IMG/VR virus record: IMGVR_UViG_3300042868_007959 | Coordinates: 62,001-126,000 of that record | Direction: 5' to 3' (one strand) | DNA length: 64,000 nucleotides | Part shown: positions 1 through 64,000 of the stretch, piece after piece | Layout of the letters: each line of letters opens with the position of its first letter | Numbering within the stretch: position 1 is the stretch's first letter | Notes under the pieces: generated by a model | What the model saw: only the letters and a program-made list of their open reading frames with translations | What the model was told of the DNA's origin: nothing | The model's database searches: none | Position numbers and translations under genes: made by a program

Positions 1-850
1 CATCATCATTATCGTCATCATCACCTATAAATGGTGAATAACTATTACTATATGTTTCAGTAATTATTTTTTTCTTATGAATATATTTTATATTACCCAA
101 ATGAGAAATTAATTTTTCACCTGCAATGAGAGAATCTGATACTTCACTGATAACCACATATTCTTGATTAGTATGTTGTTTGTAATAACCACAACCCAAA
201 TTAAGACAGTTGAAGTCGTATTTAGTTGCCAATTGATTAACGTCAGTAAATGGATCATTACTAAATTTAGTATAACCAGATTCGTTTAAAGTCGCCTTAA
301 TTTTATCCTTAAAATCTAAATCGAAAAGATTAACTCCCCAACAAACTTCACTTATCCAATTATTAGATGGTGCATCAAACTGAATTGCGTACCCCACATT
401 ATCAAAGAAGGCATCATCAGATTCTTTAGAACCTTTCATACCTATCTCTTCTTCAACAAAGAAAGCCCCTTTTAAGTTATCGAATTTGTTGAAGAGTTCT
501 AAACAAACAAAGACACCACACTTATCATCCCCACCAATACCTGTTTGTATTTCTGTAGTGGGATGAAAGGCAATTAGATTATCGTCATTTTCTTTAATGA
601 TTAGACGTTCTTTATTTTCAATTAAGGTAATATGTGATCTATGAACTGTATCCATATGTGAAACGACACAAGGGAAATGTTCTTGCGGATAGGTTACCAT
701 ACCCTTAGTAAGATAGAGATTACCTTTTTTATCGGTGTAATACTCTATACCGTTAGTTTTTGCAAACTCTATTATGTAGTCTCTAACCATACTTTCATCA
801 CCAGATATTGATGGTAGGGACAAAACTTCTTTTAAAAAATCTAAATTCAT
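1..850 (-). CDS. Zinc peptidase, M20/M28/M42-like (3' end outside window)
   Basis: Not in the ORF track because it runs off the window. Manual translation from ATG at 850: MNLDFLKEVLSLPSISGDE...SHMDTVH...GIGGDDKCG...VEEEIGMKGS...QH, the typical two-zinc peptidase ligand set. Confidence 0.8.
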   Translation of the reverse strand, partial: MNLDFLKEVLSLPSISGDESMVRDYIIEFAKTNGIEYYTDKKGNLYLTKGMVTYPQEHFPCVVSHMDTVHRSHITLIENKERLIIKENDDNLIAFHPTTEIQTGIGGDDKCGVFVCLELFNKFDNLKGAFFVEEEIGMKGSKESDDAFFDNVGYAIQFDAPSNNWISEVCWGVNLFDLDFKDKIKATLNESGYTKFSNDPFTDVNQLATKYDFNCLNLGCGYYKQHTNQEYVVISEVSDSLIAGEKLISHLGNIKYIHKKKIITETYSNSYSPFIGDDDDNDD

Positions 851-974
851 ATCTTATTTTTAGACAAATATATGGAATAGATTCCGAATAACCAAATTTT
901 TATTGATTTATTATTTACAAAATAATATTAATACTGATATTTATAATAATAACATTTTAAAAAAACTTAATCAA

Positions 975-1076
975 ATGGGTTGCGGTTGTAAAAAGAAAAA
1001 ACCAGTGGTTACTACTCAAAGTAGTAATCAAAGTACTACTCAAAGTAGTAATCAGTCAAATAATAGTGGTAACTAA
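975..1076 (+). CDS. 33-aa micro-ORF MGCGCKKKKPVVTTQSSNQSTTQSSNQSNNSGN
   Basis: Manual translation; internal 20-nt direct repeat; preceded by GATATTTAT motif at 936-944. Confidence 0.55.
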   Translation: MGCGCKKKKPVVTTQSSNQSTTQSSNQSNNSGN

Positions 1077-1499
1077 TTAAGTTAATTGATTTGCGGGTCC
1101 TCTAGCAGGCTCAACCGACCACGGTGAGCTATCTATTGGATTCGCAACTCCCCTATTTACATCTTTAAGAGGCCAAACAGTAGAAGATCCACCAGCAGGT
1201 GCACCTTCATCCTCCTCGTCTAATATTTCTTCATCAGTATAATCATCAATACCGATACCATATTCAGTTACGACAAGTCCGTACCCACCTTCTTTATCAT
1301 AGTACCCTAAATAGATATCATTATCATCATACACTACTGTTTCGTATGCATTACTATCAAACCTAAGTCTTTTAGGTTCACCATTAACCCATTTAAGTAT
1401 TTTCTTATACCAACTTTTAGGATCTTTGATTGTTTCACCAAATTCCCTAATTAGTATTTTTTTATATTGACTTTCTGTAATTATTATTTTCATCACCAA
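1077..1499 (-). CDS. Hypothetical protein with N-terminal ITESQ motif
   Basis: ORF track; MKIIITESQYKKILIRE; C-terminal duplicated W-x-RG-x-AN motif. Confidence 0.8.
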   Translation of the reverse strand: MVMKIIITESQYKKILIREFGETIKDPKSWYKKILKWVNGEPKRLRFDSNAYETVVYDDNDIYLGYYDKEGGYGLVVTEYGIGIDDYTDEEILDEEDEGAPAGGSSTVWPLKDVNRGVANPIDSSPWSVEPARGPANQLT

Positions 1500-1843
1500 T
1501 TTCTTTCTTTATTGTTAATAACATTTAGCAATTTAACTTTTATGTTTTTATTTCCAGTCATATCCATTATTTCCCCTTTTATATCATAGAAAAAACTACC
1601 TACATCTGCACTATCAAAAATAGAATCAATATAAATTATTAAACCAATTTCATTATCAAAAGAAGTTGCAACTTCGACATTTTCTACTATATCCAATATT
1701 TCACAATCAACATCCTCATCAGCATAATCCCAATCCTCATCTTCTGTAGCGTGTTCACACTTATCCCTTAAATTATTTAATGAGATGTCCACTATTTTTT
1801 GATAAACAGTTTTAAGTTGGTTTTCAGTTATTAAAACTTTCAT
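1493..1843 (-). CDS. Hypothetical protein with ITE motif
   Basis: ORF track; MKVLITENQLK; overlaps neighbours, consistent with coupling. Confidence 0.8.
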   Translation of the reverse strand: MKVLITENQLKTVYQKIVDISLNNLRDKCEHATEDEDWDYADEDVDCEILDIVENVEVATSFDNEIGLIIYIDSIFDSADVGSFFYDIKGEIMDMTGNKNIKVKLLNVINNKERNW

Positions 1844-2421
1844 TCTATTAATTTTATATAGGATTTATATTGATCTGGCGTCCAATCAGTTGAAAAATCA
1901 AATAAAGTATCTCTAGCCATATCCCTCACAAGTTCTGCATCATCCAAATCCCAATCCAAATCAGGAAACTGATTGGGGTATGTGTCCACTAACTCTATAT
2001 CATTAAAATTTCGATCTCTAATTTTAGAAATGACATTTTTTAATGCCTCTTGACGTGATCCTGCCCTAACAGTAATTTCATAATCTAAAAATGATCTAGC
2101 AGTAATTACAGTTGGTAAGTTAGCCTTTATTACATAAGTACCTTGAAATTCCAACGGAGTATTTAAAAATGTTTCATATTCCCCATCAGGTAAATCTCTA
2201 AATGTTTTTTCATAGTTATGTACTATTGTAGTTGCATCAACATCACTCAAATCCCAATTAAACATTAAATCTTCAATAGTTTTATCGGCATTAGTATAGA
2301 TATTTTTTAATGCCCTCATAATTCTTAGGACTTTTGGAGTGATTAAATCTCCAACAGACGATGATTCAGTATCCTCTTTAAATAATTTTTTATATTGTTT
2401 TTCAGTTAATTTAATTTTCAT
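1840..2421 (-). CDS. Hypothetical protein with LTE motif
   Basis: ORF track; MKIKLTEKQYKKLFKE. Confidence 0.8.
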   Translation of the reverse strand: MKIKLTEKQYKKLFKEDTESSSVGDLITPKVLRIMRALKNIYTNADKTIEDLMFNWDLSDVDATTIVHNYEKTFRDLPDGEYETFLNTPLEFQGTYVIKANLPTVITARSFLDYEITVRAGSRQEALKNVISKIRDRNFNDIELVDTYPNQFPDLDWDLDDAELVRDMARDTLFDFSTDWTPDQYKSYIKLIE

Positions 2422-2422
2422 C

Positions 2423-2803
2423 TTAAACGGTTTTTGTTAAAGTTAAATCTACACTAGATGATTTAATTGTGAATGTATTTAATTGTTTTTTGACATGTGA
2501 AATTATATCATTCATTTGATTCGTGTCTATATTAAAAGTTTTACCTGTACTATCTTTTACACCATAACCATCTTCAGTCTCCCATATATTTTTGATTAAA
2601 ACTCCACCATCATAAAATAAAGTGTTTACCTTTAATTTATAATAGTAAACCATATCTTTATACATCACTTTAAGTTGTCCAGAGTATTTACCATATTTCG
2701 GATCATCCCAATTAATAGGTACTGCACTAACCTTAGTATTGGAAACTATAATAGTTTCTATAAGTAAATTATTAAATTGACTTTCTGTAATAACTATTCT
2801 CAT
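2423..2803 (-). CDS. Hypothetical protein with ITESQ motif
   Basis: ORF track; MRIVITESQFNNLLIE. Confidence 0.8.
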   Translation of the reverse strand: MRIVITESQFNNLLIETIIVSNTKVSAVPINWDDPKYGKYSGQLKVMYKDMVYYYKLKVNTLFYDGGVLIKNIWETEDGYGVKDSTGKTFNIDTNQMNDIISHVKKQLNTFTIKSSSVDLTLTKTV

Positions 2804-3114
2804 TAATTAGTCTTTTCCTCGTCTTTATTTTTATGTCTTAATGAACCAATTGTTTCGATTACATTTAAAAATTTACCACCAAAAGTATAACCCGCAAATA
2901 AAACCATTGCATATTCTAAGGCATCTATGATAATTTGGAACTTATTTAAATCCAATGTATTTTCTTTACTAACACCTTTAAACATTAACACACCTAGTGT
3001 AATATAATATGCGATGATTGCCCACAACAGATATACTCTACTTTGAGAGTACATACCTTTTTCTGTAAGCATGTCTTTAAATATTTTCATAATTAATTTA
3101 ATTTTATTACTCAT
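2803..3114 (-). CDS. Two-TM membrane protein (holin-like, unverified)
   Basis: Two hydrophobic segments and a basic C-terminus. Confidence 0.6.
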   Translation of the reverse strand: MSNKIKLIMKIFKDMLTEKGMYSQSRVYLLWAIIAYYITLGVLMFKGVSKENTLDLNKFQIIIDALEYAMVLFAGYTFGGKFLNVIETIGSLRHKNKDEEKTN

Positions 3115-3160
3115 AAAATAAAACGTTTAAATTGTTATTATAATAAATATCTTTAAAAAC

Positions 3161-3186
3161 AAAAAACCCAACTAATGTTGGGTTTT
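3161..3186 (-). terminator. Intrinsic terminator
   Basis: AAAACCCAAC-TAAT-GTTGGGTTTT hairpin with U-run, downstream of trxA. Confidence 0.7.
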
Positions 3187-3190
3187 GATA

Positions 3191-3481
3191 TTATAAAATT
3201 TCTTTTATTTTTTTATTTAAGACAGATTCACTGAGAACACCACTATTCCTCCAAATCTGTTTACCCTCTTTAACTAAGACTATGGTAGGTATAGTCCTTA
3301 TCTGAAATTGAGCGGCGACACTCCTATCCTCATCTATGTTAATTTTTACTACTTCAATATCACTATTATTTTTTTTAAAACTTTCTATAATAGGATTCAT
3401 CATCCTACAAGGTCCGCACCATTCTGCCCAAAAATCAATCAAAACAGGTTTTTCTGATTGTAATATAGTTTCTAATTCCAT
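3191..3481 (-). CDS. trxA: Thioredoxin
   Basis: DFWAEWCGPC active site; IRTIPT cis-Pro motif. Confidence 0.95.
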   Translation of the reverse strand: MELETILQSEKPVLIDFWAEWCGPCRMMNPIIESFKKNNSDIEVVKINIDEDRSVAAQFQIRTIPTIVLVKEGKQIWRNSGVLSESVLNKKIKEIL

Positions 3482-3554
3482 CTATAAATTTTATTTAATT
3501 ATTATTATATTATAAATATAAAAGGGGATTAAAAATCCCCCTCTGAAATAATAT

Positions 3555-3980
3555 TTATTTTACTTCTAATACCTCTACGTCAAAAATTAATTTTTTACCT
3601 GCCATAGGATGGTTGGCATCAATTTTAACACCTTCCTCATTAATTTCGGTAACAACTACGTTTATTGTACCCTTATCTCCAGTAGATTGTAAGAAATCAC
3701 CTACATTAACTCCTTCAGGTGCTCTGTCATTAGGGATAATTGTTACTAACCCATCAAGATACTCACCATAACCTTCTTCAGGATCAATCTCGATAGTTTT
3801 TTTATCTCCCTTATTTAAACCAACTAAACCTTTTTCAAATCCATTGATTAATGTACCCTGTCCTAAAACTATATTTAAAGGTTCTCTACCTTCCGCTAAA
3901 GAAGTGTCGAATACTGTACCGTCCTCAAATCTTCCTGTGTAGTGGACTACTACACCCTTACCATTTTCTACTGTCATCAT
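3555..3980 (-). CDS. FKBP-type peptidyl-prolyl isomerase, SlyD/SlpA-like (no His-rich tail)
   Basis: VHYTGRFEDGTVFDTS...GFEKGL...DANHPMAGKKLIFDVEV. Confidence 0.92.
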   Translation of the reverse strand: MMTVENGKGVVVHYTGRFEDGTVFDTSLAEGREPLNIVLGQGTLINGFEKGLVGLNKGDKKTIEIDPEEGYGEYLDGLVTIIPNDRAPEGVNVGDFLQSTGDKGTINVVVTEINEEGVKIDANHPMAGKKLIFDVEVLEVK

Positions 3981-4028
3981 TTTATTTTTTTTAAATTATA
4001 ATGATAAAAAAATAAATAGTAAAGTATT

Positions 4029-4451
4029 TTATAATTTTATTTCGAACCTATCTTTCATTATTTGAATTTTGTCTTCAGGAACACCATGTTCATTTATACC
4101 TTCGTGTCTATTTTCTACAATAATTGAGAACACTTTATAATCATACTGTTTTGCCAACTCATAATAACGTTCCATTTCCCATTCTTGTGTAAATGTATTA
4201 GAAACTGCAATCTCTCTGTAGAAGTTATCGTTAATCAGTGAATCCTTCATATATGTTTCAACTGTATCCTGACAGAATTTATGTGCGTCTTTGATTTTAC
4301 TAAAATCAAAATTATATTCTCCAGTCTCTTTATCGACAAAATATTTGTCCGCCTCACAAACTAAAAAATCGTGTTCCACTAATCTTTTGGCGAATGTAGA
4401 TTTACCTGAACCAGGTACTCCTCTTACTATATATAAAATTTTATCATCCAT
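4029..4451 (-). CDS. P-loop kinase (AAA_33 / polynucleotide-kinase-like)
   Basis: IVRGVPGSGKST Walker A; EAD; VSNTFTQEWEM; NEHGVP. Confidence 0.85.
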   Translation of the reverse strand: MDDKILYIVRGVPGSGKSTFAKRLVEHDFLVCEADKYFVDKETGEYNFDFSKIKDAHKFCQDTVETYMKDSLINDNFYREIAVSNTFTQEWEMERYYELAKQYDYKVFSIIVENRHEGINEHGVPEDKIQIMKDRFEIKL

Positions 4452-4469
4452 TTTATTCTGATTTAAAGG

Positions 4470-4685
4470 TTAACAACTTTCTTGATATTCTTTTCCTCCT
4501 TGTGTAATAGCATCTAATACTCTAAATAAAGGAACTAATATAGTACCATTGGTATAGACTTCTTCTTTATCTTTAAAACTATAATCAATTATAAAATCAA
4601 TAATCTTAAGCTGCTCATCTGTCAATGTTGTAGAATCTAATCTACTTTTTACAGATATATCATTTTTTATTTCTTCTTTGTCCAT
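4470..4685 (-). CDS. Hypothetical protein
   Basis: ORF track 4470-4760; more likely start MDKEEIK at 4685. Confidence 0.6.
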   Translation of the reverse strand: MDKEEIKNDISVKSRLDSTTLTDEQLKIIDFIIDYSFKDKEEVYTNGTILVPLFRVLDAITQGGKEYQESC

Positions 4686-4790
4686 CTTATTTTGATTTAG
4701 GTAGTTTTTATTAGGATACGGATATTGCAATAATAGCGATAAAAGTAAACCATATGACAACTACGATTATTGTTACTAAATTTGGGTTTT

Positions 4791-4973
4791 TCATCTTTTA
4801 TATATCAAATAAGTTACTACCAAAATAACGATTAAAAGTAATACTGGTATCCACAATGGTGCAGTTACCCACCACCAACTCCAATCAACGTGATTAGTTA
4901 GTTTTAGAACCATAAAAATAAGGAATAGAATCATACCTAATCCTATCCCACTTGATGAACTGTTTTCACTCAT
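4791..4973 (-). CDS. Small membrane protein (LKL..vdWSWWWV.aPLW family common in phages)
   Basis: Two TM segments with WSWWWVTAPLW motif. Confidence 0.75.
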   Translation of the reverse strand: MSENSSSSGIGLGMILFLIFMVLKLTNHVDWSWWWVTAPLWIPVLLLIVILVVTYLIYKR

Positions 4974-4987
4974 AATTTATTATTTAT

Positions 4988-5644
4988 TTATATTCTTTTT
5001 TCGTGATGATCTTTTGGTAAACATAATTTTTTAATTGGTTGATTTTTAACAATGGTTAAAATTTCATCCAAAGATAAGGGACATAAATTATTACCATCTA
5101 CACCCACATCCAATGATTTACCGTCACCCAATCTTAAATTAGTTGGTAGGTGTACGTGACCATGTAAATGTATTGTACCATCATTCATACTATCCCACGA
5201 TGCAATTGGGTAGTGCATACAGACAAAAGAGTATTTGTCCATCAACCCCTTACCCAAAATAGATGGTCTACGAACATCTAAAAACAAATAGTCGTGTGTT
5301 GAGGAAAAAATATCTTGTATATCTTCTTTGTTTTTGCGAATGTGGTGATCGTGATTCCCATAAGTTAAATGAACATTCTTACAGATTATTCTATTACGAA
5401 ATTCCTCTATTTTCTCAAATCCACCAAAACTCCAATCACCCAAATGAATCAATACATCATCTTCACCAACAACCTCATTAATATTATTCACTAATGTGTC
5501 ATTCATATGATTGAGTGAATTAAACTTACGTGTTAGCTTTTCTGCACCAACCCAACCAGTTGTTGCAGAACAAATATTTGCGTGATTATAATGTGTATCA
5601 CTCGTAAAAAATAACCGTTGCCCTTTTTCTAATACTAATTTCAT
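4988..5644 (-). CDS. Calcineurin-like metallophosphoesterase
   Basis: SDTH, LGDWS, GNHD, HYP, HGHVH, DVGVD motifs. Confidence 0.92.
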   Translation of the reverse strand: MKLVLEKGQRLFFTSDTHYNHANICSATTGWVGAEKLTRKFNSLNHMNDTLVNNINEVVGEDDVLIHLGDWSFGGFEKIEEFRNRIICKNVHLTYGNHDHHIRKNKEDIQDIFSSTHDYLFLDVRRPSILGKGLMDKYSFVCMHYPIASWDSMNDGTIHLHGHVHLPTNLRLGDGKSLDVGVDGNNLCPLSLDEILTIVKNQPIKKLCLPKDHHEKRI

Positions 5645-5667
5645 TTTACAAATATATTTATAATTTT

Positions 5668-6318
5668 TTAATATTCCAAACTTTTAGGTAAAAATAATAG
5701 GGTTGGGTTCTTCTTTTGAATATCTAAGTTTGGGTATTCCTCTTTAAATTTCATCACGTCAAACTTCTTAGTGATTAAATGGTACCCATTTTTAGTTGGG
5801 ATAATAGCTTCAATCTTTGGACCAACTTCATGTCCAATTGGTATTCCTACCTCGTCAAATTTAACTTTGGTAATTGGATTACATTTATATTCAATAAATG
5901 CCATCATTACTGGACTAGGTATATGACTATCATCGATATCTATAATCCACCTCTTCTCGTGAGTTTTAATTTGACCAACAACTGAGTCAAATAAACCTTG
6001 TTGTTTATCTACACCATCTCTAATACGTTCTGCCAGTATCGCCAACATATTAAGGGAAACATCCTTATGGTTTTGTTTCTGAACATGAATATATGCCCTC
6101 GCCTTAAACATTTCACAAAGTTGTTTAATCTCGTCATACCTCTTTTCAAGATGATCAATAGATTCTATACAGTAAGTTTTAATTGTTCTTACTGACTGAT
6201 GATTATCTCTTTCCCCTTCAGGTTGATCCTTTTTACGTTTAAAAACATATAACATATAAAAATCACCTTTATCAGTGAAATGTAATAGTGGTTTTATTAA
6301 TTCTAAGTTATCTATCAT
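5668..6318 (-). CDS. Conserved phage protein with AEP/primpol-like motifs
   Basis: WIIDIDD (hhhDhD) and TKNGYHL (sxH) resemble AEP motifs I and II. Confidence 0.6.
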   Translation of the reverse strand: MIDNLELIKPLLHFTDKGDFYMLYVFKRKKDQPEGERDNHQSVRTIKTYCIESIDHLEKRYDEIKQLCEMFKARAYIHVQKQNHKDVSLNMLAILAERIRDGVDKQQGLFDSVVGQIKTHEKRWIIDIDDSHIPSPVMMAFIEYKCNPITKVKFDEVGIPIGHEVGPKIEAIIPTKNGYHLITKKFDVMKFKEEYPNLDIQKKNPTLLFLPKSLEY

Positions 6319-7370
6319 AGTTTCCTAAATTTTGGTTTTAAAGCACTCCATATAATTTTATCATAATCTTTACCATCCCACATCGCAAACATAATTGCCT
6401 TTGCAATTGGATGGTGATTCTTAATATGTTCCGCAAATTCTTTCTTAGTTGGTTCTACTTCTATATCACCGTATTTACCAAATCTAAAATAATCATAAGT
6501 TTTACCTAGTTGGTTATAGTATTGGTACCAATGATACCCCAAACTACTGGCGTAAGTTTTAATCTTACCATAAAATTCATCAGGAACATCTTTAAGAAAA
6601 TCTTCTATTTTACCACCACTAGATAAAATTTCCCATACAGTTGTAGTTGATACATTTGTCATTATTTTATGTAATCTGAGATATTCTTCACCCTTTATCT
6701 TCATTCTGTCACCATTAGAAAATTTAACTACATAACCCTCTTCATCATCTTTTATTATATTTTTTAAGGTAGTAAAATCAGTTATGCCATCATATTTTTT
6801 AACTACTCTGAATCCTATATTTTGAATTAAATTTTTTAATCTTAAATCTACATCTTCACTATGTAAGACAACTTCATTTTCGGTTTTAGTATTTATCATA
6901 CCTAATAACACTAAATCCTCAAAATCATACTGTACCACTATTCGATTATCATCGTATATGATTTCAAATAAATAAGTATAATCTTTATGTAACTTATCGT
7001 AATCATATTTTTGTAATAAATCAAAACCCTTTATAGATTGTTCAGAAGTGAATGAACCTCTAGTTGCCAATACCCATTGATCACCATAATGAAATAGAAT
7101 TCCTAATGAACCATCCATTTTATCATAAACGTCAAATTCAGATGTGGTAGTATGTTTACCTTCTTCCATATTAAAGAATTTTTTAAATGGTCTACCAACA
7201 ATATCACCATCGGAATTTGTTACTAATCCCCTACACATCAGAGTTATATTATCCCATAATGATTCGTATTGTACTTTTTCACTATAATTCCAAATAGTTA
7301 GATCCAAAGTAGGGTGAACTTGTTTATGTAATAAACCCTTATCAAAATATTCATTTAAAATTTCATTCAT
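6315..7370 (-). CDS. T4 Rnl1-type RNA ligase
   Basis: CRGLV, PFKKFFN, motif I KMDGSLG, LFEII, EGYVV, KIKGEEY. Confidence 0.92.
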   Translation of the reverse strand: MNEILNEYFDKGLLHKQVHPTLDLTIWNYSEKVQYESLWDNITLMCRGLVTNSDGDIVGRPFKKFFNMEEGKHTTTSEFDVYDKMDGSLGILFHYGDQWVLATRGSFTSEQSIKGFDLLQKYDYDKLHKDYTYLFEIIYDDNRIVVQYDFEDLVLLGMINTKTENEVVLHSEDVDLRLKNLIQNIGFRVVKKYDGITDFTTLKNIIKDDEEGYVVKFSNGDRMKIKGEEYLRLHKIMTNVSTTTVWEILSSGGKIEDFLKDVPDEFYGKIKTYASSLGYHWYQYYNQLGKTYDYFRFGKYGDIEVEPTKKEFAEHIKNHHPIAKAIMFAMWDGKDYDKIIWSALKPKFRKL

Positions 7371-7398
7371 AATGCAAATATACTATTTTTTTTTATAT

Positions 7399-7424
7399 AA
7401 AAAAACCCACATATGTGGGTTTTT
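7399..7424 (-). terminator. Intrinsic terminator
   Basis: AAAAACCCAC-ATAT-GTGGGTTTTT hairpin after NAMPT. Confidence 0.7.
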
Positions 7425-7444
7425 CTAAATATATGTTATTTTTT

Positions 7445-8959
7445 TTAAACATTTTCTAAAACCTTAGTCAATCTTTCTCTAATTTGAGTAAGGGTTGTTT
7501 GGTTATAAAATACACCATCTTCATAGATTGCTTTTAAATCACCAGTATTTTCACCCGACCAAGTTTGTTGATCAACTAATTTATACCCACCTTCACCTGT
7601 TGTTACTCTAAGTAATCCAGTTGCAGATTTTTTGGTACCATCGTCAGTGATTGGATCTTTGAATATTTCACGACCCTCAATTGAGAATGATGGACTTCCT
7701 GACTCCGCCATATGTTTAACTTCAACATAGGTTGCTTTCATTGCGAATCCAAATGTATCACGTGTGTTGTATTGGTAAGTGAATGAACCGATACCCAAAA
7801 CAACATTTGTTGATGCAAATCCTTTTGCTTCTAATCTAGCGCAAATTTCATTTGCTCTATCGATTGTAATTGAGTCGCCATAGATTGCTCCGATATGTGG
7901 ATCAAGTACTTTATAACCTTGTTCGTTTATTGTTCCACCGAATACATCCCAAAGCAATTCAATAACACCTTTAAGTTCAGGCATTAATTCGGTTCCTTTT
8001 TCATTACCTAATTTAATTCCACAAATAATATCAACTGGATCACCAGAGTCAGGACGAATAACCAATTTACCATCACGACTCATAATTTCTTCTTTCAAAG
8101 TAACTACGTGTTCAGTACATACTTTCCACAAGTCCCATGTATCGGATACTACTGAAAGGATTCCAGTTGGGTATGTTTCTAATAATCTACGGAATGTTTC
8201 TATTTCATCTTCTTTACCACCAGCACACATTACTGAATGTTCTGTCGCATTTACTGAACCACCAACAAAACCTTCTTCACCGTAATATTTACGAGCCCCA
8301 TAAATTGCTGGAAGTGAATCTGTTCCTGAGAATGATGTTAGATGTCCAATACCTGATGAAATAGTTGCATCGATTGAGTCTAATCCTCTCATTGAGAAGT
8401 CGTGTCCTTGCCAATCAACAAACCAAGCTCTTTCAGTATCGGTTTTTTCTTGCCAAGATGTTAATACCTTTCTGTAGTTATGTGCAATGGTTGCTGAAGT
8501 CATTGGTTTCCAAAGTAAGTTAGAGATAATCGTCTCCAAATAATTAGTTACCCAATAAAAATCAGGATGTGTATTGTAGATTGTTAACACAGGAATCTTT
8601 TCCCCAATTACAGAACCCTCCTCAATTGACTTTACCTTAATAGGTAAGTATTGTAAATCCCAAAGAGCTTCAAAATGTGATACATCATAATCTGTGTTAA
8701 GATACATAGATAATTCTTTTTTCATTTCTCCACAAACATGTTCTTTTGGTTGGTGGAAGAAATCTTTCTCGAATGATTCATGAATTATTTTCATAACCAT
8801 TTGTTGACCAAAAGACACTATCTCTTTACAGTGTTTTGGTGCGTGTTTCAAACTTCTAGGTGTGAAATTTGAATAGACTAATGTTGTACCCTTTGGATAC
8901 TGCTGATGATGTCCTGTTTTGTAACCATCTGTTAAAAGTAACGGATTGATGTTTCTCAT
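7445..8959 (-). CDS. nadV: Nicotinamide phosphoribosyltransferase-like (NAMPT/Namat)
   Basis: LLTDGYKTGH, HDFSMRG, NATEHSVM, SVVSDTWD, IRPDSGDP, IYGDSIT, GIGS, KKSATG. Confidence 0.95.
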   Translation of the reverse strand: MRNINPLLLTDGYKTGHHQQYPKGTTLVYSNFTPRSLKHAPKHCKEIVSFGQQMVMKIIHESFEKDFFHQPKEHVCGEMKKELSMYLNTDYDVSHFEALWDLQYLPIKVKSIEEGSVIGEKIPVLTIYNTHPDFYWVTNYLETIISNLLWKPMTSATIAHNYRKVLTSWQEKTDTERAWFVDWQGHDFSMRGLDSIDATISSGIGHLTSFSGTDSLPAIYGARKYYGEEGFVGGSVNATEHSVMCAGGKEDEIETFRRLLETYPTGILSVVSDTWDLWKVCTEHVVTLKEEIMSRDGKLVIRPDSGDPVDIICGIKLGNEKGTELMPELKGVIELLWDVFGGTINEQGYKVLDPHIGAIYGDSITIDRANEICARLEAKGFASTNVVLGIGSFTYQYNTRDTFGFAMKATYVEVKHMAESGSPSFSIEGREIFKDPITDDGTKKSATGLLRVTTGEGGYKLVDQQTWSGENTGDLKAIYEDGVFYNQTTLTQIRERLTKVLENV

Positions 8960-8979
8960 TTTTTATTTTTATTTATTTA

Positions 8980-9456
8980 TTATTCAAAGTTAGTGATAAA
9001 AAAGTTATCAGTCAAAAGATTTTCAATATTTTCATATAAAGGTATATTATATCTTTCACAAACTATTTCAACATTACCCTTTCTCCAAAAACCTTCTGGA
9101 CAACAAACCAATAGTTTCCCACTAGACGCATATAATCCTAATTCCAATAAAGATATCGGTGATTTTGAATCAGGTAATAAGTAAAGGATTATAATATCCG
9201 ATTTATTAAGTGCGTCTAATTCCCAATTAACTTGTTGATAGAACTGTGGGTTTTCTATTTTTTGTTCCCAAGAAGAATCCCATTCGTCTCTGCGTGGGTT
9301 TAGAATAGTATAAGGTATGTCTTTTAAAATTACAGTTACTTTCGTTTGCCAATCTTCTGAATTACCCATTTCAATTGTACCCGCCAAAAATACTTTAGTA
9401 AACCCTTTTTTACTATTTTTAACTACTGACTGAGGTGCTTTAATTACATTTTTCAT
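8980..9456 (-). CDS. Nucleoside 2-deoxyribosyltransferase-like protein
   Basis: VFLAGTI...DWQ...LNPRR...QVNWELDAL...SPISLLELG. Confidence 0.85.
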   Translation of the reverse strand: MKNVIKAPQSVVKNSKKGFTKVFLAGTIEMGNSEDWQTKVTVILKDIPYTILNPRRDEWDSSWEQKIENPQFYQQVNWELDALNKSDIIILYLLPDSKSPISLLELGLYASSGKLLVCCPEGFWRKGNVEIVCERYNIPLYENIENLLTDNFFITNFE

Positions 9457-9618
9457 TATTGTTTTTTTATATAAAATTTTCTATTAGGTTCATCATAATC
9501 TAAAGACATATCTCTAATTAGTGCCGAATATACCCAATTACATAACATTTCATTAGGACATATACAGACTAACTGATCATTTATTATTTCTCCATTATCA
9601 GGATCAATATCATTATAT

Positions 9619-9873
9619 CTAATCTCTATCATTTAGTTCTGTGATTACTTTTATTCTTTGTGTAGGAACTTCTATTATTGATTTATCGCATGATTTGATA
9701 GTAGTAATACCACTATCACTACTACTTACTGAAGTACAATCCATTTCCGTTCCATCAGTGAAAACAACGTGTTGATCACATTTTTTATCATCTTCAATTA
9801 TTAGATATAAAATGATACCATAACCTAATGATATAGTTAATGCAATTAGTATAATTCTTGTTATTCTATTCAT
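9619..9873 (-). CDS. Hypothetical membrane-anchored protein
   Basis: N-terminal TM helix, Cys-containing beta domain. Confidence 0.65.
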   Translation of the reverse strand: MNRITRIILIALTISLGYGIILYLIIEDDKKCDQHVVFTDGTEMDCTSVSSSDSGITTIKSCDKSIIEVPTQRIKVITELNDRD

Positions 9874-9875
9874 AA

Positions 9876-10757
9876 TTAAAATACATTAATTTGTGTTAAA
9901 TAATCTTTGTTAACAGTATAGTCTGAATTATATTCTACATCATAATTTGATCTTGAATTAGTACAATATATGTGTTTAATATGCTGACTTAATTCATATA
10001 ATCCGTTTGAGAAAATACCGTGAGTTATTGCTAATGAAACATTTGCCAATGGTCTTTCTTTATGTATTGCCTTAGCGATTTCGATAAAGGTTCTTCCACC
10101 GTCACAAATATCATCAACAATTAAAAAGTCATTAATTTTAGAATCGATAAAATCTAATGGAACATGAGTACTTAAAATTTTACCACTTTTAATGTCTCTA
10201 TGTTTTGACGCAATTAAAATATCTCTATCGTATTCTAATTTTTCTGCCAAATTATAAACCTTTTTCAATGCTCCCGCATCTGGTGAAACCAAAGTAAATG
10301 AATCAACTGCATTCCTTAGACTAATTTTATTATATTCTGTTAATGCAACTTTGATGAACCAAGAATTATCTGAAACTATTAAGTTGTTAATACAGGCAGG
10401 CGCTACATCACTATGAACATCAATACATGTTACTGATTCATAATTTTGTGCATTTATAATAGGTGCAATAACATCTCTTAAATAAGATGTACCACCAGTT
10501 ACAAATTGTCTATCACTTCTCGCCCCTAATATGTATGGGATGTATAAATGTATTTTCTCCACTTTTAGATTTCTAAGTGCCTTAGTTGCACATAATATTA
10601 ATTCTAAATCTTTAAAAGAATTAAACCTAGACTTAATGGTTACTTCTTTTATAGGAAAAGTATGACTCCCAATAACGATATCTTGTTGTCCATCAGGAAA
10701 TTTAGATATCTTATATTTTATATTACTATTTTCTAAATTTTCTAAATTTAATTTCAT
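9876..10757 (-). CDS. prs: Ribose-phosphate pyrophosphokinase-like (Prs/Adps)
   Basis: FPDGQ, PYILGARSDR, DVHS, VSPDAGA, IVDDICDGGRTF, THGIFS. Confidence 0.92.
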   Translation of the reverse strand: MKLNLENLENSNIKYKISKFPDGQQDIVIGSHTFPIKEVTIKSRFNSFKDLELILCATKALRNLKVEKIHLYIPYILGARSDRQFVTGGTSYLRDVIAPIINAQNYESVTCIDVHSDVAPACINNLIVSDNSWFIKVALTEYNKISLRNAVDSFTLVSPDAGALKKVYNLAEKLEYDRDILIASKHRDIKSGKILSTHVPLDFIDSKINDFLIVDDICDGGRTFIEIAKAIHKERPLANVSLAITHGIFSNGLYELSQHIKHIYCTNSRSNYDVEYNSDYTVNKDYLTQINVF

Positions 10758-10769
10758 ATATGTTTTTTA

Positions 10770-12371
10770 TTAAAGTGGTAAAGTAGTAAAATCTATTTTA
10801 TTATTTTTATCTCTACTAAAGATGATATGTTGTGCCCTACCATCATTATGGATGATAACATGTGTCTGTAACCAACCACTAGGACCATTATTATACCCAA
10901 CTCTTAGTTTTGTACTCGTACCTACTGCCAATGCCCCATCTTTACGTCCTGGTGAGTGATAATGTCCAACAACAATTTTAGTATTCAATTTACGAAATTG
11001 TTGTAAAGAACCTCTACTACCATTAGATCCAACGTCACCATGTTGTCCTAGTTCCCAATTCTTCACTTTGTAAGAATCATTTCTACCTAATGTGATAAAT
11101 TTAGGGTATCTCTCATTGATGATGTCAGGTATTACACCTTTAACGTCACTAGGATTTTCACCGTATTGTTTTAAAAGTCTGGAACTTAAATCCATATACA
11201 ATGGTGCGTTTTTAAATGTAGGTTGTTTTTTCCAATCCTCATTTTTTAACCATCTATCTACAAAGTCATCATGATTTGATCTAACTATAACCACATTTTC
11301 AAAATCACTAAATCTATCTAGTTGATCCATCATAGTGAATATTTCTTTACCTAAATCATTAGTCCCATTCATTTCTTTACCATATTGTACAAATGGATCT
11401 TTCATCTGGTGGTGACTTATAGAGTCTCCATCAAATACATCATGTAGAATAACATGTTTAGGGACTAAATCTACCATTAAATCAAATGTAGATTCTAATA
11501 CATCTTCATCGTGATGTCCGTAGTGAAGGTCACCTAAAATTATCGCAGATACGGATGAATTTTTATTAACGACACCTTTTTCTACTCTATTATATAAGTC
11601 TGAAAAATTACCACTCTTATCATCGGCAGTTACTTGTCTGACAAAAAATGTATCTTCATCTTTAATTTCCACAATAACAAAACCAAAAGTATGATGAAAT
11701 TCACCTTTCTTACCTGATTTAGAATCAGTGTAATTCTTTTTAGTTATTGATCCTGTCGTTAACATCATCTTAGGTTTTTGTTTAACTAAAACAGGTATTG
11801 TCTCCATATGTACCTTTGGTGAACCAAAAATACAAGAATTAATTCCACTCAAACCTTGTAATCCTGTCATAGGATCAACTGCGGTTGGTTGTATTTTAAC
11901 ATCTGATAGAATAGAAACATATTTATGTATGTCATGTCTATTAGCATCTAAGTACTTAACTATCTTACTATCCCAAAATTCGTTATTTTCTTGATTACTA
12001 GTCCATACAGATGTTGGATTTTTGTATCTACCTGCAATAACATGTATATCAGCACCCAAATGATTTGCGTATGCCTCCATATTGGTGAGTAATCCGTTAT
12101 GGACAGGTGTATTATTTTGTGCCCAAGTAATTAAAAATATCTTTTTATCTTTATCATACTTTTTTAATTTGGCAGCCTCAAATTGTTCCGACTCTTTATC
12201 TACTTTCTCTTTGAAATTAAATTTCTCCGAACACCATTTTCTTATAGTCCTTTCCGATCTATCGAAATACTCAATTAGAATTGACATTCTCTCATCCCAC
12301 TTTAAGTTTTTGTCAGTGTAGATGGAATAAGCATGTTCTATGTCTTTTTCTGTTACATCTTTAAATTTCAT
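10770..12371 (-). CDS. Large metallophosphoesterase-family protein with HTH-like N-terminus
   Basis: GDLH, HDVFDG, SNHD, HGD, GHYH motifs in C-terminal half; SERTIRKW near N-terminus. Confidence 0.7.
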   Translation of the reverse strand: MKFKDVTEKDIEHAYSIYTDKNLKWDERMSILIEYFDRSERTIRKWCSEKFNFKEKVDKESEQFEAAKLKKYDKDKKIFLITWAQNNTPVHNGLLTNMEAYANHLGADIHVIAGRYKNPTSVWTSNQENNEFWDSKIVKYLDANRHDIHKYVSILSDVKIQPTAVDPMTGLQGLSGINSCIFGSPKVHMETIPVLVKQKPKMMLTTGSITKKNYTDSKSGKKGEFHHTFGFVIVEIKDEDTFFVRQVTADDKSGNFSDLYNRVEKGVVNKNSSVSAIILGDLHYGHHDEDVLESTFDLMVDLVPKHVILHDVFDGDSISHHQMKDPFVQYGKEMNGTNDLGKEIFTMMDQLDRFSDFENVVIVRSNHDDFVDRWLKNEDWKKQPTFKNAPLYMDLSSRLLKQYGENPSDVKGVIPDIINERYPKFITLGRNDSYKVKNWELGQHGDVGSNGSRGSLQQFRKLNTKIVVGHYHSPGRKDGALAVGTSTKLRVGYNNGPSGWLQTHVIIHNDGRAQHIIFSRDKNNKIDFTTLPL

Positions 12372-12425
12372 AATGTTTTTTTTTAAATTTAATTATAATT
12401 TTATTAAAAATCAATAGATTAGATT

Positions 12426-13160
12426 TTATAATTCAAATGTGGGTTTTAACCAAAGTCCTCTACTGAATATTAATTTAGTAAAACCTGGTATTCTTTGTTC
12501 CACCATACCAAATAAAGTTAATGTCGCCACAGTATCATGTTTCATCATTTTTAAAACTTCCTCTCTGATTCTTTCTGCAGATACAACATCTTTAAGTTTA
12601 TCCATTATTTCAGGTTGTTCCATAGCCCTAAAAATAGACTGGTGTATGAAGAATCCTTTAGTGATAGAAAATCTTAATGCCCTAAGAAATCTGAGTGGAT
12701 CATCCATCATTGTTTGTTCGGCAGGTAAAGGAGTTTTTAGTAGTCTCGCACTTAAATGACCTTTACCGCCAAATAAATCAATTAGATTCCCATTTTCATC
12801 TTCCGCCATCGAATTCAATGTGAAATCTCTTCTAATTAGATCATCTTCTAATGTCCCTAATTCTAAAATAGGTTGTCTAGTCCCTTCTTTGTAACCGACC
12901 TCTTTTCTTGCGAGAACAAAGTCCGCAACTAATCCTTCGTTAACATCACCTTTAGGAAATTTAGCTCTGATAGTGAACATCTCTGGAGTAGAAAGGAATA
13001 TAGTAAACTCTTTATGTTCCATCCATTGTTTCATTATTTCGAAACCTTCATCTACTGTTCTATCTATGTTGTCGAGTACAAATGTGAAGTCAATATCTTT
13101 AGATTCAACACCTAAGATACTATCTCTTACACAACCACCAACTTTATATATCTGAGGCAT
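12426..13160 (-). CDS. cca: CCA-adding tRNA nucleotidyltransferase (class II, short)
   Basis: VGGCVRD, KDIDF, RRDFTLN, DLFGG, DDPLRFLRA, SAERIREE; adjacent to CCA-less tRNAs. Confidence 0.88.
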   Translation of the reverse strand: MPQIYKVGGCVRDSILGVESKDIDFTFVLDNIDRTVDEGFEIMKQWMEHKEFTIFLSTPEMFTIRAKFPKGDVNEGLVADFVLARKEVGYKEGTRQPILELGTLEDDLIRRDFTLNSMAEDENGNLIDLFGGKGHLSARLLKTPLPAEQTMMDDPLRFLRALRFSITKGFFIHQSIFRAMEQPEIMDKLKDVVSAERIREEVLKMMKHDTVATLTLFGMVEQRIPGFTKLIFSRGLWLKPTFEL

Positions 13161-13162
13161 AA

Positions 13163-13399
13163 CTATTCAGGTAATAATCCAACTCTCTCAATGAGATTCC
13201 AAACTCTTTCTTTGTATTGATCAACTGTTTCATCACCAATTTCAGTTATTCCACGATCAGTCATTTCAGCTAGATAATCTAAAAGTTCTCTAGTAACTTT
13301 ATCGATATCTTCGATAGATAGTTCACCTCTCTTAACTCCGTTTTTTAGGATTTGGTACTTTACCATAACCATTTTAGAAACTTTTACACCCATAGTCAT
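13163..13399 (-). CDS. Hypothetical protein
   Basis: ORF track. Confidence 0.7.
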   Translation of the reverse strand: MTMGVKVSKMVMVKYQILKNGVKRGELSIEDIDKVTRELLDYLAEMTDRGITEIGDETVDQYKERVWNLIERVGLLPE

Positions 13400-13478
13400 T
13401 TGTTTTATTTTATCAAAGATATATATAATACTTCAATCTGCCAAATTTTTTGGTTATTTATATTGGTTATAAATAAGG

Positions 13479-13625
13479 TGATAGTGATGGAGTACCCGTC
13501 TCGCTCCAATCTTAAGTGCTTAATCGTAGTTTTACGAGGCCTCGGCACTGTCCTTTTCAGGGGGTGATGAATTCCTGATCCACTCTGGATTGTCGACATC
13601 CGTTGAGTGGGGAAAACCACTATCA
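13479..13625 (-). ncRNA. Unidentified ~147-nt multibranch structured RNA
   Basis: GC-rich island; closing helix TGATAGTGGT/ATCACTATCA enclosing four hairpins. Strand inferred from context. Confidence 0.55.
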
Positions 13626-13643
13626 GTATTTTAATTGTTTATG

Positions 13644-13717
13644 TGGTCCTTGTTGGAATCGAACCAACCACCTACTGATTATGAGTCAGTTGCTCTAACC
13701 GAATGAGCTAAAGGACC
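13644..13717 (-). tRNA. tRNA-Ile2/Met (CAT), Ile2-like body
   Basis: GGTCCTT/AAGGACC acceptor, CT-CAT-AA loop, TTCGATT T-loop; no CCA. Confidence 0.9.
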
Positions 13718-13878
13718 AATTAGCGGAGATTTCATCCCATCCATTGATCACCCAAGGACTCGTTTCTAATGTATTTGGCACTCCGCCATTGTAAGTTTTC
13801 TGTTGCTTACGCCCTCATTCGTGGACTTCCGACATCCCAATGAGTTTTACCGTCCTATCGGAGTCAGGTAACCGCTTG

Positions 13879-13970
13879 TAGTCAGGACAGGACTCGAACC
13901 TGTATGTACAGTTATACAGAACTGCACATCCCTGTATGGATATTTGCGTCTACCATTTCGCCACCTGACT
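13879..13970 (-). ncRNA. tRNA-scaffold element F (non-canonical anticodon arm)
   Basis: AGTCAGG/CCTGACT acceptor, Leu-type D arm, ACAGG-TTCGAGT-CCTGT T arm; 42-nt insert with two hairpins. Confidence 0.8.
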
Positions 13971-14080
13971 ATAAAAACACACTCTTCAGCTTTCTACTTC
14001 CAGCTCCGAGAAATTATATATAACTTAGCCCATCTCACCGCTGTATGGGAACTGAAGTTTATGTGTCTTAAGGTTGAGAG

Positions 14081-14157
14081 CCTCTGTGTTGTAATGTTAA
14101 TTCTACATTTACATTATTTATTACGTTTAATTCCTTTCTCAAGGGAACAACACAATA
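14081..14157 (-). repeat. Structured repeat copy 1 (GAGA-tetraloop three-way motif)
   Basis: Shares identical 12-nt and 25-nt blocks with 15604-15674. Confidence 0.75.
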
Positions 14158-14161
14158 ATTA

Positions 14162-14237
14162 TAGATAGGGTGGGATTCGAACCCACAATGAACAACCTTA
14201 AAAGGACTCGGCACCGTGCCTCATTACGCTCCTACCT
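14162..14237 (-). ncRNA. tRNA-scaffold element G
   Basis: AGGTAGG/CCTATCT acceptor, GTGGG-TTCGAAT-CCCAC T arm; no canonical anticodon arm. Confidence 0.7.
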
Positions 14238-14243
14238 ACACTG

Positions 14244-14320
14244 AACTACCCATAGGACTCGAACCTACAACCCTTCGGCCTTAGTGACCAATGTGCAAAC
14301 CAATTTACACCATAAGTAGT
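14244..14320 (-). tRNA. tRNA with CTA anticodon (amber-suppressor-like; non-canonical A33)
   Basis: ACTACTT/GGGTAGT acceptor; TTGGT-CA CTA AG-GCCGA anticodon arm; canonical T arm. Confidence 0.65.
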
Positions 14321-14416
14321 TAATCAAGAAAACATATCAGAAATTACTGGTACCAAATCTCACTGCGATATATGATACATCTTCTTGTTAGGATTGGTTA
14401 ATTACTCCTATCTTTG

Positions 14417-14488
14417 TACTCCCACGGAGAATCGAACTCCGATTTTCAGGATGAAAACCTGATGTCCTAACCGTTAGACGATGGGAGC
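14417..14488 (-). tRNA. tRNA-Glu(TTC)
   Basis: Full cloverleaf; TCAGG-TT TTC AT-CCTGA. Confidence 0.95.
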
Positions 14489-14707
14489 AAATTGTGACAA
14501 CCTTTGGGTTCGATTGTCACTTTTACGTGAAAGGAGTGATCAGACCCTCTAACATCACGAGTGTAAGTTTTTCACATTAAACTATCTCTACAAAACGTCA
14601 GTTTTTATCGCCCTTAAACTGAATAAACGGTTTGACACTTTGTATCCCCTTTTTTAAGTGCGTGATACATCTTCTCTCAAACTGAACTCTACTGAGAACA
14701 CTCCCTG

Positions 14708-14779
14708 CGGTCTATGAGAGAATCGAACTCTCGGCACATCCGTGACAGGGATGTATGTTAGCCACTACACTAATAAACC
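14708..14779 (-). tRNA. tRNA-Asp(GTC)
   Basis: CATCC-CT GTC AC-GGATG; G73. Confidence 0.95.
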
Positions 14780-15004
14780 AAGTTTCCCCACTCTGAGATT
14801 ACAAGTGAGTAGTCGTATCGGTTTTTTTTCTATTTGAAAAACCTGATGGGCATCCCCGTTGAAAAAGTCAGCTCTATACGTCAGCAGTGCAGAACCTCGC
14901 TACTGTTATTCTGAATCGATTGCCTTAGGGAGGCGTTTTTTAACCCTATCCATTGTTAAATGAGTCTTGGATAAAAGACTACTGAGTATCTCTTACTCAT
15001 TATG

Positions 15005-15161
15005 TAGTTGGGGTAGGACTCGAACCTACATAAACACTTTGAAATTTACCTACGCACCGTGAGGTAGTGTTCTTCATCATTTGCATTGCCTAACCATTGA
15101 TCGATTTTACGTTTCGGCTGCCGTGCGTGTCAATAAGCGTCTACCATTTCGCCACCCAACC
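15005..15161 (-). ncRNA. tRNA-scaffold element E (107-nt structured insert)
   Basis: GGTTGGG/CCCAACT acceptor, GCGAAATGGTAGACGC D arm, GTAGG-TTCGAGT-CCTAC T arm. Confidence 0.8.
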
Positions 15162-15209
15162 ATACTACATCTCCTTTCGATTCTATAAGGAATCTACTCC
15201 GTTCTGTTG

Positions 15210-15283
15210 TACACCCGCCAGGATTCGAACCTGGGACCTATTCATTAGAAGTGAATTGCTCTATCCAGCTGAGCTACGGGTGC
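15210..15283 (-). tRNA. tRNA-Arg(TCT)
   Basis: ATTCA-CT TCT AA-TGAAT. Confidence 0.95.
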
Positions 15284-15502
15284 AAATAAAAGATGATAAA
15301 TGGATTTATCAGGAATCTGGCTATAACCATAAACACTTCCTATAATTTCTATACTATTGTCATTAGCGTATATGAGCTTCACACACCATTAGAGAGTCGG
15401 GTTGTTACATCAATACAATTAAGATCGAATACCTTTCCTTAGTGTGTACCTTTGCGTCACGTCTCTCCACGCTTACCATTCTACGCTTTGTATCATCTTT
15501 TG

Positions 15503-15586
15503 TACTCGAATCGGGACTTGAACCCGAACGGGCAATTGCCCACAAGATTTTAAGTCTGGCGTGTCTACCGATTCCACCATCCGAGC
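15503..15586 (-). tRNA. tRNA-Leu(TAA)
   Basis: CCAGA-CT TAA AA-TCTTG; long variable arm. Confidence 0.95.
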
Positions 15587-15603
15587 TTATGAGGGTGAGA
15601 AGT

Positions 15604-15674
15604 CCTCTGTGTTGTGAGTTTTAGAACCAAAGGAACCGCACCCATCCATCCTTTCTCAAGGGAACAACACAATA
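15604..15674 (-). repeat. Structured repeat copy 2
   Basis: See copy 1 at 14081-14157. Confidence 0.75.
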
Positions 15675-15685
15675 TTCTTTATAAC

Positions 15686-15703
15686 CAATATGTCAATGAA
15701 CTT
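15686..15703 (-). promoter_or_regulatory. boxA-like antitermination element
   Basis: AAGTTCATTGACATATTG directly after the promoter, before tRNA cluster 1. Confidence 0.65.
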
Positions 15704-15714
15704 ATTTTCTTTTT

Positions 15715-15745
15715 CAAAGTTAAATATAAAAAACCAAATTGTCAA
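15715..15745 (-). promoter_or_regulatory. Bacteroidota-type sigma70 promoter
   Basis: TTGACA-17 nt-TAACTTTG (-33 TTG / -7 TAnnTTTG consensus). Confidence 0.75.
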
Positions 15746-15764
15746 TTATTTTTAAACTTTTTTT

Positions 15765-16025
15765 TTATTTCCTTTTTGATAATATGTCATCAATCTTCTG
15801 TAATGTTTCTGGATCTGTTATTGGTAAAAGAGAAATAATATCTAATCGTGTTTTCATTTCTTCTTTTAACCCCCAACCACTACCACAGGTTTTTGCTTGT
15901 TCACCAAACATATTAATAAACTGATCCTCAACAACACTTCTCAATGGATAATCACCACCAAAAGGTACTTTACTTCTGTCAATAGGACCTATTTTACAAA
16001 ACCAATATTCTAAATTATTTTCCAT
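15765..16025 (-). CDS. Hypothetical protein
   Basis: ORF track; starts 15 nt after tRNA-like element D. Confidence 0.75.
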   Translation of the reverse strand: MENNLEYWFCKIGPIDRSKVPFGGDYPLRSVVEDQFINMFGEQAKTCGSGWGLKEEMKTRLDIISLLPITDPETLQKIDDILSKRK

Positions 16026-16040
16026 TTATTTTATTTTTTG

Positions 16041-16112
16041 TAGTTAGAGTAGAACTCTAACCTACGACTTAGATATTATGAGGATCTAGATATACCACTG
16101 TTCTACCCCGAT
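16041..16112 (-). pseudogene. Degenerate tRNA-like element D (CAT loop, broken acceptor)
   Basis: TAGAT-CCTCATAAT-ATCTA; 3' end GTAGGTTAGAGTTCTACTCTAACTACA resembles the scaffold family. Confidence 0.6.
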
Positions 16113-16117
16113 ATATA

Positions 16118-16387
16118 TTATTTCAATAAACTTATAACATACGGTTTAAATATGGTTAATTTAGTTCCGTCTGAATTATAATACCAGACAGAATCCTTGT
16201 TCATACCGTATATCGTATCAGTATATGCAACTGCTGGTCGAAGTTCTTGTGTTACATTTACTTCATTCCAATCAACTTGTCTTTCGATCATGACTGGAAC
16301 TTGACCTTCAATTTTGTACTTATAAGTTTTACCTTTACAAGAAAGGAATAAAACCGTTAATACTGTTGTATAAAATACCTTTTTCAT
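16118..16387 (-). CDS. Putative lipoprotein
   Basis: MKKVFYTTVLTVLFLSC lipobox. Confidence 0.75.
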   Translation of the reverse strand: MKKVFYTTVLTVLFLSCKGKTYKYKIEGQVPVMIERQVDWNEVNVTQELRPAVAYTDTIYGMNKDSVWYYNSDGTKLTIFKPYVISLLK

Positions 16388-16401
16388 AACTATTTGTTTT
16401 G

Positions 16402-16518
16402 TAGTCAGAACAGGATTCGAACCTGTGTTTACACTTTACTTGTATTAGTTGTGTCCGATAGATTGGGTATCAATACATTTCCCGCACCACCTGCTCTTAA
16501 CCACTGAGCTACCTGACT
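16402..16518 (-). ncRNA. tRNA-scaffold element C
   Basis: AGTCAGG/TCTGACT acceptor, class-I D arm GCTCAGTGGTTAAGAGC, ~66-nt insert, ACAGG-TTCGAAT-CCTGT. Confidence 0.8.
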
Positions 16519-16525
16519 ATTTTAT

Positions 16526-16597
16526 TTAACGATTCGGAAACCAATATTCCCCTATATAGTAACCATTTTCATTACACCATTGTTCTAATTCATTCAT
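16526..16597 (-). CDS. 23-aa micro-ORF MNELEQWCNENGYYIGEYWFPNR
   Basis: Manual translation; exactly fills the gap between elements B and C, with an A-rich leader. Confidence 0.55.
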   Translation of the reverse strand: MNELEQWCNENGYYIGEYWFPNR

Positions 16598-16612
16598 AAT
16601 TTTTATTTTTTG

Positions 16613-16737
16613 TAGTCAGGACAGGATTCGAACCTGTATGATAACTTATGAGCAGTCTTAACGGGTCTTTCGAGGTTACTCGCGTTATCTTTACTATTAA
16701 CCTTTATTCATGCGTCTACCAATTCCGCCACCTGACT
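16613..16737 (-). ncRNA. tRNA-scaffold element B
   Basis: AGTCAGG/CCTGACT, GCGGAATTGGTAGACGC, 74-nt insert with GATAAC/GTTATC stem, canonical T arm. Confidence 0.82.
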
Positions 16738-16742
16738 ATTTG

Positions 16743-16937
16743 TTAATCTTGTCTTGAGTTAATATAACCAAATACATTTTCACCAAAAACAGATTTCATT
16801 GCCGTTTCAAAAATGTAATGGTTGTAATCATTGTCTTCATAGTATTCTTCATCATTATCAACGAAATCAAGGTATTCTTGACAGATTTTTTTTAATTCAT
16901 CTAAATTTGGTTTTTCTAATTGATGTGGTTTTTCCAT
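16743..16937 (-). CDS. Hypothetical protein
   Basis: ORF track; lies between elements A and B. Confidence 0.75.
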   Translation of the reverse strand: MEKPHQLEKPNLDELKKICQEYLDFVDNDEEYYEDNDYNHYIFETAMKSVFGENVFGYINSRQD

Positions 16938-16953
16938 GTTATTTTATTTTTTG

Positions 16954-17035
16954 TAGTCAGGACAGGATTCGAACCTGTAACATAACAATCGCTTTCAACC
17001 TTCTAGTTAGCGTCTACCAATTCCGCCACCTGACT
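16954..17035 (-). ncRNA. tRNA-scaffold element A
   Basis: Frame identical to B; 31-nt insert without a canonical 7-nt anticodon loop. Confidence 0.8.
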
Positions 17036-17079
17036 ATATTAAAAAGGGAGTGATGTTAACGACTCACCCCCATTATTTA

Positions 17080-18027
17080 TTACTTAATGTTTAGGAATGT
17101 TCCTGATCCACCTGCTACAGTAGTTGGTAATTTTCCATCCCATTTCTGAGCCTTTAAAAACTCAACGTATAAAGGTGTAATCTCTTTTTGTTTGAGTTTC
17201 ATTGTTAAGGCAGATGCTTGTGCATCAATCACTGATTTCGCAGAATCACCTCTAGCAATTGCAATTTTCTCAAACGCCTCTGCCTGTGCAACCAAAGTAC
17301 GTTGCTGAGCCGCCTGTGCCTCTTGTACCGCTTTAGTTTTACCTTCGATAGCTTTTTGTAGTGACTTAGGTGGGATAATATTAGTACGTAACTGAGATAC
17401 TGTAAACCACTTAGATACTCTTTTATTACACTCCACTATGATAGCTGATTCAAATTCTTCTCTTTTATTAAAGATTGCGTCAACTTCCCAACGATTGGCT
17501 ACATCATTAACAGATGATACGATAGCGTTCTTTAACCATCCCTGCTCAATCTCTTTAATGTCTAATCGAAGGTTGGTAAACATATCCCCAATCGCATCTT
17601 CTCTAAGTGAATAGTTAAAAGACGGTTTGATTGTTGCGGCAAACCCACCTTTTGTGATAACTTGTTGTGCATCGTACTCAATGTGTTGTTGAAACAGTGG
17701 GAATTCTTTTACTTGTTCCGTCCAATCGTTATAAACAACCCATCCTGTTTTGTACTGATACTTTGCAACACCTCTTTCAGAACCAGTTAAATTAACTTTA
17801 AGTCCTTTGTTACCCGCATCAATTCTCTCAATTGCGAATGGTTGTAATAATCCAACCAAAATCGATAAAAATAAAATTCCGATAGGTTTTACTAACCACT
17901 TTGAGTTAAAATTGTCACTATCATCACCCCATCGATCCTTTCCTGTAATATACATTACATCTTTTGTTGTAAACGCAGTAAATACTGCGACTAATAACCC
18001 AATAATAAAAATACTAAATCCAATCAT
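17080..18027 (-). CDS. SPFH/band-7/prohibitin domain membrane protein
   Basis: Two TM helices, RIDAGNKGLKV..., coiled-coil KTKAVQEAQAA, KWDGKLP tail. Confidence 0.88.
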   Translation of the reverse strand: MIGFSIFIIGLLVAVFTAFTTKDVMYITGKDRWGDDSDNFNSKWLVKPIGILFLSILVGLLQPFAIERIDAGNKGLKVNLTGSERGVAKYQYKTGWVVYNDWTEQVKEFPLFQQHIEYDAQQVITKGGFAATIKPSFNYSLREDAIGDMFTNLRLDIKEIEQGWLKNAIVSSVNDVANRWEVDAIFNKREEFESAIIVECNKRVSKWFTVSQLRTNIIPPKSLQKAIEGKTKAVQEAQAAQQRTLVAQAEAFEKIAIARGDSAKSVIDAQASALTMKLKQKEITPLYVEFLKAQKWDGKLPTTVAGGSGTFLNIK

Positions 18028-18218
18028 TTTTCTTTGTTTTTGTTTTTAAATAAAATACTTGCGGTTATGCCTACTAAATATATAAGGACTCCTACCAACC
18101 CGACAAACCCTAAAAGTTGGAGGTACCCGTTAACTTCTCTATTTACGATGTACTCACCGTAAAGTGATATGATTACTATAAAACCTAACCACATCAATAC
18201 TAATTTAAAATAATTCAT
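18024..18218 (-). CDS. Small membrane protein
   Basis: Two TM segments. Confidence 0.7.
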   Translation of the reverse strand: MNYFKLVLMWLGFIVIISLYGEYIVNREVNGYLQLLGFVGLVGVLIYLVGITASILFKNKNKEK

Positions 18219-18245
18219 TTTCTTTTTTTTACAAATATATGTTAT

Positions 18246-18581
18246 TTAATCCATAACTCCTAATTTATTTTCTAAAAAATAACATTCTTTTAAATCATAA
18301 AAAATTCCATTGGTTGATTCAATCTGAAATGTAGGCTGGAATGCCATATATTTTATCTCACCTTTAGACTCTGGTTTTTCCATTGTCCTAGTACCTTTAA
18401 CTGAATGATCCGCAATATATATTAATGACTTTTCTGTGTCTTCATCAAAAATAAAAGACTGTTGTACAGATATACGTTTGACTATACCTTTGGCTCTACC
18501 GTATTTACTTTTATAAACAAATTCTCTACCAACATACATCTCATTAAAGGTATCTCTTAATTTACTTAAATTTTCTTCCAT
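18246..18581 (-). CDS. Hypothetical protein
   Basis: ORF track. Confidence 0.7.
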   Translation of the reverse strand: MEENLSKLRDTFNEMYVGREFVYKSKYGRAKGIVKRISVQQSFIFDEDTEKSLIYIADHSVKGTRTMEKPESKGEIKYMAFQPTFQIESTNGIFYDLKECYFLENKLGVMD

Positions 18582-18584
18582 ATA

Positions 18585-18947
18585 TTATATTTTTTTTACT
18601 AATACTGATACTGTTCCGATATTTTTTTTAGATATCTTTTCAAAACAGGATAAACTCAAATCAATGTGTCTATTACCACCGTTACTAACATCAGTTATCT
18701 CAACGGTATCTATTTTATTATTTGTGGTGTTGGTTACTTTTAAAAGACTACCCTTTGTTATTCTGTCACCATATACCCTACCGACATTTAAATTCAGATC
18801 CCTTATTAAATCGTTACTTACTGCCGCAGTTGAGTGTTTTCGGTATACTTTTTTATGTTTAGTGGTATCATACCAAGTTGCCCTACATTTATATTCATTT
18901 GTAGTTAGTAACATTAATGTAGTACACATTATTAAAATTTTAATCAT
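18585..18947 (-). CDS. RlpA-like double-psi beta-barrel protein
   Basis: ATWY...TAA...GSLLKVTN...VEITD...RHIDLS; likely start MIKILI at 18947. Confidence 0.8.
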   Translation of the reverse strand: MIKILIMCTTLMLLTTNEYKCRATWYDTTKHKKVYRKHSTAAVSNDLIRDLNLNVGRVYGDRITKGSLLKVTNTTNNKIDTVEITDVSNGGNRHIDLSLSCFEKISKKNIGTVSVLVKKI

Positions 18948-19088
18948 ATATTTTTTTATGTTTAGATTTTCTATTATATAAATTTTTAGGTGTTTCTGAC
19001 CTAGATACAAAACGACCATCAAAAAATCCTGCCTCAATTTGTTGATAACGCATTTGAGTTCTTACCATTTTATGTTGATCATATTTTT

Positions 19089-19286
19089 TCATACTAATCT
19101 ATTATATATTTTAAATGACATAAAAAAAATATCTATGTAAAGAAAATTTTTACTAAAATTAATACCAAATAATGAATTATCCAAAGATCTATTAAAAATA
19201 TCCCCATCGTAATGGAATAAATGTAAAACAAAACCGTTCCAACTACTCCATTCACTACAAAATATTATAAAATTATTTATTTTCAT
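19089..19286 (-). CDS. Hypothetical protein
   Basis: ORF track. Confidence 0.55.
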   Translation of the reverse strand: MKINNFIIFCSEWSSWNGFVLHLFHYDGDIFNRSLDNSLFGINFSKNFLYIDIFFMSFKIYNRLV

Positions 19287-19878
19287 CCTTATCTATATTT
19301 AATTCACATCTAATTTTGTTTGAGGAGTTATCCTTTCTATGAGTGAAATGTGTATGAGAGTCAACTGTCATAGTATTTCTATCAGGATTATTCTTCCACT
19401 TTTCATGTCTTATAACTTGTACAATATCAAACGCCATTCTACAACTATCATCAACAGATGGGTGATGAATACCCCAAGAACCATTACTATTCATCGTTGT
19501 ATCATTTATTAATAAATTACGAGGTTGTACCAACATCATATCTACATTATCTCTAATTCTATGATACCTAGAATAATCGGTACTTAATTTAACATCCTTT
19601 AATTTCTTCCATTCTTTTTTATCACACCAACGATTCAATTTCTTATCAACTGAACCATTTATTAATGCCTTTCCGTTTTTGATTTCGAGAATTTCACCTT
19701 GTGGTGTTCTATCACCGACTTCAGGTTCTTTAGTAGGTCTACATACATCCTCCAAATATATTTCAAATGTAGGGTGTTCTTTTATAACGTTAAATTGTCC
19801 TATACCTACTCTAGAATAGAAATCTAACGCTTGTTGTACCAACCAAAGTTGTTCATCTGTTAATTCTAATTTATTCAT
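19273..19878 (-). CDS. Hypothetical protein
   Basis: ORF track; overlaps neighbours. Confidence 0.75.
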   Translation of the reverse strand: MNKLELTDEQLWLVQQALDFYSRVGIGQFNVIKEHPTFEIYLEDVCRPTKEPEVGDRTPQGEILEIKNGKALINGSVDKKLNRWCDKKEWKKLKDVKLSTDYSRYHRIRDNVDMMLVQPRNLLINDTTMNSNGSWGIHHPSVDDSCRMAFDIVQVIRHEKWKNNPDRNTMTVDSHTHFTHRKDNSSNKIRCELNIDKDENK

Positions 19879-20257
19879 CTTTTTTATATTTTAAATATTG
19901 TTTAACATATTCATATGTAGACTCAAATGAAAAACATATAGGGTTACCATTCTCATCGTGTGCACCATATGATTTTACAGGGTCTTTCTCAATTATTTTT
20001 CCAGTTTCTTTATCAAATGTAGGCATCGAAGACCAATCTTTAGTACCCCAATCATTCTCATATATAAACCAAGTAATCCAATCAATACCTTCATCTGTAT
20101 AATGAGAACTTAATGTTGCATTTAACATTCCTTCTACTTTGGTTTCCAATCGATATTTACCTTCAAAAAAATCAAAACCCATTCCGTATAACTCACTAAA
20201 ATCTTCACTTAGACTTTTATATGACATCAGTACCCCTAAAAATTCTTCGTATTTCAT
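19871..20257 (-). CDS. Hypothetical protein
   Basis: ORF track; WFIYENDWG motif. Confidence 0.75.
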   Translation of the reverse strand: MKYEEFLGVLMSYKSLSEDFSELYGMGFDFFEGKYRLETKVEGMLNATLSSHYTDEGIDWITWFIYENDWGTKDWSSMPTFDKETGKIIEKDPVKSYGAHDENGNPICFSFESTYEYVKQYLKYKKDE

Positions 20258-20538
20258 ATTAATTTTGTTTTTAACAATATTTTACCTTCACCTTCTTTAG
20301 ATCTTTCGATAGACTCAATCACTAAACCTTTTAAGTCTTCATGTATATATTCCATATCCATATCAACACTAATAAAAGGTCCACCAGATGGATCAATCGC
20401 ATGATAATTTAAAAAATTACCTTCTTCGTCCACATTGAATAGGTATCGGTAATAGTCACCACCCTTCATTTCAAACGTATCACCTTCTCTAATAAAAAGT
20501 ATTTCGTTTCTATATCTGTTTATAAATTTATATTCCAT
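20254..20538 (-). CDS. Hypothetical protein
   Basis: ORF track; DPSGGPFI motif. Confidence 0.75.
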   Translation of the reverse strand: MEYKFINRYRNEILFIREGDTFEMKGGDYYRYLFNVDEEGNFLNYHAIDPSGGPFISVDMDMEYIHEDLKGLVIESIERSKEGEGKILLKTKLI

Positions 20539-20557
20539 CTTTTTTATTTTTTATTAT

Positions 20558-21310
20558 TCATAAACCTCTTTCTTTCATTAAATCAACATATTCTTTTTGT
20601 TTCTCAATTAAAATATATTGTCTATTATTATTTTTTGCTGCTAGTCCTGTAGTCCCCGTTCCAGCAAAACAATCTAAAACAACCTCACCTTCTTTTGTTG
20701 TTAATAATAAACAAGTTTCAGGTAGGGCTATGGGAAATCCTCCGTGCCCATATTGTGATTTAGTTTCTTTTCTACCAAAATCATTTTTGGATACTTTATT
20801 ACCTTGATTAAATGGTATTTCCCAAACATTACCCACATTTTTTGTTTTGAAGATAGTAGGATTTTTATTATATGCTCCATCTTTATTTAAATCAACACCA
20901 GCCGATGTATGTCTTAACATAAACACATACTCAACCTGATTGGTTAATTGTCTATTAGAATTACAAGGTTGTTGATTAAATCTATACCATATTACCGTAT
21001 CGTGTAATTTATACATCAATTCTTCTGTTGCAATATTTAATATCTCAAATGCTCTAGTAGTTACTTCACTATCATTTATTACATTTAACCATAATGTTCC
21101 TGTTGGTTTAAGAACTCTCTTACATTCAATTAACCACTTCTTAGTCCATCTAATATATTGGGCATAAGAATTGAAATATGCTTCATAAGCAAATCCCTTC
21201 CAATAAGGAGGTGATGTGATAATACAATCAATACTACCATCCTTTAATTTTTTTAATTCTTCTATACAATCCCCTTCTATTATTGATTGGTGATTTACTT
21301 TTTTTTCCAT
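20558..21310 (-). CDS. N4-C/N6-A DNA methyltransferase (beta class)
   Basis: ITSPPY (motif IV) before VLDCFAGTGTT (motif I). Confidence 0.92.
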   Translation of the reverse strand: MEKKVNHQSIIEGDCIEELKKLKDGSIDCIITSPPYWKGFAYEAYFNSYAQYIRWTKKWLIECKRVLKPTGTLWLNVINDSEVTTRAFEILNIATEELMYKLHDTVIWYRFNQQPCNSNRQLTNQVEYVFMLRHTSAGVDLNKDGAYNKNPTIFKTKNVGNVWEIPFNQGNKVSKNDFGRKETKSQYGHGGFPIALPETCLLLTTKEGEVVLDCFAGTGTTGLAAKNNNRQYILIEKQKEYVDLMKERGL

Positions 21311-21480
21311 AATTACCTTTTATTTTTTAATTCTTCTTTTAATGATTCGTAAATATCAGTTAACAGATTTACATCATGTAATTTTTTTACAGTTTCCACT
21401 GTGTCTTGATTAACGGTTGAAGATATTAATACGTTATCTTCATCATCAAGTAGTTGTAGTTTAATTTTCATATTTTTTAA

Positions 21481-21861
21481 TTATCTATTTTTAAATTTTT
21501 CATATTCTTCATCACAAAGAGTTCTGTACCAACCAAGATCCTTTCTCAACTCACCTGGTTTTCCTGTTTCTTCACAAATTTCATAACTTTTTCTCTCTGC
21601 CTCAGTTATTTTTTTGAATATTTCATCACTACCTCCATTGATGTAGAATCTAAGTCCACCAAATTTTTCTTTTACTTGACAAGTTTGTTTATCCCAACCC
21701 AAAGTTATTAGATCTTCAATTAATTCCTTTATCAATTCAAACCAACCATTATTAACATCAAAAAAGTTACAATCTTTAATGGGTTCCCTATCTGAATAGA
21801 AACCGTTTTCTAATCCCCCAATGGAAACTAAAAATTCGTTCATTTGTTCATTAGTCATCAT
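21481..21861 (-). CDS. Conserved phage hypothetical protein
   Basis: GW...QVKEKFGGLRFY...CEETG motif. Confidence 0.8.
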   Translation of the reverse strand: MMTNEQMNEFLVSIGGLENGFYSDREPIKDCNFFDVNNGWFELIKELIEDLITLGWDKQTCQVKEKFGGLRFYINGGSDEIFKKITEAERKSYEICEETGKPGELRKDLGWYRTLCDEEYEKFKNR

Positions 21862-21876
21862 ATTTTTTATTTAAAG

Positions 21877-22167
21877 TTAAAGATTATTTTTGTCTTTGTC
21901 AAATTCATCTAGATTATCATACAATCCGTTTTCCTGATCCATTCTCATAATTTCGGATAGATGAAATTCTTGACATTTTTTCAAATCAATCCCATGATTT
22001 AATCCTGAAATAAAATCATCCTTTTCCCAACCAAAAGAACCCTCAGAGAAATATAACCCTAAAACTATACCTATCTCATTTCCTATATCAGAAGAATCCC
22101 CATTATCATATGGTAGGTTAGATAACCTTTCAGAAATTTCTTTACAAACTGTTAAAAAATCACTCAT
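21877..22167 (-). CDS. Hypothetical protein
   Basis: ORF track. Confidence 0.7.
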   Translation of the reverse strand: MSDFLTVCKEISERLSNLPYDNGDSSDIGNEIGIVLGLYFSEGSFGWEKDDFISGLNHGIDLKKCQEFHLSEIMRMDQENGLYDNLDEFDKDKNNL

Positions 22168-22264
22168 AACTTAATAAAAATTTCTACCACAATGAATCAT
22201 AGAATTAATTTTTTCTTTTTCTAAAAAATTAATGTAGTTAATTATCTTTTTTAGTATTTTCATA

Positions 22265-22525
22265 TCAAACAATTAATTTATCTATTACTATACCTTTTTC
22301 ATTTAATTCTTCGATTAAAAGTTCTAAGAATGAATCAACACCATCATATACGGTTGGTTTTTCATCTTTTTCCTCCATATCCTCAAATTTATAATATAAT
22401 TTTTTCTTTGTATTATAAACCATTTCCCACAATACCATCGCCATATCAGTTGATTTAGTCATCCTCTCAAATTCCATTCTATCATCGAAATCTGTTAAAT
22501 CAAATTCTAATTTTGCCTTACTCAT
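22265..22525 (-). CDS. Hypothetical protein
   Basis: ORF track. Confidence 0.75.
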   Translation of the reverse strand: MSKAKLEFDLTDFDDRMEFERMTKSTDMAMVLWEMVYNTKKKLYYKFEDMEEKDEKPTVYDGVDSFLELLIEELNEKGIVIDKLIV

Positions 22526-22536
22526 CGTTTTCCATT

Positions 22537-23085
22537 TTATATATTTAAAAATTTTATTATTCTTTCTTTAATCCCACTTTGTTTAATACCTTCTGTACTC
22601 TTAGGTGTCAACACAAAATTATCAAGTCCCCAATCTCTCCAATTCTCACCATTCTTACCCATATCCAAATCATCAACTGCAACCCAATGAGTTATTTCTG
22701 GATGATTATGTAGATATTGTTTTATTTCAATTGATCTAGTTTGTTCTAAATCCCATTGTGGTGACCACATAAAATTGTTTCCATGAACGGTACATTCACT
22801 TAACATCGGTGTTAAGTCTATTGGTGGTTTAATACCTCTAGTTATATACATTTCTTTCATTTGTTCTAATGTACCCCATCTTTTCCAGTCTGAAGAGATA
22901 ACTAATTCACATCCTGTTTCCTCAATAATTTTTTTGAGTACTTTAATTGCCTTATCGTCAAAATTATCCATTCTTACATCTAAAGGGGTTTCGGGATTAC
23001 TATCGTATCCTTTTTTCTTAAACCTACCTCCCCAGTTGTTTGCCAAACATATCACACCATCGTGATCTAAAAATATTACTTTCAT
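22537..23085 (-). CDS. HAD phosphatase, Swiss-Army-Knife RNA-repair type
   Basis: IFLDHDGV, VISSDW, R..EI..YL, WVAVDD. Confidence 0.85.
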   Translation of the reverse strand: MKVIFLDHDGVICLANNWGGRFKKKGYDSNPETPLDVRMDNFDDKAIKVLKKIIEETGCELVISSDWKRWGTLEQMKEMYITRGIKPPIDLTPMLSECTVHGNNFMWSPQWDLEQTRSIEIKQYLHNHPEITHWVAVDDLDMGKNGENWRDWGLDNFVLTPKSTEGIKQSGIKERIIKFLNI

Positions 23086-23086
23086 A

Positions 23087-23524
23087 TTAAACTGTGTGTT
23101 CTATTTGTACTCTTACACAATCTTGTGGTAGTCTATGTAAGTGTAAGTAATTATTTATATAACCCATAATATTTGCACTACCAACTGCGTTAGCGGAATG
23201 AGTTACTACTCTAACAACTGTCTTACCATCCAGCCATTGATTAACTAACCATTTGGCACAATCGTATCCAGTCTTTTCTGTAATGTTATCATAGTTGATT
23301 GTATAATTCTTAACTACACCATAATGCCATTCCTGCATTGCAGAATCACCCAAATCGTGATCTAATGAAATTAGATCAATGTTATCCAATCCTACCGTAT
23401 TTACTTTTTGGACGAACTCATCATAAGAACGAACAACTGTCCATTCCTCAATACCATCAACCCATTCATTATTAGGACTTAACGGTGTCCTAACGTCATC
23501 TAAATATATTCTATACTTTTCCAT
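23087..23524 (-). CDS. Cyclic-phosphate-processing receiver-like domain protein
   Basis: IYLDDVRTP, ISLDHDLG, TGYDCAKWL, HSAN.VG. Confidence 0.8.
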   Translation of the reverse strand: MEKYRIYLDDVRTPLSPNNEWVDGIEEWTVVRSYDEFVQKVNTVGLDNIDLISLDHDLGDSAMQEWHYGVVKNYTINYDNITEKTGYDCAKWLVNQWLDGKTVVRVVTHSANAVGSANIMGYINNYLHLHRLPQDCVRVQIEHTV

Positions 23525-23533
23525 ATTTTTTAT

Positions 23534-23842
23534 TTATAAATTTATTTTATTATCCAAACAATATTTTATTATGTATTCCCTCAAATTAACTATAGATTCT
23601 TTAAAATCAATTTTTTCGAAATCATTCGACCATCTTTCAGACTTTTTATCATCCTCTAATAATTCAAAACAACTTTTATTAATTTCAGAAATAAGTTGTT
23701 TTAATATAATAGTTTGATCACTTTTTTGTTTATTTTCAACAACCTCATCCTCCAATTCCCTACAATAATCGATCAAACTATCAACTGGTTCTAAATCCAT
23801 TAAATGTTCATTACCTTTGAATATCTGATTTATTGATCTCAT
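23534..23842 (-). CDS. Hypothetical protein
   Basis: ORF track. Confidence 0.7.
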   Translation of the reverse strand: MRSINQIFKGNEHLMDLEPVDSLIDYCRELEDEVVENKQKSDQTIILKQLISEINKSCFELLEDDKKSERWSNDFEKIDFKESIVNLREYIIKYCLDNKINL

Positions 23843-24531
23843 AGAAATACTATTTCATTAGTAAACATATCCCATTCTACATTAACGGGTTTATTTCTGA
23901 ATTCATATCTACCATTAAGAACTGCCGCATTTATATAGTGAGTATTACCATCGAATACATAACCATAACCTTCGTGAATATGTCCAAATATATGTATTTT
24001 AGGTTTCATATCCTCCACAACTTTTAATAGTTCTTCACAACCAACATTTACATTATCATAATAAACATAATCTAATTTACCGTATGGTGGACCATGTGTG
24101 ATAAGTATATCAGTATCTTTAGGAATCATATCCCATTTTTCTTTTATCTTTTCACCTCTAGGTAGATTAAATGCCCAATTATGGAACTCTGGTTGCCAAG
24201 GTGATCCATAAATAACTAATTGTTGATCTTCTTCATCATACAGATCCAATCTTTCGTCTTGAAGGTACTCAATAGTTTTATATCCTGTTAATAAACCTCT
24301 TATTTTTTCGTTATCATCTTGAAACCCAAAATCATGATTACCCGCAATAAATACTTTGGTATCATAATTATCTATTTCATCAAACCACTTCATAAAGTTT
24401 TCAATCTCTGTTATATATCCCCTACTAGTGATGTCACCACCACAAATAAGTAAATCACCACCAGGAAGAAAATCTTTTATCTGTAAATGTTTGGTGTGTG
24501 TATCACTAATAAATGTTATCTTTTTTTTCAT
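23839..24531 (-). CDS. Metallophosphoesterase (MPPED/239FB-like)
   Basis: SDTH, GGDIT, AGNHD, YGSPW, THGPP, FGHIHE. Confidence 0.92.
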   Translation of the reverse strand: MKKKITFISDTHTKHLQIKDFLPGGDLLICGGDITSRGYITEIENFMKWFDEIDNYDTKVFIAGNHDFGFQDDNEKIRGLLTGYKTIEYLQDERLDLYDEEDQQLVIYGSPWQPEFHNWAFNLPRGEKIKEKWDMIPKDTDILITHGPPYGKLDYVYYDNVNVGCEELLKVVEDMKPKIHIFGHIHEGYGYVFDGNTHYINAAVLNGRYEFRNKPVNVEWDMFTNEIVFL

Positions 24532-24533
24532 AC

Positions 24534-25277
24534 CTACTTCTTTTTAAATTGTTCAAACCATTCTTTAAATGCTCCAAAGTATTTGAATTCTTTTTCACCA
24601 AATGTATATGCAGCTCTTACCATTTTTTCAACTTCTTCCTCACTATACATTCTTTCAGCTTGCCATTTAGCACCTTCAATAAAACACTCTTTTGATGCAT
24701 CACATATATCAATACCATTTATAACATAAACTCCTTCAATATATCTTTTCTTAGCTGCTTCTTCAAGTGTTTCTTGTTTAGGTCCAGTATTACAAGTGCA
24801 AATATCCTTAATACAACCATACTCTTTTATATGTTCGCATTCTTGTTTAGGTTCTTCTTGTGGAATGATGATTTTGTATCCCACAAAAGGTTCAACCGTA
24901 AAATCAGAATATCTTTTCTGAACAGAAACGTGCTCACAACTCGGATTCTTAACAAACCATTGTAAAAAAGTATCATCAATAACTTGTACACCATCTTTGA
25001 TTAAGTCTTGGTCGGTTGTTAGGATGATTTTTTTAAAAGTAATATCTTCAAATTGAGTATCAATAAATGAATACTTTTGTACGTTACCACCCCCCTTATA
25101 AAGAGAACTAATCTTAACAACCCAATCATCTTCTTTAATTTCTTCATCAGAAGTGATATAGATGTTTTGATATTCTGAACCATTATAAAAATCAAAGTTC
25201 CTAGTAAGTTTTAATTCACCACTCACTTTAAATAACCTACTTGGTTTATCTGTTGGTACTAAATGTATGTTTTTCAT
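24534..25277 (-). CDS. Hypothetical modular phage protein
   Basis: KQETLEEAA...YSEEEV...WFEQFKKK tail paralogous to 33796-34017. Confidence 0.75.
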   Translation of the reverse strand: MKNIHLVPTDKPSRLFKVSGELKLTRNFDFYNGSEYQNIYITSDEEIKEDDWVVKISSLYKGGGNVQKYSFIDTQFEDITFKKIILTTDQDLIKDGVQVIDDTFLQWFVKNPSCEHVSVQKRYSDFTVEPFVGYKIIIPQEEPKQECEHIKEYGCIKDICTCNTGPKQETLEEAAKKRYIEGVYVINGIDICDASKECFIEGAKWQAERMYSEEEVEKMVRAAYTFGEKEFKYFGAFKEWFEQFKKK

Positions 25278-25278
25278 A

Positions 25279-25779
25279 TCAAATCTTTCTAAGTATTAAA
25301 CAACCATCTGAATCAAGTTTTGGATTACCTGTAGTTATACACTCACCTTTTCTGTTTACACCATCACAAGTAGGATCTAAACATTCTTCAACTATCTCAA
25401 CATCCCATTCAGTTTGTTGTAGTGATGTAATATATTCACCCAATGTTTCCTTATGATCTTGAAACTTTAATGCCTTGTTCCAACAATTCATCATATCTTC
25501 TAAAGTGAATAATTTATTTTTATTCAATTCGATTGATTTTTGGAATCCTTGTTTGAATGATCCGTAGTTATCTCCAACCTCATTATTATTGTTTGACCAT
25601 TTATGACTATTCACGTCAATCCATTCTTCAGCCAACTCATCCAAATCATAACCACGCTCAATTGATTCACAGTTTTTAACAGATAACCTAGCATAAGGTG
25701 CGTTCTCATCTGTAGCATACATAATGTTGTTTACTAATAGCATCCAACCATTATCTAATTTATTTAGTTTTGTTTTCAT
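25279..25779 (-). CDS. Hypothetical protein
   Basis: ORF track. Confidence 0.72.
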   Translation of the reverse strand: MKTKLNKLDNGWMLLVNNIMYATDENAPYARLSVKNCESIERGYDLDELAEEWIDVNSHKWSNNNNEVGDNYGSFKQGFQKSIELNKNKLFTLEDMMNCWNKALKFQDHKETLGEYITSLQQTEWDVEIVEECLDPTCDGVNRKGECITTGNPKLDSDGCLILRKI

Positions 25780-26155
25780 ACCTTTTAATTTTTTCTAACT
25801 CTTCCTTCAATACATCAACTTCGTATTCCCATTTTTCCATATCATAAAGATGATCATTATATTGACATCTTTTGACATTGAACTCCATAATATAGAGTTC
25901 TCTTTCTACGTCTTTTATAGTTCTTTTATTCATAATGTTTAACCAAAAAAACCACCAAAGTATAAAATAGAAGTATAAATTAAAACACTGATAAATGTCA
26001 CAAAAAAATCATGATCACCAGTTTTTGGTTTACCGTGCAAGTGTGCACCGAATAATAAGTTTGTCCCCAAAAGTATTATCATTAAAATTTGACTCATTCC
26101 CATATTAAAATTTTAGTTAATACAAAACTAATAATTATTTTCCAATAAAACAAAT

Positions 26156-26536
26156 TTATTTGAATTTACCAACTGGACATTCATCAATAAGTTGTTTTAG
26201 TTTGTCTTTTAACTTGTTGAACTCTTTTCTACCTTTTATCAATGTTTTACACTTTGGATAAAATCGTATTGTGTCTTCAAATTTTTCAGTTTCAATTTCA
26301 AAATCAAAAATAATATTTTCAATATTCTTATAATACCCAATATCAATATCAAACCAAGGAAAGTTTTCACCCCAATTTTTATGTCCCCAACAAGATTGTG
26401 TTGTCCCAATGTTGTTATAATTCAATAAAACAATTAATTCTCTAATACCCTCATCAATACCACAACCCAATCCATCGGTAATTATTTTTGATTTCTCATC
26501 TATTTTTTTATATCTATCATTCATAGGATAAAACAA
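26156..26536 (-). CDS. Hypothetical protein
   Basis: IDEGI...LN...TTQSCWGH motif. Confidence 0.72.
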   Translation of the reverse strand: MFYPMNDRYKKIDEKSKIITDGLGCGIDEGIRELIVLLNYNNIGTTQSCWGHKNWGENFPWFDIDIGYYKNIENIIFDFEIETEKFEDTIRFYPKCKTLIKGRKEFNKLKDKLKQLIDECPVGKFK

Positions 26537-26551
26537 ATTAATAACTAAAAA

Positions 26552-26603
26552 TATAACAAATGATAAACAACATTAAAACGATTGTTTATCATCGGACGTT
26601 ATA
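26552..26603. repeat. attC-like inverted-repeat element 1
   Basis: TATAAC-AA-ATGATAAACAA...TTGTTTATCAT-CGGAC-GTTATA; identical to 28580-28631. Confidence 0.7.
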
Positions 26604-26628
26604 ACCAATACTACGAAAGTGTTCCAAA

Positions 26629-26826
26629 TTAAGTTTTTTCAAGTAATGAATTATCCAATTCTATATCTAAACCAAATAGTGATTTTTCAATTACTTCACG
26701 TATTGTTAATGTTGGTTCATCTTTCATAATATTTAAACAAACTAACATTAACTCATTTGTTCTATCAGTTTGATTGGTGAATTTAATCACATAATCAATA
26801 AATTTTAAATCATCAAAATGTTTCAT
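26629..26826 (-). CDS. Hypothetical protein
   Basis: ORF track. Confidence 0.6.
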   Translation of the reverse strand: MKHFDDLKFIDYVIKFTNQTDRTNELMLVCLNIMKDEPTLTIREVIEKSLFGLDIELDNSLLEKT

Positions 26827-26828
26827 AA

Positions 26829-27197
26829 TTAATTAAGTATTATTTCACCACACATTCTTTCATTATTTATAAATTCCTCACCATCAAACAATTTATCACT
26901 GAATTTAACACCAGCACCAATAATTTCACCTTCTTTTCTTTGAATAAAATGTTTTAATTCAAAAATATCATTACGATAAATAAAGATTCTATCAATCTCA
27001 TTTTCAAAAATAACATCATATTTATCATCAAAAATACTTGTATCAACAATGTCTAATAAACTAGTTGGTATTTTTATAATATTTTGTCCATTCATTAAAC
27101 ACGCTTTACTGATTTGTGCCGAAATTTGATTTGATTTAGTTAGTAATAACTGTGATGTTATCTCACCAGTTAATTTAATTTTCCAAGATGTTTCCAT
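26829..27197 (-). CDS. Hypothetical protein
   Basis: ORF track; own TATATTTG promoter upstream. Confidence 0.7.
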   Translation of the reverse strand: METSWKIKLTGEITSQLLLTKSNQISAQISKACLMNGQNIIKIPTSLLDIVDTSIFDDKYDVIFENEIDRIFIYRNDIFELKHFIQRKEGEIIGAGVKFSDKLFDGEEFINNERMCGEIILN

Positions 27198-27297
27198 AAT
27201 TTTTCTTTTTTTTTTACAAATATACTAATTATTTTTCATTTAATCAAGTTTTATCTTAAAATCACCGTACTGGTTATAACCAATACTACTTTTGTTC

Positions 27298-27678
27298 TTA
27301 GATGTTAGTATCTGAGTTAAAACTTTTTAAAATTTCTTGACATTTCCTCCAAGAAAAACAATCTTCACCCTCATAAAACCAATCATCAGTTTTAAAATTT
27401 GGATGTTTCTTATCATTATCATACTCTTCACCAAAATCTCTGGTTAATGAATATACCTCATTGTTAATAATTAAAGTAACTGTCATAGTACCAATCCACG
27501 CACCTTTCATATATTCATCTTCAATGATCCTATTGGTTGATGTTACGTTAACTGAATCTGGTTCGTGTTTGAATATGACTTTAAAATCATCTTTTATCAT
27601 AGTTTCCAGTGATTGTGGGGAACCTTCCATTAACCCATATAATCTACTTACAATAAATTCTTTGTATTTGTTTTCCAT
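27298..27678 (-). CDS. Hypothetical protein
   Basis: ORF track. Confidence 0.7.
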   Translation of the reverse strand: MENKYKEFIVSRLYGLMEGSPQSLETMIKDDFKVIFKHEPDSVNVTSTNRIIEDEYMKGAWIGTMTVTLIINNEVYSLTRDFGEEYDNDKKHPNFKTDDWFYEGEDCFSWRKCQEILKSFNSDTNI

Positions 27679-27886
27679 TGTTTTAGTATTTCTTTAATAA
27701 CATCTTCCCATTGATTGGTTTCGGTTATATGTTTAATTTTGTTTTCTGAAAAAGAAGATACTTGTCTATGACCTTCTTTATCAGTAATAATAATCTCCAT
27801 TTTAGATTCCATAATCTATTTTTTTTTACAAATATACTAATTATTTCCCAATTAGTCAAGTTTTATCTTAAAATCACCGTACTGGT

Positions 27887-27978
27887 TATAACAACGTGTA
27901 TATTCAAGTTTGCATCAGCATTTGTGCATAATTCAAATTTAATCAAAGCAAACCTGAAATATACACGCATCCGTTATA
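27887..27978. repeat. attC-like inverted-repeat element 2
   Basis: TATAAC-AA-CGTGTATATT...AATATACACG-CATCC-GTTATA. Confidence 0.68.
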
Positions 27979-27990
27979 CACAATATTTTT

Positions 27991-28179
27991 TTACCCACCC
28001 AAAACCCATTTCATTAACGCATTCATTGAGTGTTGTTCATTTTCACCATTAATGTGTTCTTGTATATTTTCAATAGTTACATCATCGTATTTATTTGGAT
28101 TTCTAACCTTATCCATTAATAATTCAAGATGTCTTAACATTTCATCGTATTTTTCTCTAATTTCGGTTTCCGTTCTCAT
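27991..28179 (-). CDS. Hypothetical protein
   Basis: ORF track. Confidence 0.7.
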   Translation of the reverse strand: MRTETEIREKYDEMLRHLELLMDKVRNPNKYDDVTIENIQEHINGENEQHSMNALMKWVLGG

Positions 28180-28511
28180 AATTTTTCAACCCATTCTAAA
28201 TTTTTAGTTAATGTCCATAAACAATTAACATCATCTACATCTTTACTAACAAATCTTTCTGTTATATCTTCACCAGTGTCAACATTCTTTACAGATTTTA
28301 TTTTTAAAAATGGATTTTGACCAACAAGTTCAACTAATAAATCAGATGGTTTTGGTGTTGGTTCTTCTTTGAAGATGTTTTTGAAAAACTCTTTATGTTC
28401 ACCACTAATTTCAAGCGAATTTATTTTACTTTCACGTTCTTCTGTTAATGAATAATCTTTATCATTACCTTTTATTAAGTAAACACCATTCTTTAATTCT
28501 TCTTTTTCCAT
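28176..28511 (-). CDS. Hypothetical protein
   Basis: ORF track. Confidence 0.7.
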   Translation of the reverse strand: MEKEELKNGVYLIKGNDKDYSLTEERESKINSLEISGEHKEFFKNIFKEEPTPKPSDLLVELVGQNPFLKIKSVKNVDTGEDITERFVSKDVDDVNCLWTLTKNLEWVEKL

Positions 28512-28579
28512 AATTTATATTTTTTTTACAAATATACTAATTTATTTTTAATTTATCAACCCTCCCACAAAATACTGTG

Positions 28580-28631
28580 TATAACAAATGATAAACAACA
28601 TTAAAACGATTGTTTATCATCGGACGTTATA
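28580..28631. repeat. attC-like inverted-repeat element 3
   Basis: Exact copy of element 1. Confidence 0.7.
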
Positions 28632-28632
28632 T

Positions 28633-28788
28633 TCAATTAAAAATTACTAACATAAGTAGAAAAATTACTATAAAAAGTTGTATTGTGTAATTATTTGTTG
28701 TTATGTAGTCATAACCAAGATTGATTGTTACTTCCTCATTTTCCCAATCATCCCACTTTTTATATAATTTTTTTATAAATTTAATCAT
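28633..28788 (-). CDS. 51-aa membrane micro-ORF
   Basis: Manual translation MIKFIKKLYKKWDDWENEEVTINLGYDYITTNNYTIQLFIVIFLLMLVIFN; stop abuts element 3. Confidence 0.6.
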   Translation of the reverse strand: MIKFIKKLYKKWDDWENEEVTINLGYDYITTNNYTIQLFIVIFLLMLVIFN

Positions 28789-28802
28789 AATTTTTAACTA
28801 AA

Positions 28803-28893
28803 TATAACAAGGTATATGTGAAATACCTCATAAAGTTTCTACTAAATTTTAAAGTTCTGTGGTAAGGTACTTCACATATACCCGACCGTTATA
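28803..28893. repeat. attC-like inverted-repeat element 4
   Basis: TATAAC-AA-GGTATATGTGAA...TTCACATATACC-CGACC-GTTATA; contains the TAA stop of the upstream ORF. Confidence 0.68.
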
Positions 28894-29083
28894 AAACATT
28901 ATAGTTGTTTTTTATTTTACTCCATAATTTTCCAAAAGCATTACCCATATTTCTATCATTAAAATCAATTGCACCTTGAATATACGCATCATTTACAATT
29001 TTCTCTAGTTCATAGTATGTAAATGAATATTTTTTTGATTCTTGCTTTACTATTTCTTTCTTTCTAAATAATTTTCCTATCAT
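28889..29083 (-). CDS. Hypothetical protein
   Basis: ORF track 28889-29155 overlaps tRNA-Leu; likely start MIGKLF at 29083. Confidence 0.6.
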   Translation of the reverse strand: MIGKLFRKKEIVKQESKKYSFTYYELEKIVNDAYIQGAIDFNDRNMGNAFGKLWSKIKNNYNVL

Positions 29084-29149
29084 AATAAACGTTTTATAAC
29101 AACAAATATAGATATTAATTTCTATATAAACAAATTTTTTTAAAAATAG

Positions 29150-29224
29150 TACCAAAGGTGAGATTCGAACTCACAAACCTTTGTTTCTAAGACAAAGAGG
29201 TATACCGATTCCCGTCACTTTGGC
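29150..29224 (-). tRNA. tRNA-Leu(TAG), short variable loop
   Basis: TTTGT-CT TAG AA-ACAAA; 5-nt variable region. Confidence 0.88.
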
Positions 29225-29230
29225 ATTTTG

Positions 29231-29303
29231 AGCAGGTAGAGAGAATCGAACTCTCGTCCTCTGATTGGAAGTCAGACATAATAAGCCACTATACGATACC
29301 TGC
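29231..29303 (-). tRNA. tRNA-Gly(TCC)
   Basis: TCTGA-CT TCC AA-TCAGA; U73. Confidence 0.95.
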
Positions 29304-29473
29304 ATTAAGATTATTTTCTCTTAATCTTTTTTTTTAATTTAATAAATTTTATTAATCTTATTAAATTAATAGAATTTTTTCTAGACTCGATAATATTAAA
29401 ATTATCTTTCGATGATCTACCAGAACCCGTCATTACCTCTCTCATACTTATTTATTTTACTTTTTATTATTTG

Positions 29474-29547
29474 TGGATACATCTCGGCTTCGAACCGAGG
29501 ACTCCTGAGTGCAAATCAGGTGTGATAGCCAGCTTCACCAATGACCC
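29474..29547 (-). tRNA. tRNA-Ala(TGC), one-nt acceptor bulge
   Basis: CCTGA-TT TGC AC-TCAGG; G3:U70. Confidence 0.85.
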
Positions 29548-29550
29548 AAA

Positions 29551-29628
29551 TGGTTGCGGGACTGGGACTCGAACCCAGAACTTCGGCTTATGAGACCGAC
29601 GAGATAACCAATTTCTACATATCCCGCA
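29551..29628 (-). tRNA. tRNA-Met(CAT), initiator-like, CCA encoded
   Basis: TGCGGGA/TCCCGCA-A-CCA; TCGGT-CT CAT AA-GCCGA. Confidence 0.92.
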
Positions 29629-29661
29629 ATTTTTAATTACACCGAATTCGGTATAATTGAG

Positions 29662-29736
29662 TTCCCCCGACAGGATTCGAACCTGTGGCCCGTACATTAA
29701 AAGTGTAATGCTCTAAACCAACTGAGCTACGAGGGA
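29662..29736 (-). tRNA. tRNA-Lys(TTT)
   Basis: TTACA-CT TTT AA-TGTAC. Confidence 0.93.
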
Positions 29737-29742
29737 TTGTTG

Positions 29743-29814
29743 AGGTTTCGCTCAGATTCGAACTGAGGACACTTGATTACAAATCAAGAGTTTTACCGAC
29801 TAAACTACAAAACC
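29743..29814 (-). tRNA. tRNA-Thr(TGT)
   Basis: CTTGA-TT TGT AA-TCAAG. Confidence 0.93.
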
Positions 29815-29820
29815 TAATTG

Positions 29821-29894
29821 TCACCCGTATGGGATTTGAACCCATGATCTTTTCCGTGAAAGGGAAACGACTTAAACCGCTTGTCCAACGGGCG
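29821..29894 (-). tRNA. tRNA-Glu(TTC)
   Basis: TTTCC-CT TTC AC-GGAAA. Confidence 0.93.
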
Positions 29895-29902
29895 ATATTT
29901 AG

Positions 29903-29975
29903 TAGTCTCTGTAGGGTTCGAACCTACGACAACTTGCATGTAAAACAAGTGCTCTACCAACTGAGCTAAGAGACT
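29903..29975 (-). tRNA. tRNA-Val(TAC)
   Basis: CTTGT-TT TAC AT-GCAAG. Confidence 0.95.
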
Positions 29976-29976
29976 G

Positions 29977-30052
29977 TGGCGGTCCATGACGGTTACGATC
30001 CGTCTACTCTACCGTGACAGGGTAGGATGATAAGCCATTTCACCAATAGACC
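29977..30052 (-). tRNA. tRNA-Asp(GTC), atypical T-loop, CCA encoded
   Basis: CTACC-CT GTC AC-GGTAG; T-loop ATCGTAA. Confidence 0.88.
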
Positions 30053-30056
30053 ATTT

Positions 30057-30202
30057 AAATGATAATCAGGATTAGATTATATACGTGCTCTACCAACTGA
30101 GCTACCGCCGCCCCGAAGGACAACGGACAGGATTCGAACCTGCGACACCGAGCTTAAAAGGCTAATGTAATTGTTGCTGAAACAATCCTTTTATTATCAT
30201 TT
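30057..30202 (-). ncRNA. Y-RNA-like (YrlA-like) RNA with circularly permuted tRNA-Lys module
   Basis: Terminal stem AAATGATAAT/ATTATCATTT; order: CT-TTT-AA hairpin, T arm, acceptor CCGTTGTCC-TTCG-GGGCGGCGG, D arm GCTCAGTTGGTAGAGC. Confidence 0.78.
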
Positions 30203-30203
30203 G

Positions 30204-30289
30204 AGGAAGAGGTAGGATTCGAACCTACGGTACCTTTCAGTACGCTAGTTTTCAAGACTAGTACAATAAACCAACTCTGTCACTCTTCC
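30204..30289 (-). tRNA. tRNA-Ser(TGA)
   Basis: CTAGT-CT TGA AA-ACTAG; long variable arm. Confidence 0.95.
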
Positions 30290-30298
30290 AATTTTTAC

Positions 30299-30315
30299 CA
30301 ATACGTCAAAGAACT
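30299..30315 (-). promoter_or_regulatory. boxA-like element
   Basis: AGTTCTTTGACGTATTG between the terminator and first tRNA. Confidence 0.7.
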
Positions 30316-30321
30316 AAAAAC

Positions 30322-30350
30322 AAAAAACCCTAAGTTCTCACTTAGGGTTT
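30322..30350 (-). terminator. Attenuator terminator 1
   Basis: AAACCCTAAG-TGAGAA-CTTAGGGTTT-TTT upstream of the tRNA-Ser(TGA) operon. Confidence 0.8.
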
Positions 30351-30379
30351 CCATTATATAGTATTTAAATTTTTAAATG

Positions 30380-30478
30380 TTATCTATTACAATATACCCT
30401 AAGATCTGGTTGCAGCGAATCCGCTCCCTCCATTTTCGTCTTAACGACCTCTAATCTGTATGTCATTGTATTTTTCAT
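30380..30478 (-). CDS. Putative leader peptide 1 (32 aa) MKNTMTYRLEVVKTKMEGADSLQPDLRVYCNR
   Basis: Manual translation; lies between promoter and terminator; contains antiterminator copy CTTAGGGT at 30396-30403. Confidence 0.6.
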   Translation of the reverse strand: MKNTMTYRLEVVKTKMEGADSLQPDLRVYCNR

Positions 30479-30509
30479 TGAAATTTTTACCTTTTTAATT
30501 AAATATACA

Positions 30510-30541
30510 TAAAGTTACGAAAGTTTCTTCAAAAAGTCAAA
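30510..30541 (-). promoter_or_regulatory. Bacteroidota-type promoter
   Basis: TTTGAC...TAACTTTA. Confidence 0.65.
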
Positions 30542-30578
30542 TAATTTTTAATTTTTTTTAAAATTTATTTTATTTAAG

Positions 30579-30652
30579 AGGTCAGAGAGGGATTCGAACC
30601 CCCGAATAATGGATTTGCAGTCCACCCCTTTAAACCACTCAGGCATCTGACC
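30579..30652 (-). tRNA. tRNA-Cys(GCA)
   Basis: GTGGA-CT GCA AA-TCCAT; U73. Confidence 0.95.
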
Positions 30653-30721
30653 ATTAGTTCACTAAACTATAATTTGCTCGATAAACTATATCTGTTTATT
30701 GTAGCAAAAATAAGTTTATTG

Positions 30722-30794
30722 TACACTCTGAGAGATTCGAACTCCCATCTTATAGTCCGTAGCCATATGTTCTGATCCGTTGAACTAAGAGTGT
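30722..30794 (-). tRNA. tRNA-Arg(ACG)
   Basis: TATGG-CT ACG GA-CTATA. Confidence 0.93.
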
Positions 30795-30796
30795 AT

Positions 30797-30871
30797 TGGT
30801 AGGGATGGGTGGAGTCGAACCACCGAGACAACTGTATAAGAGTTGCATGTTCACCGTTACATCACATCCCC
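30797..30871 (-). tRNA. tRNA-Ile(TAT), CCA encoded
   Basis: CAACT-CT TAT AC-AGTTG; A73-CCA. Confidence 0.88.
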
Positions 30872-30878
30872 ATTTTTG

Positions 30879-30966
30879 CGGAAAGAATAGGATTCGAACC
30901 TATGGTACCCTTACGAGTACAACACCTTAGCAGGGTGCCTCAATAAACCAACTCTGACATCTTTCC
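30879..30966 (-). tRNA. tRNA-Ser(GCT)
   Basis: GCACC-CT GCT AA-GGTGT; long variable arm; G73. Confidence 0.95.
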
Positions 30967-30971
30967 ATTTG

Positions 30972-31045
30972 GGTGTATGACGGGAATTGAACCCGTGACC
31001 TTTTGATTCACAATCAAACACTCTAACCAACTGAGCTACATACAC
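30972..31045 (-). tRNA. tRNA-His(GTG), no encoded G-1
   Basis: TTTGA-TT GTG AA-TCAAA; C73; base at -1 is T. Confidence 0.92.
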
Positions 31046-31047
31046 AG

Positions 31048-31118
31048 TTGTCTCCCAAGGATTCGAACCTCGATTCAGTGGTCCAAAACCACTTGTCCTG
31101 CCTTTAGACGAGGAGACA
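31048..31118 (-). tRNA. tRNA-Gln(TTG)
   Basis: AGTGG-TT TTG GA-CCACT. Confidence 0.93.
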
Positions 31119-31181
31119 ATTTAAAATTATTCACTACCCAAATATCGAATTTTTTACTACTTTTGGGAAGTTAATAATTAG

Positions 31182-31256
31182 TCTGGGTAGCGAGACTCGA
31201 ACTCACATTATGTCCACATCCCAAATGTGGCGGCTTACCAATTAGCCAATACCCAG
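31182..31256 (-). tRNA. tRNA-Pro(TGG)
   Basis: CCACA-TT TGG GA-TGTGG. Confidence 0.93.
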
Positions 31257-31263
31257 TTAAAAG

Positions 31264-31337
31264 TGGTGATGGGTGGAATCGAACCACCGACAACCTAGAT
31301 CTTCAATCTAGTGCTCTACCAACTGAGCTACATCACC
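31264..31337 (-). tRNA. tRNA-Phe(GAA)
   Basis: CTAGA-TT GAA GA-TCTAG. Confidence 0.95.
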
Positions 31338-31342
31338 ATTTG

Positions 31343-31415
31343 CACATCTCCAAGGATTCGAACCCTGATCAAACGATTTGGAGTCGTTTATGCTAAACCA
31401 TTACACCAGAGATGT
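31343..31415 (-). tRNA. tRNA-Trp(CCA)
   Basis: AACGA-CT CCA AA-TCGTT; G73. Confidence 0.95.
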
Positions 31416-31419
31416 GTAT

Positions 31420-31498
31420 AAATGTTCAGGAAGACTTTTTGTTTTCAAATTTCCGATCTTGATTTTTTTATTTTGCTGAAATCTTCCTTTTAACATTT
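31420..31498 (-). ncRNA. Minimal Y-RNA-like stem (no tRNA module)
   Basis: AAATGTT-AAAAGGAAGA-TTTCAGCAA...GTCTTCC-TG-AACATTT; same architecture as the 30057-30202 terminal stem. Confidence 0.65.
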
Positions 31499-31499
31499 G

Positions 31500-31582
31500 T
31501 GAGGGTAGTAGGATTCGAACCTACTCAGTCATAGACAACAGATTTACAGTCTGCCCCAACTCTCCAACTTTGGCGTACCCCC
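31500..31582 (-). tRNA. tRNA-Tyr(GTA)
   Basis: GCAGA-CT GTA AA-TCTGT; long variable arm. Confidence 0.95.
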
Positions 31583-31598
31583 ATTATTAATTTAATCA

Positions 31599-32138
31599 CT
31601 AAACATTTATTAAACCCGCATGTATTTCTGAATGACAATTAGAACACACTAAAATACATTTATCTACTTCATATTTTAATTTTTCGAAGGATAAACTTTT
31701 ACCTGATATTGTAAAATCTTTACTATTAGGATTTAAATGGTGGAATTCTAACGCATTAAAACATTTGTTATATCCACAAATTTGACACTTACCACCTTTA
31801 TATTCTACTAATCTAATTTTCACTCTCTTTCTCCATAAAATAACAGATTCAGAAGATGTCATTGTTTTAATTCTATCTTTAGTTTTAATATATTTTTTTA
31901 AAGTATCAAAAGAACGTTTAGTTATTTTAGATACTTTTTTTATTGAACCTAGTTCATCATATAATTTTTGATATAATTCAATGTCCTCTTTAGTAGTTTT
32001 TTGATTATTATCACCTAAACCATTCATTTTACAATGATAAGAAACTGTAGACATTGCACACCCTAAAATCTTAGTTATCTCTTTATACGTTTTACCTTCT
32101 TTTCTTAATTCTAAAATTTTTTTCGAATACCTTTCCAT
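31599..32138 (-). CDS. HNH homing endonuclease with N-terminal HTH
   Basis: KTYKEITKILGCAMSTVSYH; GGKCQICGY...LEFHHLNP...KCILVCSNCHSEIH. Confidence 0.9.
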   Translation of the reverse strand: MERYSKKILELRKEGKTYKEITKILGCAMSTVSYHCKMNGLGDNNQKTTKEDIELYQKLYDELGSIKKVSKITKRSFDTLKKYIKTKDRIKTMTSSESVILWRKRVKIRLVEYKGGKCQICGYNKCFNALEFHHLNPNSKDFTISGKSLSFEKLKYEVDKCILVCSNCHSEIHAGLINV

Positions 32139-32215
32139 AAGATTAACATTTTTAATTAATAAATATGGTATAATACTAATAATTTAATTTTAAAAAATCA
32201 ATAGGTAAAAAATTG

Positions 32216-32302
32216 CTGACGGGGTGGGATTCGAACCCACGGTGGAGAAATTCTCGTCGGATTAACAGTCCGATGCGTTCGGCCTACTACGCGAACCCGT
32301 CA
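32216..32302 (-). tRNA. tRNA-Asn(GTT) with long variable arm
   Basis: TCGGA-CT GTT AA-TCCGA; 16-nt variable arm with GAGA/TCTC stem; G73. Confidence 0.88.
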
Positions 32303-32315
32303 TTTACTTTCATAA

Positions 32316-32333
32316 CAATATGTCAAAGAACTT
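32316..32333 (-). promoter_or_regulatory. boxA-like element
   Basis: AAGTTCTTTGACATATTG. Confidence 0.7.
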
Positions 32334-32341
32334 TTGTTCTG

Positions 32342-32417
32342 TCGGTATGGTAGGGATCGAACCTACGAATCTTCTCGATATCAGCGAGATGCCTTAAACC
32401 AACTTGGCCACATACCG
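32342..32417 (-). tRNA. tRNA-Ile(GAT)
   Basis: TCTCG-CT GAT AT-CGAGA. Confidence 0.95.
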
Positions 32418-32426
32418 TAATAAATT

Positions 32427-32458
32427 AAAAAACCCCAACTCATTTCTGAATTGGGGTT
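32427..32458 (-). terminator. Attenuator terminator 2
   Basis: AACCCCAATTCA-GAAA-TGAGTTGGGGTT-TTTT. Confidence 0.82.
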
Positions 32459-32484
32459 CCACTTTGGTTTTATTTAATATCTAC

Positions 32485-32571
32485 TTAAAATTTATCCATA
32501 ATATACCCCAATCCGCCGCTATACGGTTGACACCATTGACTAAAATTAATATGTATATTATTTGTTTTCAT
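32485..32571 (-). CDS. Putative leader peptide 2 (28 aa) MKTNNIHINFSQWCQPYSGGLGYIMDKF
   Basis: Manual translation; contains antiterminator copy ATTGGGGT at 32505-32512. Confidence 0.6.
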   Translation of the reverse strand: MKTNNIHINFSQWCQPYSGGLGYIMDKF

Positions 32572-32596
32572 TTTTACTGTTATAATTAAATATATA

Positions 32597-32628
32597 CAAA
32601 TATAGGAAAGTTTCATTTAAAAGTCAAA
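32597..32628 (-). promoter_or_regulatory. Bacteroidota-type promoter
   Basis: TTTGAC...TATATTTG. Confidence 0.72.
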
Positions 32629-32768
32629 TATATTTTAAAATTTTTTTTTATTGGTAATATGGTACGTATTTTGTTAAGGTTATTTTCTTAATAACTAACA
32701 CCGTAAAAATATAAAACCCCCTTACACTAATAAGGGGGTTTATTTTTAATAACCAACAAAGTTTATTA

Positions 32769-32939
32769 CTACTTAACTTCGTTTGAAGTTGCTTCTACTG
32801 AAGTACTATCACTAGTAGTTACATTAGAAGTTGCTTCTGAAGTTGCTTCTGTACTTGCGTTTTCAGATGCTTCTGTTGAGTTACCTCCGCAAGACACTAA
32901 CAATGACATTACGGTTAATACTAAAAAAATTTTTTTCAT
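32769..32939 (-). CDS. 56-aa Ser/Thr-rich lipoprotein
   Basis: MKKIFLVLTVMSLLVSC-GGNSTEASENASTEATSEATS...; lipobox; followed by terminator ~32714-32742. Confidence 0.8.
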   Translation of the reverse strand: MKKIFLVLTVMSLLVSCGGNSTEASENASTEATSEATSNVTTSDSTSVEATSNEVK

Positions 32940-33090
32940 TTTAAAAAATTTAATTTAATTGTTATTAAGGCTTTTCACCCATCGGAGATTATAAGTATCT
33001 CTAACTTCTTTTATGTTACAAATTTAACATAAATATATTAAATGTCAAAATATTATAACACTATTGTTAAATATTTTAACATATTTTAGG

Positions 33091-33393
33091 TTATTCCTTA
33101 CCATATTTTTTTCTTAAATATTCTCCCCAATCTGACTGTTTCCTTCCATTTACAAAGAACCATCCTAAATTTAGTTCAAACCATTTAATAAATTTATTTA
33201 CTAAAATCATAATTAAAAAATTTAAAGTTACTACAAAAAATACAACATATGGTAATAAAGGGATCCAACTGATAACTTTACCATACCATTTTAAACTATC
33301 CTTCATTACCCCTTCACAAACCAATATATACTGGATGAATAATAGAAAGAAAATAAATAAAAAAACAACTGTTATTCCAATAATCTCAAACAT
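33091..33393 (-). CDS. Membrane protein
   Basis: Two hydrophobic segments. Confidence 0.7.
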   Translation of the reverse strand: MFEIIGITVVFLFIFFLLFIQYILVCEGVMKDSLKWYGKVISWIPLLPYVVFFVVTLNFLIMILVNKFIKWFELNLGWFFVNGRKQSDWGEYLRKKYGKE

Positions 33394-33401
33394 AACTAAT
33401 C

Positions 33402-33635
33402 TTATTCTGATTTTTTAATAATTTCACAATCAACTAAATATTTAGAAGGTATTGTGACTCTGTGTTTTCCTCTAGGTGGTGAAAGTTTAATTAAATGACT
33501 ATCATCCGCTTCTAAAATTAAACAATCATTTGTTTTTTCAATTACAAACCAAATTTTAGTTTTATCATTATGACTGTAAAATCTTTTAGATGTAAAAGTT
33601 ACAACATCACCAACAATACATTCTTCTTCTGTCAT
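33402..33635 (-). CDS. Hypothetical protein
   Basis: ORF track. Confidence 0.6.
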   Translation of the reverse strand: MTEEECIVGDVVTFTSKRFYSHNDKTKIWFVIEKTNDCLILEADDSHLIKLSPPRGKHRVTIPSKYLVDCEIIKKSE

Positions 33636-33795
33636 ATCATTTCTTTTTTTGTGAGTTTAACACGTATTACTTCTCCACCTTCAAAATTTTCAAAAATATT
33701 TTGTGTAAAAACATTACCTATTTTTATAGATTTATCTTTTGTAAAAAATGATGTTATTTTACCTCGTTTACTTTTCATATATATGTAAGGCATAG

Positions 33796-34017
33796 TTATT
33801 TCTTTTTAAATTGTTCAAACCACTGTGTTAACGACATTCTTTCTCCACCACCTAAGAAATATTCTGTATGTTTAAATAAAATATCATATACTTCTTCCTC
33901 ACTATAACTATTTTCTTTACATTCTGTATAACCACGTTTGAATGCAATTCTTTCCATCAATTGATTTTCATCTGAGTAAAAATCTTTTGCAAGTTCTTCA
34001 AGTGTTTCTTGTTTCAT
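33796..34017 (-). CDS. Hypothetical protein, paralog of the 24534-25277 C-terminus
   Basis: KQETLEE...YSEEEV...WFEQFKKK. Confidence 0.75.
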   Translation of the reverse strand: MKQETLEELAKDFYSDENQLMERIAFKRGYTECKENSYSEEEVYDILFKHTEYFLGGGERMSLTQWFEQFKKK

Positions 34018-34478
34018 AACTTTTCTTTTACAAGTTCAATTAGTTTTGTTAGACAAGCAAGTTCTGCGTCTTCGTATGTTCTATATATGTCAGAATATTG
34101 ACCTATATTATTTTCCCAACCCCACTCTTGTTCAGTTAGATCTTTTGGGTTTCCATAAAATGTGTTATAGGTAAAAACAAATTTAGGTTCTGTGGTACAA
34201 TCGGTTAACACTTCGGGAAATATCAGGTACTTCTCTCTAAACCATCTAAATGCTTGTGAGTATGTTGGTGCTGCAACTCTAAGTGAATTAAAATCGTTGA
34301 CATAAAACTTGCTACTTTGTGTACCATTAATTCTAAATCCTGAAGAATACAATCTTACCGTATCTGTTATGCTAAAATTTTGTTCATCAAATCCTGACCA
34401 TATAGCAAAACATGATCCATCATATCTAAGTTGCTTCATTCTTAAAGCTAACTCATAAGGTACAAATTCTTTTTCCAT
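34014..34478 (-). CDS. Hypothetical protein, tandem paralog 1
   Basis: MEKEFVPYELAL...APTYSQAFRWFREK...AELACLTKLIE. Confidence 0.8.
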   Translation of the reverse strand: MEKEFVPYELALRMKQLRYDGSCFAIWSGFDEQNFSITDTVRLYSSGFRINGTQSSKFYVNDFNSLRVAAPTYSQAFRWFREKYLIFPEVLTDCTTEPKFVFTYNTFYGNPKDLTEQEWGWENNIGQYSDIYRTYEDAELACLTKLIELVKEKL

Positions 34479-34481
34479 AAC

Positions 34482-34910
34482 TTATTTATTTTCTACAATT
34501 TCAATTAGTTTTTCAAGACAAGCAAGTTCTGCTTCAGGATAAGTATCAAATGTTGGATGACCATTGTTTATAGTAGCAACTATATAACCACTAATTTCAG
34601 TTTCATTACTAATAGTAGATTTGATTACACACAACCACTTATCATTATAAATGTTGATTGAAGGATATAAATTATGCTTCTCTCTAAACCATCTAAATAC
34701 TTGTGAGAATGTTGGTGCTGAAATATAGTGTTCAGGTATCTCTGAATTTTTACAAGTTCTATATCCTGTTAACAAATATTGTTCATTATCATCAACCATA
34801 ATAGGTCTGATTTCGGCAGATTCTTTTTGATAAAAACCAAAACAAGGTTCATCAAATCTAATTGCTTTTAATCTTAATGCTCTATCATAAGGTACAAATT
34901 CTTTTTCCAT
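34482..34910 (-). CDS. Hypothetical protein, tandem paralog 2
   Basis: MEKEFVPYDRAL...APTFSQVFRWFREK...AELACLEKLIE. Confidence 0.8.
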   Translation of the reverse strand: MEKEFVPYDRALRLKAIRFDEPCFGFYQKESAEIRPIMVDDNEQYLLTGYRTCKNSEIPEHYISAPTFSQVFRWFREKHNLYPSINIYNDKWLCVIKSTISNETEISGYIVATINNGHPTFDTYPEAELACLEKLIEIVENK

Positions 34911-35150
34911 ACTTTTATATATTTAACGGTATTTTTCAGAAAATTCTTCATCTACTAATTCAGTAGGATATTCATCCACAATATGACGTTTCCACCAAGA
35001 TATGATATATAATTTAATTTTTTTTATCATAATTACTAATGTTGATTACTGTATAGATTTGCCAATATTAGTCTAACCATTCTGAATTCTCTAACTTTTT
35101 TCAAATTCAGATCGTACTTATCGGCAATATATTTTAAATGAGGATACGCC

Positions 35151-35333
35151 TCACTTATTGTCATTTCCCCTATTCGCATATTCTTCATAATCTTCTTTAT
35201 TTACACAAACATAAACATCCTGATACCAACCAAAAACACATTCATCATACATTTTATATGGTTTGAATTCATCCCAATTAAAGTTATCGATAGTGTCATA
35301 ATATGACTCATTAGGGAAACGTACTCTAGTCAT
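35151..35333 (-). CDS. Hypothetical protein
   Basis: ORF track. Confidence 0.6.
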   Translation of the reverse strand: MTRVRFPNESYYDTIDNFNWDEFKPYKMYDECVFGWYQDVYVCVNKEDYEEYANRGNDNK

Positions 35334-35571
35334 TTAATTAGGGTATTTTTTAACATACTCCACCATTAAATTAGATAGGTATTTCATATTTCTCGATAAT
35401 TCTATTTTTCTAACTTGTTCTTCTGCAGTTAGTCTTTTATGGTTACTTCTACCATTTCTGTTTAACCATTCTTCAAACATTCTTTCGTAATATCCTTCTG
35501 GTGGCATAGTCTTTTATTTTAAAACAAATATATAAATTATTTTTGAATAAACAAAGTAATTTAAAAAATAA

Positions 35572-36141
35572 TTAATCCCACCATCTTTCGATGTGATTAC
35601 TAATTATATTAAATAACAATTTATGACATCTTTCTTGATTCTCATGTGCAATTTCCATCGCAATTAATTTTTTATCCTTTTCCTCAATAGGACGGTTATA
35701 TCTATTTATTACTCCACTTAAAACTTTTTTATACTGTATCGGATACTTTTTGAAGTATTCGTCAAAATTTTCAGATATTAACTCATCTTCCATTGTATAA
35801 TATTCCTCAGTCTCGTCAGTAGGTACAAACTCAAATTTAGATTTATGATAATCCATATATTCCATACCATAAGTGTCATCCTGCTGAAGTTTTATTAGTC
35901 TAGATACTAACAACATACGTTCCGCATCACGTTTGGCTTCAGTATGGAAATTCCTATCACCTATATATTTCGCCTGATTCTCAATTTTAACTCTAAGAAT
36001 CTCATATATGAAAAAAGAATCCCAATCCCTATCTTTCCAAATAGTAGGGAACCATTTCCATAGGTTTTTTACACCTTTAATAAAGTCTTTATGGTAGTAT
36101 CTTGCTTCAAACCTCCACCAATATCTTATTTTATCTATCAT
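35572..36141 (-). CDS. Conserved phage hypothetical protein
   Basis: WFPTIWKDRDWD...IERWWD. Confidence 0.78.
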   Translation of the reverse strand: MIDKIRYWWRFEARYYHKDFIKGVKNLWKWFPTIWKDRDWDSFFIYEILRVKIENQAKYIGDRNFHTEAKRDAERMLLVSRLIKLQQDDTYGMEYMDYHKSKFEFVPTDETEEYYTMEDELISENFDEYFKKYPIQYKKVLSGVINRYNRPIEEKDKKLIAMEIAHENQERCHKLLFNIISNHIERWWD

Positions 36142-36314
36142 ATTAAAATTTATTAGGTTTTAAAAAACTAATTATAAATCCGTAAAAGTAAATGTATTTT
36201 ACATAACCTTGCATTTGACTAAATGTGAATTTATTTGAAATGGATAATCCATACCCAAATATTCTGAACCAAAAAAGTCCACTTCCTTTATACCAACTAA
36301 AAATTTTTTTCATA

Positions 36315-36809
36315 TTATACCATTAAAAATTGTTTCCATTCTTCTTTAATTATACCATTCATTCTTTCTATGAATTGGATGTATGTCGGAGTAAATGGTT
36401 TTCTTAAAAATACCATATCCGCTTCTTCAGGTGTTCTATCATCTTTTTTTAGATTGCATATTCCACAACAAGTAACTAAATTTTTCCAACTATTATCCCC
36501 ACCTCTAGACTTAGGAAGAACATGATCGATAGTTAAATTTTTATTTGTTCCACAGTATACACATTTATGTCCATCTCTCCTAAAAATATTAAATCTACTT
36601 AAAGGAACTTTTTTATATGGCATATAAATAAATCTATTTAATCTTATAACTGAAGGTCTATTAAAATTCTTAAAACTCGATATGATAGGGTTAGACTCGT
36701 CAGAATATACTATCTCCGCCTTTCCCTTGTAAACTAATTTAAACCCTCTATTAAGTGTGGTTACATTTAATGGGGTATAGTCATTATTTAAAACTAATAC
36801 CTTTTCCAT
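36315..36809 (-). CDS. HNH endonuclease (McrA-like/HNH_5 type)
   Basis: VLVLN..Y.PL, PSVIRL, RRDGHKCVYCG, TIDHVLPKSRGG, CCGICN.KK. Confidence 0.92.
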   Translation of the reverse strand: MEKVLVLNNDYTPLNVTTLNRGFKLVYKGKAEIVYSDESNPIISSFKNFNRPSVIRLNRFIYMPYKKVPLSRFNIFRRDGHKCVYCGTNKNLTIDHVLPKSRGGDNSWKNLVTCCGICNLKKDDRTPEEADMVFLRKPFTPTYIQFIERMNGIIKEEWKQFLMV

Positions 36810-36824
36810 AAAACTCTATTTTTT

Positions 36825-37445
36825 TTATAAATGGGATTGTAAAATATCCCTACAATACATTTCTAAATTTGGGTACTCATTTAACACTTCTTTATTTAAA
36901 ACCATACCCCCACTAAACTCTAATTCAGATTTGACAACATGTGTTTGGTTAAATTCATCATTCAATAGTTGGTTATATATTCTAACCCTCTTCGTGTTGA
37001 ATAAATCTGTTTCTTCCCCCAATTTATAATCTGGTGCCCCAAAATACCCAAAAGACGCATAAGGGTGATCCTTTAAAATATTTTTTATTTCACCTACTAA
37101 TAATGAGAATATTTTAAAGGGGATATTCTCTTTAGTTTGGTAACTATATTTATCATAAAACTTTTGTCCTTTATCTGCCAATCTTTGTTGTCTTACATAA
37201 AAATCAGTATTAAGTTTGGGGAAAAAAGAAATAAGGAAATAATCATATTCATACTCCTCTATATGTACAATGTATTTGTATTTAGGAGTATGAAAAGTAT
37301 ACACTCTTAATTTTTTATACTTATTATCAGTCTTAGGATTTTGTGTTTGAACATATCTCCAACCAAACTTATCCCTAAGTTCATCCGATTGTTCTTGTGA
37401 AAATTTAATTTCGTTTAATATCCTTTTAATTTTTTTCTGTAACAT
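36825..37445 (-). CDS. Hypothetical protein
   Basis: ORF track; KKIKRILNE N-terminus. Confidence 0.75.
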   Translation of the reverse strand: MLQKKIKRILNEIKFSQEQSDELRDKFGWRYVQTQNPKTDNKYKKLRVYTFHTPKYKYIVHIEEYEYDYFLISFFPKLNTDFYVRQQRLADKGQKFYDKYSYQTKENIPFKIFSLLVGEIKNILKDHPYASFGYFGAPDYKLGEETDLFNTKRVRIYNQLLNDEFNQTHVVKSELEFSGGMVLNKEVLNEYPNLEMYCRDILQSHL

Positions 37446-37623
37446 GATCTCTCTTCACCTTTAATTTCTCATTATATTCTGGCGAATCGAAAACTACCAA
37501 ATCCCAATTACCGTAAAACTTTGGGTTAGTCATAGGACATTCATTAGATTCCATAAGTTCTTTGTTAAACTTATCTGACATTTCTTTCGTATAATTTACA
37601 ACAAATGGAAGTTTTGAGTTCAT
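37426..37623 (-). CDS. Hypothetical protein
   Basis: ORF track. Confidence 0.6.
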   Translation of the reverse strand: MNSKLPFVVNYTKEMSDKFNKELMESNECPMTNPKFYGNWDLVVFDSPEYNEKLKVKRDHVTEKN

Positions 37624-37794
37624 AATCTTTTTATCTATAAAGTAAAATTAATAAAAAAATCCGAATCTGCCAAATTTTTTTATATAAATATTTGTTAAAA
37701 ATAAAAAAGTCCCGAATTAACGGGACTTTAAAGGGCCGATAGGATCACTATCAACTTCCACCACTTCGTTTTTAAGGAACAAAGAAACCTAATG

Positions 37795-38192
37795 TGGAGA
37801 TGGAGGGAGTCGAACCCTCGTCCAATCAAATTGCCATTAAAAATTCATTCACAAGCTTAGTTCATTTTTCTTAATGAACAAAATATTTGGTTTTATTTAT
37901 AACATGGTTACCAACAACCCTGTTTCGATAATTGTTTAGAGAGTTTTACCGTCAACTCTATTTTTTACACCTTTCTGTTTCTAGGTAAGTGTGACCCACC
38001 GATTAAACTAATTCCATTAATTCAATCTCTTCAACCACCGCTGAGCGAGTGATAGAAGTTGGGATACTCATCATATCCTCTGTGTTGTATGCGTTTGCAT
38101 TTATATTTTGATAGGTGTTTAAGGGTTTCCATCTAACCCTGCTTGCATCATTTCAAACTCAACCTTTGACTGTCAAATCCAAAACCATCCCC
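37795..38192 (-). ncRNA. ssrA: tmRNA
   Basis: 5' GGGGATGGTTTTGGATTTGAC; 3' GAGGGTTCGACTCCCTCCATCTCCA; G3:U70; resume context ATAAAT-GCA; tag ORF 38003-38098; no encoded CCA. Confidence 0.93.
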
Positions 38193-38194
38193 AG

Positions 38195-38208
38195 TTTTCA
38201 AAGAACTT
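38195..38208 (-). promoter_or_regulatory. boxA-like element
   Basis: AAGTTCTTTGAAAA, 2 nt upstream of tmRNA. Confidence 0.6.
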
Positions 38209-38386
38209 TTCTTTATTTTATCTTTAGTGTATAATATTCTATCCATCCATTCTCTATCATCATAACGATCTTTTTCTCTATATTTTTCGTCTTCGTATAT
38301 TTTTTTAGATGCTCCCATATTTAACACTTATTATATATATACAAATATATATACTTTTTTCCATAAAAACAAATATTTATAATAAA

Positions 38387-38719
38387 ATGTCATTAAAATT
38401 TTTAAATATAATAAACGAAGAAAAAGAAAGTTGCAAATATCAGATTCGTGATATAGGTGGTGACGTATATTATAAAAAATGTAAGGGTAATTCTAAATGG
38501 ATCTTTACTGATGAGGTGGACTTCTTAAAGAACTCTAAAAAATCTAATATAGAAAAATGGGAGAAACCTAAAGAAAAAAAATCCAAAATTAGACAATTAG
38601 ATGTCCCACAAAAAAAAGGGAATAAATTAGAAGATTTAAAAATCTATTATACTAATCTATCCCCAGATAATTATGAAATCAAAATAGAAGGTGGTAAAAT
38701 TATAATTCTTCCATCTTAA
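38387..38719 (+). CDS. Hypothetical protein
   Basis: ORF track 38309-38719; likely start MSLKFLNIINE at 38387 after ATATTTAT. Confidence 0.72.
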   Translation: MSLKFLNIINEEKESCKYQIRDIGGDVYYKKCKGNSKWIFTDEVDFLKNSKKSNIEKWEKPKEKKSKIRQLDVPQKKGNKLEDLKIYYTNLSPDNYEIKIEGGKIIILPS

Positions 38720-38978
38720 TTTCTAAATCTTTAAAAGAATCATAATCGAATAAATCACTTTTCAAAAGATCAAAAACATCTTTAATCATTTTACCTTGCG
38801 TTTTATGATCTAAACCCTCACAAGCAATTTTAGTAGTCATAACTAATCCACTAACCATAATTGATAATAACTCAAATTTTGTTGGTCCTGAATCACCTTC
38901 ATACATTTCAAAATTTAAATATAATCTACCGTCTTCTTTTACTTCAGAAACAATAGTAACTTTTTTTTTACCTTTCAT
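38700..38978 (-). CDS. Hypothetical protein
   Basis: ORF track. Confidence 0.68.
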   Translation of the reverse strand: MKGKKKVTIVSEVKEDGRLYLNFEMYEGDSGPTKFELLSIMVSGLVMTTKIACEGLDHKTQGKMIKDVFDLLKSDLFDYDSFKDLEIKMEEL

Positions 38979-38979
38979 C

Positions 38980-39468
38980 TTAAACGATTTCTTCGATTAT
39001 ACCAATTAATTCACTAACAACTAATAAAGTTGTTGCAACAATTAAGTTATATGGTATAAAACAATACCCAACTATCCTAACACCAGATTTAATAAAAGAT
39101 ATTATCTGATGCCACTTTTGATTTGGTATCTTATCAATGTCTTTATCACTTTTATAATATTCCACTTTTTGTATCATTTTATCCCTATAAGAATTTAATG
39201 GGTTCTTTTTACCCGTCAATTCCTCATAAAAAGGATTTAACTCACCAGTTTGTGGATCGTGTGTGGGAATCTCAAAATTAGTTTTCCAATTAGAAGATTC
39301 ATTATCATTTAAATTAGATGCGATTTCAATATTACTTAAAACTACCCCAACATTTTCATAGTTAGGTACTGGTGTATTAAGTATCTCTTCTGATAAGACA
39401 TCAAATAATCTTTTAACATCCTCACCAATAAATTCTAATCTTCTTTTATAATCATTTTCTCTTTTCAT
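38980..39468 (-). CDS. Hypothetical protein with C-terminal TM hairpin
   Basis: ORF track. Confidence 0.68.
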   Translation of the reverse strand: MKRENDYKRRLEFIGEDVKRLFDVLSEEILNTPVPNYENVGVVLSNIEIASNLNDNESSNWKTNFEIPTHDPQTGELNPFYEELTGKKNPLNSYRDKMIQKVEYYKSDKDIDKIPNQKWHQIISFIKSGVRIVGYCFIPYNLIVATTLLVVSELIGIIEEIV

Positions 39469-39847
39469 AAGGTTCTTTCATTTGAATTTTAATCATCAAA
39501 CTTGTTACTTCTTCAGGTGATAACCAACCCTCAACCTCTATACTATCATCAGAAAGAGGAAACCCTACCTCAAATGTTTTAACACCATCACCATATAAAC
39601 CTTGACCACCACCAATTACAGAAGCATAGTGTCCATTGTCGAAATTTAATACCGACTGAACTGCACCTTCCATCCATTCATTTCCGTGTTTCCCAAATTT
39701 TAAATCGGAAAACGTTTTAAGATCGTTAGGATATAATTCTTTAATGAAATTAAAATCATAACCCATTTCATTATGTAAAATACTAAATTTTTCGTAGTTA
39801 GGTTTACCACTCAAATAATCTAATAATTTTTGTGTCAGTTTTTCCAT
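39452..39847 (-). CDS. Hypothetical protein
   Basis: F.NG..ASVIGG...YGDG..TFEV motif. Confidence 0.72.
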   Translation of the reverse strand: MEKLTQKLLDYLSGKPNYEKFSILHNEMGYDFNFIKELYPNDLKTFSDLKFGKHGNEWMEGAVQSVLNFDNGHYASVIGGGQGLYGDGVKTFEVGFPLSDDSIEVEGWLSPEEVTSLMIKIQMKEPYEKRK

Positions 39848-39897
39848 AGTTTAAAATTATTGGTAAATATAAGTAAAATAGTTTAATAAAAAAAATT

Positions 39898-40323
39898 TTA
39901 TTGTAAATTATTAATCTTATCATAAATTTTATGGAGTGTATTATCTATCTGAGATTTAATCTGATTTTCATACATTATCCTTTCCTCATCCACTTTTTTA
40001 TCAAAATGGTTAACTAATTTAACTATATCTTTTTTGGGTAATGTAATTACATAATGATATACGTGATTAGTTATTTCAACTTTACTATCTTCCATTATCA
40101 CAAAAATATCAATAGTTTTATTCACTAGATATCTCTTATTAGATAATGGGGCAATTGTATATTTAGTATCTTTGTGATTTATAGTCTTTCTAACTATTGC
40201 AGTACATATAGCTTCATAACCTGTATATTCAAACTTATCTTTAAAAATAGATGCTTCAAATAATTTATAGTTAACAACTATTTTTTTAAGTTTTTTTCTT
40301 AAATAATTTTTAAACCAACCCAT
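39898..40323 (-). CDS. Hypothetical protein
   Basis: ORF track. Confidence 0.72.
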   Translation of the reverse strand: MGWFKNYLRKKLKKIVVNYKLFEASIFKDKFEYTGYEAICTAIVRKTINHKDTKYTIAPLSNKRYLVNKTIDIFVIMEDSKVEITNHVYHYVITLPKKDIVKLVNHFDKKVDEERIMYENQIKSQIDNTLHKIYDKINNLQ

Positions 40324-40324
40324 A

Positions 40325-41230
40325 TTATTTATTTTCTTTATAAAGTTTCAATAGTCTTTCTTTAGCGTAATCACAATAATCCTCAACTAAATCAATCCCT
40401 ATATACTGTCTTCCCATTTTAGATGACGCATACGGTGTAGTTCCTGTACCTGAAAAATTATCTAAAACAATATCATTCGGTTTAGAATATAAGTCAATAA
40501 AATAATTTGCGAACTCTGTTGAGAAAGTTGCTTCGTGTCCTTCTACTTTACCATCATTATTTTTAGCCTCTATAAAATTATAATAGGTATTAAAATATTT
40601 TTGTCCTGTTTTAGAAAGTGACGATACTATTTTATTGGTGGCAAAATTAGGTGTTTTCGCAAATATATAAACCATCTCAACAATTCTAGTTAACCTATTT
40701 GGTTGACCACTTAATGGTACACAAGATTTCTTTTTCCAAGCTGCGGTATCATATATCTCTAATGAAGTGTTTTCAAATACTTCGTTAATTAATAGATAGG
40801 GTAACGATGGATTAAATGTAGTGTAACTATAATTAAATACGATTACACCATCATCAGTTAATATCCTTTCATATTGTTTAAAAACATCTATTAACCAACT
40901 AATGTATTCTTTAACAGGTTGGTTATCCTTTATAAGGTCTTTCGCACCTGGATATTTATGATTATCTTTTCTTATAGATGCTAAATAGGGTGGAGATGTT
41001 AAAATTAAATTAATACTCTTATCTTTAATTTTTTTCATTGTCTCAACAGTATCTCCACAGTATATCTGATTGGTTATTAATCCAACATCTACAGAATTAA
41101 CAACATTAGTTACTTCTTCAGTAGTGTCAACAATAACGTCATTTTGTTTATCGATAATAATTTTTTCCATAGTAATTTCATCAAACAAACTTAATTGTTC
41201 ATTTTTTCTTTTTTTAGGTATTCTTCCCAT
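40325..41230 (-). CDS. N4-C/N6-A DNA methyltransferase (beta class)
   Basis: LTSPPY ... VLDNFSGTGTT. Confidence 0.92.
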   Translation of the reverse strand: MGRIPKKRKNEQLSLFDEITMEKIIIDKQNDVIVDTTEEVTNVVNSVDVGLITNQIYCGDTVETMKKIKDKSINLILTSPPYLASIRKDNHKYPGAKDLIKDNQPVKEYISWLIDVFKQYERILTDDGVIVFNYSYTTFNPSLPYLLINEVFENTSLEIYDTAAWKKKSCVPLSGQPNRLTRIVEMVYIFAKTPNFATNKIVSSLSKTGQKYFNTYYNFIEAKNNDGKVEGHEATFSTEFANYFIDLYSKPNDIVLDNFSGTGTTPYASSKMGRQYIGIDLVEDYCDYAKERLLKLYKENK

Positions 41231-41235
41231 AATAA

Positions 41236-42144
41236 TTAAAATATATGTTTAAATAAATCTAACTGAGTCCCATATGGTGGTAATATATATTTGTTTTCAC
41301 CATAATTCATAATGAGGATTTCTTGACCCATATTTTGTTTAACCCCACTTTTAGCGGCTGCCGCCTTTGCAAACTCTTTTGTTTCCCAAACATAATCGTT
41401 TTTAGGGAACCATTCCCTAAGTAATGGGAAATCATAATAACTTAAAGAGAATTTACCCTTTATAGATTTTAACGAAATTGCTAACCTTTCGTGATCACTT
41501 CTATCAAAATCATGATTAGAATAATAATTTTCTGTTTTCCAATAAGGTGGATCCACATAAAAATAAGTTGTTTCTGAATCATACTTCTGTATTACATCAT
41601 TAAAATCTAAATTTTCAACAAATGAAATCCTATCAAAGTGTTCTCTATATTTTGGATCTTTTAATTTGTCCATAAAAATTAAAATCTTACATCTATATTT
41701 ACCTTTATAATCCATATAATTAGATGTTTCAGGTTTAGATCCAGAAAATATTTGTGTTAAGACATACACATATTTTGCAGCAATTTCATATTTATTTTCT
41801 TCAGTAATTGGAATACCAAAGGAACCGAATAATTCCTTTTGGTATTCCGCAAACATTTCTGAATAAATTTGAGGTGTTTCTGATATACCTAATTGTTGGC
41901 AAGGATAGTTTGAAAGTTCATCCCATAACCTATCATAGTCTTTACAACAATTTAATAGATTCGCATTTAACCCATTAAAATCATTATAGACAACTGTTTT
42001 AAGATTTGGGTACTTTTTCAAATCCATCTTAAAGAATACCCAAAACATACCACTAAATGGTTCAACATATGTTTCTATGTCTTCTGAAATAAATGGAACG
42101 ATCCATTTAGATATTCTCGCCTTACCTCCAATATAACTTATCAT
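41236..42144 (-). CDS. dam: Dam-family (D12) adenine methyltransferase
   Basis: YIGGK, YVEPFSG, VYNDFN, FYVDPPY. Confidence 0.9.
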   Translation of the reverse strand: MISYIGGKARISKWIVPFISEDIETYVEPFSGMFWVFFKMDLKKYPNLKTVVYNDFNGLNANLLNCCKDYDRLWDELSNYPCQQLGISETPQIYSEMFAEYQKELFGSFGIPITEENKYEIAAKYVYVLTQIFSGSKPETSNYMDYKGKYRCKILIFMDKLKDPKYREHFDRISFVENLDFNDVIQKYDSETTYFYVDPPYWKTENYYSNHDFDRSDHERLAISLKSIKGKFSLSYYDFPLLREWFPKNDYVWETKEFAKAAAAKSGVKQNMGQEILIMNYGENKYILPPYGTQLDLFKHIF

Positions 42145-42353
42145 TAGTCTCTTCTACTTTTTTCGATATGCATTTTTATTCTCTCAACTTTTTGAAGTAG
42201 GAATTCTCTATCTTCACTACTGAGTTCAATGGTTTCTGACCATTTCATTCCTAACACACTCATCAACTCCCAATTCTTTTCTTGTATCGATAAAGTGGGA
42301 TCTGTAGCGAGTTTATTTATCGTATTTTCATTATTTGACTGCATCTTCTTCAA
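42144..42353 (-). CDS. Hypothetical protein
   Basis: ORF track. Confidence 0.6.
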   Translation of the reverse strand: MKKMQSNNENTINKLATDPTLSIQEKNWELMSVLGMKWSETIELSSEDREFLLQKVERIKMHIEKSRRD

Positions 42354-42756
42354 TTTGTTTTTGTTCTAAAAGTACTGAGATACTTTCTTTTATTGACTGG
42401 TACGTATCTATACCGTATTTTCTTAATACCCCACTAAATGTACTTACATCAGGATTGATAATTGTAATTTTATCTTTATCCATATCATATACAATCTTAG
42501 CTAAAAGATCATTTACGACATATTCTTTTTGGGTGTCCTCCAACTGATCAAATATTGGTTCGTTAACTTGAATTATGATATCATAATCAGTCATATATTT
42601 TACAATATCTTGTGATTTATTTACCAAACCAAAATCTTTCTTTATTTTGTTATTAGATAAGATTTTAATTTTAATAAATTTAGGAATGGAACTTTCATTA
42701 ATGTGTTTTTGAAACAATTCCAAAGTGTCTTCAAAAACTTCTTCAAATTTTGACAT
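42331..42756 (-). CDS. Phage metallopeptidase-like protein lacking HExxH
   Basis: G.V.K....KY.T.YD.II...DV..F..VL.KYG frame; VNDLLAK where HELxH is expected. Confidence 0.5.
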   Translation of the reverse strand: MSKFEEVFEDTLELFQKHINESSIPKFIKIKILSNNKIKKDFGLVNKSQDIVKYMTDYDIIIQVNEPIFDQLEDTQKEYVVNDLLAKIVYDMDKDKITIINPDVSTFSGVLRKYGIDTYQSIKESISVLLEQKQIEEDAVK

Positions 42757-42811
42757 ATTTTTTTATTTTTTAATTATTAATGGACAATATTAATCATTTA
42801 TTTTCATAATA

Positions 42812-43807
42812 TCAAATTTTTAATGATTTTATTTTTTCTTTTTCTTCTTTATCTATATTTGAAGGTATGTCAACCCATATTTCTAATAACATATCCCCTG
42901 TCATATTATCCCTTACAAACCCTTTATTAGGAACTCTTAACATTGTACCTACTTTAGTACCTGAAGATATTTTAAATCTTATTTTTTTATCCATAGTATC
43001 TACCTCAATAGAATCATTACCTAATACTAAATCCTTATAGGAAAGATTTACTTTCTGGTATATGTCTAATCCCACCCTTTTAAATTTTTCATGTAGAATT
43101 TGTACTACATTAATTAATAAGTCACCTTCTAAACCATTCCTAATTGCGTTACCCATATTATAAACTCTCAATGTTTCACCATCCATAATTCCTTTAGGTG
43201 TATCAAATTCAAATGTCTTATCTTCTTTAATTACACCATTACCTACACAGGTACCACATTTTTTTGTAATTATATTCCCTTCACCATTACACTTAGGACA
43301 GTGAACAGTACTCTGCATTTTACCAAATGGGGTATTCTGAACTTGATTAACCATACCAATCCCATTACAAGTGTCACAACTAATACTATCACCACCAGTC
43401 CCACCACAAGGTGTACATTTTACAAATTTTTTATATATAATTTTTTTATTCGACCCATTATATATTTCTTCTAAAGTGAGTTTAAGATTTATCCTTATGT
43501 CCCCGCCTTTGGATCTCCTATTCTTAATACTACCGTAAAAAGAGGATAATATGTCTTCCATATTATCACCAGCAAATGGATTAGTCCTACCATCTGCAGT
43601 ACCAAACCTATCATAATTTAATTTTTTTTCTTTATCGGACAATACCGAATACGCTTCCGCAATAGATTTAAATTTTTCTTCTGACTCTTTATTATCTGGA
43701 TTTAGATCTGGATGATGTTCTTTAGATAGTTTCCTATACGCCTTTTTTATTTCAGTTTCATCGGCATTTTTACCCACACCTAAAATATTATAATAATCTT
43801 TACTCAT
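42812..43807 (-). CDS. dnaJ: DnaJ chaperone
   Basis: [11 protein letters not shown], four CxxCxGxG repeats, C-terminal domain. Confidence 0.96.
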
Positions 43808-43861
43808 TCTTTATATTTATTTTTTATAAATTATAAGTATTTTTAATTAAAAAATAAAGGT

Positions 43862-44512
43862 ATGGTGTATAGAATTATTATTACCCAGAATGGTAAGAAA
43901 AGAAAAATACTTTATGAGGGGAGAAATGAGAATACTGCAAAGGAAAAATACTTTTCCTCAAAAGATGAAAATATAGTTTTATTACCTAAAAAAAACAATA
44001 CATATAAGAAAATTAAACCAGTGAGTTTTGAAATTCTTTTATTGAAAGAAAAGGAATGGAATGATGTGGATTACTTTGATAGGGATGACTTAGGTAGAAC
44101 TATACCTGTAACATTAAATAGTGATAAATGGAACTTAATACATAAATCAGAATATTTTTATGAGGAGAAATTTAGTGTGTTTGGTTATAAAGAAAGGATG
44201 GACACTAAAAAAATATTAAAACTTTTTTTACTTAATAGAACTAAAGAAGATAAAATTAAACAAGTTAATTACATTAACAATAAATTATTAATATATCAGA
44301 ATTATGATTTTGATATAATTATCTGTAAAAATTCTTATGATACTAAAAGACTATACAATGTCCTTATTGAATTTTGTGAAACGAATAATGTGGATAACAT
44401 TTTATTTACGGGATCAGTAAATAAAAAAAATAGGACTAAAACTTATAAAAGAATTGTAGAAAAAACTGGGTGGACAATTAATAAAACTTATAGATCATCC
44501 ACCCGTCCTTAA
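43862..44512 (+). CDS. Hypothetical protein
   Basis: ORF track; convergent with 44513-44986. Confidence 0.75.
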   Translation: MVYRIIITQNGKKRKILYEGRNENTAKEKYFSSKDENIVLLPKKNNTYKKIKPVSFEILLLKEKEWNDVDYFDRDDLGRTIPVTLNSDKWNLIHKSEYFYEEKFSVFGYKERMDTKKILKLFLLNRTKEDKIKQVNYINNKLLIYQNYDFDIIICKNSYDTKRLYNVLIEFCETNNVDNILFTGSVNKKNRTKTYKRIVEKTGWTINKTYRSSTRP

Positions 44513-44986
44513 TTATTCTACTCCCACTTGAAATTTATTTGATATATCCTCAATTAAATCATTAAGTCTATCAAACTCACTCTCATCTTTAATGTGGACA
44601 GGGTTAATACACTTAATTTCTTCCTTATCATCGGTAGGTAAAAAGAATAGTCTAACTTCATCCCCTTTATTTTCCAAATAGGTTCTCACACTCTCACCAT
44701 AAGTTTCTATCATCTCCCTATTGGCAAATAAATCTCTCTGTAAGTAAAAAACTAAAATTAAAGGTGTGTAACTACTATTTTGTGTTTTAAATTTCTCTAA
44801 CGTAACGTATTCGATATCCTTAGTCGATACATCATATGTTTCACTTAACATATTTTCTTTTTGAGTTCTATCTTCTTCACCAACCGCATCTTTACATTCG
44901 ATAGGATTTCCGTTATCATCATTTACATAAATTAAATAATGTCTAATCCCTTTTTCTAATCTGTTATTTTTAGTAACAATTTTCAT
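44513..44986 (-). CDS. Hypothetical protein
   Basis: ORF track. Confidence 0.75.
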   Translation of the reverse strand: MKIVTKNNRLEKGIRHYLIYVNDDNGNPIECKDAVGEEDRTQKENMLSETYDVSTKDIEYVTLEKFKTQNSSYTPLILVFYLQRDLFANREMIETYGESVRTYLENKGDEVRLFFLPTDDKEEIKCINPVHIKDESEFDRLNDLIEDISNKFQVGVE

Positions 44987-45060
44987 AAATTATATTTTGT
45001 CAATTTTATTATTTTAAATAATTTTAATAAAAATATTTTAAACTGTAAATGTTATAAAAT

Positions 45061-45092
45061 AAAAAAGGGAAAGTATTTCTACTCTCCCTTTT
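45061..45092 (-). terminator. Intrinsic terminator
   Basis: AAAAGGGAGAGT-AGAAAT-ACTTTCCCTTTTTT. Confidence 0.75.
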
Positions 45093-45097
45093 AAATT

Positions 45098-45590
45098 TTG
45101 GTGTCGGAATGGTGATCCTTCTTTTATTTTCGGTGGTAGAGTACCCACCCTAAGTATTTTAATCCGTTCTAGTTCGGATGTCTTATTATTTAGTTGAGAC
45201 AAAACCAACTACTATTTTTTACTTGTAGTAAACAAGAGGTATGTTTTACGACCTAAAGTGTAGGGGTTTCCTACGTTTAAACTCTCCTATGGTCGCCACT
45301 TTATATTTTTTTTCGAGTAAAGTGGTAAAACTCTGATCTATCTGCTTTTTTTCTAGTAAGTGTTTGCAGAAACCATTCGTTTATCGGACTTAAAGGGAAT
45401 TCGTATATTCCCAATCCATTACACCTAATAACATTGTGGTATCGGAATTGTCTGACACTTTACATAACTCTGAGTGGTCCCCCGCTTTCACGGTTTACAC
45501 CCTTATGGTTATATGGGTTATCAAAGCCCCTCTTTCTTAGCTGAATTGTAGTTTTTTAATTTTGCTGCAATTATTCCTTAGCTACCACAA
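45098..45590 (-). ncRNA. Unidentified ~490-nt multi-hairpin RNA region
   Basis: No ORF; more than 10 hairpins; long-range TTGTGGTA/TACCACAA pairing; bounded by boxA and a terminator; 5' part carries the AAGGA..TT.CAGCAA Y-like motif. Confidence 0.6.
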
Positions 45591-45607
45591 ATATTTTCAA
45601 AGAACTT
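45590..45607 (-). promoter_or_regulatory. boxA-like element
   Basis: AAGTTCTTTGAAAATATT immediately after the DUF2828 stop codon. Confidence 0.6.
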
Positions 45608-45608
45608 A

Positions 45609-47024
45609 TTATACAGTTATTACACTATATCTTTTATCATTAACAGTATCCATCATTATGGATTCTGGTGTCATATTTTTACCCCCTAATAGAGACTTTA
45701 GTATTGATGGACTAAATCCCGAAACTAATGCAGTTCCGTTTTTATCAAACTCAACTGGAAAGTTACCACCACTAGAATTTAAATTCCAATATACTACATT
45801 AGGCATTTTATATCCTGCCTCTTTATACATTTCCTCAATCATCGATTGTGCACCCAAACTATTTCTTCTAGTTGCCTGATTGAATTGCATATCAGATAAA
45901 ATTAATATCTTAGTCGGCATAAATTCCTCACTAATATTATTGTTTTTTGCCTGAGTTAGAATTAAGTTAAATACTTTTTCTAAATTAGTACTCATACCCC
46001 AATCTGAACTTATTAATTGTGATAGTCTTTGTTCTAAACTACCTTTTAAATACTGTAATTCAGGACTTTCGGAAAATGTAATAAATGCATCTTTGAAGTT
46101 ACCTTCACTTCTTTCAGAAATATACATACCTAATGATACTGCAATATCCATACAAGTTAGGTTTGGGTTACCTCCCGCTGGACATTCCATAGACCCTGAA
46201 ACGTCAACAACTGGTAAAATTCTTTCTTCAGATCCCTCCATCCAATTAGGTAGTGACTCCCACTGTTTACTATTTACTACTTCATCACCACCCATCTTCA
46301 TAGATTTTATAATGTCGTATGGGTAAACCGCACCTGCATTAACTTTTGCAGTTCCTTCAATTAGAGAATTTTTATACTCCTCATATCTTTCAATATCATT
46401 TCTTTTAAATGATTTTTGGTATCTTGATGATGCCAATGAAGGAATTTTTGAGTAGTCGATTGATTCCCAATCTTTTGAACACATCTTAGTTTCTACAACA
46501 TTAGTTAAATCAACTAACATTTTTCTATATTGTTTAGGAGTAGTTTTAAATAATCTTCTAAGTTTATTTGCCACTTCACCTTTTCTAGGCATCCATTTTG
46601 CACAAAGTCCATCACCGTTAGTTAATGCGGTTTTGATAATTTCAAACATTTCATCCTCTAATTCGGTACCCATAAGGACTAATATATCATCCCATCTACC
46701 AAACTCTGAAATAAAATTTATATTTTTTCTAAGTGTTATAGGTGAGTTGACAGATAGATACTCAATAACGTCTCTAAATACTTTTCTTTCACCCGCACCA
46801 CTTCTAATATCTCTAACCCAAAAAAGTATTTTTGTTGCCACTAAAGGATTTTCTAAAAAGGCTTGATTAAAAAGTTTATTAACCAATTCTTTAGATTTTC
46901 CTCTCATCGCCCCAATAGCGAAAAATAAATCCACACACTTATTAAGTGTCGTAGGATTGGTAACCATACCATTATCGGTTAATGTTACATTTTGTTCTTC
47001 CGTATTAGTTAACTGAGTGTCCAT
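45609..47024 (-). CDS. DUF2828-family protein (helical N-terminus + vWA; TROVE/Ro60-like architecture)
   Basis: RDIRSGAGER, GRWDD, AKWMPR, NAGAVYPYDI, VDVSGSM MIDAS, ILSDMQFN, YWNL, VSGFSP. Confidence 0.85.
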   Translation of the reverse strand: MDTQLTNTEEQNVTLTDNGMVTNPTTLNKCVDLFFAIGAMRGKSKELVNKLFNQAFLENPLVATKILFWVRDIRSGAGERKVFRDVIEYLSVNSPITLRKNINFISEFGRWDDILVLMGTELEDEMFEIIKTALTNGDGLCAKWMPRKGEVANKLRRLFKTTPKQYRKMLVDLTNVVETKMCSKDWESIDYSKIPSLASSRYQKSFKRNDIERYEEYKNSLIEGTAKVNAGAVYPYDIIKSMKMGGDEVVNSKQWESLPNWMEGSEERILPVVDVSGSMECPAGGNPNLTCMDIAVSLGMYISERSEGNFKDAFITFSESPELQYLKGSLEQRLSQLISSDWGMSTNLEKVFNLILTQAKNNNISEEFMPTKILILSDMQFNQATRRNSLGAQSMIEEMYKEAGYKMPNVVYWNLNSSGGNFPVEFDKNGTALVSGFSPSILKSLLGGKNMTPESIMMDTVNDKRYSVITV

Positions 47025-47107
47025 AATCTTTTTTTATCGTTTGTGAATGTAAATATATATACTATTTTTTAAAAAGTCAAATATTTTTTTAAAAAAATTT
47101 AAATTTT

Positions 47108-47734
47108 TTAATTGTCGAACCAAAAAACTATTCTAATATCCTTAGGATCACCTAATTCCAAAAGAGTGTCTACAACTGTCCTAAAAAAATAAGTTCCTAT
47201 CCCTATCTGATCTAATTCATTATCTGTCATATTATAATAATGACTTTCTATAATTTCATCTAAGTATAAAAAATTATGTGAATGTCCATCCATATCCCAT
47301 TGATCACTTAAGTTACAAATTTCTTCAGATACATCATCAGGTAAACCTCTATCCATATCAGCTATCAAATCCATAGAACTATCTCTAACACCTGCTAACG
47401 CACCAAACAAACTATAATTTCTACCATTATACGGTTGATCGGTTCTGGGATCAGATAATTTACCGTATACATGTATTTCTTTTGAGTCATCAGAAAATAA
47501 ATCTACTAAAAATTTATTAAAAACAAATTCTTCTATTTTATTAGAAGGTTGACCACCTTTAAAATATTTTTTTATCATACGATTAGATTCTTCCTTAGTC
47601 AAACCTAAATTATGTTCCATATACTCTTCAGCTTTCTCTAAACTGTAGTCATAGAAAAATTCATTACCGACCTTTTCCCATTTATTAGTTTTAGTATTTC
47701 TTTTTTCTGCAAACATATGTACATCACAACCCAT
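47108..47734 (-). CDS. Conserved phage hypothetical protein
   Basis: MGCDVH...RNYSLFGALAGVR...RGLPDD...HSHNFL...RIVFWFDN. Confidence 0.8.
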   Translation of the reverse strand: MGCDVHMFAEKRNTKTNKWEKVGNEFFYDYSLEKAEEYMEHNLGLTKEESNRMIKKYFKGGQPSNKIEEFVFNKFLVDLFSDDSKEIHVYGKLSDPRTDQPYNGRNYSLFGALAGVRDSSMDLIADMDRGLPDDVSEEICNLSDQWDMDGHSHNFLYLDEIIESHYYNMTDNELDQIGIGTYFFRTVVDTLLELGDPKDIRIVFWFDN

Positions 47735-47780
47735 AATATTTTTTTTTACAAATATAATAAAAATTTTATTATAAACAAAT

Positions 47781-48791
47781 TTATTTATATAATTCTTTCA
47801 GATAATCCATATTCTTTTTAAGAACATTTTTACCCATAAATTTTTCAGTAAACTTTTCGTGTCTATTATATAACATAATACCGTTATAATCTGGAGATTC
47901 ACCTGAAAATATATCTATATACCTATATTTAGGATTCGATGTACTTTGTTTAGCGACATACGCTCTTCTTTTAACTTGAACTAAATAAATTTCACCTTCT
48001 TTTTCCATAATAAGATCGATACCATATATCATATCAATAAAATTACCATTACAACCTTCATAGAGTAAAACGTACCCATCTTCTTGTAAAAGTTCTTTAG
48101 TTAAGTTTTCCACATAATCACCTATCTTAGTATTATTTTTAGTGTTGTATGTGAAATCTTCATATTCGTCTAAAGTAAAATATTTTTCCAATAATTTAGT
48201 TAAGGTTTTACCTTTTATAGTTAATAAGAAATTTTTGATTTCAGTACTATTCATTTTAGATAATTTTTCTATTTGACCACCCTTAATGAACAATGTAGTT
48301 AAAAGTTCTGCTAAATCACTATAATTTGTATTTAATTTATTAACATAACTCCAATCACCATTTTGATCTTTAACTAAACAACAATTATTTAATTTCTGTG
48401 TGTAATATGTTCCATCAGATTTTTTTATGATATCTCCAATTATACCAGTCCTATGTAAATATTCTAATGGTTTCTGGTACATACCATTTAAATTTTCACA
48501 TTCGAATGCATCTCTCAAAACTGTATAGATATTATCTTTCATATCTAGTCCATCCTTATCACATACCCAACTACTCAGTTTTTTTATATTGTCACAAACT
48601 AATTTTTCATTACCATAAAATCTTTCACAACAATAGTATTCTATCATTCTATTTTCAATGATAATATCAGCTTCCTTACGTTCCTTGTCCTCAAATTCAA
48701 CACTTGGGTGACTCAATCCATTATCAAATGTTTCTTTATCATCATTTAAAAGGTAATCCATAAAATCTTTGTGGGTACTATTTTCTTCCAT
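47781..48791 (-). CDS. Hypothetical protein with C-terminal PD-(D/E)xK-like motif
   Basis: E..T..LL...D...GIDLI...LVQVK. Confidence 0.6.
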   Translation of the reverse strand: MEENSTHKDFMDYLLNDDKETFDNGLSHPSVEFEDKERKEADIIIENRMIEYYCCERFYGNEKLVCDNIKKLSSWVCDKDGLDMKDNIYTVLRDAFECENLNGMYQKPLEYLHRTGIIGDIIKKSDGTYYTQKLNNCCLVKDQNGDWSYVNKLNTNYSDLAELLTTLFIKGGQIEKLSKMNSTEIKNFLLTIKGKTLTKLLEKYFTLDEYEDFTYNTKNNTKIGDYVENLTKELLQEDGYVLLYEGCNGNFIDMIYGIDLIMEKEGEIYLVQVKRRAYVAKQSTSNPKYRYIDIFSGESPDYNGIMLYNRHEKFTEKFMGKNVLKKNMDYLKELYK

Positions 48792-48843
48792 ATTATATTT
48801 TTTTATATGTATAATGATATGGAATTTTTAAGTAATTGTCAAA

Positions 48844-49065
48844 TTACTTGATTTCGAAAACAAATGTGATTCCTGCTATGTTAATTTCTATCACATTATT
48901 GTGGATGAAGTTGGTGAGGTTATTATTTGTATTATAAAATAATTCCTCATCTAACTTTTTATGTATTTCCGCATCTAACTTATATTGGATTGTTAATCCT
49001 TCCGTTGGAATTGACTCATTTTCCACACATTCATTTGCTATTTGTAAAACTTTGTCTAAATTCAT
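48844..49065 (-). CDS. Hypothetical protein
   Basis: ORF track. Confidence 0.7.
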   Translation of the reverse strand: MNLDKVLQIANECVENESIPTEGLTIQYKLDAEIHKKLDEELFYNTNNNLTNFIHNNVIEINIAGITFVFEIK

Positions 49066-49066
49066 A

Positions 49067-49258
49067 TTAAAATATTTTCAAAAACTTTTCCCAAGTTCGT
49101 TTAAAAAACGACTTTTTTATTTTTTTTACTTTACCACCATTAAATTTAATGTGGTTACCTAATCCATTTTTTATTTCTTTGATAAAGTTTTCTTTTTTGA
49201 GTTCTGTCTTTAAGTTGTCCAACCTAATGTCAGATTCCACCTTTTTTAATTCGTTCAT
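49067..49258 (-). CDS. Hypothetical protein
   Basis: ORF track. Confidence 0.65.
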   Translation of the reverse strand: MNELKKVESDIRLDNLKTELKKENFIKEIKNGLGNHIKFNGGKVKKIKKSFFKRTWEKFLKIF

Positions 49259-49270
49259 ATTTAATAATAG

Positions 49271-49672
49271 TTAAAATATTCTAACAAGTGAAGAAAATAA
49301 GGTAGGAAATAATGGTTTTGGTAAATCATTTATATCAAACCAACCCCAATCTTGATTTTCTTCGTTTAAATCGCAATCATATTCTTGATCACAAAACCCA
49401 ATAAAAAAATGATAAGGGTACCCCATTTCCCATTGAGTTTCGAATAATATATATTTAATATTATCAGATTTTATATTAGTCTCTTCGTATAACTCTCTTT
49501 TAACCCCATCTAATTCTGTTTCACCATTTTCTATTTTACCACCAAATAAACTCCAAGTATTAGGAAAACTTCCATTTTTTCTTCTTTGCCCTAATAAAAA
49601 TCTATTTGTTGTGGTACATATTAATAAAACTCCACCATATATTTTTCTTTTCATTATAAACTTTCTTGCCAA
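49271..49672 (-). CDS. NUDIX hydrolase
   Basis: GGKIENGETELDGVKRELYEET NUDIX box. Confidence 0.93.
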   Translation of the reverse strand: MARKFIMKRKIYGGVLLICTTTNRFLLGQRRKNGSFPNTWSLFGGKIENGETELDGVKRELYEETNIKSDNIKYILFETQWEMGYPYHFFIGFCDQEYDCDLNEENQDWGWFDINDLPKPLFPTLFSSLVRIF

Positions 49673-51909
49673 TAATAATATTTATCCATTGCGGTTGCAG
49701 GTCTTATTGTACCCCACCCATAAACTTCATTATAGGGTGATCCACCACCACACCTAGGTTTCAAATTTTTAGGTTTAGTAACTCTTTCCTCAAAGTGTAA
49801 ATGAGCACCATGAGATTTACCAGTATTACCCATTAACCCTATCGGATCACCTACTTTTATTTCCTGCCCATTTTTTACATATATCTTAGCTAAATGACCA
49901 TATGCGGAATATATTCCCCCACCATGATTTATAGATACGAAATTACCGTAACCACCACAAACAGATGCGTAATCCACAACACCTGATTTATTACAAACTA
50001 TAACATTTTTACCATAACCATATGGTCCAACAACATCATAACCGTGATGTGGTTTTCCCCACCTATTTGCAGTTGGTAATGAAGTCTTTTTACCTGATGA
50101 GGCACTCGCAACTTTTTTACCTAATACAGGTTTTGGTAGAGTTTTTTTATCAGGTTCAGTTTTTTTATCAGGTTCAGTTTTTTTACTATTACCACTTTTT
50201 ATTTCTCCCGTTTCCATATCGATGAACGAACTTAATTTCTGTAGTATCGGTTTATCTGGCAATCCAACATGTACATGATGGTATGTACCACTATCCCATC
50301 TTGATATTTCCCCAATCGGTGTCCCTAAATCAACTTTTTGTCCTTTAGATATTTTTAAATTCTGTAAATGCGTATAAAATATATCAGGATACCCATTTTC
50401 ACCTGTAACAGTTACTTGTGCACCATAAACTTTACCATCATGATCGTTTTGGTTTCCACCTATTTTACTAACAGTACCCTTTGTTATCGAATAAACAACA
50501 CTTCCAGGTTTTCCAGGTATATCCGTAGCGTTATCCGATTGCCAATTACCTAATTTTCTACTACCATGATTTGCAGGACCATTTTTATCAATTTTTACAC
50601 TTTTACCTATAATATATTTACCACTTCCAACAAATTCATCGTCTTCTGTTTGTGCGTCATAACCTGGTTTACCCTCTCTAACCCATTCTTTACCTTTATG
50701 TTTAAACGCAATTTCAACATAATCGTTTAATGATCCTGTTTTATCTAAACCTGTATTTTTATCACAATCAGATAACATTCTATTAACATAATTTAATCTA
50801 TAACTATCCTGATTAACCCAATTTCTAAATGCGTTACCATCTGCAGTACTTTTTATGTGTTGATTATACAATTTTCGTTCATCCACAGTTAATGTACAAT
50901 TATCATCTTCTATTGAACCCCCTCCATATTTTTCAATATGTTTAGGGTTAAGTGTACCATTATATTTAAGGATTTCTATTACCAGACCACCCGTACCCCA
51001 AGTTTTTAATTCACCAACTTCAGAAGCAATTGACATTGCAGTTATATCATTATTTTTTAATTTTGATACCACATTATTATATCTCCCATTAGTCAAAGTT
51101 TTAACAGTAGCATTTAATCCTGAATTATATGTCTTATAATTTCTTACACCTGGACTAGATCCTGAAGGACATGTTCTACAACCTGTAGGTGTATAACCAA
51201 CACCATTTTTTAAACAATTATAATAACAACCTTCATTTGCCTGATCTCTATATGTTGTAGCAAATGGATTATACGTTGATTCTGATGATTCTCCACTTCT
51301 CCATGCAAAGAAGAACATCATTTTTTCACATGTGACTTTTGTTCCAATAGATTTTAATATATCTTGATAAAATTTAATATCCATAGATGGTGGTAAAATA
51401 ACTTTTCGTCTATTACCTTTATTATTTTTACCAAAATTACACGCCTCTAATGTTTTAAACACTTCTTCTTCTGAATCATCTATTACCGCCACATCACTGT
51501 TATCCTCAACTTCTGCTACGTCACTATTTTCATTATCTACTACTGCGATATCACCACTAACAAAATCACTGTCAATACCACTATCGAATCCAAAAACATT
51601 AGGTAATACTTTATCCCTAGGGTTAATTTTAAAATCTACATAATCCTCTATGATTTTTTCTATCTGTTTCCTTTCCTCAGATGAATATTTAGTGGAATCT
51701 AAATAAACTACCCCATGTTCAATTTTATCGACATAAACATCTTTTGTGATTTTATTCATTGCGAAATAACCTGTTAAATGGGTTAGAGTGTCTAAAATAT
51801 CATGACTAACATCTTTTTCATCTTCAGGATTATTAAATATAAAAAATTGTTCATTTAATAATTTAACTAATTTACTATATTGACTTTCTGTGACTAAAAT
51901 TCTTTTCAT
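49654..51909 (-). CDS. Multi-domain peptidoglycan hydrolase (lysozyme-like + two M23 domains), ITE N-terminus
   Basis: W..GE...NPFAT...YKTYNSGL; M23-1 ATDIP...YTHL...HHVHVG; M23-2 HHGYDV...YGHL...HGAHLHFE; KKTEPD repeat linker. Confidence 0.85.
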   Translation of the reverse strand: MKRILVTESQYSKLVKLLNEQFFIFNNPEDEKDVSHDILDTLTHLTGYFAMNKITKDVYVDKIEHGVVYLDSTKYSSEERKQIEKIIEDYVDFKINPRDKVLPNVFGFDSGIDSDFVSGDIAVVDNENSDVAEVEDNSDVAVIDDSEEEVFKTLEACNFGKNNKGNRRKVILPPSMDIKFYQDILKSIGTKVTCEKMMFFFAWRSGESSESTYNPFATTYRDQANEGCYYNCLKNGVGYTPTGCRTCPSGSSPGVRNYKTYNSGLNATVKTLTNGRYNNVVSKLKNNDITAMSIASEVGELKTWGTGGLVIEILKYNGTLNPKHIEKYGGGSIEDDNCTLTVDERKLYNQHIKSTADGNAFRNWVNQDSYRLNYVNRMLSDCDKNTGLDKTGSLNDYVEIAFKHKGKEWVREGKPGYDAQTEDDEFVGSGKYIIGKSVKIDKNGPANHGSRKLGNWQSDNATDIPGKPGSVVYSITKGTVSKIGGNQNDHDGKVYGAQVTVTGENGYPDIFYTHLQNLKISKGQKVDLGTPIGEISRWDSGTYHHVHVGLPDKPILQKLSSFIDMETGEIKSGNSKKTEPDKKTEPDKKTLPKPVLGKKVASASSGKKTSLPTANRWGKPHHGYDVVGPYGYGKNVIVCNKSGVVDYASVCGGYGNFVSINHGGGIYSAYGHLAKIYVKNGQEIKVGDPIGLMGNTGKSHGAHLHFEERVTKPKNLKPRCGGGSPYNEVYGWGTIRPATAMDKYYYWQESL

Positions 51910-52817
51910 ATTACTGTTATTAATCTTAATAATTTTCTTTTAAATGATTCACCTAAAATATTAAATTTTCTTTCTAAATCAATTAAGAATCTATCGGTTG
52001 ATTTTATCTTTGGTAAATTACCTTCTGTATAATAGAAACACATTATTATTTTGTAAAGTTCACTTTTTCTATCATCTGTGAGATTAGTTATCTCTTTTAA
52101 ATATTCATCTGATTTAAAATTTATCATAGTTTCTGCAAATATATACATTGGTAACCCCTTTAAGATGTCAATAAAATCATTGTAGTCTTTAGGTTCCGCT
52201 TTTGATATCATACTTCCAGCTTGTTGTATAAATGCATTTATTTCAAATGATTGCGAAATATATAACATATATGCGATCCTATCAACTGCGTCCCCATTAA
52301 TATCTCCATTTTTGTAGACTTCTTCACACCCTTTAATTTCTTTTGGTGTTTCTAAATTCCTATTTACCCATTCATATACATGCATAAACTCATGTGATAA
52401 AAAAGATGAAAAATAATAATGTAGTGTACCATAATCAATCTCATCTCTATTTTTAGGTAATTTCATTATAACGTCAAATTCAACATCTAAAATATTATAC
52501 GTATCATCATCATTTTCTATTATTTGAGTATAGAAAGGATTATACCCCATACTAACATCTGCAAAATCGTCATCTATATCATCAATAATCACTGTCATTA
52601 TTATACTATCAATTGGTACATCTTTATAAAAATCTTTCCCCTTAAGTTTTAATGATAATTTTTTTAATGTGTAGACATCCTCTTCCACATCTTGTTTCAT
52701 AATAGTGGGTAGTAATTCGTCAGTTACATAATCCGCCCAATTTTCAACAGTTTTAGAATAACCTCTATTTTCTTTGAGTATTTTTTTATATTGACTTCTA
52801 TTTACAATTACCTTCAT
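51906..52817 (-). CDS. Hypothetical protein with HExxH motif
   Basis: MKVIVNRSQYKKILKE; SHEFMH...FEINA. Confidence 0.7.
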   Translation of the reverse strand: MKVIVNRSQYKKILKENRGYSKTVENWADYVTDELLPTIMKQDVEEDVYTLKKLSLKLKGKDFYKDVPIDSIIMTVIIDDIDDDFADVSMGYNPFYTQIIENDDDTYNILDVEFDVIMKLPKNRDEIDYGTLHYYFSSFLSHEFMHVYEWVNRNLETPKEIKGCEEVYKNGDINGDAVDRIAYMLYISQSFEINAFIQQAGSMISKAEPKDYNDFIDILKGLPMYIFAETMINFKSDEYLKEITNLTDDRKSELYKIIMCFYYTEGNLPKIKSTDRFLIDLERKFNILGESFKRKLLRLITVI

Positions 52818-52871
52818 ATTTAGTATACTTTATAAATAAATATCAATTTTTTTAATAAAAAAGTAAGCATT

Positions 52872-53192
52872 ATGGAATTATTATTATTAATTTTAGTTAG
52901 TTACGGGATTTCTAACATCATTGTATACGGTACAATATTCGAAAGTTTAAGAGAGACTGCCGAAGTATATAACCCTAGTTTTTTTGGTAAACTCTTAGGT
53001 TGTATGATGTGTACCCCTTGGTGGGTTGGATTTTTCTTATCTTTAGGTTCACAATTAAGTGGATTCACCCAATTTTCACCGTTCTACCATTATGGTTTAG
53101 AATTTGCACCTGTATCGATTTTCTTAGATGCCTGTTTAATATCAGGAACTTCTTGGTTAATCCATACAGTACAAGAAAAATTAGAGGTATAA
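52872..53192 (+). CDS. DUF1360-like membrane protein
   Basis: LLGCMMCTPWWVG CxxC within TM helices. Confidence 0.7.
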   Translation: MELLLLILVSYGISNIIVYGTIFESLRETAEVYNPSFFGKLLGCMMCTPWWVGFFLSLGSQLSGFTQFSPFYHYGLEFAPVSIFLDACLISGTSWLIHTVQEKLEV

Positions 53193-53222
53193 AAAAAGAG
53201 GGTTTTAAACCCTCTTTTTTTT
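53191..53222. terminator. Bidirectional terminator
   Basis: A7-GAGGGTT-TT-AAACCCTC-T7 between convergent genes. Confidence 0.78.
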
Positions 53223-53667
53223 ATTCTTCAATTAAGACATTTTCTTTTGTAGGTGGTAGTTCAACACCATTATGTATTTTTGGTGTATTACTAATATCTT
53301 TTAAAGTTGGTTCATCAACTGTTTCCATAACAAACCTTAGTTTTTCTAATTCGTGTAAGGGTTTTTCACTAAATAAAAATTTAAGTTCTTCTATCTTAGC
53401 CTTTAGTAATGTCAATTTATTTTCTTTTTCAATATTGAAATCTATTACAAATTGTACATGTTCTATAACTCTATCAATAGTCCCACTATTTTCTTGTGAG
53501 AAAACCATAAAATAATTTTTATTATTGTTACTTGGTTTATAAGAAACAGTATCGGACTCAAACATATCCCATCCATCTAATAAAACGACATCTACAACAG
53601 GTAGATCTTTTACAAATCTAATACCTGTCACATAAGGTCTCATCTCATTTAATTTTTCGTGAAACAT
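53221..53667 (-). CDS. Hypothetical protein
   Basis: ORF track. Confidence 0.75.
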   Translation of the reverse strand: MFHEKLNEMRPYVTGIRFVKDLPVVDVVLLDGWDMFESDTVSYKPSNNNKNYFMVFSQENSGTIDRVIEHVQFVIDFNIEKENKLTLLKAKIEELKFLFSEKPLHELEKLRFVMETVDEPTLKDISNTPKIHNGVELPPTKENVLIEE

Positions 53668-53862
53668 TTATAAGTTTATTAATACTGTTATTATTGTCGT
53701 AATAAAATAAGAAATAGATATACCTAAAACTAAAAGGGGTAACTTTTCCATTATAAACCTTTCTTCGGTTCTTACATTACGCATCAAAAAGAATGTATTT
53801 CTTACTATATTTAATGTAGATAGTACGAATAAAAATAAATATATGTTATTAAGTATATCCAT
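53668..53862 (-). CDS. Small membrane protein
   Basis: Two TM segments. Confidence 0.7.
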   Translation of the reverse strand: MDILNNIYLFLFVLSTLNIVRNTFFLMRNVRTEERFIMEKLPLLVLGISISYFITTIITVLINL

Positions 53863-53868
53863 ATCTAA

Positions 53869-54051
53869 TTAATCGTTAGCTTCAGTTTTTTTACTGGATA
53901 CATCAACTCTGATGTCTTGACAAAGATTTTTAATGTCTTGACAAGTTTTTCTTACTCTAGTTCCTGCCGCCTTATTTTTTTTGTCATAAAATTTAGTTAC
54001 GTCCTCATTAAGTTCAGAAACTAATTTAGTTAATTGTTCATACAATTCCAT
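53869..54051 (-). CDS. Histone H1-like (Hc1-type, Bacteroidota) protein
   Basis: KF..K.NKAAGTRVRK...IK.L..D.R signature. Confidence 0.82.
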   Translation of the reverse strand: MELYEQLTKLVSELNEDVTKFYDKKNKAAGTRVRKTCQDIKNLCQDIRVDVSSKKTEAND

Positions 54052-54062
54052 TTTAATTTATT

Positions 54063-54305
54063 TTAAACATTGTTATTATTTTCAGTTTTATCATCCAAAT
54101 TAGCCAAAGTACCTAAATAATCACTTAACATCTGTATTTTATTATTTGTTACTGTGATAAATGATAATACAGAATCAAACTCGTTCTTTTTTGAAAGAAA
54201 ATTTTCTTCTTTATTAAGAATTCTATTTAATTCTAGTTCGTAAGTGTCTCTTTGGGATACTAAGTCAGATAAAACTATTTCCAAAAATTTTATTTTTGTA
54301 TTCAT
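54063..54305 (-). CDS. Hypothetical protein
   Basis: ORF track. Confidence 0.7.
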   Translation of the reverse strand: MNTKIKFLEIVLSDLVSQRDTYELELNRILNKEENFLSKKNEFDSVLSFITVTNNKIQMLSDYLGTLANLDDKTENNNNV

Positions 54306-54345
54306 ATATATACCAATATAGTTAAAAGAAGATTAAAAATCAATA

Positions 54346-54813
54346 CTAAATCACATTTTTTAATTTTTTATTCAAACTTTTTTCAAATAATTTATACAAT
54401 TCAATCATTATATCCATATCAGATCTTGATTTTAGTCTATAATAGTTAAAAGATAAGTTAGGTAAGTTATCTATCTTTTCTAGATTTTTATCTTTGTCTT
54501 TATAAAATAATTCATCGTAAAAGAAAAAAAAGTAATTTTTTAAATCATCAGTATCATTAAAAACTATTTTTTCTTTTTTAAAATTATCCATTACTTTTTT
54601 GAAACACCAGTTGTAATGTTCTATCTTTTGGGTATCGTTACCGATATATTCGTCACCCATATATGTGTCGGAAATTAATTTATTTAATGTTTTAATGACA
54701 TCATAATATAAATTACATTTTTCATATTTAACATCATTCGCCTTATACAATAGATTCATTTGTTCGTATGTTAACGGATCTATCATATAACTCATAAATT
54801 CAGAACTATTCAT
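54346..54813 (-). CDS. Hypothetical protein
   Basis: ORF track; ATATTTAT 3 nt upstream. Confidence 0.75.
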   Translation of the reverse strand: MNSSEFMSYMIDPLTYEQMNLLYKANDVKYEKCNLYYDVIKTLNKLISDTYMGDEYIGNDTQKIEHYNWCFKKVMDNFKKEKIVFNDTDDLKNYFFFFYDELFYKDKDKNLEKIDNLPNLSFNYYRLKSRSDMDIMIELYKLFEKSLNKKLKNVI

Positions 54814-54902
54814 AAGATAAATATAATATAATTTATAGAATTATAAAGATAATAACATATCAATTAATTATTGTTGGGGAAACGTATCTTTTTTTTATTT
54901 TG

Positions 54903-55655
54903 TTATTTATTTTGAACCCATTTCATATATTCTTCTATTACCCACATATCTTCTAAAACAGTGTCTTGTATACTATTGAACAGTTGAGAGAAGTGTTTAT
55001 TTAAACTTTCGTTGGATAAATTTTTAAACGTAGGAATGTTCATATATCCACTATCTATTATTTCTTCATATTCACCTCTTTTCAATATTTGTTTGGCATT
55101 AAATTCAGCTAAATCATCATCATGTGTAATAAAATCCCAACCTATACCTTTTCCTGTATCATTAAAAACACCACAATAAAAAATTACATGTGGTAAAGTA
55201 TTCGATTCAAAATACCCTATTATTGAGTAGGATTCTTCCGCAAGTGACTCACTTAAATCCATCATTAACCCTACTTTAAATTCTCCATCACCAACTTTAA
55301 ATAATATTTTACCATTAAAATTATCATTAAAATATTTTAATAATAATGCTGATAACATATCTTTATCGTTAATGTCTAAAGTACCGTATTCAATATTTGA
55401 TACGTCATCTTTAAATAATATATCTTTATATTTTATAAAAAATTTATATAGTGAGTATATCTTATCTAAATCATTTACTCCTGTCATTTCAGAAACTTTA
55501 ATCATCTTTTCGCCATCACTTAAATCAAATTCCTTTGTAGAATATGTACTCTTATCATCATCTACAATATTAAAAGTTTTAAGGATTGCCTTTTCTTGTT
55601 TAGAAATATCTAAATTGTCTATAACGGATTCAGTAATTAATTTTTTAAACTTCAT
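54903..55655 (-). CDS. Hypothetical protein with ITES motif
   Basis: MKFKKLITES. Confidence 0.75.
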   Translation of the reverse strand: MKFKKLITESVIDNLDISKQEKAILKTFNIVDDDKSTYSTKEFDLSDGEKMIKVSEMTGVNDLDKIYSLYKFFIKYKDILFKDDVSNIEYGTLDINDKDMLSALLLKYFNDNFNGKILFKVGDGEFKVGLMMDLSESLAEESYSIIGYFESNTLPHVIFYCGVFNDTGKGIGWDFITHDDDLAEFNAKQILKRGEYEEIIDSGYMNIPTFKNLSNESLNKHFSQLFNSIQDTVLEDMWVIEEYMKWVQNK

Positions 55656-55760
55656 ATTAATAAATATTACTTAAATTAAAAAACCGTCAGACAATAAAGG
55701 TTGATTTAAAAAAGTCATTAAAAATTTGGTGGATTCAATTTAAATTAGTAATTTAGTTCT

Positions 55761-56177
55761 ATGAAAACTATCCTTTTAACCCTATCGTTATTTTTTGTGA
55801 ATTTAGTTAGTTCACAAGTTATTAAAATTCAAGTGTCTGAGGTTATGGATACCTATGGTTACGACACAAGTGTGACAAATTTTTTAAAAGACACAACCCT
55901 TATCTTTGAGACAAGAAAAGTTAATGGTGTTTATAATATCGATTTAACACATAAAACTTTTATCCACATAAAAGATAATGTAGTTGAGAGTGAGGGTGAG
56001 ATATCCTTTGAATGTAAAAATGGGGTTATATCGGTTAATTTTTTATTTGATGGATATAATATTTGGATGGTTATTAATACCGATATATATAATGAACAAG
56101 TAACTTGGTTCTCAGTATCCAATAATTTTATTGACTTAACTAAATTTACAGGATTTATAATTGTGAAAGGTTCTTAA
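55761..56177 (+). CDS. Secreted hypothetical protein
   Basis: Signal peptide MKTILLTLSLFFVNLVSS-Q (Q at +1, common in Bacteroidota). Confidence 0.72.
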   Translation: MKTILLTLSLFFVNLVSSQVIKIQVSEVMDTYGYDTSVTNFLKDTTLIFETRKVNGVYNIDLTHKTFIHIKDNVVESEGEISFECKNGVISVNFLFDGYNIWMVINTDIYNEQVTWFSVSNNFIDLTKFTGFIIVKGS

Positions 56178-56180
56178 AAT

Positions 56181-56209
56181 AAAAAACCCATCTTTTGATG
56201 GGTTTTTTT
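56181..56209. terminator. Bidirectional terminator
   Basis: A6-CCCATC-TTTT-GATGGG-T7. Confidence 0.78.
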
Positions 56210-56210
56210 A

Positions 56211-57584
56211 TTAAGATTTAGATGGTATTTTAGGAGTAGTAGTTAAAGCTGCCCTTGTCTGAATATCAGGTTTAATATACGTATCGTAAAACCAATTCCA
56301 TATAGTGTATTTTGGGTTTTTAGAATCGACAGGTTGATTCCATATTTTAAGTTTTTCATCCGTAACAAATTGTTGAGACTCAATAAATCCTTTTAAAGAC
56401 TTTAATCCGACAGATGCTTCAGAAAATAGACTTTGTATCATCTTAGAATTACCCCAAGAAAACTGTAATGGACTTCTTCCTATGAAAGCTAATGAATGCC
56501 ATATGTTCACAACAAATAGTACCATACCGTTATTGTCTCCCCCTCCCGCATAGAAACCTAATTTTTTTGCGTATGGGTTTTCAGTGGACGGATTAGAAGG
56601 TACACCTACAAATTTACTAAAAGTATCACTGTCTTTAAAATCTAATTTATATGTAATACCATCTGGAGTTTTATATACTTCCTTTAAATATTGTCTCGCA
56701 GTTACCGATTGGTTATTACCTAATACTCTACTTTTTTCTTCTTCCGTAATTAATAATTTATTCATATTCTTAGATGACTCATATAACCTTTTAAAATTAT
56801 TAGTTTCTTCACCATAGTTATTAGTTTTACCCATAGAATCTTCATATGAATAATTGAATAATTTTTTCATTTTATCCATATCTTCATTAATCATACTCTT
56901 ATTTTTATGGGATATTACAGTACCTTCGTTAATAGAATCGTCCCATCTTACTTTATATGTTTGGTTACCATCTGTCATTAAGAATACATTACCGTCTGTT
57001 TTATAACTTTCTGGAATCAATACTTTCATATCATACTCAGATTCAAATTCATTTTTAAAGTTTAATCTTTTCATTTTTTTTGTTTTTGATTCGTTTGTTA
57101 CTCTAACTTTAGGAGTTAAGTGATACTCTTCTGGTTTTCCGTATTTATGTTTAATATATTTTTTACTATTATCTTTTAATGTTTCATAGGTTTCATCTTC
57201 TTCATCAGTTTCACCAAAACCATCATGTGTCCCAAATTCTTTATCGTATTCAGAAGTATCATTTAATTTATCCATTCTTTCTGAAAAAGATTTAAATACT
57301 TCAGTATCCTCATTATCATACTTCAAACCTAACATTTTACCAGCACCAAGATCTTCTATTTCATATGCTTCTTCGTATTCTGATCTATTATATTTAGGTG
57401 ATTTAAAATCATCCTCATTATCAAATTTATAATAATCTGACAATTTTTTATCGAAATTCTTAAGGGCATCAGAATTAAATTCCCCACTTTTAGATCTAGC
57501 ATCCATTGCCTTAGCCAATCCCGCAGGTTGTTTATCTTCCCTTATAGTAATTTTACTTTTTTTAGTTAAGAATCTTCTTTCCAT
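56211..57584 (-). CDS. Hypothetical, probable virion/head protein
   Basis: ORF track to 57608; likely start MERR at 57584; internal INE/LYE/LLITEEEK motifs. Confidence 0.72.
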   Translation of the reverse strand: MERRFLTKKSKITIREDKQPAGLAKAMDARSKSGEFNSDALKNFDKKLSDYYKFDNEDDFKSPKYNRSEYEEAYEIEDLGAGKMLGLKYDNEDTEVFKSFSERMDKLNDTSEYDKEFGTHDGFGETDEEDETYETLKDNSKKYIKHKYGKPEEYHLTPKVRVTNESKTKKMKRLNFKNEFESEYDMKVLIPESYKTDGNVFLMTDGNQTYKVRWDDSINEGTVISHKNKSMINEDMDKMKKLFNYSYEDSMGKTNNYGEETNNFKRLYESSKNMNKLLITEEEKSRVLGNNQSVTARQYLKEVYKTPDGITYKLDFKDSDTFSKFVGVPSNPSTENPYAKKLGFYAGGGDNNGMVLFVVNIWHSLAFIGRSPLQFSWGNSKMIQSLFSEASVGLKSLKGFIESQQFVTDEKLKIWNQPVDSKNPKYTIWNWFYDTYIKPDIQTRAALTTTPKIPSKS

Positions 57585-57675
57585 TTTTCTTTTATTTATA
57601 AATATCACTTTTTTATAAAAAATTTTGGTAGATTAAAATATTTATACTATATTTGTTCTTATAAAATCAAACATT

Positions 57676-57951
57676 ATGAAAAAGTCAATTTTAATTATCG
57701 CAATGATTACCCTTTCTAATTTAGGGTTTAGTCAAACTATCAGTAATCAAAATAATACTGATGTAAATACAAAAAATTTAGTTGTAAATGATTTAGGTTA
57801 TGACCCTAAAGTTTTAGGTGATAAAACTGTAGAATCACTTAACGGTAAAAGTCAAGAAGAAAAAGAATGGTTTAAAAATACTTTTGTTCATAAAAGAGGT
57901 CAATTTAAAATCCCCTCTACACCAATAGTAGACCCATACTCTGAAAGATAA
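57676..57951 (+). CDS. Secreted hypothetical protein
   Basis: Signal peptide MKKSILIIAMITLSNLGFS-Q. Confidence 0.72.
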   Translation: MKKSILIIAMITLSNLGFSQTISNQNNTDVNTKNLVVNDLGYDPKVLGDKTVESLNGKSQEEKEWFKNTFVHKRGQFKIPSTPIVDPYSER

Positions 57952-57970
57952 TATCTAAGTCTTGGGTGGA

Positions 57971-58402
57971 TTAAAGACTATTAAAATAATCTTCCCAAGC
58001 TTTATCTGTACCACTATCCATAGTACAAAAATAAGGAAGACTTTTCATTGGTCCACTATATGATATTAATGCAATACTATCAACAGTTGCATCAATTTCA
58101 TTACTAAATCTATCACCTAAAGATTCGATAGGTACTATATCTAACATAAATTGTCCTTCATCACCTGCATTTCCTGCCACATTATCCATAGCACCAGCAA
58201 CACTTCTAGTTAAAAGAAGTCTTTTTATTCCTTTAGGTAAATTATATTGTTGATTATATGTTAAACCATTTTCTCTAAAAGATGTATTCCTTTCAGTGTT
58301 TTTACAAAAAATATTTAATTCGGCACCAACTGGTTGTTCATTTAATAATCTTTTATTCGCCTCCATTATCATTTCTCTCTTTATTTTATCAATTCTACCC
58401 AT
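57971..58402 (-). CDS. Hypothetical protein (IME/LNE motif)
   Basis: KREMIMEANKRLLNE. Confidence 0.72.
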   Translation of the reverse strand: MGRIDKIKREMIMEANKRLLNEQPVGAELNIFCKNTERNTSFRENGLTYNQQYNLPKGIKRLLLTRSVAGAMDNVAGNAGDEGQFMLDIVPIESLGDRFSNEIDATVDSIALISYSGPMKSLPYFCTMDSGTDKAWEDYFNSL

Positions 58403-58403
58403 T

Positions 58404-59693
58404 TTACTTCAATTTTAAATTACCTTTTTTTATTATTTTACTCTCACTATAAAATTCTATAGCTTCGGGACTTTGGTTACAATAAGGGAAAGTTTTACAT
58501 TTTTCTTTTACCCTCACTTTTTGATATCCTAAATTAGTCATATCTGGTTGTGTTTTTTTAACGGGTACTTTACCAGGACCCTTATCTGTTAACATAAATT
58601 TACTTTTTCCCCAACCTGATGTCGCATAAGTAGCGTTTGACGAAGCTCCAGTTGCTTCTTCAACTGAATTATCATCACACACACAATTTTCTTTAAGACT
58701 ATCACACTCATCACAGTAATTAACTACCTCATCCTCAGAAATCATTTTAGATTTATTTGGTTTATTAAATCTATTACTAAATAATCTATTAATTGGTCCA
58801 CCAGCTCTACCTACAAAAGATCCTGAAGATGATGCACCTGTGCCCTCATCAACCTCACCTTCTTCTGAATCAAAATCCTCTACCTCATTTTCGTCTTTAT
58901 ATCTTTGGAAGTCCTCTATTTCCTTTTTTCTTCTTTCTTGCTCTTCTTCTTTTCTTTTTCTAATTACATTAAAAATATCATCTTTACTAAATCTCTTTTC
59001 AGATTTCTGTTTTAATTGATCCCTAAGACTTTTAGTTATTTCATTATAATCTAAATCTTCGTTCATACCACCTTTAAATGATATTTCAACCCCATCTACA
59101 GTAATCTTACCTTTATTATGTAAATCTTTCATTTCTTTTTTAGAAAGTCGTAACGATTTTTTATTCTTTTGGTTTTTATCACCTATCGATATTATCCCAT
59201 ATTCAGAGTCACTATAAAAATTAGGTGTTTCTGATATATGATCCATAGCTATTTTTTTAGCTTCTTTTTTATCATCACTGTGTTCCATCTCTATCTTAGT
59301 ACCAATAAAGATTTCTTTCCTTATATCTTCTATATCTAAATTATGTTTCTCAGCAATTTCTTTCTCAGTTAAATTATTTTTAGATTCACTAAATCTTATC
59401 TTTTTTAAATCTGGTGTTCCTGATGATGATGCCGCAGCTTTAAATTGTTTACCAATTTCTGACATACCCTCCTCTAAATTTTCTTCACCAAGTTTAATTC
59501 TCATTAAACCAATAAGATTTTCTAATTTATCTAATTTGTCATCTGGTAACGAATGCATTTTATTTAATTGGTTATACATTTTAACTGCCACTTTTAATTG
59601 ACCAGAATTTTTACATGAAAGAATAACATCCTTAGTTCTTTCATAATCACCCATCATTTTATTAGTATCCATCATTTTATTGAGTTTATCCAA
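58404..59693 (-). CDS. Hypothetical, probable head protein with DUF5661-like segment
   Basis: GTKIEMEHS....AKKIAMDHI.E...FY; duplicated E-(G/A)TGASS motifs. Confidence 0.72.
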   Translation of the reverse strand: MDKLNKMMDTNKMMGDYERTKDVILSCKNSGQLKVAVKMYNQLNKMHSLPDDKLDKLENLIGLMRIKLGEENLEEGMSEIGKQFKAAASSSGTPDLKKIRFSESKNNLTEKEIAEKHNLDIEDIRKEIFIGTKIEMEHSDDKKEAKKIAMDHISETPNFYSDSEYGIISIGDKNQKNKKSLRLSKKEMKDLHNKGKITVDGVEISFKGGMNEDLDYNEITKSLRDQLKQKSEKRFSKDDIFNVIRKRKEEEQERRKKEIEDFQRYKDENEVEDFDSEEGEVDEGTGASSSGSFVGRAGGPINRLFSNRFNKPNKSKMISEDEVVNYCDECDSLKENCVCDDNSVEEATGASSNATYATSGWGKSKFMLTDKGPGKVPVKKTQPDMTNLGYQKVRVKEKCKTFPYCNQSPEAIEFYSESKIIKKGNLKLK

Positions 59694-59932
59694 AATTGTC
59701 TTTTAATCCACAATTCTTTATATAATTGTACTAAAACGTCTTTATTAATATCTAAGATATCTTTTCTTAAATTTTTACCTTTTAGTTCTTTTTGTATTAT
59801 TTTTAATACTTTTTTTTCTAAATCATCACCAAAAGCGTTTTTTATTTCTTTTCGTATCATAACCCCAATTTGATTTTCATCAGTTTGAGTTAAAGATTCT
59901 TTAATAGTATGCCTTAAGTGATTTTTATCCAT
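59672..59932 (-). CDS. Hypothetical protein
   Basis: ORF track. Confidence 0.72.
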   Translation of the reverse strand: MDKNHLRHTIKESLTQTDENQIGVMIRKEIKNAFGDDLEKKVLKIIQKELKGKNLRKDILDINKDVLVQLYKELWIKRQFWINSIK

Positions 59933-59977
59933 ATAAAATATTTCTATATAAATATTAAGAAAAAGTAAAAGATGTAA

Positions 59978-60763
59978 TTATTTATTTTTAAAATTCGATA
60001 AACGATAAAGATATTTCAACCCAACTTGTCTATTTGTATTACCATCTATCATCAACATATGTTTTTTATATTGAACTGCAAATGCTAAAGATACTGCATT
60101 TGGGATATCTTGATTGAAACTACTTTGGAATCCTCCACCCAATAACAATCCCCATTTACTTTGTTTCTCTGGTGTTGGTAAAGGTAAACTATTTATGTCC
60201 ATTGAGTCGACAATTAACCATTCAGGGCCAATAAGTCTAGATTTCCATATACCTCTATCTGTTTCTGTCATAACAATCTGTAGAGGTAATTTACCAAAAG
60301 TAAATTCACCTTTATAGAATGCAGTTTTTCTATTGACAAAACCATTCCATGTGATAAAACTATTCTTTTCATCAGGATAGTTTAATTTTAAGTCTATTCT
60401 ATTGGTGTCATTTTTATTAACTGACCCAAAACCTTCTGTCACTTTACCTTCTAACGTAACTATAGTATTGTTTATCATTAAAAGTCTCTCATCTTGTTTT
60501 TTAATCAATCTAAATAAATCTTCATTCTGTTCTTTTAACTGATTATTTAAATCTTTTTCACTATTAAAATAATTAACTAATTTTGCGTATTGACCGTCTG
60601 ATTCTTTAGTGGTTTTATCCATACTTAAAATCACCTTATTACCGTTATTGATTTCATCATATAATTTTTTTTGCATCTGGTTGTATTTAACCCAACCAAA
60701 TAGCATTAAAATTATTATCACAACAGATAATACTATCAATAATATATCTTTAATATTTTTCAT
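59978..60763 (-). CDS. Membrane-anchored coiled-coil protein
   Basis: N-terminal TM, coiled coil, beta-rich C-terminus. Confidence 0.75.
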   Translation of the reverse strand: MKNIKDILLIVLSVVIIILMLFGWVKYNQMQKKLYDEINNGNKVILSMDKTTKESDGQYAKLVNYFNSEKDLNNQLKEQNEDLFRLIKKQDERLLMINNTIVTLEGKVTEGFGSVNKNDTNRIDLKLNYPDEKNSFITWNGFVNRKTAFYKGEFTFGKLPLQIVMTETDRGIWKSRLIGPEWLIVDSMDINSLPLPTPEKQSKWGLLLGGGFQSSFNQDIPNAVSLAFAVQYKKHMLMIDGNTNRQVGLKYLYRLSNFKNK

Positions 60764-61290
60764 TACATTGCACCACTTTCTTCTTCTTCACCAGTTTCAG
60801 CGTTTTCTAATGGTTCAGGACCAGTCTCTTCATTTTCTTCGTCCCTTGTATCGTTTTTATATTCTTCTGCAATTTTAGTAGCCCATTCATTTGCCCAAGA
60901 TTCATAATAAGCAACTAACTTTTGAATTTGTGTAAGTGTTTGATCATTTAATTGTAACAAATCTGCAGTAATATAAACACCTCTTGTGTCATCTAAAGAA
61001 TAAAACCATTCAATACTACTATCAGTAAACTTACCACTGAACTCAACATTTTGTGCCTTAGGATATAATCTAAATCTATTAAATTTAACTCTAGGTGTTA
61101 CAGTATCTCTGAATTTCTTTTCTTCTTCAGAAAGTTCTGATGGATCCAAATCCTTATCTTCTTTAGATTCGTCAGCCTCTCTAAGGAGTCTACTTTTTTG
61201 TTTATTTTCTCTGATAAGTATATTTTTTCTATTTCTATCAGATTCTCTAATTAACTCTAACATTTTTTTAGTTACATCGTGTTCACTCAT
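60763..61290 (-). CDS. Hypothetical protein (IRE/LRE motifs)
   Basis: ORF track. Confidence 0.75.
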   Translation of the reverse strand: MSEHDVTKKMLELIRESDRNRKNILIRENKQKSRLLREADESKEDKDLDPSELSEEEKKFRDTVTPRVKFNRFRLYPKAQNVEFSGKFTDSSIEWFYSLDDTRGVYITADLLQLNDQTLTQIQKLVAYYESWANEWATKIAEEYKNDTRDEENEETGPEPLENAETGEEEESGAM

Positions 61291-61300
61291 ATCTTTTTTT

Positions 61301-61909
61301 TTAATTTTCTATTAATTCTTTAAAATTTTTAAATTCCCAACTAGGATTTAAATCTGTACTATCTTTATAATAGTTGCTTCTGTACGTTATTCCTTCAAAA
61401 TACTCCACACCATCTATAAATGTATTATGTCCAACACAATTTTTAGGTATTTCATATTTTTCGCAAAGATATTTAACTAAATTTGCGCAAGAGATAATTT
61501 GTTTTTTAGTGTATGAGTCCCAATACGTAAACCCACGCCACCTTTTTTCAAATACATTCTTACTTTTATTATAAATATTGCCAACCCAATTAAAATACTC
61601 ATTGTTGAGTAAATCTTTTTGTAACCAACCTTGATTTTCTATCAAAATAGATATTATTTTCTTATCCATAGATTTATTCTCTAAAAAATCTGAGTACATC
61701 GATGGGTTAAAGTGTTGAACTATTTCACCATTCTTAAAAATAGTAAAGGTGGAGGTTTTTTTATAATCTCCACCCATTCTAGTTTTCCAACCTTTTATAT
61801 GATAATCTTTTTCAGAAAAACTGTTACCTATAACAATTTGTCTTTTATTAAACTCAGTCTTATAGAAATTTTTTTCATCTAACTCATATTTTTCTAAGTT
61901 AATATCCAT
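61301..61909 (-). CDS. N-acetylmuramoyl-L-alanine amidase (Amidase_2) fold, degenerate Zn site
   Basis: RQIVIGNS, F.I...GEI.Q, ISI..EN, Q..S...L...L..KY.IP, VGHN, D..P. Confidence 0.65.
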   Translation of the reverse strand: MDINLEKYELDEKNFYKTEFNKRQIVIGNSFSEKDYHIKGWKTRMGGDYKKTSTFTIFKNGEIVQHFNPSMYSDFLENKSMDKKIISILIENQGWLQKDLLNNEYFNWVGNIYNKSKNVFEKRWRGFTYWDSYTKKQIISCANLVKYLCEKYEIPKNCVGHNTFIDGVEYFEGITYRSNYYKDSTDLNPSWEFKNFKELIEN

Positions 61910-62883
61910 TAATCTATTCTTTTAATATCACTTCTTTTATTTTTAGTCCCAACTGGAGGAGAATTTTTTTGTTCTTTATATTTTTTTAAGGCGTTTTGTA
62001 ATAACTCATTAGGACTTTGTTCTTCTTTAATTAGTGCATTAAAAAAAACTTCAGCATCTTTTTCACTTAATTCTTTATCAATACTCTCCATATCGGTAAT
62101 TAACTTTTCTTCATCATCTAACCCATCGTTTAATGTATTGTCCCAAACGCTCATATCGTCTTCGTCATCTTCGTCTTCAATTGGATCTACATAGTAAGGT
62201 GTAAATGCTAATGCGGAAGGTTCATCTTCAATATCCTCTTTTGTTGGTATGGGTAATTTACCTTCTTCCCTCAATCTATTAACTCTACCCCAAACTTCCT
62301 TTTGTATGTCATAATATTTACTTACTACATCGTCACCTACCACCTCTTCCATTTTAGTAGTGGTATCATCTATTGTTTCTTTTATTTCTTTAGTATCGAC
62401 TGTATCCTCATTCGTTGAATCTACTTTTTCGTATTTAACAAAAAAGTGTAGTGATGTTAATGATATTATTGGTAATAAACCACCTTCTAAAAATGCCAAC
62501 CATCTTTTCATAGAAGGTATGTCTGTTGGATCAGATCCTACCAATTCCCACATAGGACCAGTTAACTCAACCCAAGATTTAAATAGCTCACCATTGGGGT
62601 CTATTTCTTTATATGAAAAGAATATATTACCTATCATTTGGATTAATGTCACAATACCAAACATAAACCAAACACCACCCTTAATTTTATTAGTTGCCGC
62701 AACTAATGCAGTCATAGCACCAACCTCAATCGCAACTGATAAATAAATTGCCCAATTTAATGGGTTTGCGATATTATACCAAGTAACTACGTGCGAAATA
62801 GAAATTGCCGCAACTAGTAAAATCGGTACTAAAAACATTGCCCTATTAGGATTATTTTTAATCCATTCCCAGATTTTTTTCAT
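61909..62883 (-). CDS. Membrane protein with acidic C-terminus
   Basis: Four N-terminal TM segments. Confidence 0.75.
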   Translation of the reverse strand: MKKIWEWIKNNPNRAMFLVPILLVAAISISHVVTWYNIANPLNWAIYLSVAIEVGAMTALVAATNKIKGGVWFMFGIVTLIQMIGNIFFSYKEIDPNGELFKSWVELTGPMWELVGSDPTDIPSMKRWLAFLEGGLLPIISLTSLHFFVKYEKVDSTNEDTVDTKEIKETIDDTTTKMEEVVGDDVVSKYYDIQKEVWGRVNRLREEGKLPIPTKEDIEDEPSALAFTPYYVDPIEDEDDEDDMSVWDNTLNDGLDDEEKLITDMESIDKELSEKDAEVFFNALIKEEQSPNELLQNALKKYKEQKNSPPVGTKNKRSDIKRID

Positions 62884-62908
62884 TATAATTGATGTTATTA
62901 GTTTACTA

Positions 62909-63238
62909 TTATTTTTGGAGTTTTTTGATATTTTCCTTTACAACCATGTGTAACTCCATTAACTGTTCACTTCTGTTTTTTTCAGATATATAATCATCAT
63001 ATTCAGAATGTACTTTTAATTTCTCAACTCTGATTACTTCCGAAATATCTTTGATGGTGTCTTTTTGTCCATTAATGACAAAATTTAAACTATCAATAAC
63101 TTTAGAGTTATGTATTTCCTCTTTTTGTAATTTTTTTACTTCACTAGATTTAATACAAGACCTAAAGAAGAAAATAAATAACAATGTTGACAAGATGTGA
63201 ATCTTATACTTTTTCAAAAATTCGATAAAATTTTTCAT
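62909..63238 (-). CDS. Membrane-anchored/lipoprotein-like protein
   Basis: LFIFFFRSC followed by coiled coil. Confidence 0.7.
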   Translation of the reverse strand: MKNFIEFLKKYKIHILSTLLFIFFFRSCIKSSEVKKLQKEEIHNSKVIDSLNFVINGQKDTIKDISEVIRVEKLKVHSEYDDYISEKNRSEQLMELHMVVKENIKKLQK

Positions 63239-63313
63239 ACTTTTTTTTTAATAAATATAATATTTTTTACTTTTAAAGTAAATAGAAAAAAAATGGGGGA
63301 TAATCCCCCAAAT

Positions 63314-64000
63314 TTATATGTTAAATATTCCACCCATATTATTCCTAATTTTTCTGATGGCACCCTCTTTTATTTGTCTGACTCTTTCTTTTGTAAGTCC
63401 TACCTCATCTCCTATCATTTCCAGTGTCATAGGTTCACCATTAATACCGTAATAACAATTAATTATCTCAATCTCTCTAGCGGATAAACCTCTAATTATT
63501 CGATTCATTTCTTTAGCTTTAAGATATTCTTCTTCCTCAGTGAAAATGTCTGGTCTTTTAAAGAAATTATCTTCTAATAGATTAATCATTTCTTCACCAT
63601 CCTCATTAATAGTCATATTATATGATATACAAATAGGTGTAGATATTTGTTCTACTTCATCATTTTGAGGATTTCTTTGGTTTTCTTTTTCAAAAGATTC
63701 TATTTGTTTCTTTATTTTAGATAGTTTATTTATAATATTACCTGGTAATCTAACAGTTCTAGAATTATCATTCAAAGATTGTAATATAGATTGTTTAATC
63801 CACCATATCGCATATGATATAAATCTGAAACCTTTAGTATGATCAAATCTTTTTGCTGCCGTAATTAATCCATAATTACCTTCAGAAATTAAATCTGCAA
63901 TTGGTAATCCTTGATTTTGGTATTCCTTAGCCACTTTAATAACAAATCTTAAATTTGCCTTAACTAATTGGTTTAGGGCATTTTGATCCCCATCTTTAAT
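63314..64000 (-). CDS. RNA polymerase sigma-70 factor, RpoD-like (5' end outside window)
   Basis: Extends upstream of the track start: ALNQLVKANLRFVIKVAKEYQNQG...DLISEGN...FISYAIWWIKQ...VRLP...TLEMIG..LTKERVRQI. Confidence 0.93.
   Translation of the reverse strand: MKDGDQNALNQLVKANLRFVIKVAKEYQNQGLPIADLISEGNYGLITAAKRFDHTKGFRFISYAIWWIKQSILQSLNDNSRTVRLPGNIINKLSKIKKQIESFEKENQRNPQNDEVEQISTPICISYNMTINEDGEEMINLLEDNFFKRPDIFTEEEEYLKAKEMNRIIRGLSAREIEIINCYYGINGEPMTLEMIGDEVGLTKERVRQIKEGAIRKIRNNMGGIFNI

Follow-up and report, generated by a model that had tools for sequence, protein, structure and literature searches.

Genes for transfer-messenger RNA (tmRNA, ssrA) are carried by approximately 2.3% of phage genomes (PMC9004378). 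The phage tmRNAs listed by Hudson et al. include those of the Bxz1-like phages, phage G and DS6A (PMC4131195), and huge phages can carry both a tmRNA and SmpB (PMC7162821). In the mycobacteriophage Wildcat, the tmRNA is the most abundant lytic transcript (PMC7474061), and the roles suggested for the ssrA of marine myophages are selective tagging or keeping the hijacked machinery in working order (PMC9004378). As called by ARAGORN, the tag of Bxz1 (NC_004687) comprises 25 residues, is strongly acidic and ends in Ala-Leu-Val, and the tag of phage G comprises 13 residues and ends in Gln-Val-Ala. The host genus of Bxz1 uses a short tag ending in LAA. To our knowledge, phage tmRNAs have appeared in listings for two decades, with hardly any study of their tags.

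Among 67 bacterial tmRNAs, chosen by sharing the 3′ sequence of the phage tmRNA described below, the median tag length is 9 residues; 57 of these tags end in Ala-Ala and none ends in Val. The three long tags in this set, of 25-31 residues, all come from Patescibacteria/Saccharibacteria. In a small and unselected sample of 48 tmRNAs on viral contigs, collected with a tag-blind pattern and including host genes at prophage junctions, eight tags have at least 20 residues and five end in Val. On three IMG/VR contigs retrieved with this pattern (L337, L354 and L357), which may be phage or prophage-host junctions, the tags have 20-31 residues; two are strongly acidic and one ends in Val-Thr-Val.

An intact-looking tmRNA in an uncultured jumbo myophage

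The window analyzed here, a stretch of 64,000 nucleotides, corresponds to bases 62001-126000 of a 253,879-bp IMG/VR virus record with an estimated completeness of 78% and a GC content of about 29%. The record encodes a major head protein of the T4 type as well as baseplate wedge proteins. Its nearest cultured capsid, from a Flavobacterium phage, shares 40% identity, which places the virus among distant, uncultured jumbo myophages. The nearest capsid in GenBank belongs to LR756508, a 484-kb uncultured huge phage, in which two Rfam tmRNA matches (L284 and L287, 72 and 58 bits) were seen; ARAGORN calls only one tmRNA there, with an implausible 8-residue tag.

ARAGORN identifies a single tmRNA in the window, a one-piece ssrA gene at 37794-38192 on the minus strand. 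The corresponding Rfam match to RF00023 extends over 37792-38192 and covers the full model (1-374) with 113 bits (gathering score, 47) and an E-value of 2e-43. The gene lies approximately 100 kb from either end of the record and 5.4 kb from a tRNA array, an arrangement that recurs in a relative whose 289-kb genome is complete and has terminal repeats. A host ssrA captured at a prophage-host junction was rejected as its source, as the gene sits deep inside a virus record with capsid and baseplate genes. Similarity of the 3′ tRNA-like sequence is found mostly with Bacteroidota and is confined to that domain.

The 5′ strand of the acceptor stem, GGGGAUG (38186-38192, minus strand), contains G3 of the G3:U70 alanine identity pair and forms seven of seven pairs with the 3′ strand at 37796-37802. 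Together with the T arm (37803-37819), whose stem pairs at five of five positions and occurs in four covarying versions in relatives, this strand makes up the segment 37796-37819. The discriminator A is located at 37795, and the gene encodes only the first C of the 3′ CCA. Upstream of the resume codon, pseudoknot 1 (PK1) can be read from the sequence at 38110-38140, followed by the frame-setting bases AUAAAU (38099-38104), with U at -5 and A at -4. These two bases correspond to U85 and A86, which set the frame in E. coli tmRNA (PMC2481249), so that the initial annotation was correct in describing a standard context. Between helix 5 and the tRNA-like domain, Rfam aligns the region of pseudoknots 2-4 at low posterior probability.

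The tag reading frame runs on the minus strand from the resume codon GCA (38098-38096), to which the consensus resume codon of RF00023 aligns, through 31 codons to the stop codon TAA (38005-38003). The initial annotation had proposed a tag of 31 residues encoded at exactly these positions, and the tag called by ARAGORN (coding part 95-190 of the gene, i.e., 38098-38003) is identical to it letter for letter. Translation likewise bore out that the tag is acidic, with a net charge of -5, and that it ends in Glu-Leu-Val. It thus lacks the ClpX-type degron, in which Ala-Ala with a free carboxylate follows a hydrophobic residue at the C-terminus. According to the initial annotation, this reading would be overturned by another resume codon or frame that yields a canonical degron. 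Three-frame translation shows that only the tag frame is open: stops interrupt the +1 frame after 8 codons and the -1 frame after 22, and nothing degron-like is encoded in either; alternative frames were rejected on these grounds.

Two hairpins are located within the frame. Codons 14-23 form a 30-nt hairpin (38029-38058) that is absent from the 24-residue relatives described below; it appears in the minimum free energy fold, with z = -2.9 for the tag region, and falls into the extra columns of the window-type sequences in our alignment A3. The last eight codons form helix 5, a 12-bp hairpin at 38001-38027 whose 3′ strand contains the stop codon. The same gene and frame, with 0-3 amino acid changes, occur on independent viral and metagenome contigs, ruling out an assembly accident, and contigs from different samples, at least five besides the present record, carry near-identical copies. 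We conclude that the RNA is a genuine, intact-looking phage tmRNA. A pseudogene was rejected, being contradicted by the full-length Rfam match, the copies in different samples and the intact stems.

An intrinsic terminator (37706-37729, minus strand) follows approximately 65 nt beyond the 3′ end of the tmRNA and is the sole terminator-like site in 37500-38500. Its stem differs in sequence in the variants L122 and L147, yet its pairing is kept. The intervening 65 nt or so (~37730-37793, minus strand) are near-invariant in three window-type contigs and better conserved than parts of the tmRNA itself, and could represent a structured trailer or a small RNA. At the other end of the gene, a small ORF (38148-38327, minus strand) overlaps the first 45 nt of the tmRNA and stops there. 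Its counterpart in L122 (1860-2033, minus strand) has a conserved protein sequence, the two products measuring 57-59 residues. If the ORF and the tmRNA are co-transcribed, cutting out the tmRNA would leave the ORF with an mRNA devoid of a stop codon and thereby create a substrate for trans-translation. The arrangement can be likened to the smpB-ssrA overlap in Carsonella (PMC4131195).

The window contains 28 tRNA genes according to ARAGORN, and about 30 are cited for the record. Other genes encode an Rnl1-type RNA ligase, NAMPT, a full-length DnaJ with zinc-finger domain and two DNA methylases. A CCA-adding-type nucleotidyltransferase is encoded by an ORF at 12426-13160 on the minus strand (PF01743, 66.8 bits, at G000:C1:74738-75148). 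As the tmRNA gene provides only the first C of CCA, this enzyme is relevant and could complete the 3′ end. Around the tRNA arrays, the ligase, NAMPT, nucleotidyltransferase and DnaJ form an RNA-repair and host-takeover set (6315-7370, 7445-8959, 12426-13160 and 42812-43807). The tRNAs, the CCA-type enzyme and the RNA ligase fit a module for translation upkeep. Odd tRNA-like genes were seen at 13878-13970, 16402-16518, 16613-16737 and 16954-17035. One of them has a four-base anticodon as called by ARAGORN; three are Rfam tRNA matches that ARAGORN does not call, two of which are 117-125 nt long, suggesting inserts or introns.

Relatives of the tmRNA and the derived ELV ending

Viral and metagenome contigs, searched by capsid and by sequence pattern, yielded 21 further distinct tmRNAs of the same family, bringing the total to 22. 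A perfect 7-bp acceptor stem is present in all of them, with position 5:68 occurring as A-U, G-C or C-G, as are the G3:U70 pair, a perfect T stem in four compensated versions, U(-5)A(-4) before the resume codon and a stop codon inside helix 5. Stem 1 of PK1 switches from GGG/CCC to GGA/UCC between lineages, and stem 2 of the outlier G049 has a wholly different sequence with its pairing kept. G049 was missed by ARAGORN; its tag was read by hand and is backed by the ARAGORN call on the close relative L365. The covariation of the stems, together with the invariant G3:U70 pair and frame-setting bases across the 22 sequences, indicates a family under structural selection rather than a relic.

Among 49 contigs related by their major capsid protein (MCP), one tmRNA was found, most of these contigs being fragments too short to reach it. 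A degenerate DNA pattern of the first ten codons of the window tag had no match in viral contigs, owing to differences in codons 6 and 9 of the nearest relatives. A DNA search of the cultured-phage collection, in near and distant mode, matched no more than 47 nt of the T arm. In relatives of the AVAA type introduced below, a GOLLD RNA (RF02032, 260-272 bits) adjoins the tmRNA and tRNA arrays, at L112 6933-7342, L113 962-1384, L114 4217-4628, L116 4369-4778 and L118 7432-7854; in the window, no GOLLD match reached the Rfam gathering score.

All 22 tmRNAs encode long tags of 21-31 residues with a net charge of -3 to -5. Sixteen distinct sequences encode 24 residues and two encode 25, both ending in Ala-Val-Ala-Ala (AVAA); tags of the G049 type have 21-22 residues and those of the window type 31. 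The AVAA ending, and with it the canonical Ala-Ala degron, is present at 27 of the 33 clade loci. Across the 16 distinct 24-residue tags pN/pS amounts to 0.40, and to 0.19 over the last eight codons; the overall value points to purifying selection on the tag peptide itself. The internal Glu-Asp-x-Met motif (E-D-x-M) of these relatives is kept in the window tag, whereas the tail differs. When the 24-residue tag was used as a protein query against 401 sampled Bacteroidota genomes, only chance-level matches inside long ORFs were obtained.

In a tree calculated with the tag masked, the three sequences ending in ELV form one branch (support 92/100) nested in a group that otherwise consists entirely of AVAA types; the tree is midpoint-rooted only, and the ELV branch is long. 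Its placement shows the ELV ending to be derived and to have arisen once. Helix 5 is made up of the last codons in both tag types, and its 3′ strand holds the stop codon at a distance of two bases from the foot of the stem. In the AVAA types, the Ala and Val codons themselves build a G-C-rich inner stem, which covaries from GCAG/CUGC to GCUG/CAGC through synonymous changes. In the window type, this inner stem is replaced by the longer, mostly A-U stem of 12 bp, which encodes the new tail.

Between the window and its nearest variant, L122, the only two synonymous differences in the tag constitute both halves of one C-G to U-A exchange in the hairpin at 38029-38058. The only difference of variant L147 is E26G, by which an A-U pair of helix 5 becomes G-U and pairing is kept. 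Other changes alter residues and lie in a loop or in the weak outer stem. In total, two synonymous and three non-synonymous differences separate the three variants, all of them structure-neutral or compensatory. With its rebuilt helix 5 and a hairpin inserted into the tag frame, the ELV form looks like the outcome of remodelling at the RNA level. Such a pattern fits RNA pairing better than peptide conservation as the explanation, three variants being too few for certainty or for a measure of selection on the ELV peptide. The AVAA ending of the sister lineages, the single derived ELV branch and the RNA-level nature of the changes weaken the idea of a designed novelty. The frame has, on the other hand, stayed open through a net insertion of 21 nt and the rebuilding of helix 5, which could equally mean that the peptide still matters.

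The clade thus offers a clean comparison, in which the same RNA in the same setting carries a conserved 24-residue AVAA tag on dozens of contigs and an ELV tag in one sub-lineage. This contrast bears on whether such phages need the proteolysis half of trans-translation or ribosome release only, and also on whether the conserved acidic core has a reader of its own.

Probable ribosome rescue and the fate of tagged proteins

A search for partner proteins returned no SmpB family match in the record, nor in five relatives including the complete 288,673-bp genome with terminal repeats. No gene for ClpP, Lon, a ClpX-type AAA protein, Tsp or a member of the RF-1/ArfB family was found in the record, and no SspB-like match either. 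Rescue and any degradation would consequently depend on host proteins. Given the incompleteness of the record, an SmpB or protease gene may lie in its unseen part; in the case of SmpB alone, the complete relative speaks against this possibility. As judged from gene content, dependence on host SmpB, and hence competition with the host tmRNA, is a reasonable expectation, and to this extent the competition for SmpB put forward in the initial annotation is upheld. Its suggestion that tagged products are redirected, stabilised or functionalised drew no support from our tests.

We estimate a probability of about 0.6 that the selected function of this tmRNA is ribosome rescue during infection and that its odd tail is a tolerated by-product of RNA remodelling. 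The tag would then be a lineage-specific, RNA-driven derivative of the long acidic tag common to the phage clade. The route up to ribosome release follows with confidence from the anatomy of the RNA, and we infer charging, the use of SmpB and timing within it. Transcription would run to the terminator at 37706-37729, the 5′ end would be cut at G38192 and the 3′ trailer trimmed, and CCA would be completed by a CCA-adding enzyme of either the phage or the host. After charging by host AlaRS via G3:U70, host SmpB and EF-Tu would bring the tmRNA to ribosomes stalled on broken mRNAs, which should be abundant in an infected cell. Translation is predicted to resume at GCA 38098 and to end at TAA 38005-38003, upon which the ribosome would be freed. 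The truncated protein would have gained 32 residues, i.e., the charged alanine and the 31 encoded ones. As no phage SmpB was found, the phage tmRNA would share or take over host trans-translation.

The ancestral tag, ending in AVAA, would have been a proteolysis signal. In the branch leading to the window, its C-terminus would have been rewritten as helix 5 was rebuilt from A-U pairs. The resulting ELV end, hydrophobic and without Ala-Ala, is probably a poorer signal for ClpX. We propose that such weakening was tolerated because the phage needs rescue and not proteolysis. Withey and Friedman reportedly found in 1999 that E. coli tmRNA supports phage growth by ribosome release even with a non-degradable tag.

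Alternatively, in the sense of the initial annotation, the tag could be a purpose-built signal with a new reader, i.e., another protease or adaptor, or it could keep chains soluble or stable to the benefit of the phage. The relatives strongly conserve the internal motif, which suggests that the tag has a specific reader, and the E-D-x-M motif has survived from the 24-residue relatives in a frame that remained open through the insertion. Long acidic tags recur in unrelated phage tmRNAs, as in that of Bxz1, which is net negative and ends in ALV although the host genus uses a short LAA tag. Several tags of 20-31 residues are present on other viral contigs, and nothing like the 24-residue tag was found in the sampled Bacteroidota genomes. 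However, the record yielded no match for any of the candidate proteases or for an SspB-like adaptor, the sister lineages keep the standard AVAA, and the changes in the ELV group track RNA pairing and not the peptide. In addition, the 25-31-residue tags of Patescibacteria show that tag length alone is not phage-specific. On balance we regard a new reader as possible but doubtful.

A broader version of this idea holds that phage tmRNAs of unrelated lineages, i.e., the aquatic jumbo clade, Bxz1 and those on other viral contigs, have arrived by convergence at tags that are long, acidic, amphipathic and unlike those of their hosts, sometimes without Ala-Ala, and by which the products of trans-translation are re-labelled. 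We put this forward tentatively and with some scepticism. If true, the phage would gain, beyond added rescue capacity, a signal that is read by a different protease or adaptor or is hidden from ClpXP, and the AVAA and ELV sister lineages would represent a natural switch between two fates. Phage tags that are read differently from host tags might also serve as orthogonal degradation tags.

The opposite scenario, in which nothing is redirected and the tag acts as an ordinary, efficient degron for ClpXP, ClpAP or Lon in the true host by virtue of its hydrophobic end and unstructured length, appears unlikely to us. Mycoplasma long tags are Lon substrates, and the Val-terminated ssrA variants AAV and ASV are still degraded in E. 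coli, albeit more slowly; both facts favor an ordinary degron. tmRNA tags are read by several proteases, including these three (PMC8012679), and like nearly all known tags this one has a hydrophobic last residue (PMC4131195). Glutamate as the third-last residue and the lack of Ala-Ala nevertheless depart from the needs of E. coli ClpX, and the sampled bacterial tags end predominantly in AA (57 of 67) and never in V. It is far less probable still that the RNA is mainly a decoy, which sequesters the SmpB of the host and switches off its trans-translation while tagging is incidental. In favor of a decoy, no phage SmpB was found, and mycobacteriophage DS6A encodes a molecule reduced to the tRNA-like domain, a kind that can inhibit tmRNA (PMC4131195). 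A decoy would need neither the mRNA-like part, which is wholly kept with covariation, including PK1, the frame-setting bases, the open frame and the stop codon in helix 5, nor purifying selection on the peptide of the relatives. A decaying gene copy or an assembly artefact with a frame that is long by chance has a negligible probability in our view. While an open frame of 31 codons in AT-rich sequence is by itself only moderately improbable, the full-length match of 113 bits, the near-identical copies on at least five other contigs and the integrity of every stem tested speak against it. Ribosome rescue with a tolerated, remodelled tail remains our preferred reading.

Comparison with known tmRNAs

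With the one-piece tmRNA of the E. coli type (SsrA, RF00023) the window tmRNA shares a tRNA-like domain with G3:U70, PK1, U(-5)A(-4) followed by GCA and a frame that ends in helix 5, as well as putative further pseudoknots and a length of approximately 400 nt. In contrast to the bacterial gene, it is encoded by a phage in which no SmpB gene was found, and its tag has 31 residues instead of about 10, is strongly acidic, ends in ELV instead of LAA and contains an extra in-frame hairpin. Long tags of 20-31 residues are likewise known from Mycoplasma, Chlamydia and Patescibacteria; unlike the window tag, these end in Ala (FA, YA, SA or AA), and the cellular genomes encode SmpB.

Melnitz and the marine pelagimyophages resemble the phage studied here in being lytic aquatic myophages with an ssrA of their own (PMC9004378). 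Their tmRNAs, however, are circularly permuted two-piece molecules of the alphaproteobacterial type, some under a glutamine riboswitch, whereas that of the window is a one-piece RNA. Bxz1 and other cluster C phages likewise have a one-piece tmRNA beside a tRNA array and a long acidic tag that ends in Leu-Val and is unlike that of the host (listed in PMC4131195). No sequence relationship between the Bxz1 and window tmRNAs is detectable; they differ in host phylum, tag and Rfam score (74 versus 113 bits).

The AVAA tmRNAs of the same uncultured clade (e.g., L113, L133 and L148, with tags of 24-25 residues) belong to the same family and occur in the same genomic setting. Like the window tmRNA, they have PK1, the upstream context, the geometry of helix 5 and the internal acidic motif, and they differ from it in ending in Ala-Val-Ala-Ala, in lacking the inserted hairpin and in the G-C-rich inner stem of helix 5. 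Seen against these systems, the tag is less unusual than the initial annotation implied, given the acidic tag of Bxz1 ending in ALV and the long or Val-ended tags in the viral-contig sample (8 and 5 of 48). Since such tags occur elsewhere on viral contigs, that of the window is extreme yet not isolated among phage tmRNAs. The window tmRNA is a well-supported further example of phage tmRNAs with similarly odd tags that are already on record.

What the first reader, a model, noticed from the sequence alone, without database searches (positions are those of the whole stretch)
45098..45590. ~490-nt ornate non-coding region after the Ro-like gene
It is bounded by boxA and a terminator, with no ORF. 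It contains TTGTGGTA/TACCACAA (45583-90/45434-41) closing a 157-nt domain that includes the Y-like motif and a CCGT-GAAA-GCGG tetraloop. A possible crossing helix links 45451-58 with 45101-08. At least nine further hairpins are visible (GGGAAT/ATTCCC, TCTGC/GCAGA, CCACTTTA/TAAAGTGG, GTAGG/CCTAC, AGGT/ACCT, ACTAC/GTAGT, GTCT/AGAC, ATCCG/CGGAT, GGTGG/CCACC). It is a candidate new large phage ncRNA, or an array of small RNAs.
Basis: partly seen in the sequence, partly recalled or inferred. Interest (0 to 1): 0.65.

Follow-up and report, generated by a model that had tools for sequence, protein, structure and literature searches.

The report
Giant Y-like RNA beside phage Ro
A conserved, transcribed, highly structured non-coding RNA of about 500 nt lies just downstream of a Ro60-like gene in aquatic jumbo phages; it is most likely an oversized two-module relative of the small Y RNAs that partner Ro proteins, and no RNA family library holds it.

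Summary
The region is real and is not chance. Window 45608-45061 (minus strand) has no conserved ORF. It starts behind a boxA-like 9-mer and ends at an intrinsic terminator. It lies directly 3' of a gene whose product folds like Ro60 (TROVE ring plus vWA).

About 70 distinct homologues were found in viral and metagenomic contigs. Wherever flank was available (29 of 33 viral loci tested), the RNA follows that gene. Covariation supports about 15 helices in two domains. In 85 curated pairs, 95% of cells form standard pairs and 40 pairs show compensatory changes; 0 of 500 shuffles reach this.

Metatranscriptome contigs from 24 runs in 18 studies hold part of it. In three of the four runs laid on the window, contigs cover the RNA and almost nothing of the flanking genes.

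Rfam has no match. Domain 1 opens with a stem, then a 5-nt spacer, then CAGCAA. The same signature marks small hairpin RNAs beside DUF2828 genes in 14 of 16 diverse phage loci (p = 2e-25). It also flanks a YrlA-like tRNA mimic elsewhere in this window.

Best reading: a giant, duplicated Y-RNA-like scaffold for the phage Ro-like protein. Binding has not been tested.

The parts
45609..47024 (-). Ro60-like gene (471 aa; Pfam DUF2828 + DUF7788; PHROG 850 'RNA-binding protein'). The RNA follows its stop codon directly.
   Evidence: AF2 model pLDDT 82. The top 11 Foldseek PDB hits are all Ro60 structures over the full length, E 4e-8 to 1e-4.
45597..45605 (-). boxA-like 9-mer GTTCTTTGA, 6 nt before helix P1.
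   Evidence: Exact in about 43-45 of 49 homologues. The window holds 4 exact copies, all on the minus strand and all 5-21 nt upstream of an ncRNA gene: tRNA-Ser, tRNA-Asn, tmRNA and this RNA. Its function is inferred.
45061..45608 (-). The whole non-coding RNA unit, from the stop codon to the end of the terminator U-tract.
   Evidence: Alignments A1-A3; RNA contigs; no conserved ORF.
45434..45590 (-). Domain 1 (157 nt). Closed by P1 (45590-83/45441-34) and inner helix GGAAU/AUUCC (45577-73/45448-44). Contains helices 45512-08/45468-64, 45502-498/45476-72 and the tetraloop hairpin 45493-90/45485-82.
   Evidence: 98.4% paired; 13 of 22 pairs with compensatory change; 0 of 500 shuffles reach this.
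45562..45567 (-). CAGCAA motif, 5 nt after the inner helix of domain 1. Candidate contact site for the Ro-like protein.
   Evidence: CAGCAA in 45 of 49 sequences and CGGCAA in 4. The same stem-spacer-CAGCAA signature is enriched beside DUF2828 genes in other phages.
45515..45529 (-). Hairpin GGG/CCC. Its loop (45524-19) may pair with 45457-52, which would make a candidate pseudoknot.
   Evidence: The hairpin is 91% standard pairs, with G-C to A-U and U-A changes. The loop helix is 72% standard pairs with compensatory changes, but the alignment is weak there.
45100..45425 (-). Domain 2 (about 325 nt). Closed by GGUGU/ACACC (45425-21/45104-00) and GAAUGGU/ACCAUUC (45378-72/45113-07).
   Evidence: The closing pair 45424-45101 is GC in 33 sequences and AU in 16, with 3 changes on the tree and 100% standard pairs. 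The inner helix never varies.
45364..45382 (-). Core 19-mer holding CGAA and CUGCAA (AAACGAAUGGUUUCUGCAA). It is paralogous to the domain 1 segment GGAAU..CAGCAA.
   Evidence: Its invariance is partly by construction, because most loci were found with this exact 19-mer.
45386..45417 (-). Variable two-tier hairpin (45417-13/45390-86 and 45412-07/45400-395). Absent from 29 of 49 homologues.
   Evidence: 100% and 90% standard pairs, with 3 and 5 covarying pairs.
45243..45331 (-). Three-way junction. Invariant helix GUUUUA/UAAAAC (45331-26/45248-43) encloses hairpin 45325-18/45303-296 and the stacked helices 45295-91/45253-49, 45284-81/45259-56 and 45274-70/45264-60.
   Evidence: The three stacked helices are 98-100% standard pairs with 2-4 covarying pairs each. 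The enclosing helix never varies, so it is untested.
45237..45240 (-). ACCU, a candidate pseudoknot partner of AGG(U/A) at 45288-45285.
   Evidence: 92% standard pairs; A-U changes to G-C in 2 sequences. Weak.
45132..45200 (-). Three terminal hairpins: 45200-197/45183-180, 45179-75/45166-62 and 45149-45/45136-32.
   Evidence: One search covers the first two. Per-sequence folds show a hairpin at the third site in most variants, with different stem sequences.
45063..45092 (-). Intrinsic terminator (13-bp stem plus U-tract).
   Evidence: It covaries at 8 of 8 pairs. RNA contigs from four runs end at 45092-45103.
45021..45049 (-). Sigma-70-like promoter (TTTACA-17-TAAAAT) for the next gene. It marks the end of the RNA unit.
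   Evidence: Conserved in the close relatives.
30067..30192 (-). Separate YrlA-like RNA in the tRNA array. Stem AGGAUUG-UUU-CAGCAA encloses a T-arm, a closed acceptor stem and a D-arm.
   Evidence: Rfam YrlA matches the tRNA-like core 30084-30150 at 33 bits, E 6e-6, below the gathering score of 69.
31417..31501 (-). Separate minimal two-tier stem + CAGCAA module between tRNA-Tyr and tRNA-Trp.
   Evidence: Weak match to the domain 1 covariance model, E 0.26.

Best explanation
The region encodes a structured non-coding RNA of about 490-530 nt. It is made together with, or just behind, the phage's Ro60-like gene and ends at an intrinsic terminator. It consists of two paralogous modules. Each module is closed by a two-tier stem that is followed by a CNGCAA motif: GGAAU-AAUUG-CAGCAA in domain 1 and CGAAUGG-UUU-CUGCAA in domain 2.

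I propose that these stem-plus-motif units are docking sites for the Ro-like protein, as the terminal stem with GNCGAA is for Ro60 on Y and YrlA RNAs. On this reading the RNA is an oversized, duplicated Y-RNA-like scaffold. The ornate inserts stand where YrlA carries its tRNA-like domain. They would gate the protein's RNA-binding surfaces or tether another factor, such as a host exoribonuclease or a defence protein, during infection. The boxA-like element would keep RNA polymerase from terminating across this long untranslated stretch.

Shown: the RNA exists, is conserved, covaries and is transcribed; it is linked to the gene; the protein has the Ro60 fold; the motif signature recurs.

Inferred: binding, stoichiometry, the tethered partner, the boxA function, and the biological role.
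For: 1. Linkage. 29 of the 33 viral loci tested with an RNA match, 27 of them carrying the RNA at full length, have the DUF2828 homologue (55-83% aa identity) directly 5' on the same strand. In the other four the locus ends before the gene. The two genome-collection hits are the same.
2. Conservation exceeds that of the gene in some lineages: RNA 75-79% nt identity against 61-62% for the gene.
3. Structure. 85 curated pairs are 95% standard pairs, with 40 pairs and 314 cells showing compensatory change. Shuffles give 27.8 +/- 2.2 pairs and 93.8 +/- 8.9 cells (0 of 500 reach the observed values). Slid partners give 41-50% paired. For domain 1 by covariance model, 96 cells against 20.8 +/- 3.4.
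4. Transcription. 24 metatranscriptome runs in 18 studies hold part of it. Contigs in runs X1-X3 lie on 45002-45698 and miss the neighbouring genes, apart from one 151-nt piece in X3. X2 has one 577-nt contig covering 45092-45661.
5. The protein is Ro60-like: the top 11 Foldseek hits are all Ro60.
6. Signature. In 16 diverse DUF2828 loci (Mycobacterium, Staphylococcus, Listeria, Enterococcus, Campylobacter, Felix-O1-like, T4-like, uncultured), 44 of 71 forward-strand CAGCAA have a stem of at least 7 bp ending 2-3 nt upstream. The figure is 9.6% for permuted motifs and 6 of 39 on the reverse strand; Fisher p = 2e-25.
7. In this window the same stem-CAGCAA flanks a tRNA-like core that matches Rfam YrlA. 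That is the position where YrlA carries its Ro60-binding stem with GNCGAA (PMC4201824).
8. The domain 1 model gives weak matches exactly on those small modules.
9. A relative with 53% aa identity (L007) has a single module of about 125 nt (AGAAUGU-AUA-CUGCAA...ACAUUCU) plus a terminator at the same place.
10. Published work. Thermus phage Ro60 binds Y-like RNAs encoded beside its gene and forms complexes with host PNPase (PMC12135203). The Listeria phage CKA15 homologue is packaged in virions and lies next to hugely abundant ncRNAs (PMC12282133). Bas63 gp130, which is Ro60-like and lies upstream of tRNAs, counters the Ppl defence (PMC11482910).
Against: - No binding data exist for any DUF2828 protein with any CAGCAA RNA.
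- The RNA has no tRNA-like domain and no Rfam Y_RNA or YrlA match.
- Its size is 4-5 times that of any known Y RNA.
- The domain 1 model does not detect domain 2, so the duplication rests on the similarity of short segments.
- Matches of the model to small modules have E 0.03-3, weak one by one.
- The inner closing helices and the motifs hardly vary, so pairing there is untested.
- Contigs cannot show RNA ends, strand or abundance.
- KVP40 and some other homologue-bearing loci show no module in the flanks examined.
- Most homologues were found with an exact 19-mer, which narrows the diversity sampled.
Confidence: 0.65

Rival explanations
1. An array rather than one RNA. The primary transcript is cut into two or more stable small RNAs: domain 1 (about 160 nt) and domain 2 (about 325 nt). 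Each would be a separate Y-like RNA, as M. smegmatis YrlA and YrlB are cut from one precursor.
For: Each domain is closed by its own terminal helices, with only 8-12 nt between them. The two domains are paralogous at their 5' strands. Relatives have a single module or arrays of separate modules. M. smegmatis YrlA and YrlB come from one precursor (PMC4201824).
Against: RNA contigs run across the junction at 45434-45425 in X1 (335 nt), X2 (577 nt) and X4. However, contigs can merge overlapping species and cannot show ends.
Confidence: 0.3
2. A cis-acting 3' UTR. The structure stabilises the Ro-like mRNA, or lets the protein regulate its own mRNA, and has no role in trans.
For: It is always on the same strand directly after the stop codon, with no strong promoter of its own. 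In X4 one contig spans gene and RNA.
Against: In three of four RNA runs the RNA region is assembled without the coding region, apart from 53-90 nt of the gene's 3' end. About 500 nt with some 15 covarying helices, evolving more slowly than the gene, is far more than a stabiliser needs. Separate modules with the same signature lie far from the gene, in the tRNA array.
Confidence: 0.1
3. A large structured RNA whose function is unrelated to the Ro-like protein, for example a self-assembling or tRNA-linked RNA in the manner of ROOL or GOLLD, or an RNA decoy against a host defence. On this reading the adjacency reflects only a shared RNA-metabolism gene neighbourhood.
For: From my own knowledge, other large phage RNAs (ROOL, GOLLD) sit near tRNA genes and have no known protein partner. 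The window is rich in RNA-related genes: about 29 tRNAs, a tmRNA and an Rnl1-like ligase. No binding data exist.
Against: Linkage to the gene is strict across gene divergence down to 55% aa identity. The stem-CAGCAA signature is shared with small RNAs beside DUF2828 genes in unrelated phages. There is no Rfam match in the region to any family, ROOL and GOLLD included if Rfam 15 holds them.
Confidence: 0.12
4. Not an RNA gene at all: small ORFs, or DNA-level signals such as a replication origin or packaging site.
For: The window has ORFs of 56, 37 and 33 aa in the region. Both strands fold better than shuffles.
Against: No ORF is conserved in place or length, and several homologues have none of 31 aa or more. 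The compensatory changes include G-U pairs that work only on the minus strand. The region is found in RNA libraries. The terminator and gene orientation fit the minus strand.
Confidence: 0.02

Closest known systems
Bacterial and phage YrlA / Y RNA-like RNAs (Rfam RF02553; Chen et al. 2014, PMC4201824; Thermus phage phiLo Yrl1/Yrl2, PMC12135203)
   Same: Encoded right beside a Ro60-fold gene on the same strand. Terminal stem formed by the 5' and 3' ends, with a short conserved motif next to the 5' strand (GNCGAA there; CNGCAA, and in domain 2 also CGAA, here). A large structured interior. More than one such RNA per genome.
   Different: 480-530 nt against 80-130 nt. Two modules in tandem. No T-arm or D-arm in this RNA. 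No cmscan match. The partner protein belongs to the DUF2828 branch, not the Pfam TROVE branch. The motif differs.
Metazoan and Deinococcus Y RNAs with Ro60/Rsr (RYPER complex with PNPase)
   Same: The proposed logic is the same: the RNA docks on a Ro ring through a stem and uses the rest of its body to gate the protein or tether a partner.
   Different: No sequence or model similarity. The bulged-helix motif GGUCCGA is absent. The partner, and any nuclease link, are untested here.
Large ornate bacterial and phage ncRNAs (ROOL, GOLLD, OLE, raiA)
   Same: Size class (about 0.5 kb). Many covarying helices and candidate pseudoknots. Phage-borne, in a tRNA-rich neighbourhood. Abundant in RNA libraries.
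   Different: No Rfam match to any family in the region. Strict linkage to one protein gene. Modular, duplicated Y-like design.
boxA antitermination sites of rRNA operons and lambdoid nut sites
   Same: The 9-mer GTTCTTTGA (followed by AAA) resembles boxA sequences as I recall them (E. coli GCTCTTTAACAA; Firmicute spacer GTTCTTTGAAAACT). It sits just upstream of untranslated structured RNAs.
   Different: No boxB or boxC was examined. NusB/NusE binding is untested. The host is unknown. It could instead be a processing signal.

Membership tests
YrlA / bacterial Y RNA-like (RF02553) | Scores at or above the Rfam gathering threshold (69 bits) | tested here: not met
   No YrlA match in 44950-45650 even at E <= 10 or window-wide at gathering. 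A different RNA at 30084-30150 reaches 33 bits.
YrlA / bacterial Y RNA-like (RF02553) | Encoded adjacent to a Ro60 orthologue | tested here: met
   It lies directly 3' of a protein with the Ro60 fold. 29 of 33 viral loci tested show the same arrangement; the other four are cut off before the gene.
YrlA / bacterial Y RNA-like (RF02553) | tRNA-like domain (T-arm, D-arm, acceptor-like stem) | tested here: not met
   No tRNA or tRNA-like match by Rfam or ARAGORN in the region. No T-loop sequence in the covarying hairpins.
YrlA / bacterial Y RNA-like (RF02553) | GNCGAAN0-1G motif near the 5' end, at the Ro-binding stem (PMC4201824) | tested here: inconclusive
   Domain 2 has ACGAAUG at the start of its inner closing helix, with A in place of the first G. 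Domain 1 has GGAAU, which is CGAAU in 4 relatives. The recurrent motif is CNGCAA instead.
YrlA / bacterial Y RNA-like (RF02553) | Length 80-130 nt | tested here: not met
   About 490 nt between P1 and the domain 2 closing helix in the window; the whole units of the homologues are 483-603 nt.
Ro60-Y RNA ribonucleoprotein (functional class) | The RNA is bound by the Ro protein | not testable with these tools
   Needs EMSA or co-purification. Only linkage and motif recurrence are available.
Ro60 / TROVE + vWA protein (the neighbouring gene) | HEAT-repeat ring followed by a vWA domain | tested here: met
   The AF2 model has an all-helical N-terminal part (29-256) and an alpha/beta C-terminal part (269-447). 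The top 11 PDB matches are Ro60 over 490-530 columns, TM 0.4-0.58. phmmer matches the phiLo TROVE protein weakly, E 0.0024.
ROOL / GOLLD / OLE / raiA and other curated large ncRNAs | Match to the Rfam covariance model | tested here: not met
   cmscan of all 4227 Rfam 15 families gives nothing in the region at gathering or at E <= 10, apart from terminator-like noise.
boxA antitermination element | Conserved boxA-like sequence just upstream of untranslated RNA genes | tested here: met
   The 9-mer is exact in about 43-45 of 49 homologues. All 4 exact copies in the window precede ncRNA genes on the coding strand. Matches with up to one mismatch are not enriched overall: 28 against 26 expected.
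boxA antitermination element | Bound by NusB/NusE and confers antitermination | not testable with these tools
   Needs biochemistry or reporter assays in the (unknown) host.
Intrinsic terminator | G+C-rich stem followed by a U-tract at the 3' end of the unit | tested here: met
   A 13-bp stem plus T-run at 45092-45063. It is present, with covariation, in the homologues.

The most novel reading that the evidence does not exclude
Two linked claims. (1) This is the founding member of a new class of large (about 0.5 kb), two-domain RNP scaffold RNAs of aquatic jumbo phages. It would dock two copies of a Ro-like protein and present ornate domains in place of a tRNA mimic. (2) 'Two-tier stem + 2-5 nt + CNGCAA' is the general recognition code of the DUF2828 branch of Ro proteins in phages of Actinobacteria, Firmicutes, Campylobacterota, Proteobacteria and probably cyanobacteria. 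If so, many unannotated gaps in phage tRNA regions would be Y-like RNA genes.
Probability: 0.45. Interest if true: 0.85.

Novelty: new variant of a known kind. Interest (0 to 1): 0.8.

Why it matters
Ro60 and Y RNA systems are central to RNA quality control and to autoimmunity research. In bacteria and phages their roles are only beginning to be seen: attenuation of PNPase by a Thermus phage Ro60, and a Ro-like gene that counters the Ppl defence.

The DUF2828 branch of Ro-like proteins is present in at least 711 sequenced phage records, and no RNA partner has been described for it. This finding gives that branch a concrete and testable set of partner RNAs. It offers a short recognition signature that can be used to annotate them. 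It also adds a striking large member, abundant enough to be assembled from lake and ocean metatranscriptomes.

The RNA is a good target for cryo-EM. It would also show how a small RNP scaffold can grow by duplication and insertion into an 'ornate' RNA. The boxA-like elements before the phage's tRNAs, tmRNA and this RNA suggest that phages borrow rRNA-type antitermination for their non-coding genes.

Tried and rejected
- Rfam at gathering and at E <= 10 over the region gave only terminator-like noise.
- blastn of the RNA against 50,697 phage records found no match. No cultured relative carries it, or close records are withheld.
- nhmmer profiles of the family against distant DUF2828 loci (KVP40, S13, wV8, Listeria, Staphylococcus, Mycobacterium, Enterococcus, Campylobacter, L007-L016) gave nothing significant.
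- RNAalifold on the 49-sequence alignment gave a poor structure with a spurious boxA/GGAAU helix. I replaced it with helix-by-helix counts.
- An all-against-all column covariation scan was swamped by G-U and A-U pairs with U-runs.
- A first, lax stem search around CAGCAA had a 44% background. I tightened it.
- The exact 19-mer also hit one unrelated prophage gene (7 loci) and 16 unrelated genomes. These are chance matches.
- The domain 1 covariance model does not find domain 2.
- A promoter reading of GTTCTTTGA was considered and dropped. At two of the four copies, the tRNA-Ser copy and the tmRNA copy, the RNA gene starts too soon for a -10 element.
- The ~490-nt abundant RNA of Listeria phage CKA15 (L193 962-1453) shows no similarity to this RNA and carries no CNGCAA motif.
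- No full-text hit links DUF2828 or CAGCAA to Y RNAs.
Full report
**Setting.** The window is part of a 253,879-bp IMG/VR virus record. It is AT-rich and carries about 29 tRNA genes and a tmRNA, all on the minus strand. It also carries an Rnl1-like RNA ligase, a nicotinamide phosphoribosyltransferase and a DnaJ. The finding lies in a 622-nt gap on the minus strand. The gap separates a 471-aa gene (45609-47024) from a 157-aa gene (44513-44986).

**The upstream protein.** It matches Pfam DUF2828 + DUF7788 and PHROG 850 'RNA-binding protein'. An AlphaFold2 model built on 15 homologues (pLDDT 82, pTM 0.75) has a helical N-terminal part and an alpha/beta C-terminal part. Its 11 best Foldseek matches in the PDB are all Ro60 structures aligned over the full length: Thermus phage phiLo, Deinococcus Rsr, Xenopus and human, E 4e-8 to 1e-4. 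'Ro-like gene' is therefore correct.

**The observation.**
- On the minus strand the gap starts with GTTCTTTGA (45605-45597). It ends with a 13-bp terminator (45092-45063), followed by a sigma-70-like promoter for the next gene (45049-45021).
- The minus strand folds at -134.5 kcal/mol against -109.6 +/- 5.9 for shuffles.
- No ORF is conserved among 49 homologues.

**Homologues.**
- A protein-guided scan of IMG/VR found six syntenic loci (80-83% aa identity) with a gap that is 86% identical at the mean alignment column and already shows compensatory changes.
- The invariant 19-mer AAACGAATGGTTTCTGCAA then recovered 33 viral and 95 metagenomic stretches.
- After removing one unrelated prophage gene, nhmmer gave 101 full-length copies. 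Of these, 71 were unique, and 49 representatives below 97% identity were kept.
- Of the 33 viral loci tested with an RNA match, 29 have the Ro-like gene (55-83% aa identity) immediately upstream on the same strand. In the other four the locus ends before the gene.
- In some lineages the RNA is much better conserved than the gene: 75-79% against 61-62% nt identity.
- Caveat: most loci were found with an exact 19-mer. That segment's invariance is therefore partly by construction, and the true diversity is under-sampled.

**Structure.** I scored hand-defined helices on the 49-sequence alignment A3, counting pair types and changes on a FastTree tree.

*Domain 1* (45590-45434):
- It is closed by P1 (UUGUGGUA/UACCACAA). 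One pair shows GC, AU and UA with 7 changes on the tree.
- Inside P1 is the helix GGAAU/AUUCC.
- It contains helices 45512-08/45468-64 and 45502-498/45476-72 (all 5 pairs covary), and the hairpin 45493-90/45485-82 (all 4 pairs covary).
- A GGG/CCC hairpin (45529-27/45517-15) may pair through its loop with 45457-52, which would form a pseudoknot.

*Domain 2* (45425-45100):
- It is closed by GGUGU/ACACC. One pair is GC in 33 sequences and AU in 16, with 3 independent changes and 100% standard pairs.
- Inside that is the invariant helix GAAUGGU/ACCAUUC.
- It holds a variable two-tier hairpin (45417-45386), absent in 29 of 49 sequences.
- An invariant helix GUUUUA/UAAAAC (45331-26/45248-43) encloses hairpin 45325-18/45303-296 and the stack 45295-91/45253-49, 45284-81/45259-56 and 45274-70/45264-60.
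- It also holds a variable hairpin near 45229-45208 and three terminal hairpins (45200-180, 45179-162, 45149-132). The last forms with different stem sequences in most variants.

*Controls:*
- Over 85 curated pairs, 95.0% of cells are standard pairs, and 40 pairs and 314 cells show changes on both sides.
- 500 shuffles give 27.8 +/- 2.2 pairs and 93.8 +/- 8.9 cells, and none reaches the observed values. Sliding the partners by 1-3 columns gives 41-50% paired and 4-12 pairs.
- A covariance model of domain 1 re-aligned 59 copies. The pair counter then gave 98.4% paired, 13 of 22 pairs with compensatory change, and 96 cells against 20.8 +/- 3.4, with 0 of 500 shuffles as high. That alignment is fitted to the model, which favours it somewhat.

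*Not supported:*
- TCTGC/GCAGA is 33% standard pairs.
- AGGT/ACCT as drawn clashes with a covarying helix.

**Transcription.**
- An index search found 24 metatranscriptome runs in 18 studies (freshwater, lake and two marine) that hold part of the stretch.
- I laid four of them on 43800-47200. In runs X1, X2 and X3 the contigs lie on 45002-45698, apart from one 151-nt piece in the gene in X3. X2 has a single 577-nt contig on 45092-45661. X1 has a 335-nt contig at 99% identity.
- In X4 a 1925-nt contig of a relative spans the Ro-like gene and the RNA and stops at 45096.
- Contigs from all four runs end at 45092-45103, just before the terminator hairpin.
- Uniform DNA carry-over would not single out this segment, so the RNA is stably present in RNA pools. 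Contigs cannot give true ends, strand or level.

**What it is not.** cmscan of all 4227 Rfam 15 families finds nothing here at the gathering score or at E <= 10. blastn finds no cultured phage with it. Full-text searches for DUF2828, and for CAGCAA together with Y RNA, find no description of such an RNA.

**What it resembles.**
- *Modules in other phages.* In more distant DUF2828 loci the gene's flanks hold tRNA-like pieces and short hairpins. Each has its 5' arm followed, after 2-3 nt, by CAGCAA. I fetched loci from cultured phages: Cronobacter S13, KVP40, Felix-O1-like wV8, Listeria LMTA-34 and CKA15, Campylobacter CP30A, Staphylococcus S-CoN_Ph7, Mycobacterium Tourach and Enterococcus A2.
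- *Enrichment test.* Across 16 loci, 44 of 71 forward-strand CAGCAA have a stem of at least 7 bp whose 5' arm ends 2-3 nt upstream and whose 3' arm starts 25-160 nt downstream. The figure is 168 of 1750 for permuted hexamers and 6 of 39 on the reverse strand; Fisher p = 2e-25. Rfam sees only tRNAs in these loci, plus a weak YrlA match on one Tourach module.
- *The window's domains.* Domain 1 has GGAAU-AAUUG-CAGCAA and domain 2 has CGAAUGG-UUU-CUGCAA. In one subgroup the domain 1 strand (GGAAUGGUUUCGGCAAAU) is nearly identical to that of domain 2, so the two closing units are paralogues.
- *Model matches.* The domain 1 model gives weak matches (E 0.03-3) exactly on the small modules of the Staphylococcus phage, wV8, L007, L009, L010, Campylobacter and this window's 31417-31501.
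- *A single-module relative.* L007 (53% aa identity) has one module of about 125 nt with CUGCAA plus a terminator at the same place.
- *A YrlA-like RNA in this window.* The window's tRNA array holds an RNA at 30192-30067 in which AGGAUUG-UUU-CAGCAA and its partner strand enclose a T-arm, a closed acceptor stem and a D-arm. The core matches Rfam YrlA at 33 bits, E 6e-6, below the gathering score.
- *The argument by position.* In YrlA the stem outside the tRNA-like domain, with its GNCGAA motif, is the proposed Ro60 contact (PMC4201824). Here that position is taken by the stem-CAGCAA unit. By the same position and by linkage, I infer that this unit is the docking site of the DUF2828 Ro-like protein.

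**Mechanism proposed.** The RNA is transcribed with or just behind the Ro-like gene. The conserved boxA-like 9-mer also precedes tRNA-Ser, tRNA-Asn and the tmRNA in this window. It may recruit Nus factors to carry the polymerase through about 500 nt of untranslated RNA; this is an inference from the resemblance to boxA, recalled from memory. The RNA folds into two Y-like modules, and each closing unit binds one Ro-like protein or one surface of it. The ornate interiors replace the tRNA mimic of YrlA and would gate the protein or tether a partner.

Published results fit an RNP that acts on host RNA turnover or on defence:
- Thermus phage Ro60 binds two Y-like RNAs encoded beside its gene, can dimerise, and forms complexes that attenuate host PNPase (PMC12135203).
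- The Listeria phage CKA15 homologue is found in virions and lies within 2 kb of the most abundant phage transcripts, which the authors suggested may be Y RNAs (PMC12282133).
- Bas63 gp130, which is Ro60-like and lies directly upstream of tRNA genes, counters the Ppl defence (PMC11482910).

None of these papers describes the CAGCAA signature or a large RNA of this kind.

**Host hints.** A marine short variant lies on an 83.8-kb contig of a Prochlorococcus single-cell assembly. Another lies on a 6.4-kb contig binned with a Flavobacteriales MAG. These are associations only.

**Verdict.** This is a real, conserved, transcribed, covarying large ncRNA family, new to Rfam and to the searchable literature. 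It is best read as a duplicated, enlarged Y-RNA-like partner of a phage Ro-like protein. The existence and structure of the RNA are near certain. Its role as an RNP partner is likely but untested (0.65). Whether it acts as one RNA or as two processed domains is open.

Noticed in passing
window 30067-30192 (-): Unannotated YrlA-like RNA in the tRNA array. A stem followed by CAGCAA encloses a T-arm, a closed acceptor stem with a TTCG loop, and a D-arm. The Rfam YrlA core matches at 33 bits, below the gathering score. Neither ARAGORN nor the Rfam gathering scan calls it.
   Followed up: partly
window 31417-31501 (-): Minimal two-tier stem + CAGCAA hairpin (about 70-85 nt) in the gap between tRNA-Tyr and tRNA-Trp. 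It gives a weak match to the domain 1 covariance model (E 0.26).
   Followed up: partly
window 30306-30314, 32323-32331, 38198-38206 (-): Three further exact copies of the boxA-like GTTCTTTGA, lying 16, 21 and 5 nt upstream of tRNA-Ser, tRNA-Asn and the tmRNA. A one-mismatch copy at 15693-15701 has a similar following sequence (CATATTGG).
   Followed up: partly
L189-L197 and L009-L016 (e.g. L192 1647/1736/1805; L191 3762/3928/4324/4411; L195 4012/4089/4161; L196 3958/4021/4154): Clusters of 2-6 small 'stem, 2-3 nt, CAGCAA' hairpins flank DUF2828 genes in phages of Listeria, E. coli (Felix-O1-like), Staphylococcus, Mycobacterium, Enterococcus, Campylobacter and Cronobacter. Some are annotated as tiny hypothetical ORFs or odd tRNAs.
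   Followed up: yes
L193 962-1453 (Listeria phage CKA15, record 26,236-26,727): An ncRNA region of about 490 nt, reported as the most transcribed part of that phage (7-34% of transcripts, PMC12282133), lies about 1 kb upstream of its DUF2828 gene. It has no Rfam match, no CNGCAA motif and no similarity to the window's RNA. It looks like another unclassified large phage RNA.
   Followed up: partly
L016 4500-5500: About 1.1 kb downstream of a distant DUF2828 gene holds six CAGCAA sites, five with a stem by the strict test and several around circularly permuted tRNA-like pieces (T-arm, closed acceptor stem, D-arm).
   Followed up: partly
window 13878-13970, 16402-16518, 16613-16737 (-): Unusual tRNA-like genes. 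One has a 4-base anticodon call (ARAGORN). Two are Rfam tRNA matches of 117 and 125 nt, which may hold introns or be tRNA-like RNAs.
   Followed up: no
window 37792-38192 (-): Phage-borne one-piece tmRNA (113 bits) with an atypically long predicted tag peptide.
   Followed up: no
window 6315-7370 and 7445-8959 (-): An Rnl1-type RNA ligase (PHROG 562) and a nicotinamide phosphoribosyltransferase. Together with the Ro-like gene, the tRNAs and the tmRNA they form an RNA-repair and NAD-salvage set.
   Followed up: no
L144 4798-5020: One metagenomic contig has a second, partial copy of the 3' half of the RNA about 1.4 kb downstream of the full copy.
   Followed up: no
L198 (Prochlorococcus sp. AG-409-L21 contig, 83.8 kb; same contig as L041) and L211 (Flavobacteriales MAG contig): Of the 18 hits in the 185,579-species genome collection, only these two carry the RNA and the gene. 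The first suggests a phage caught in a Prochlorococcus single cell.
   Followed up: partly
window 45608-45615 (-): TGTATAAT overlaps the stop codon of the Ro-like gene, 2 nt before the boxA-like element. TATA-type sequences are kept at this place in many homologues. It could be a -10 element for an RNA-only transcript.
   Followed up: no
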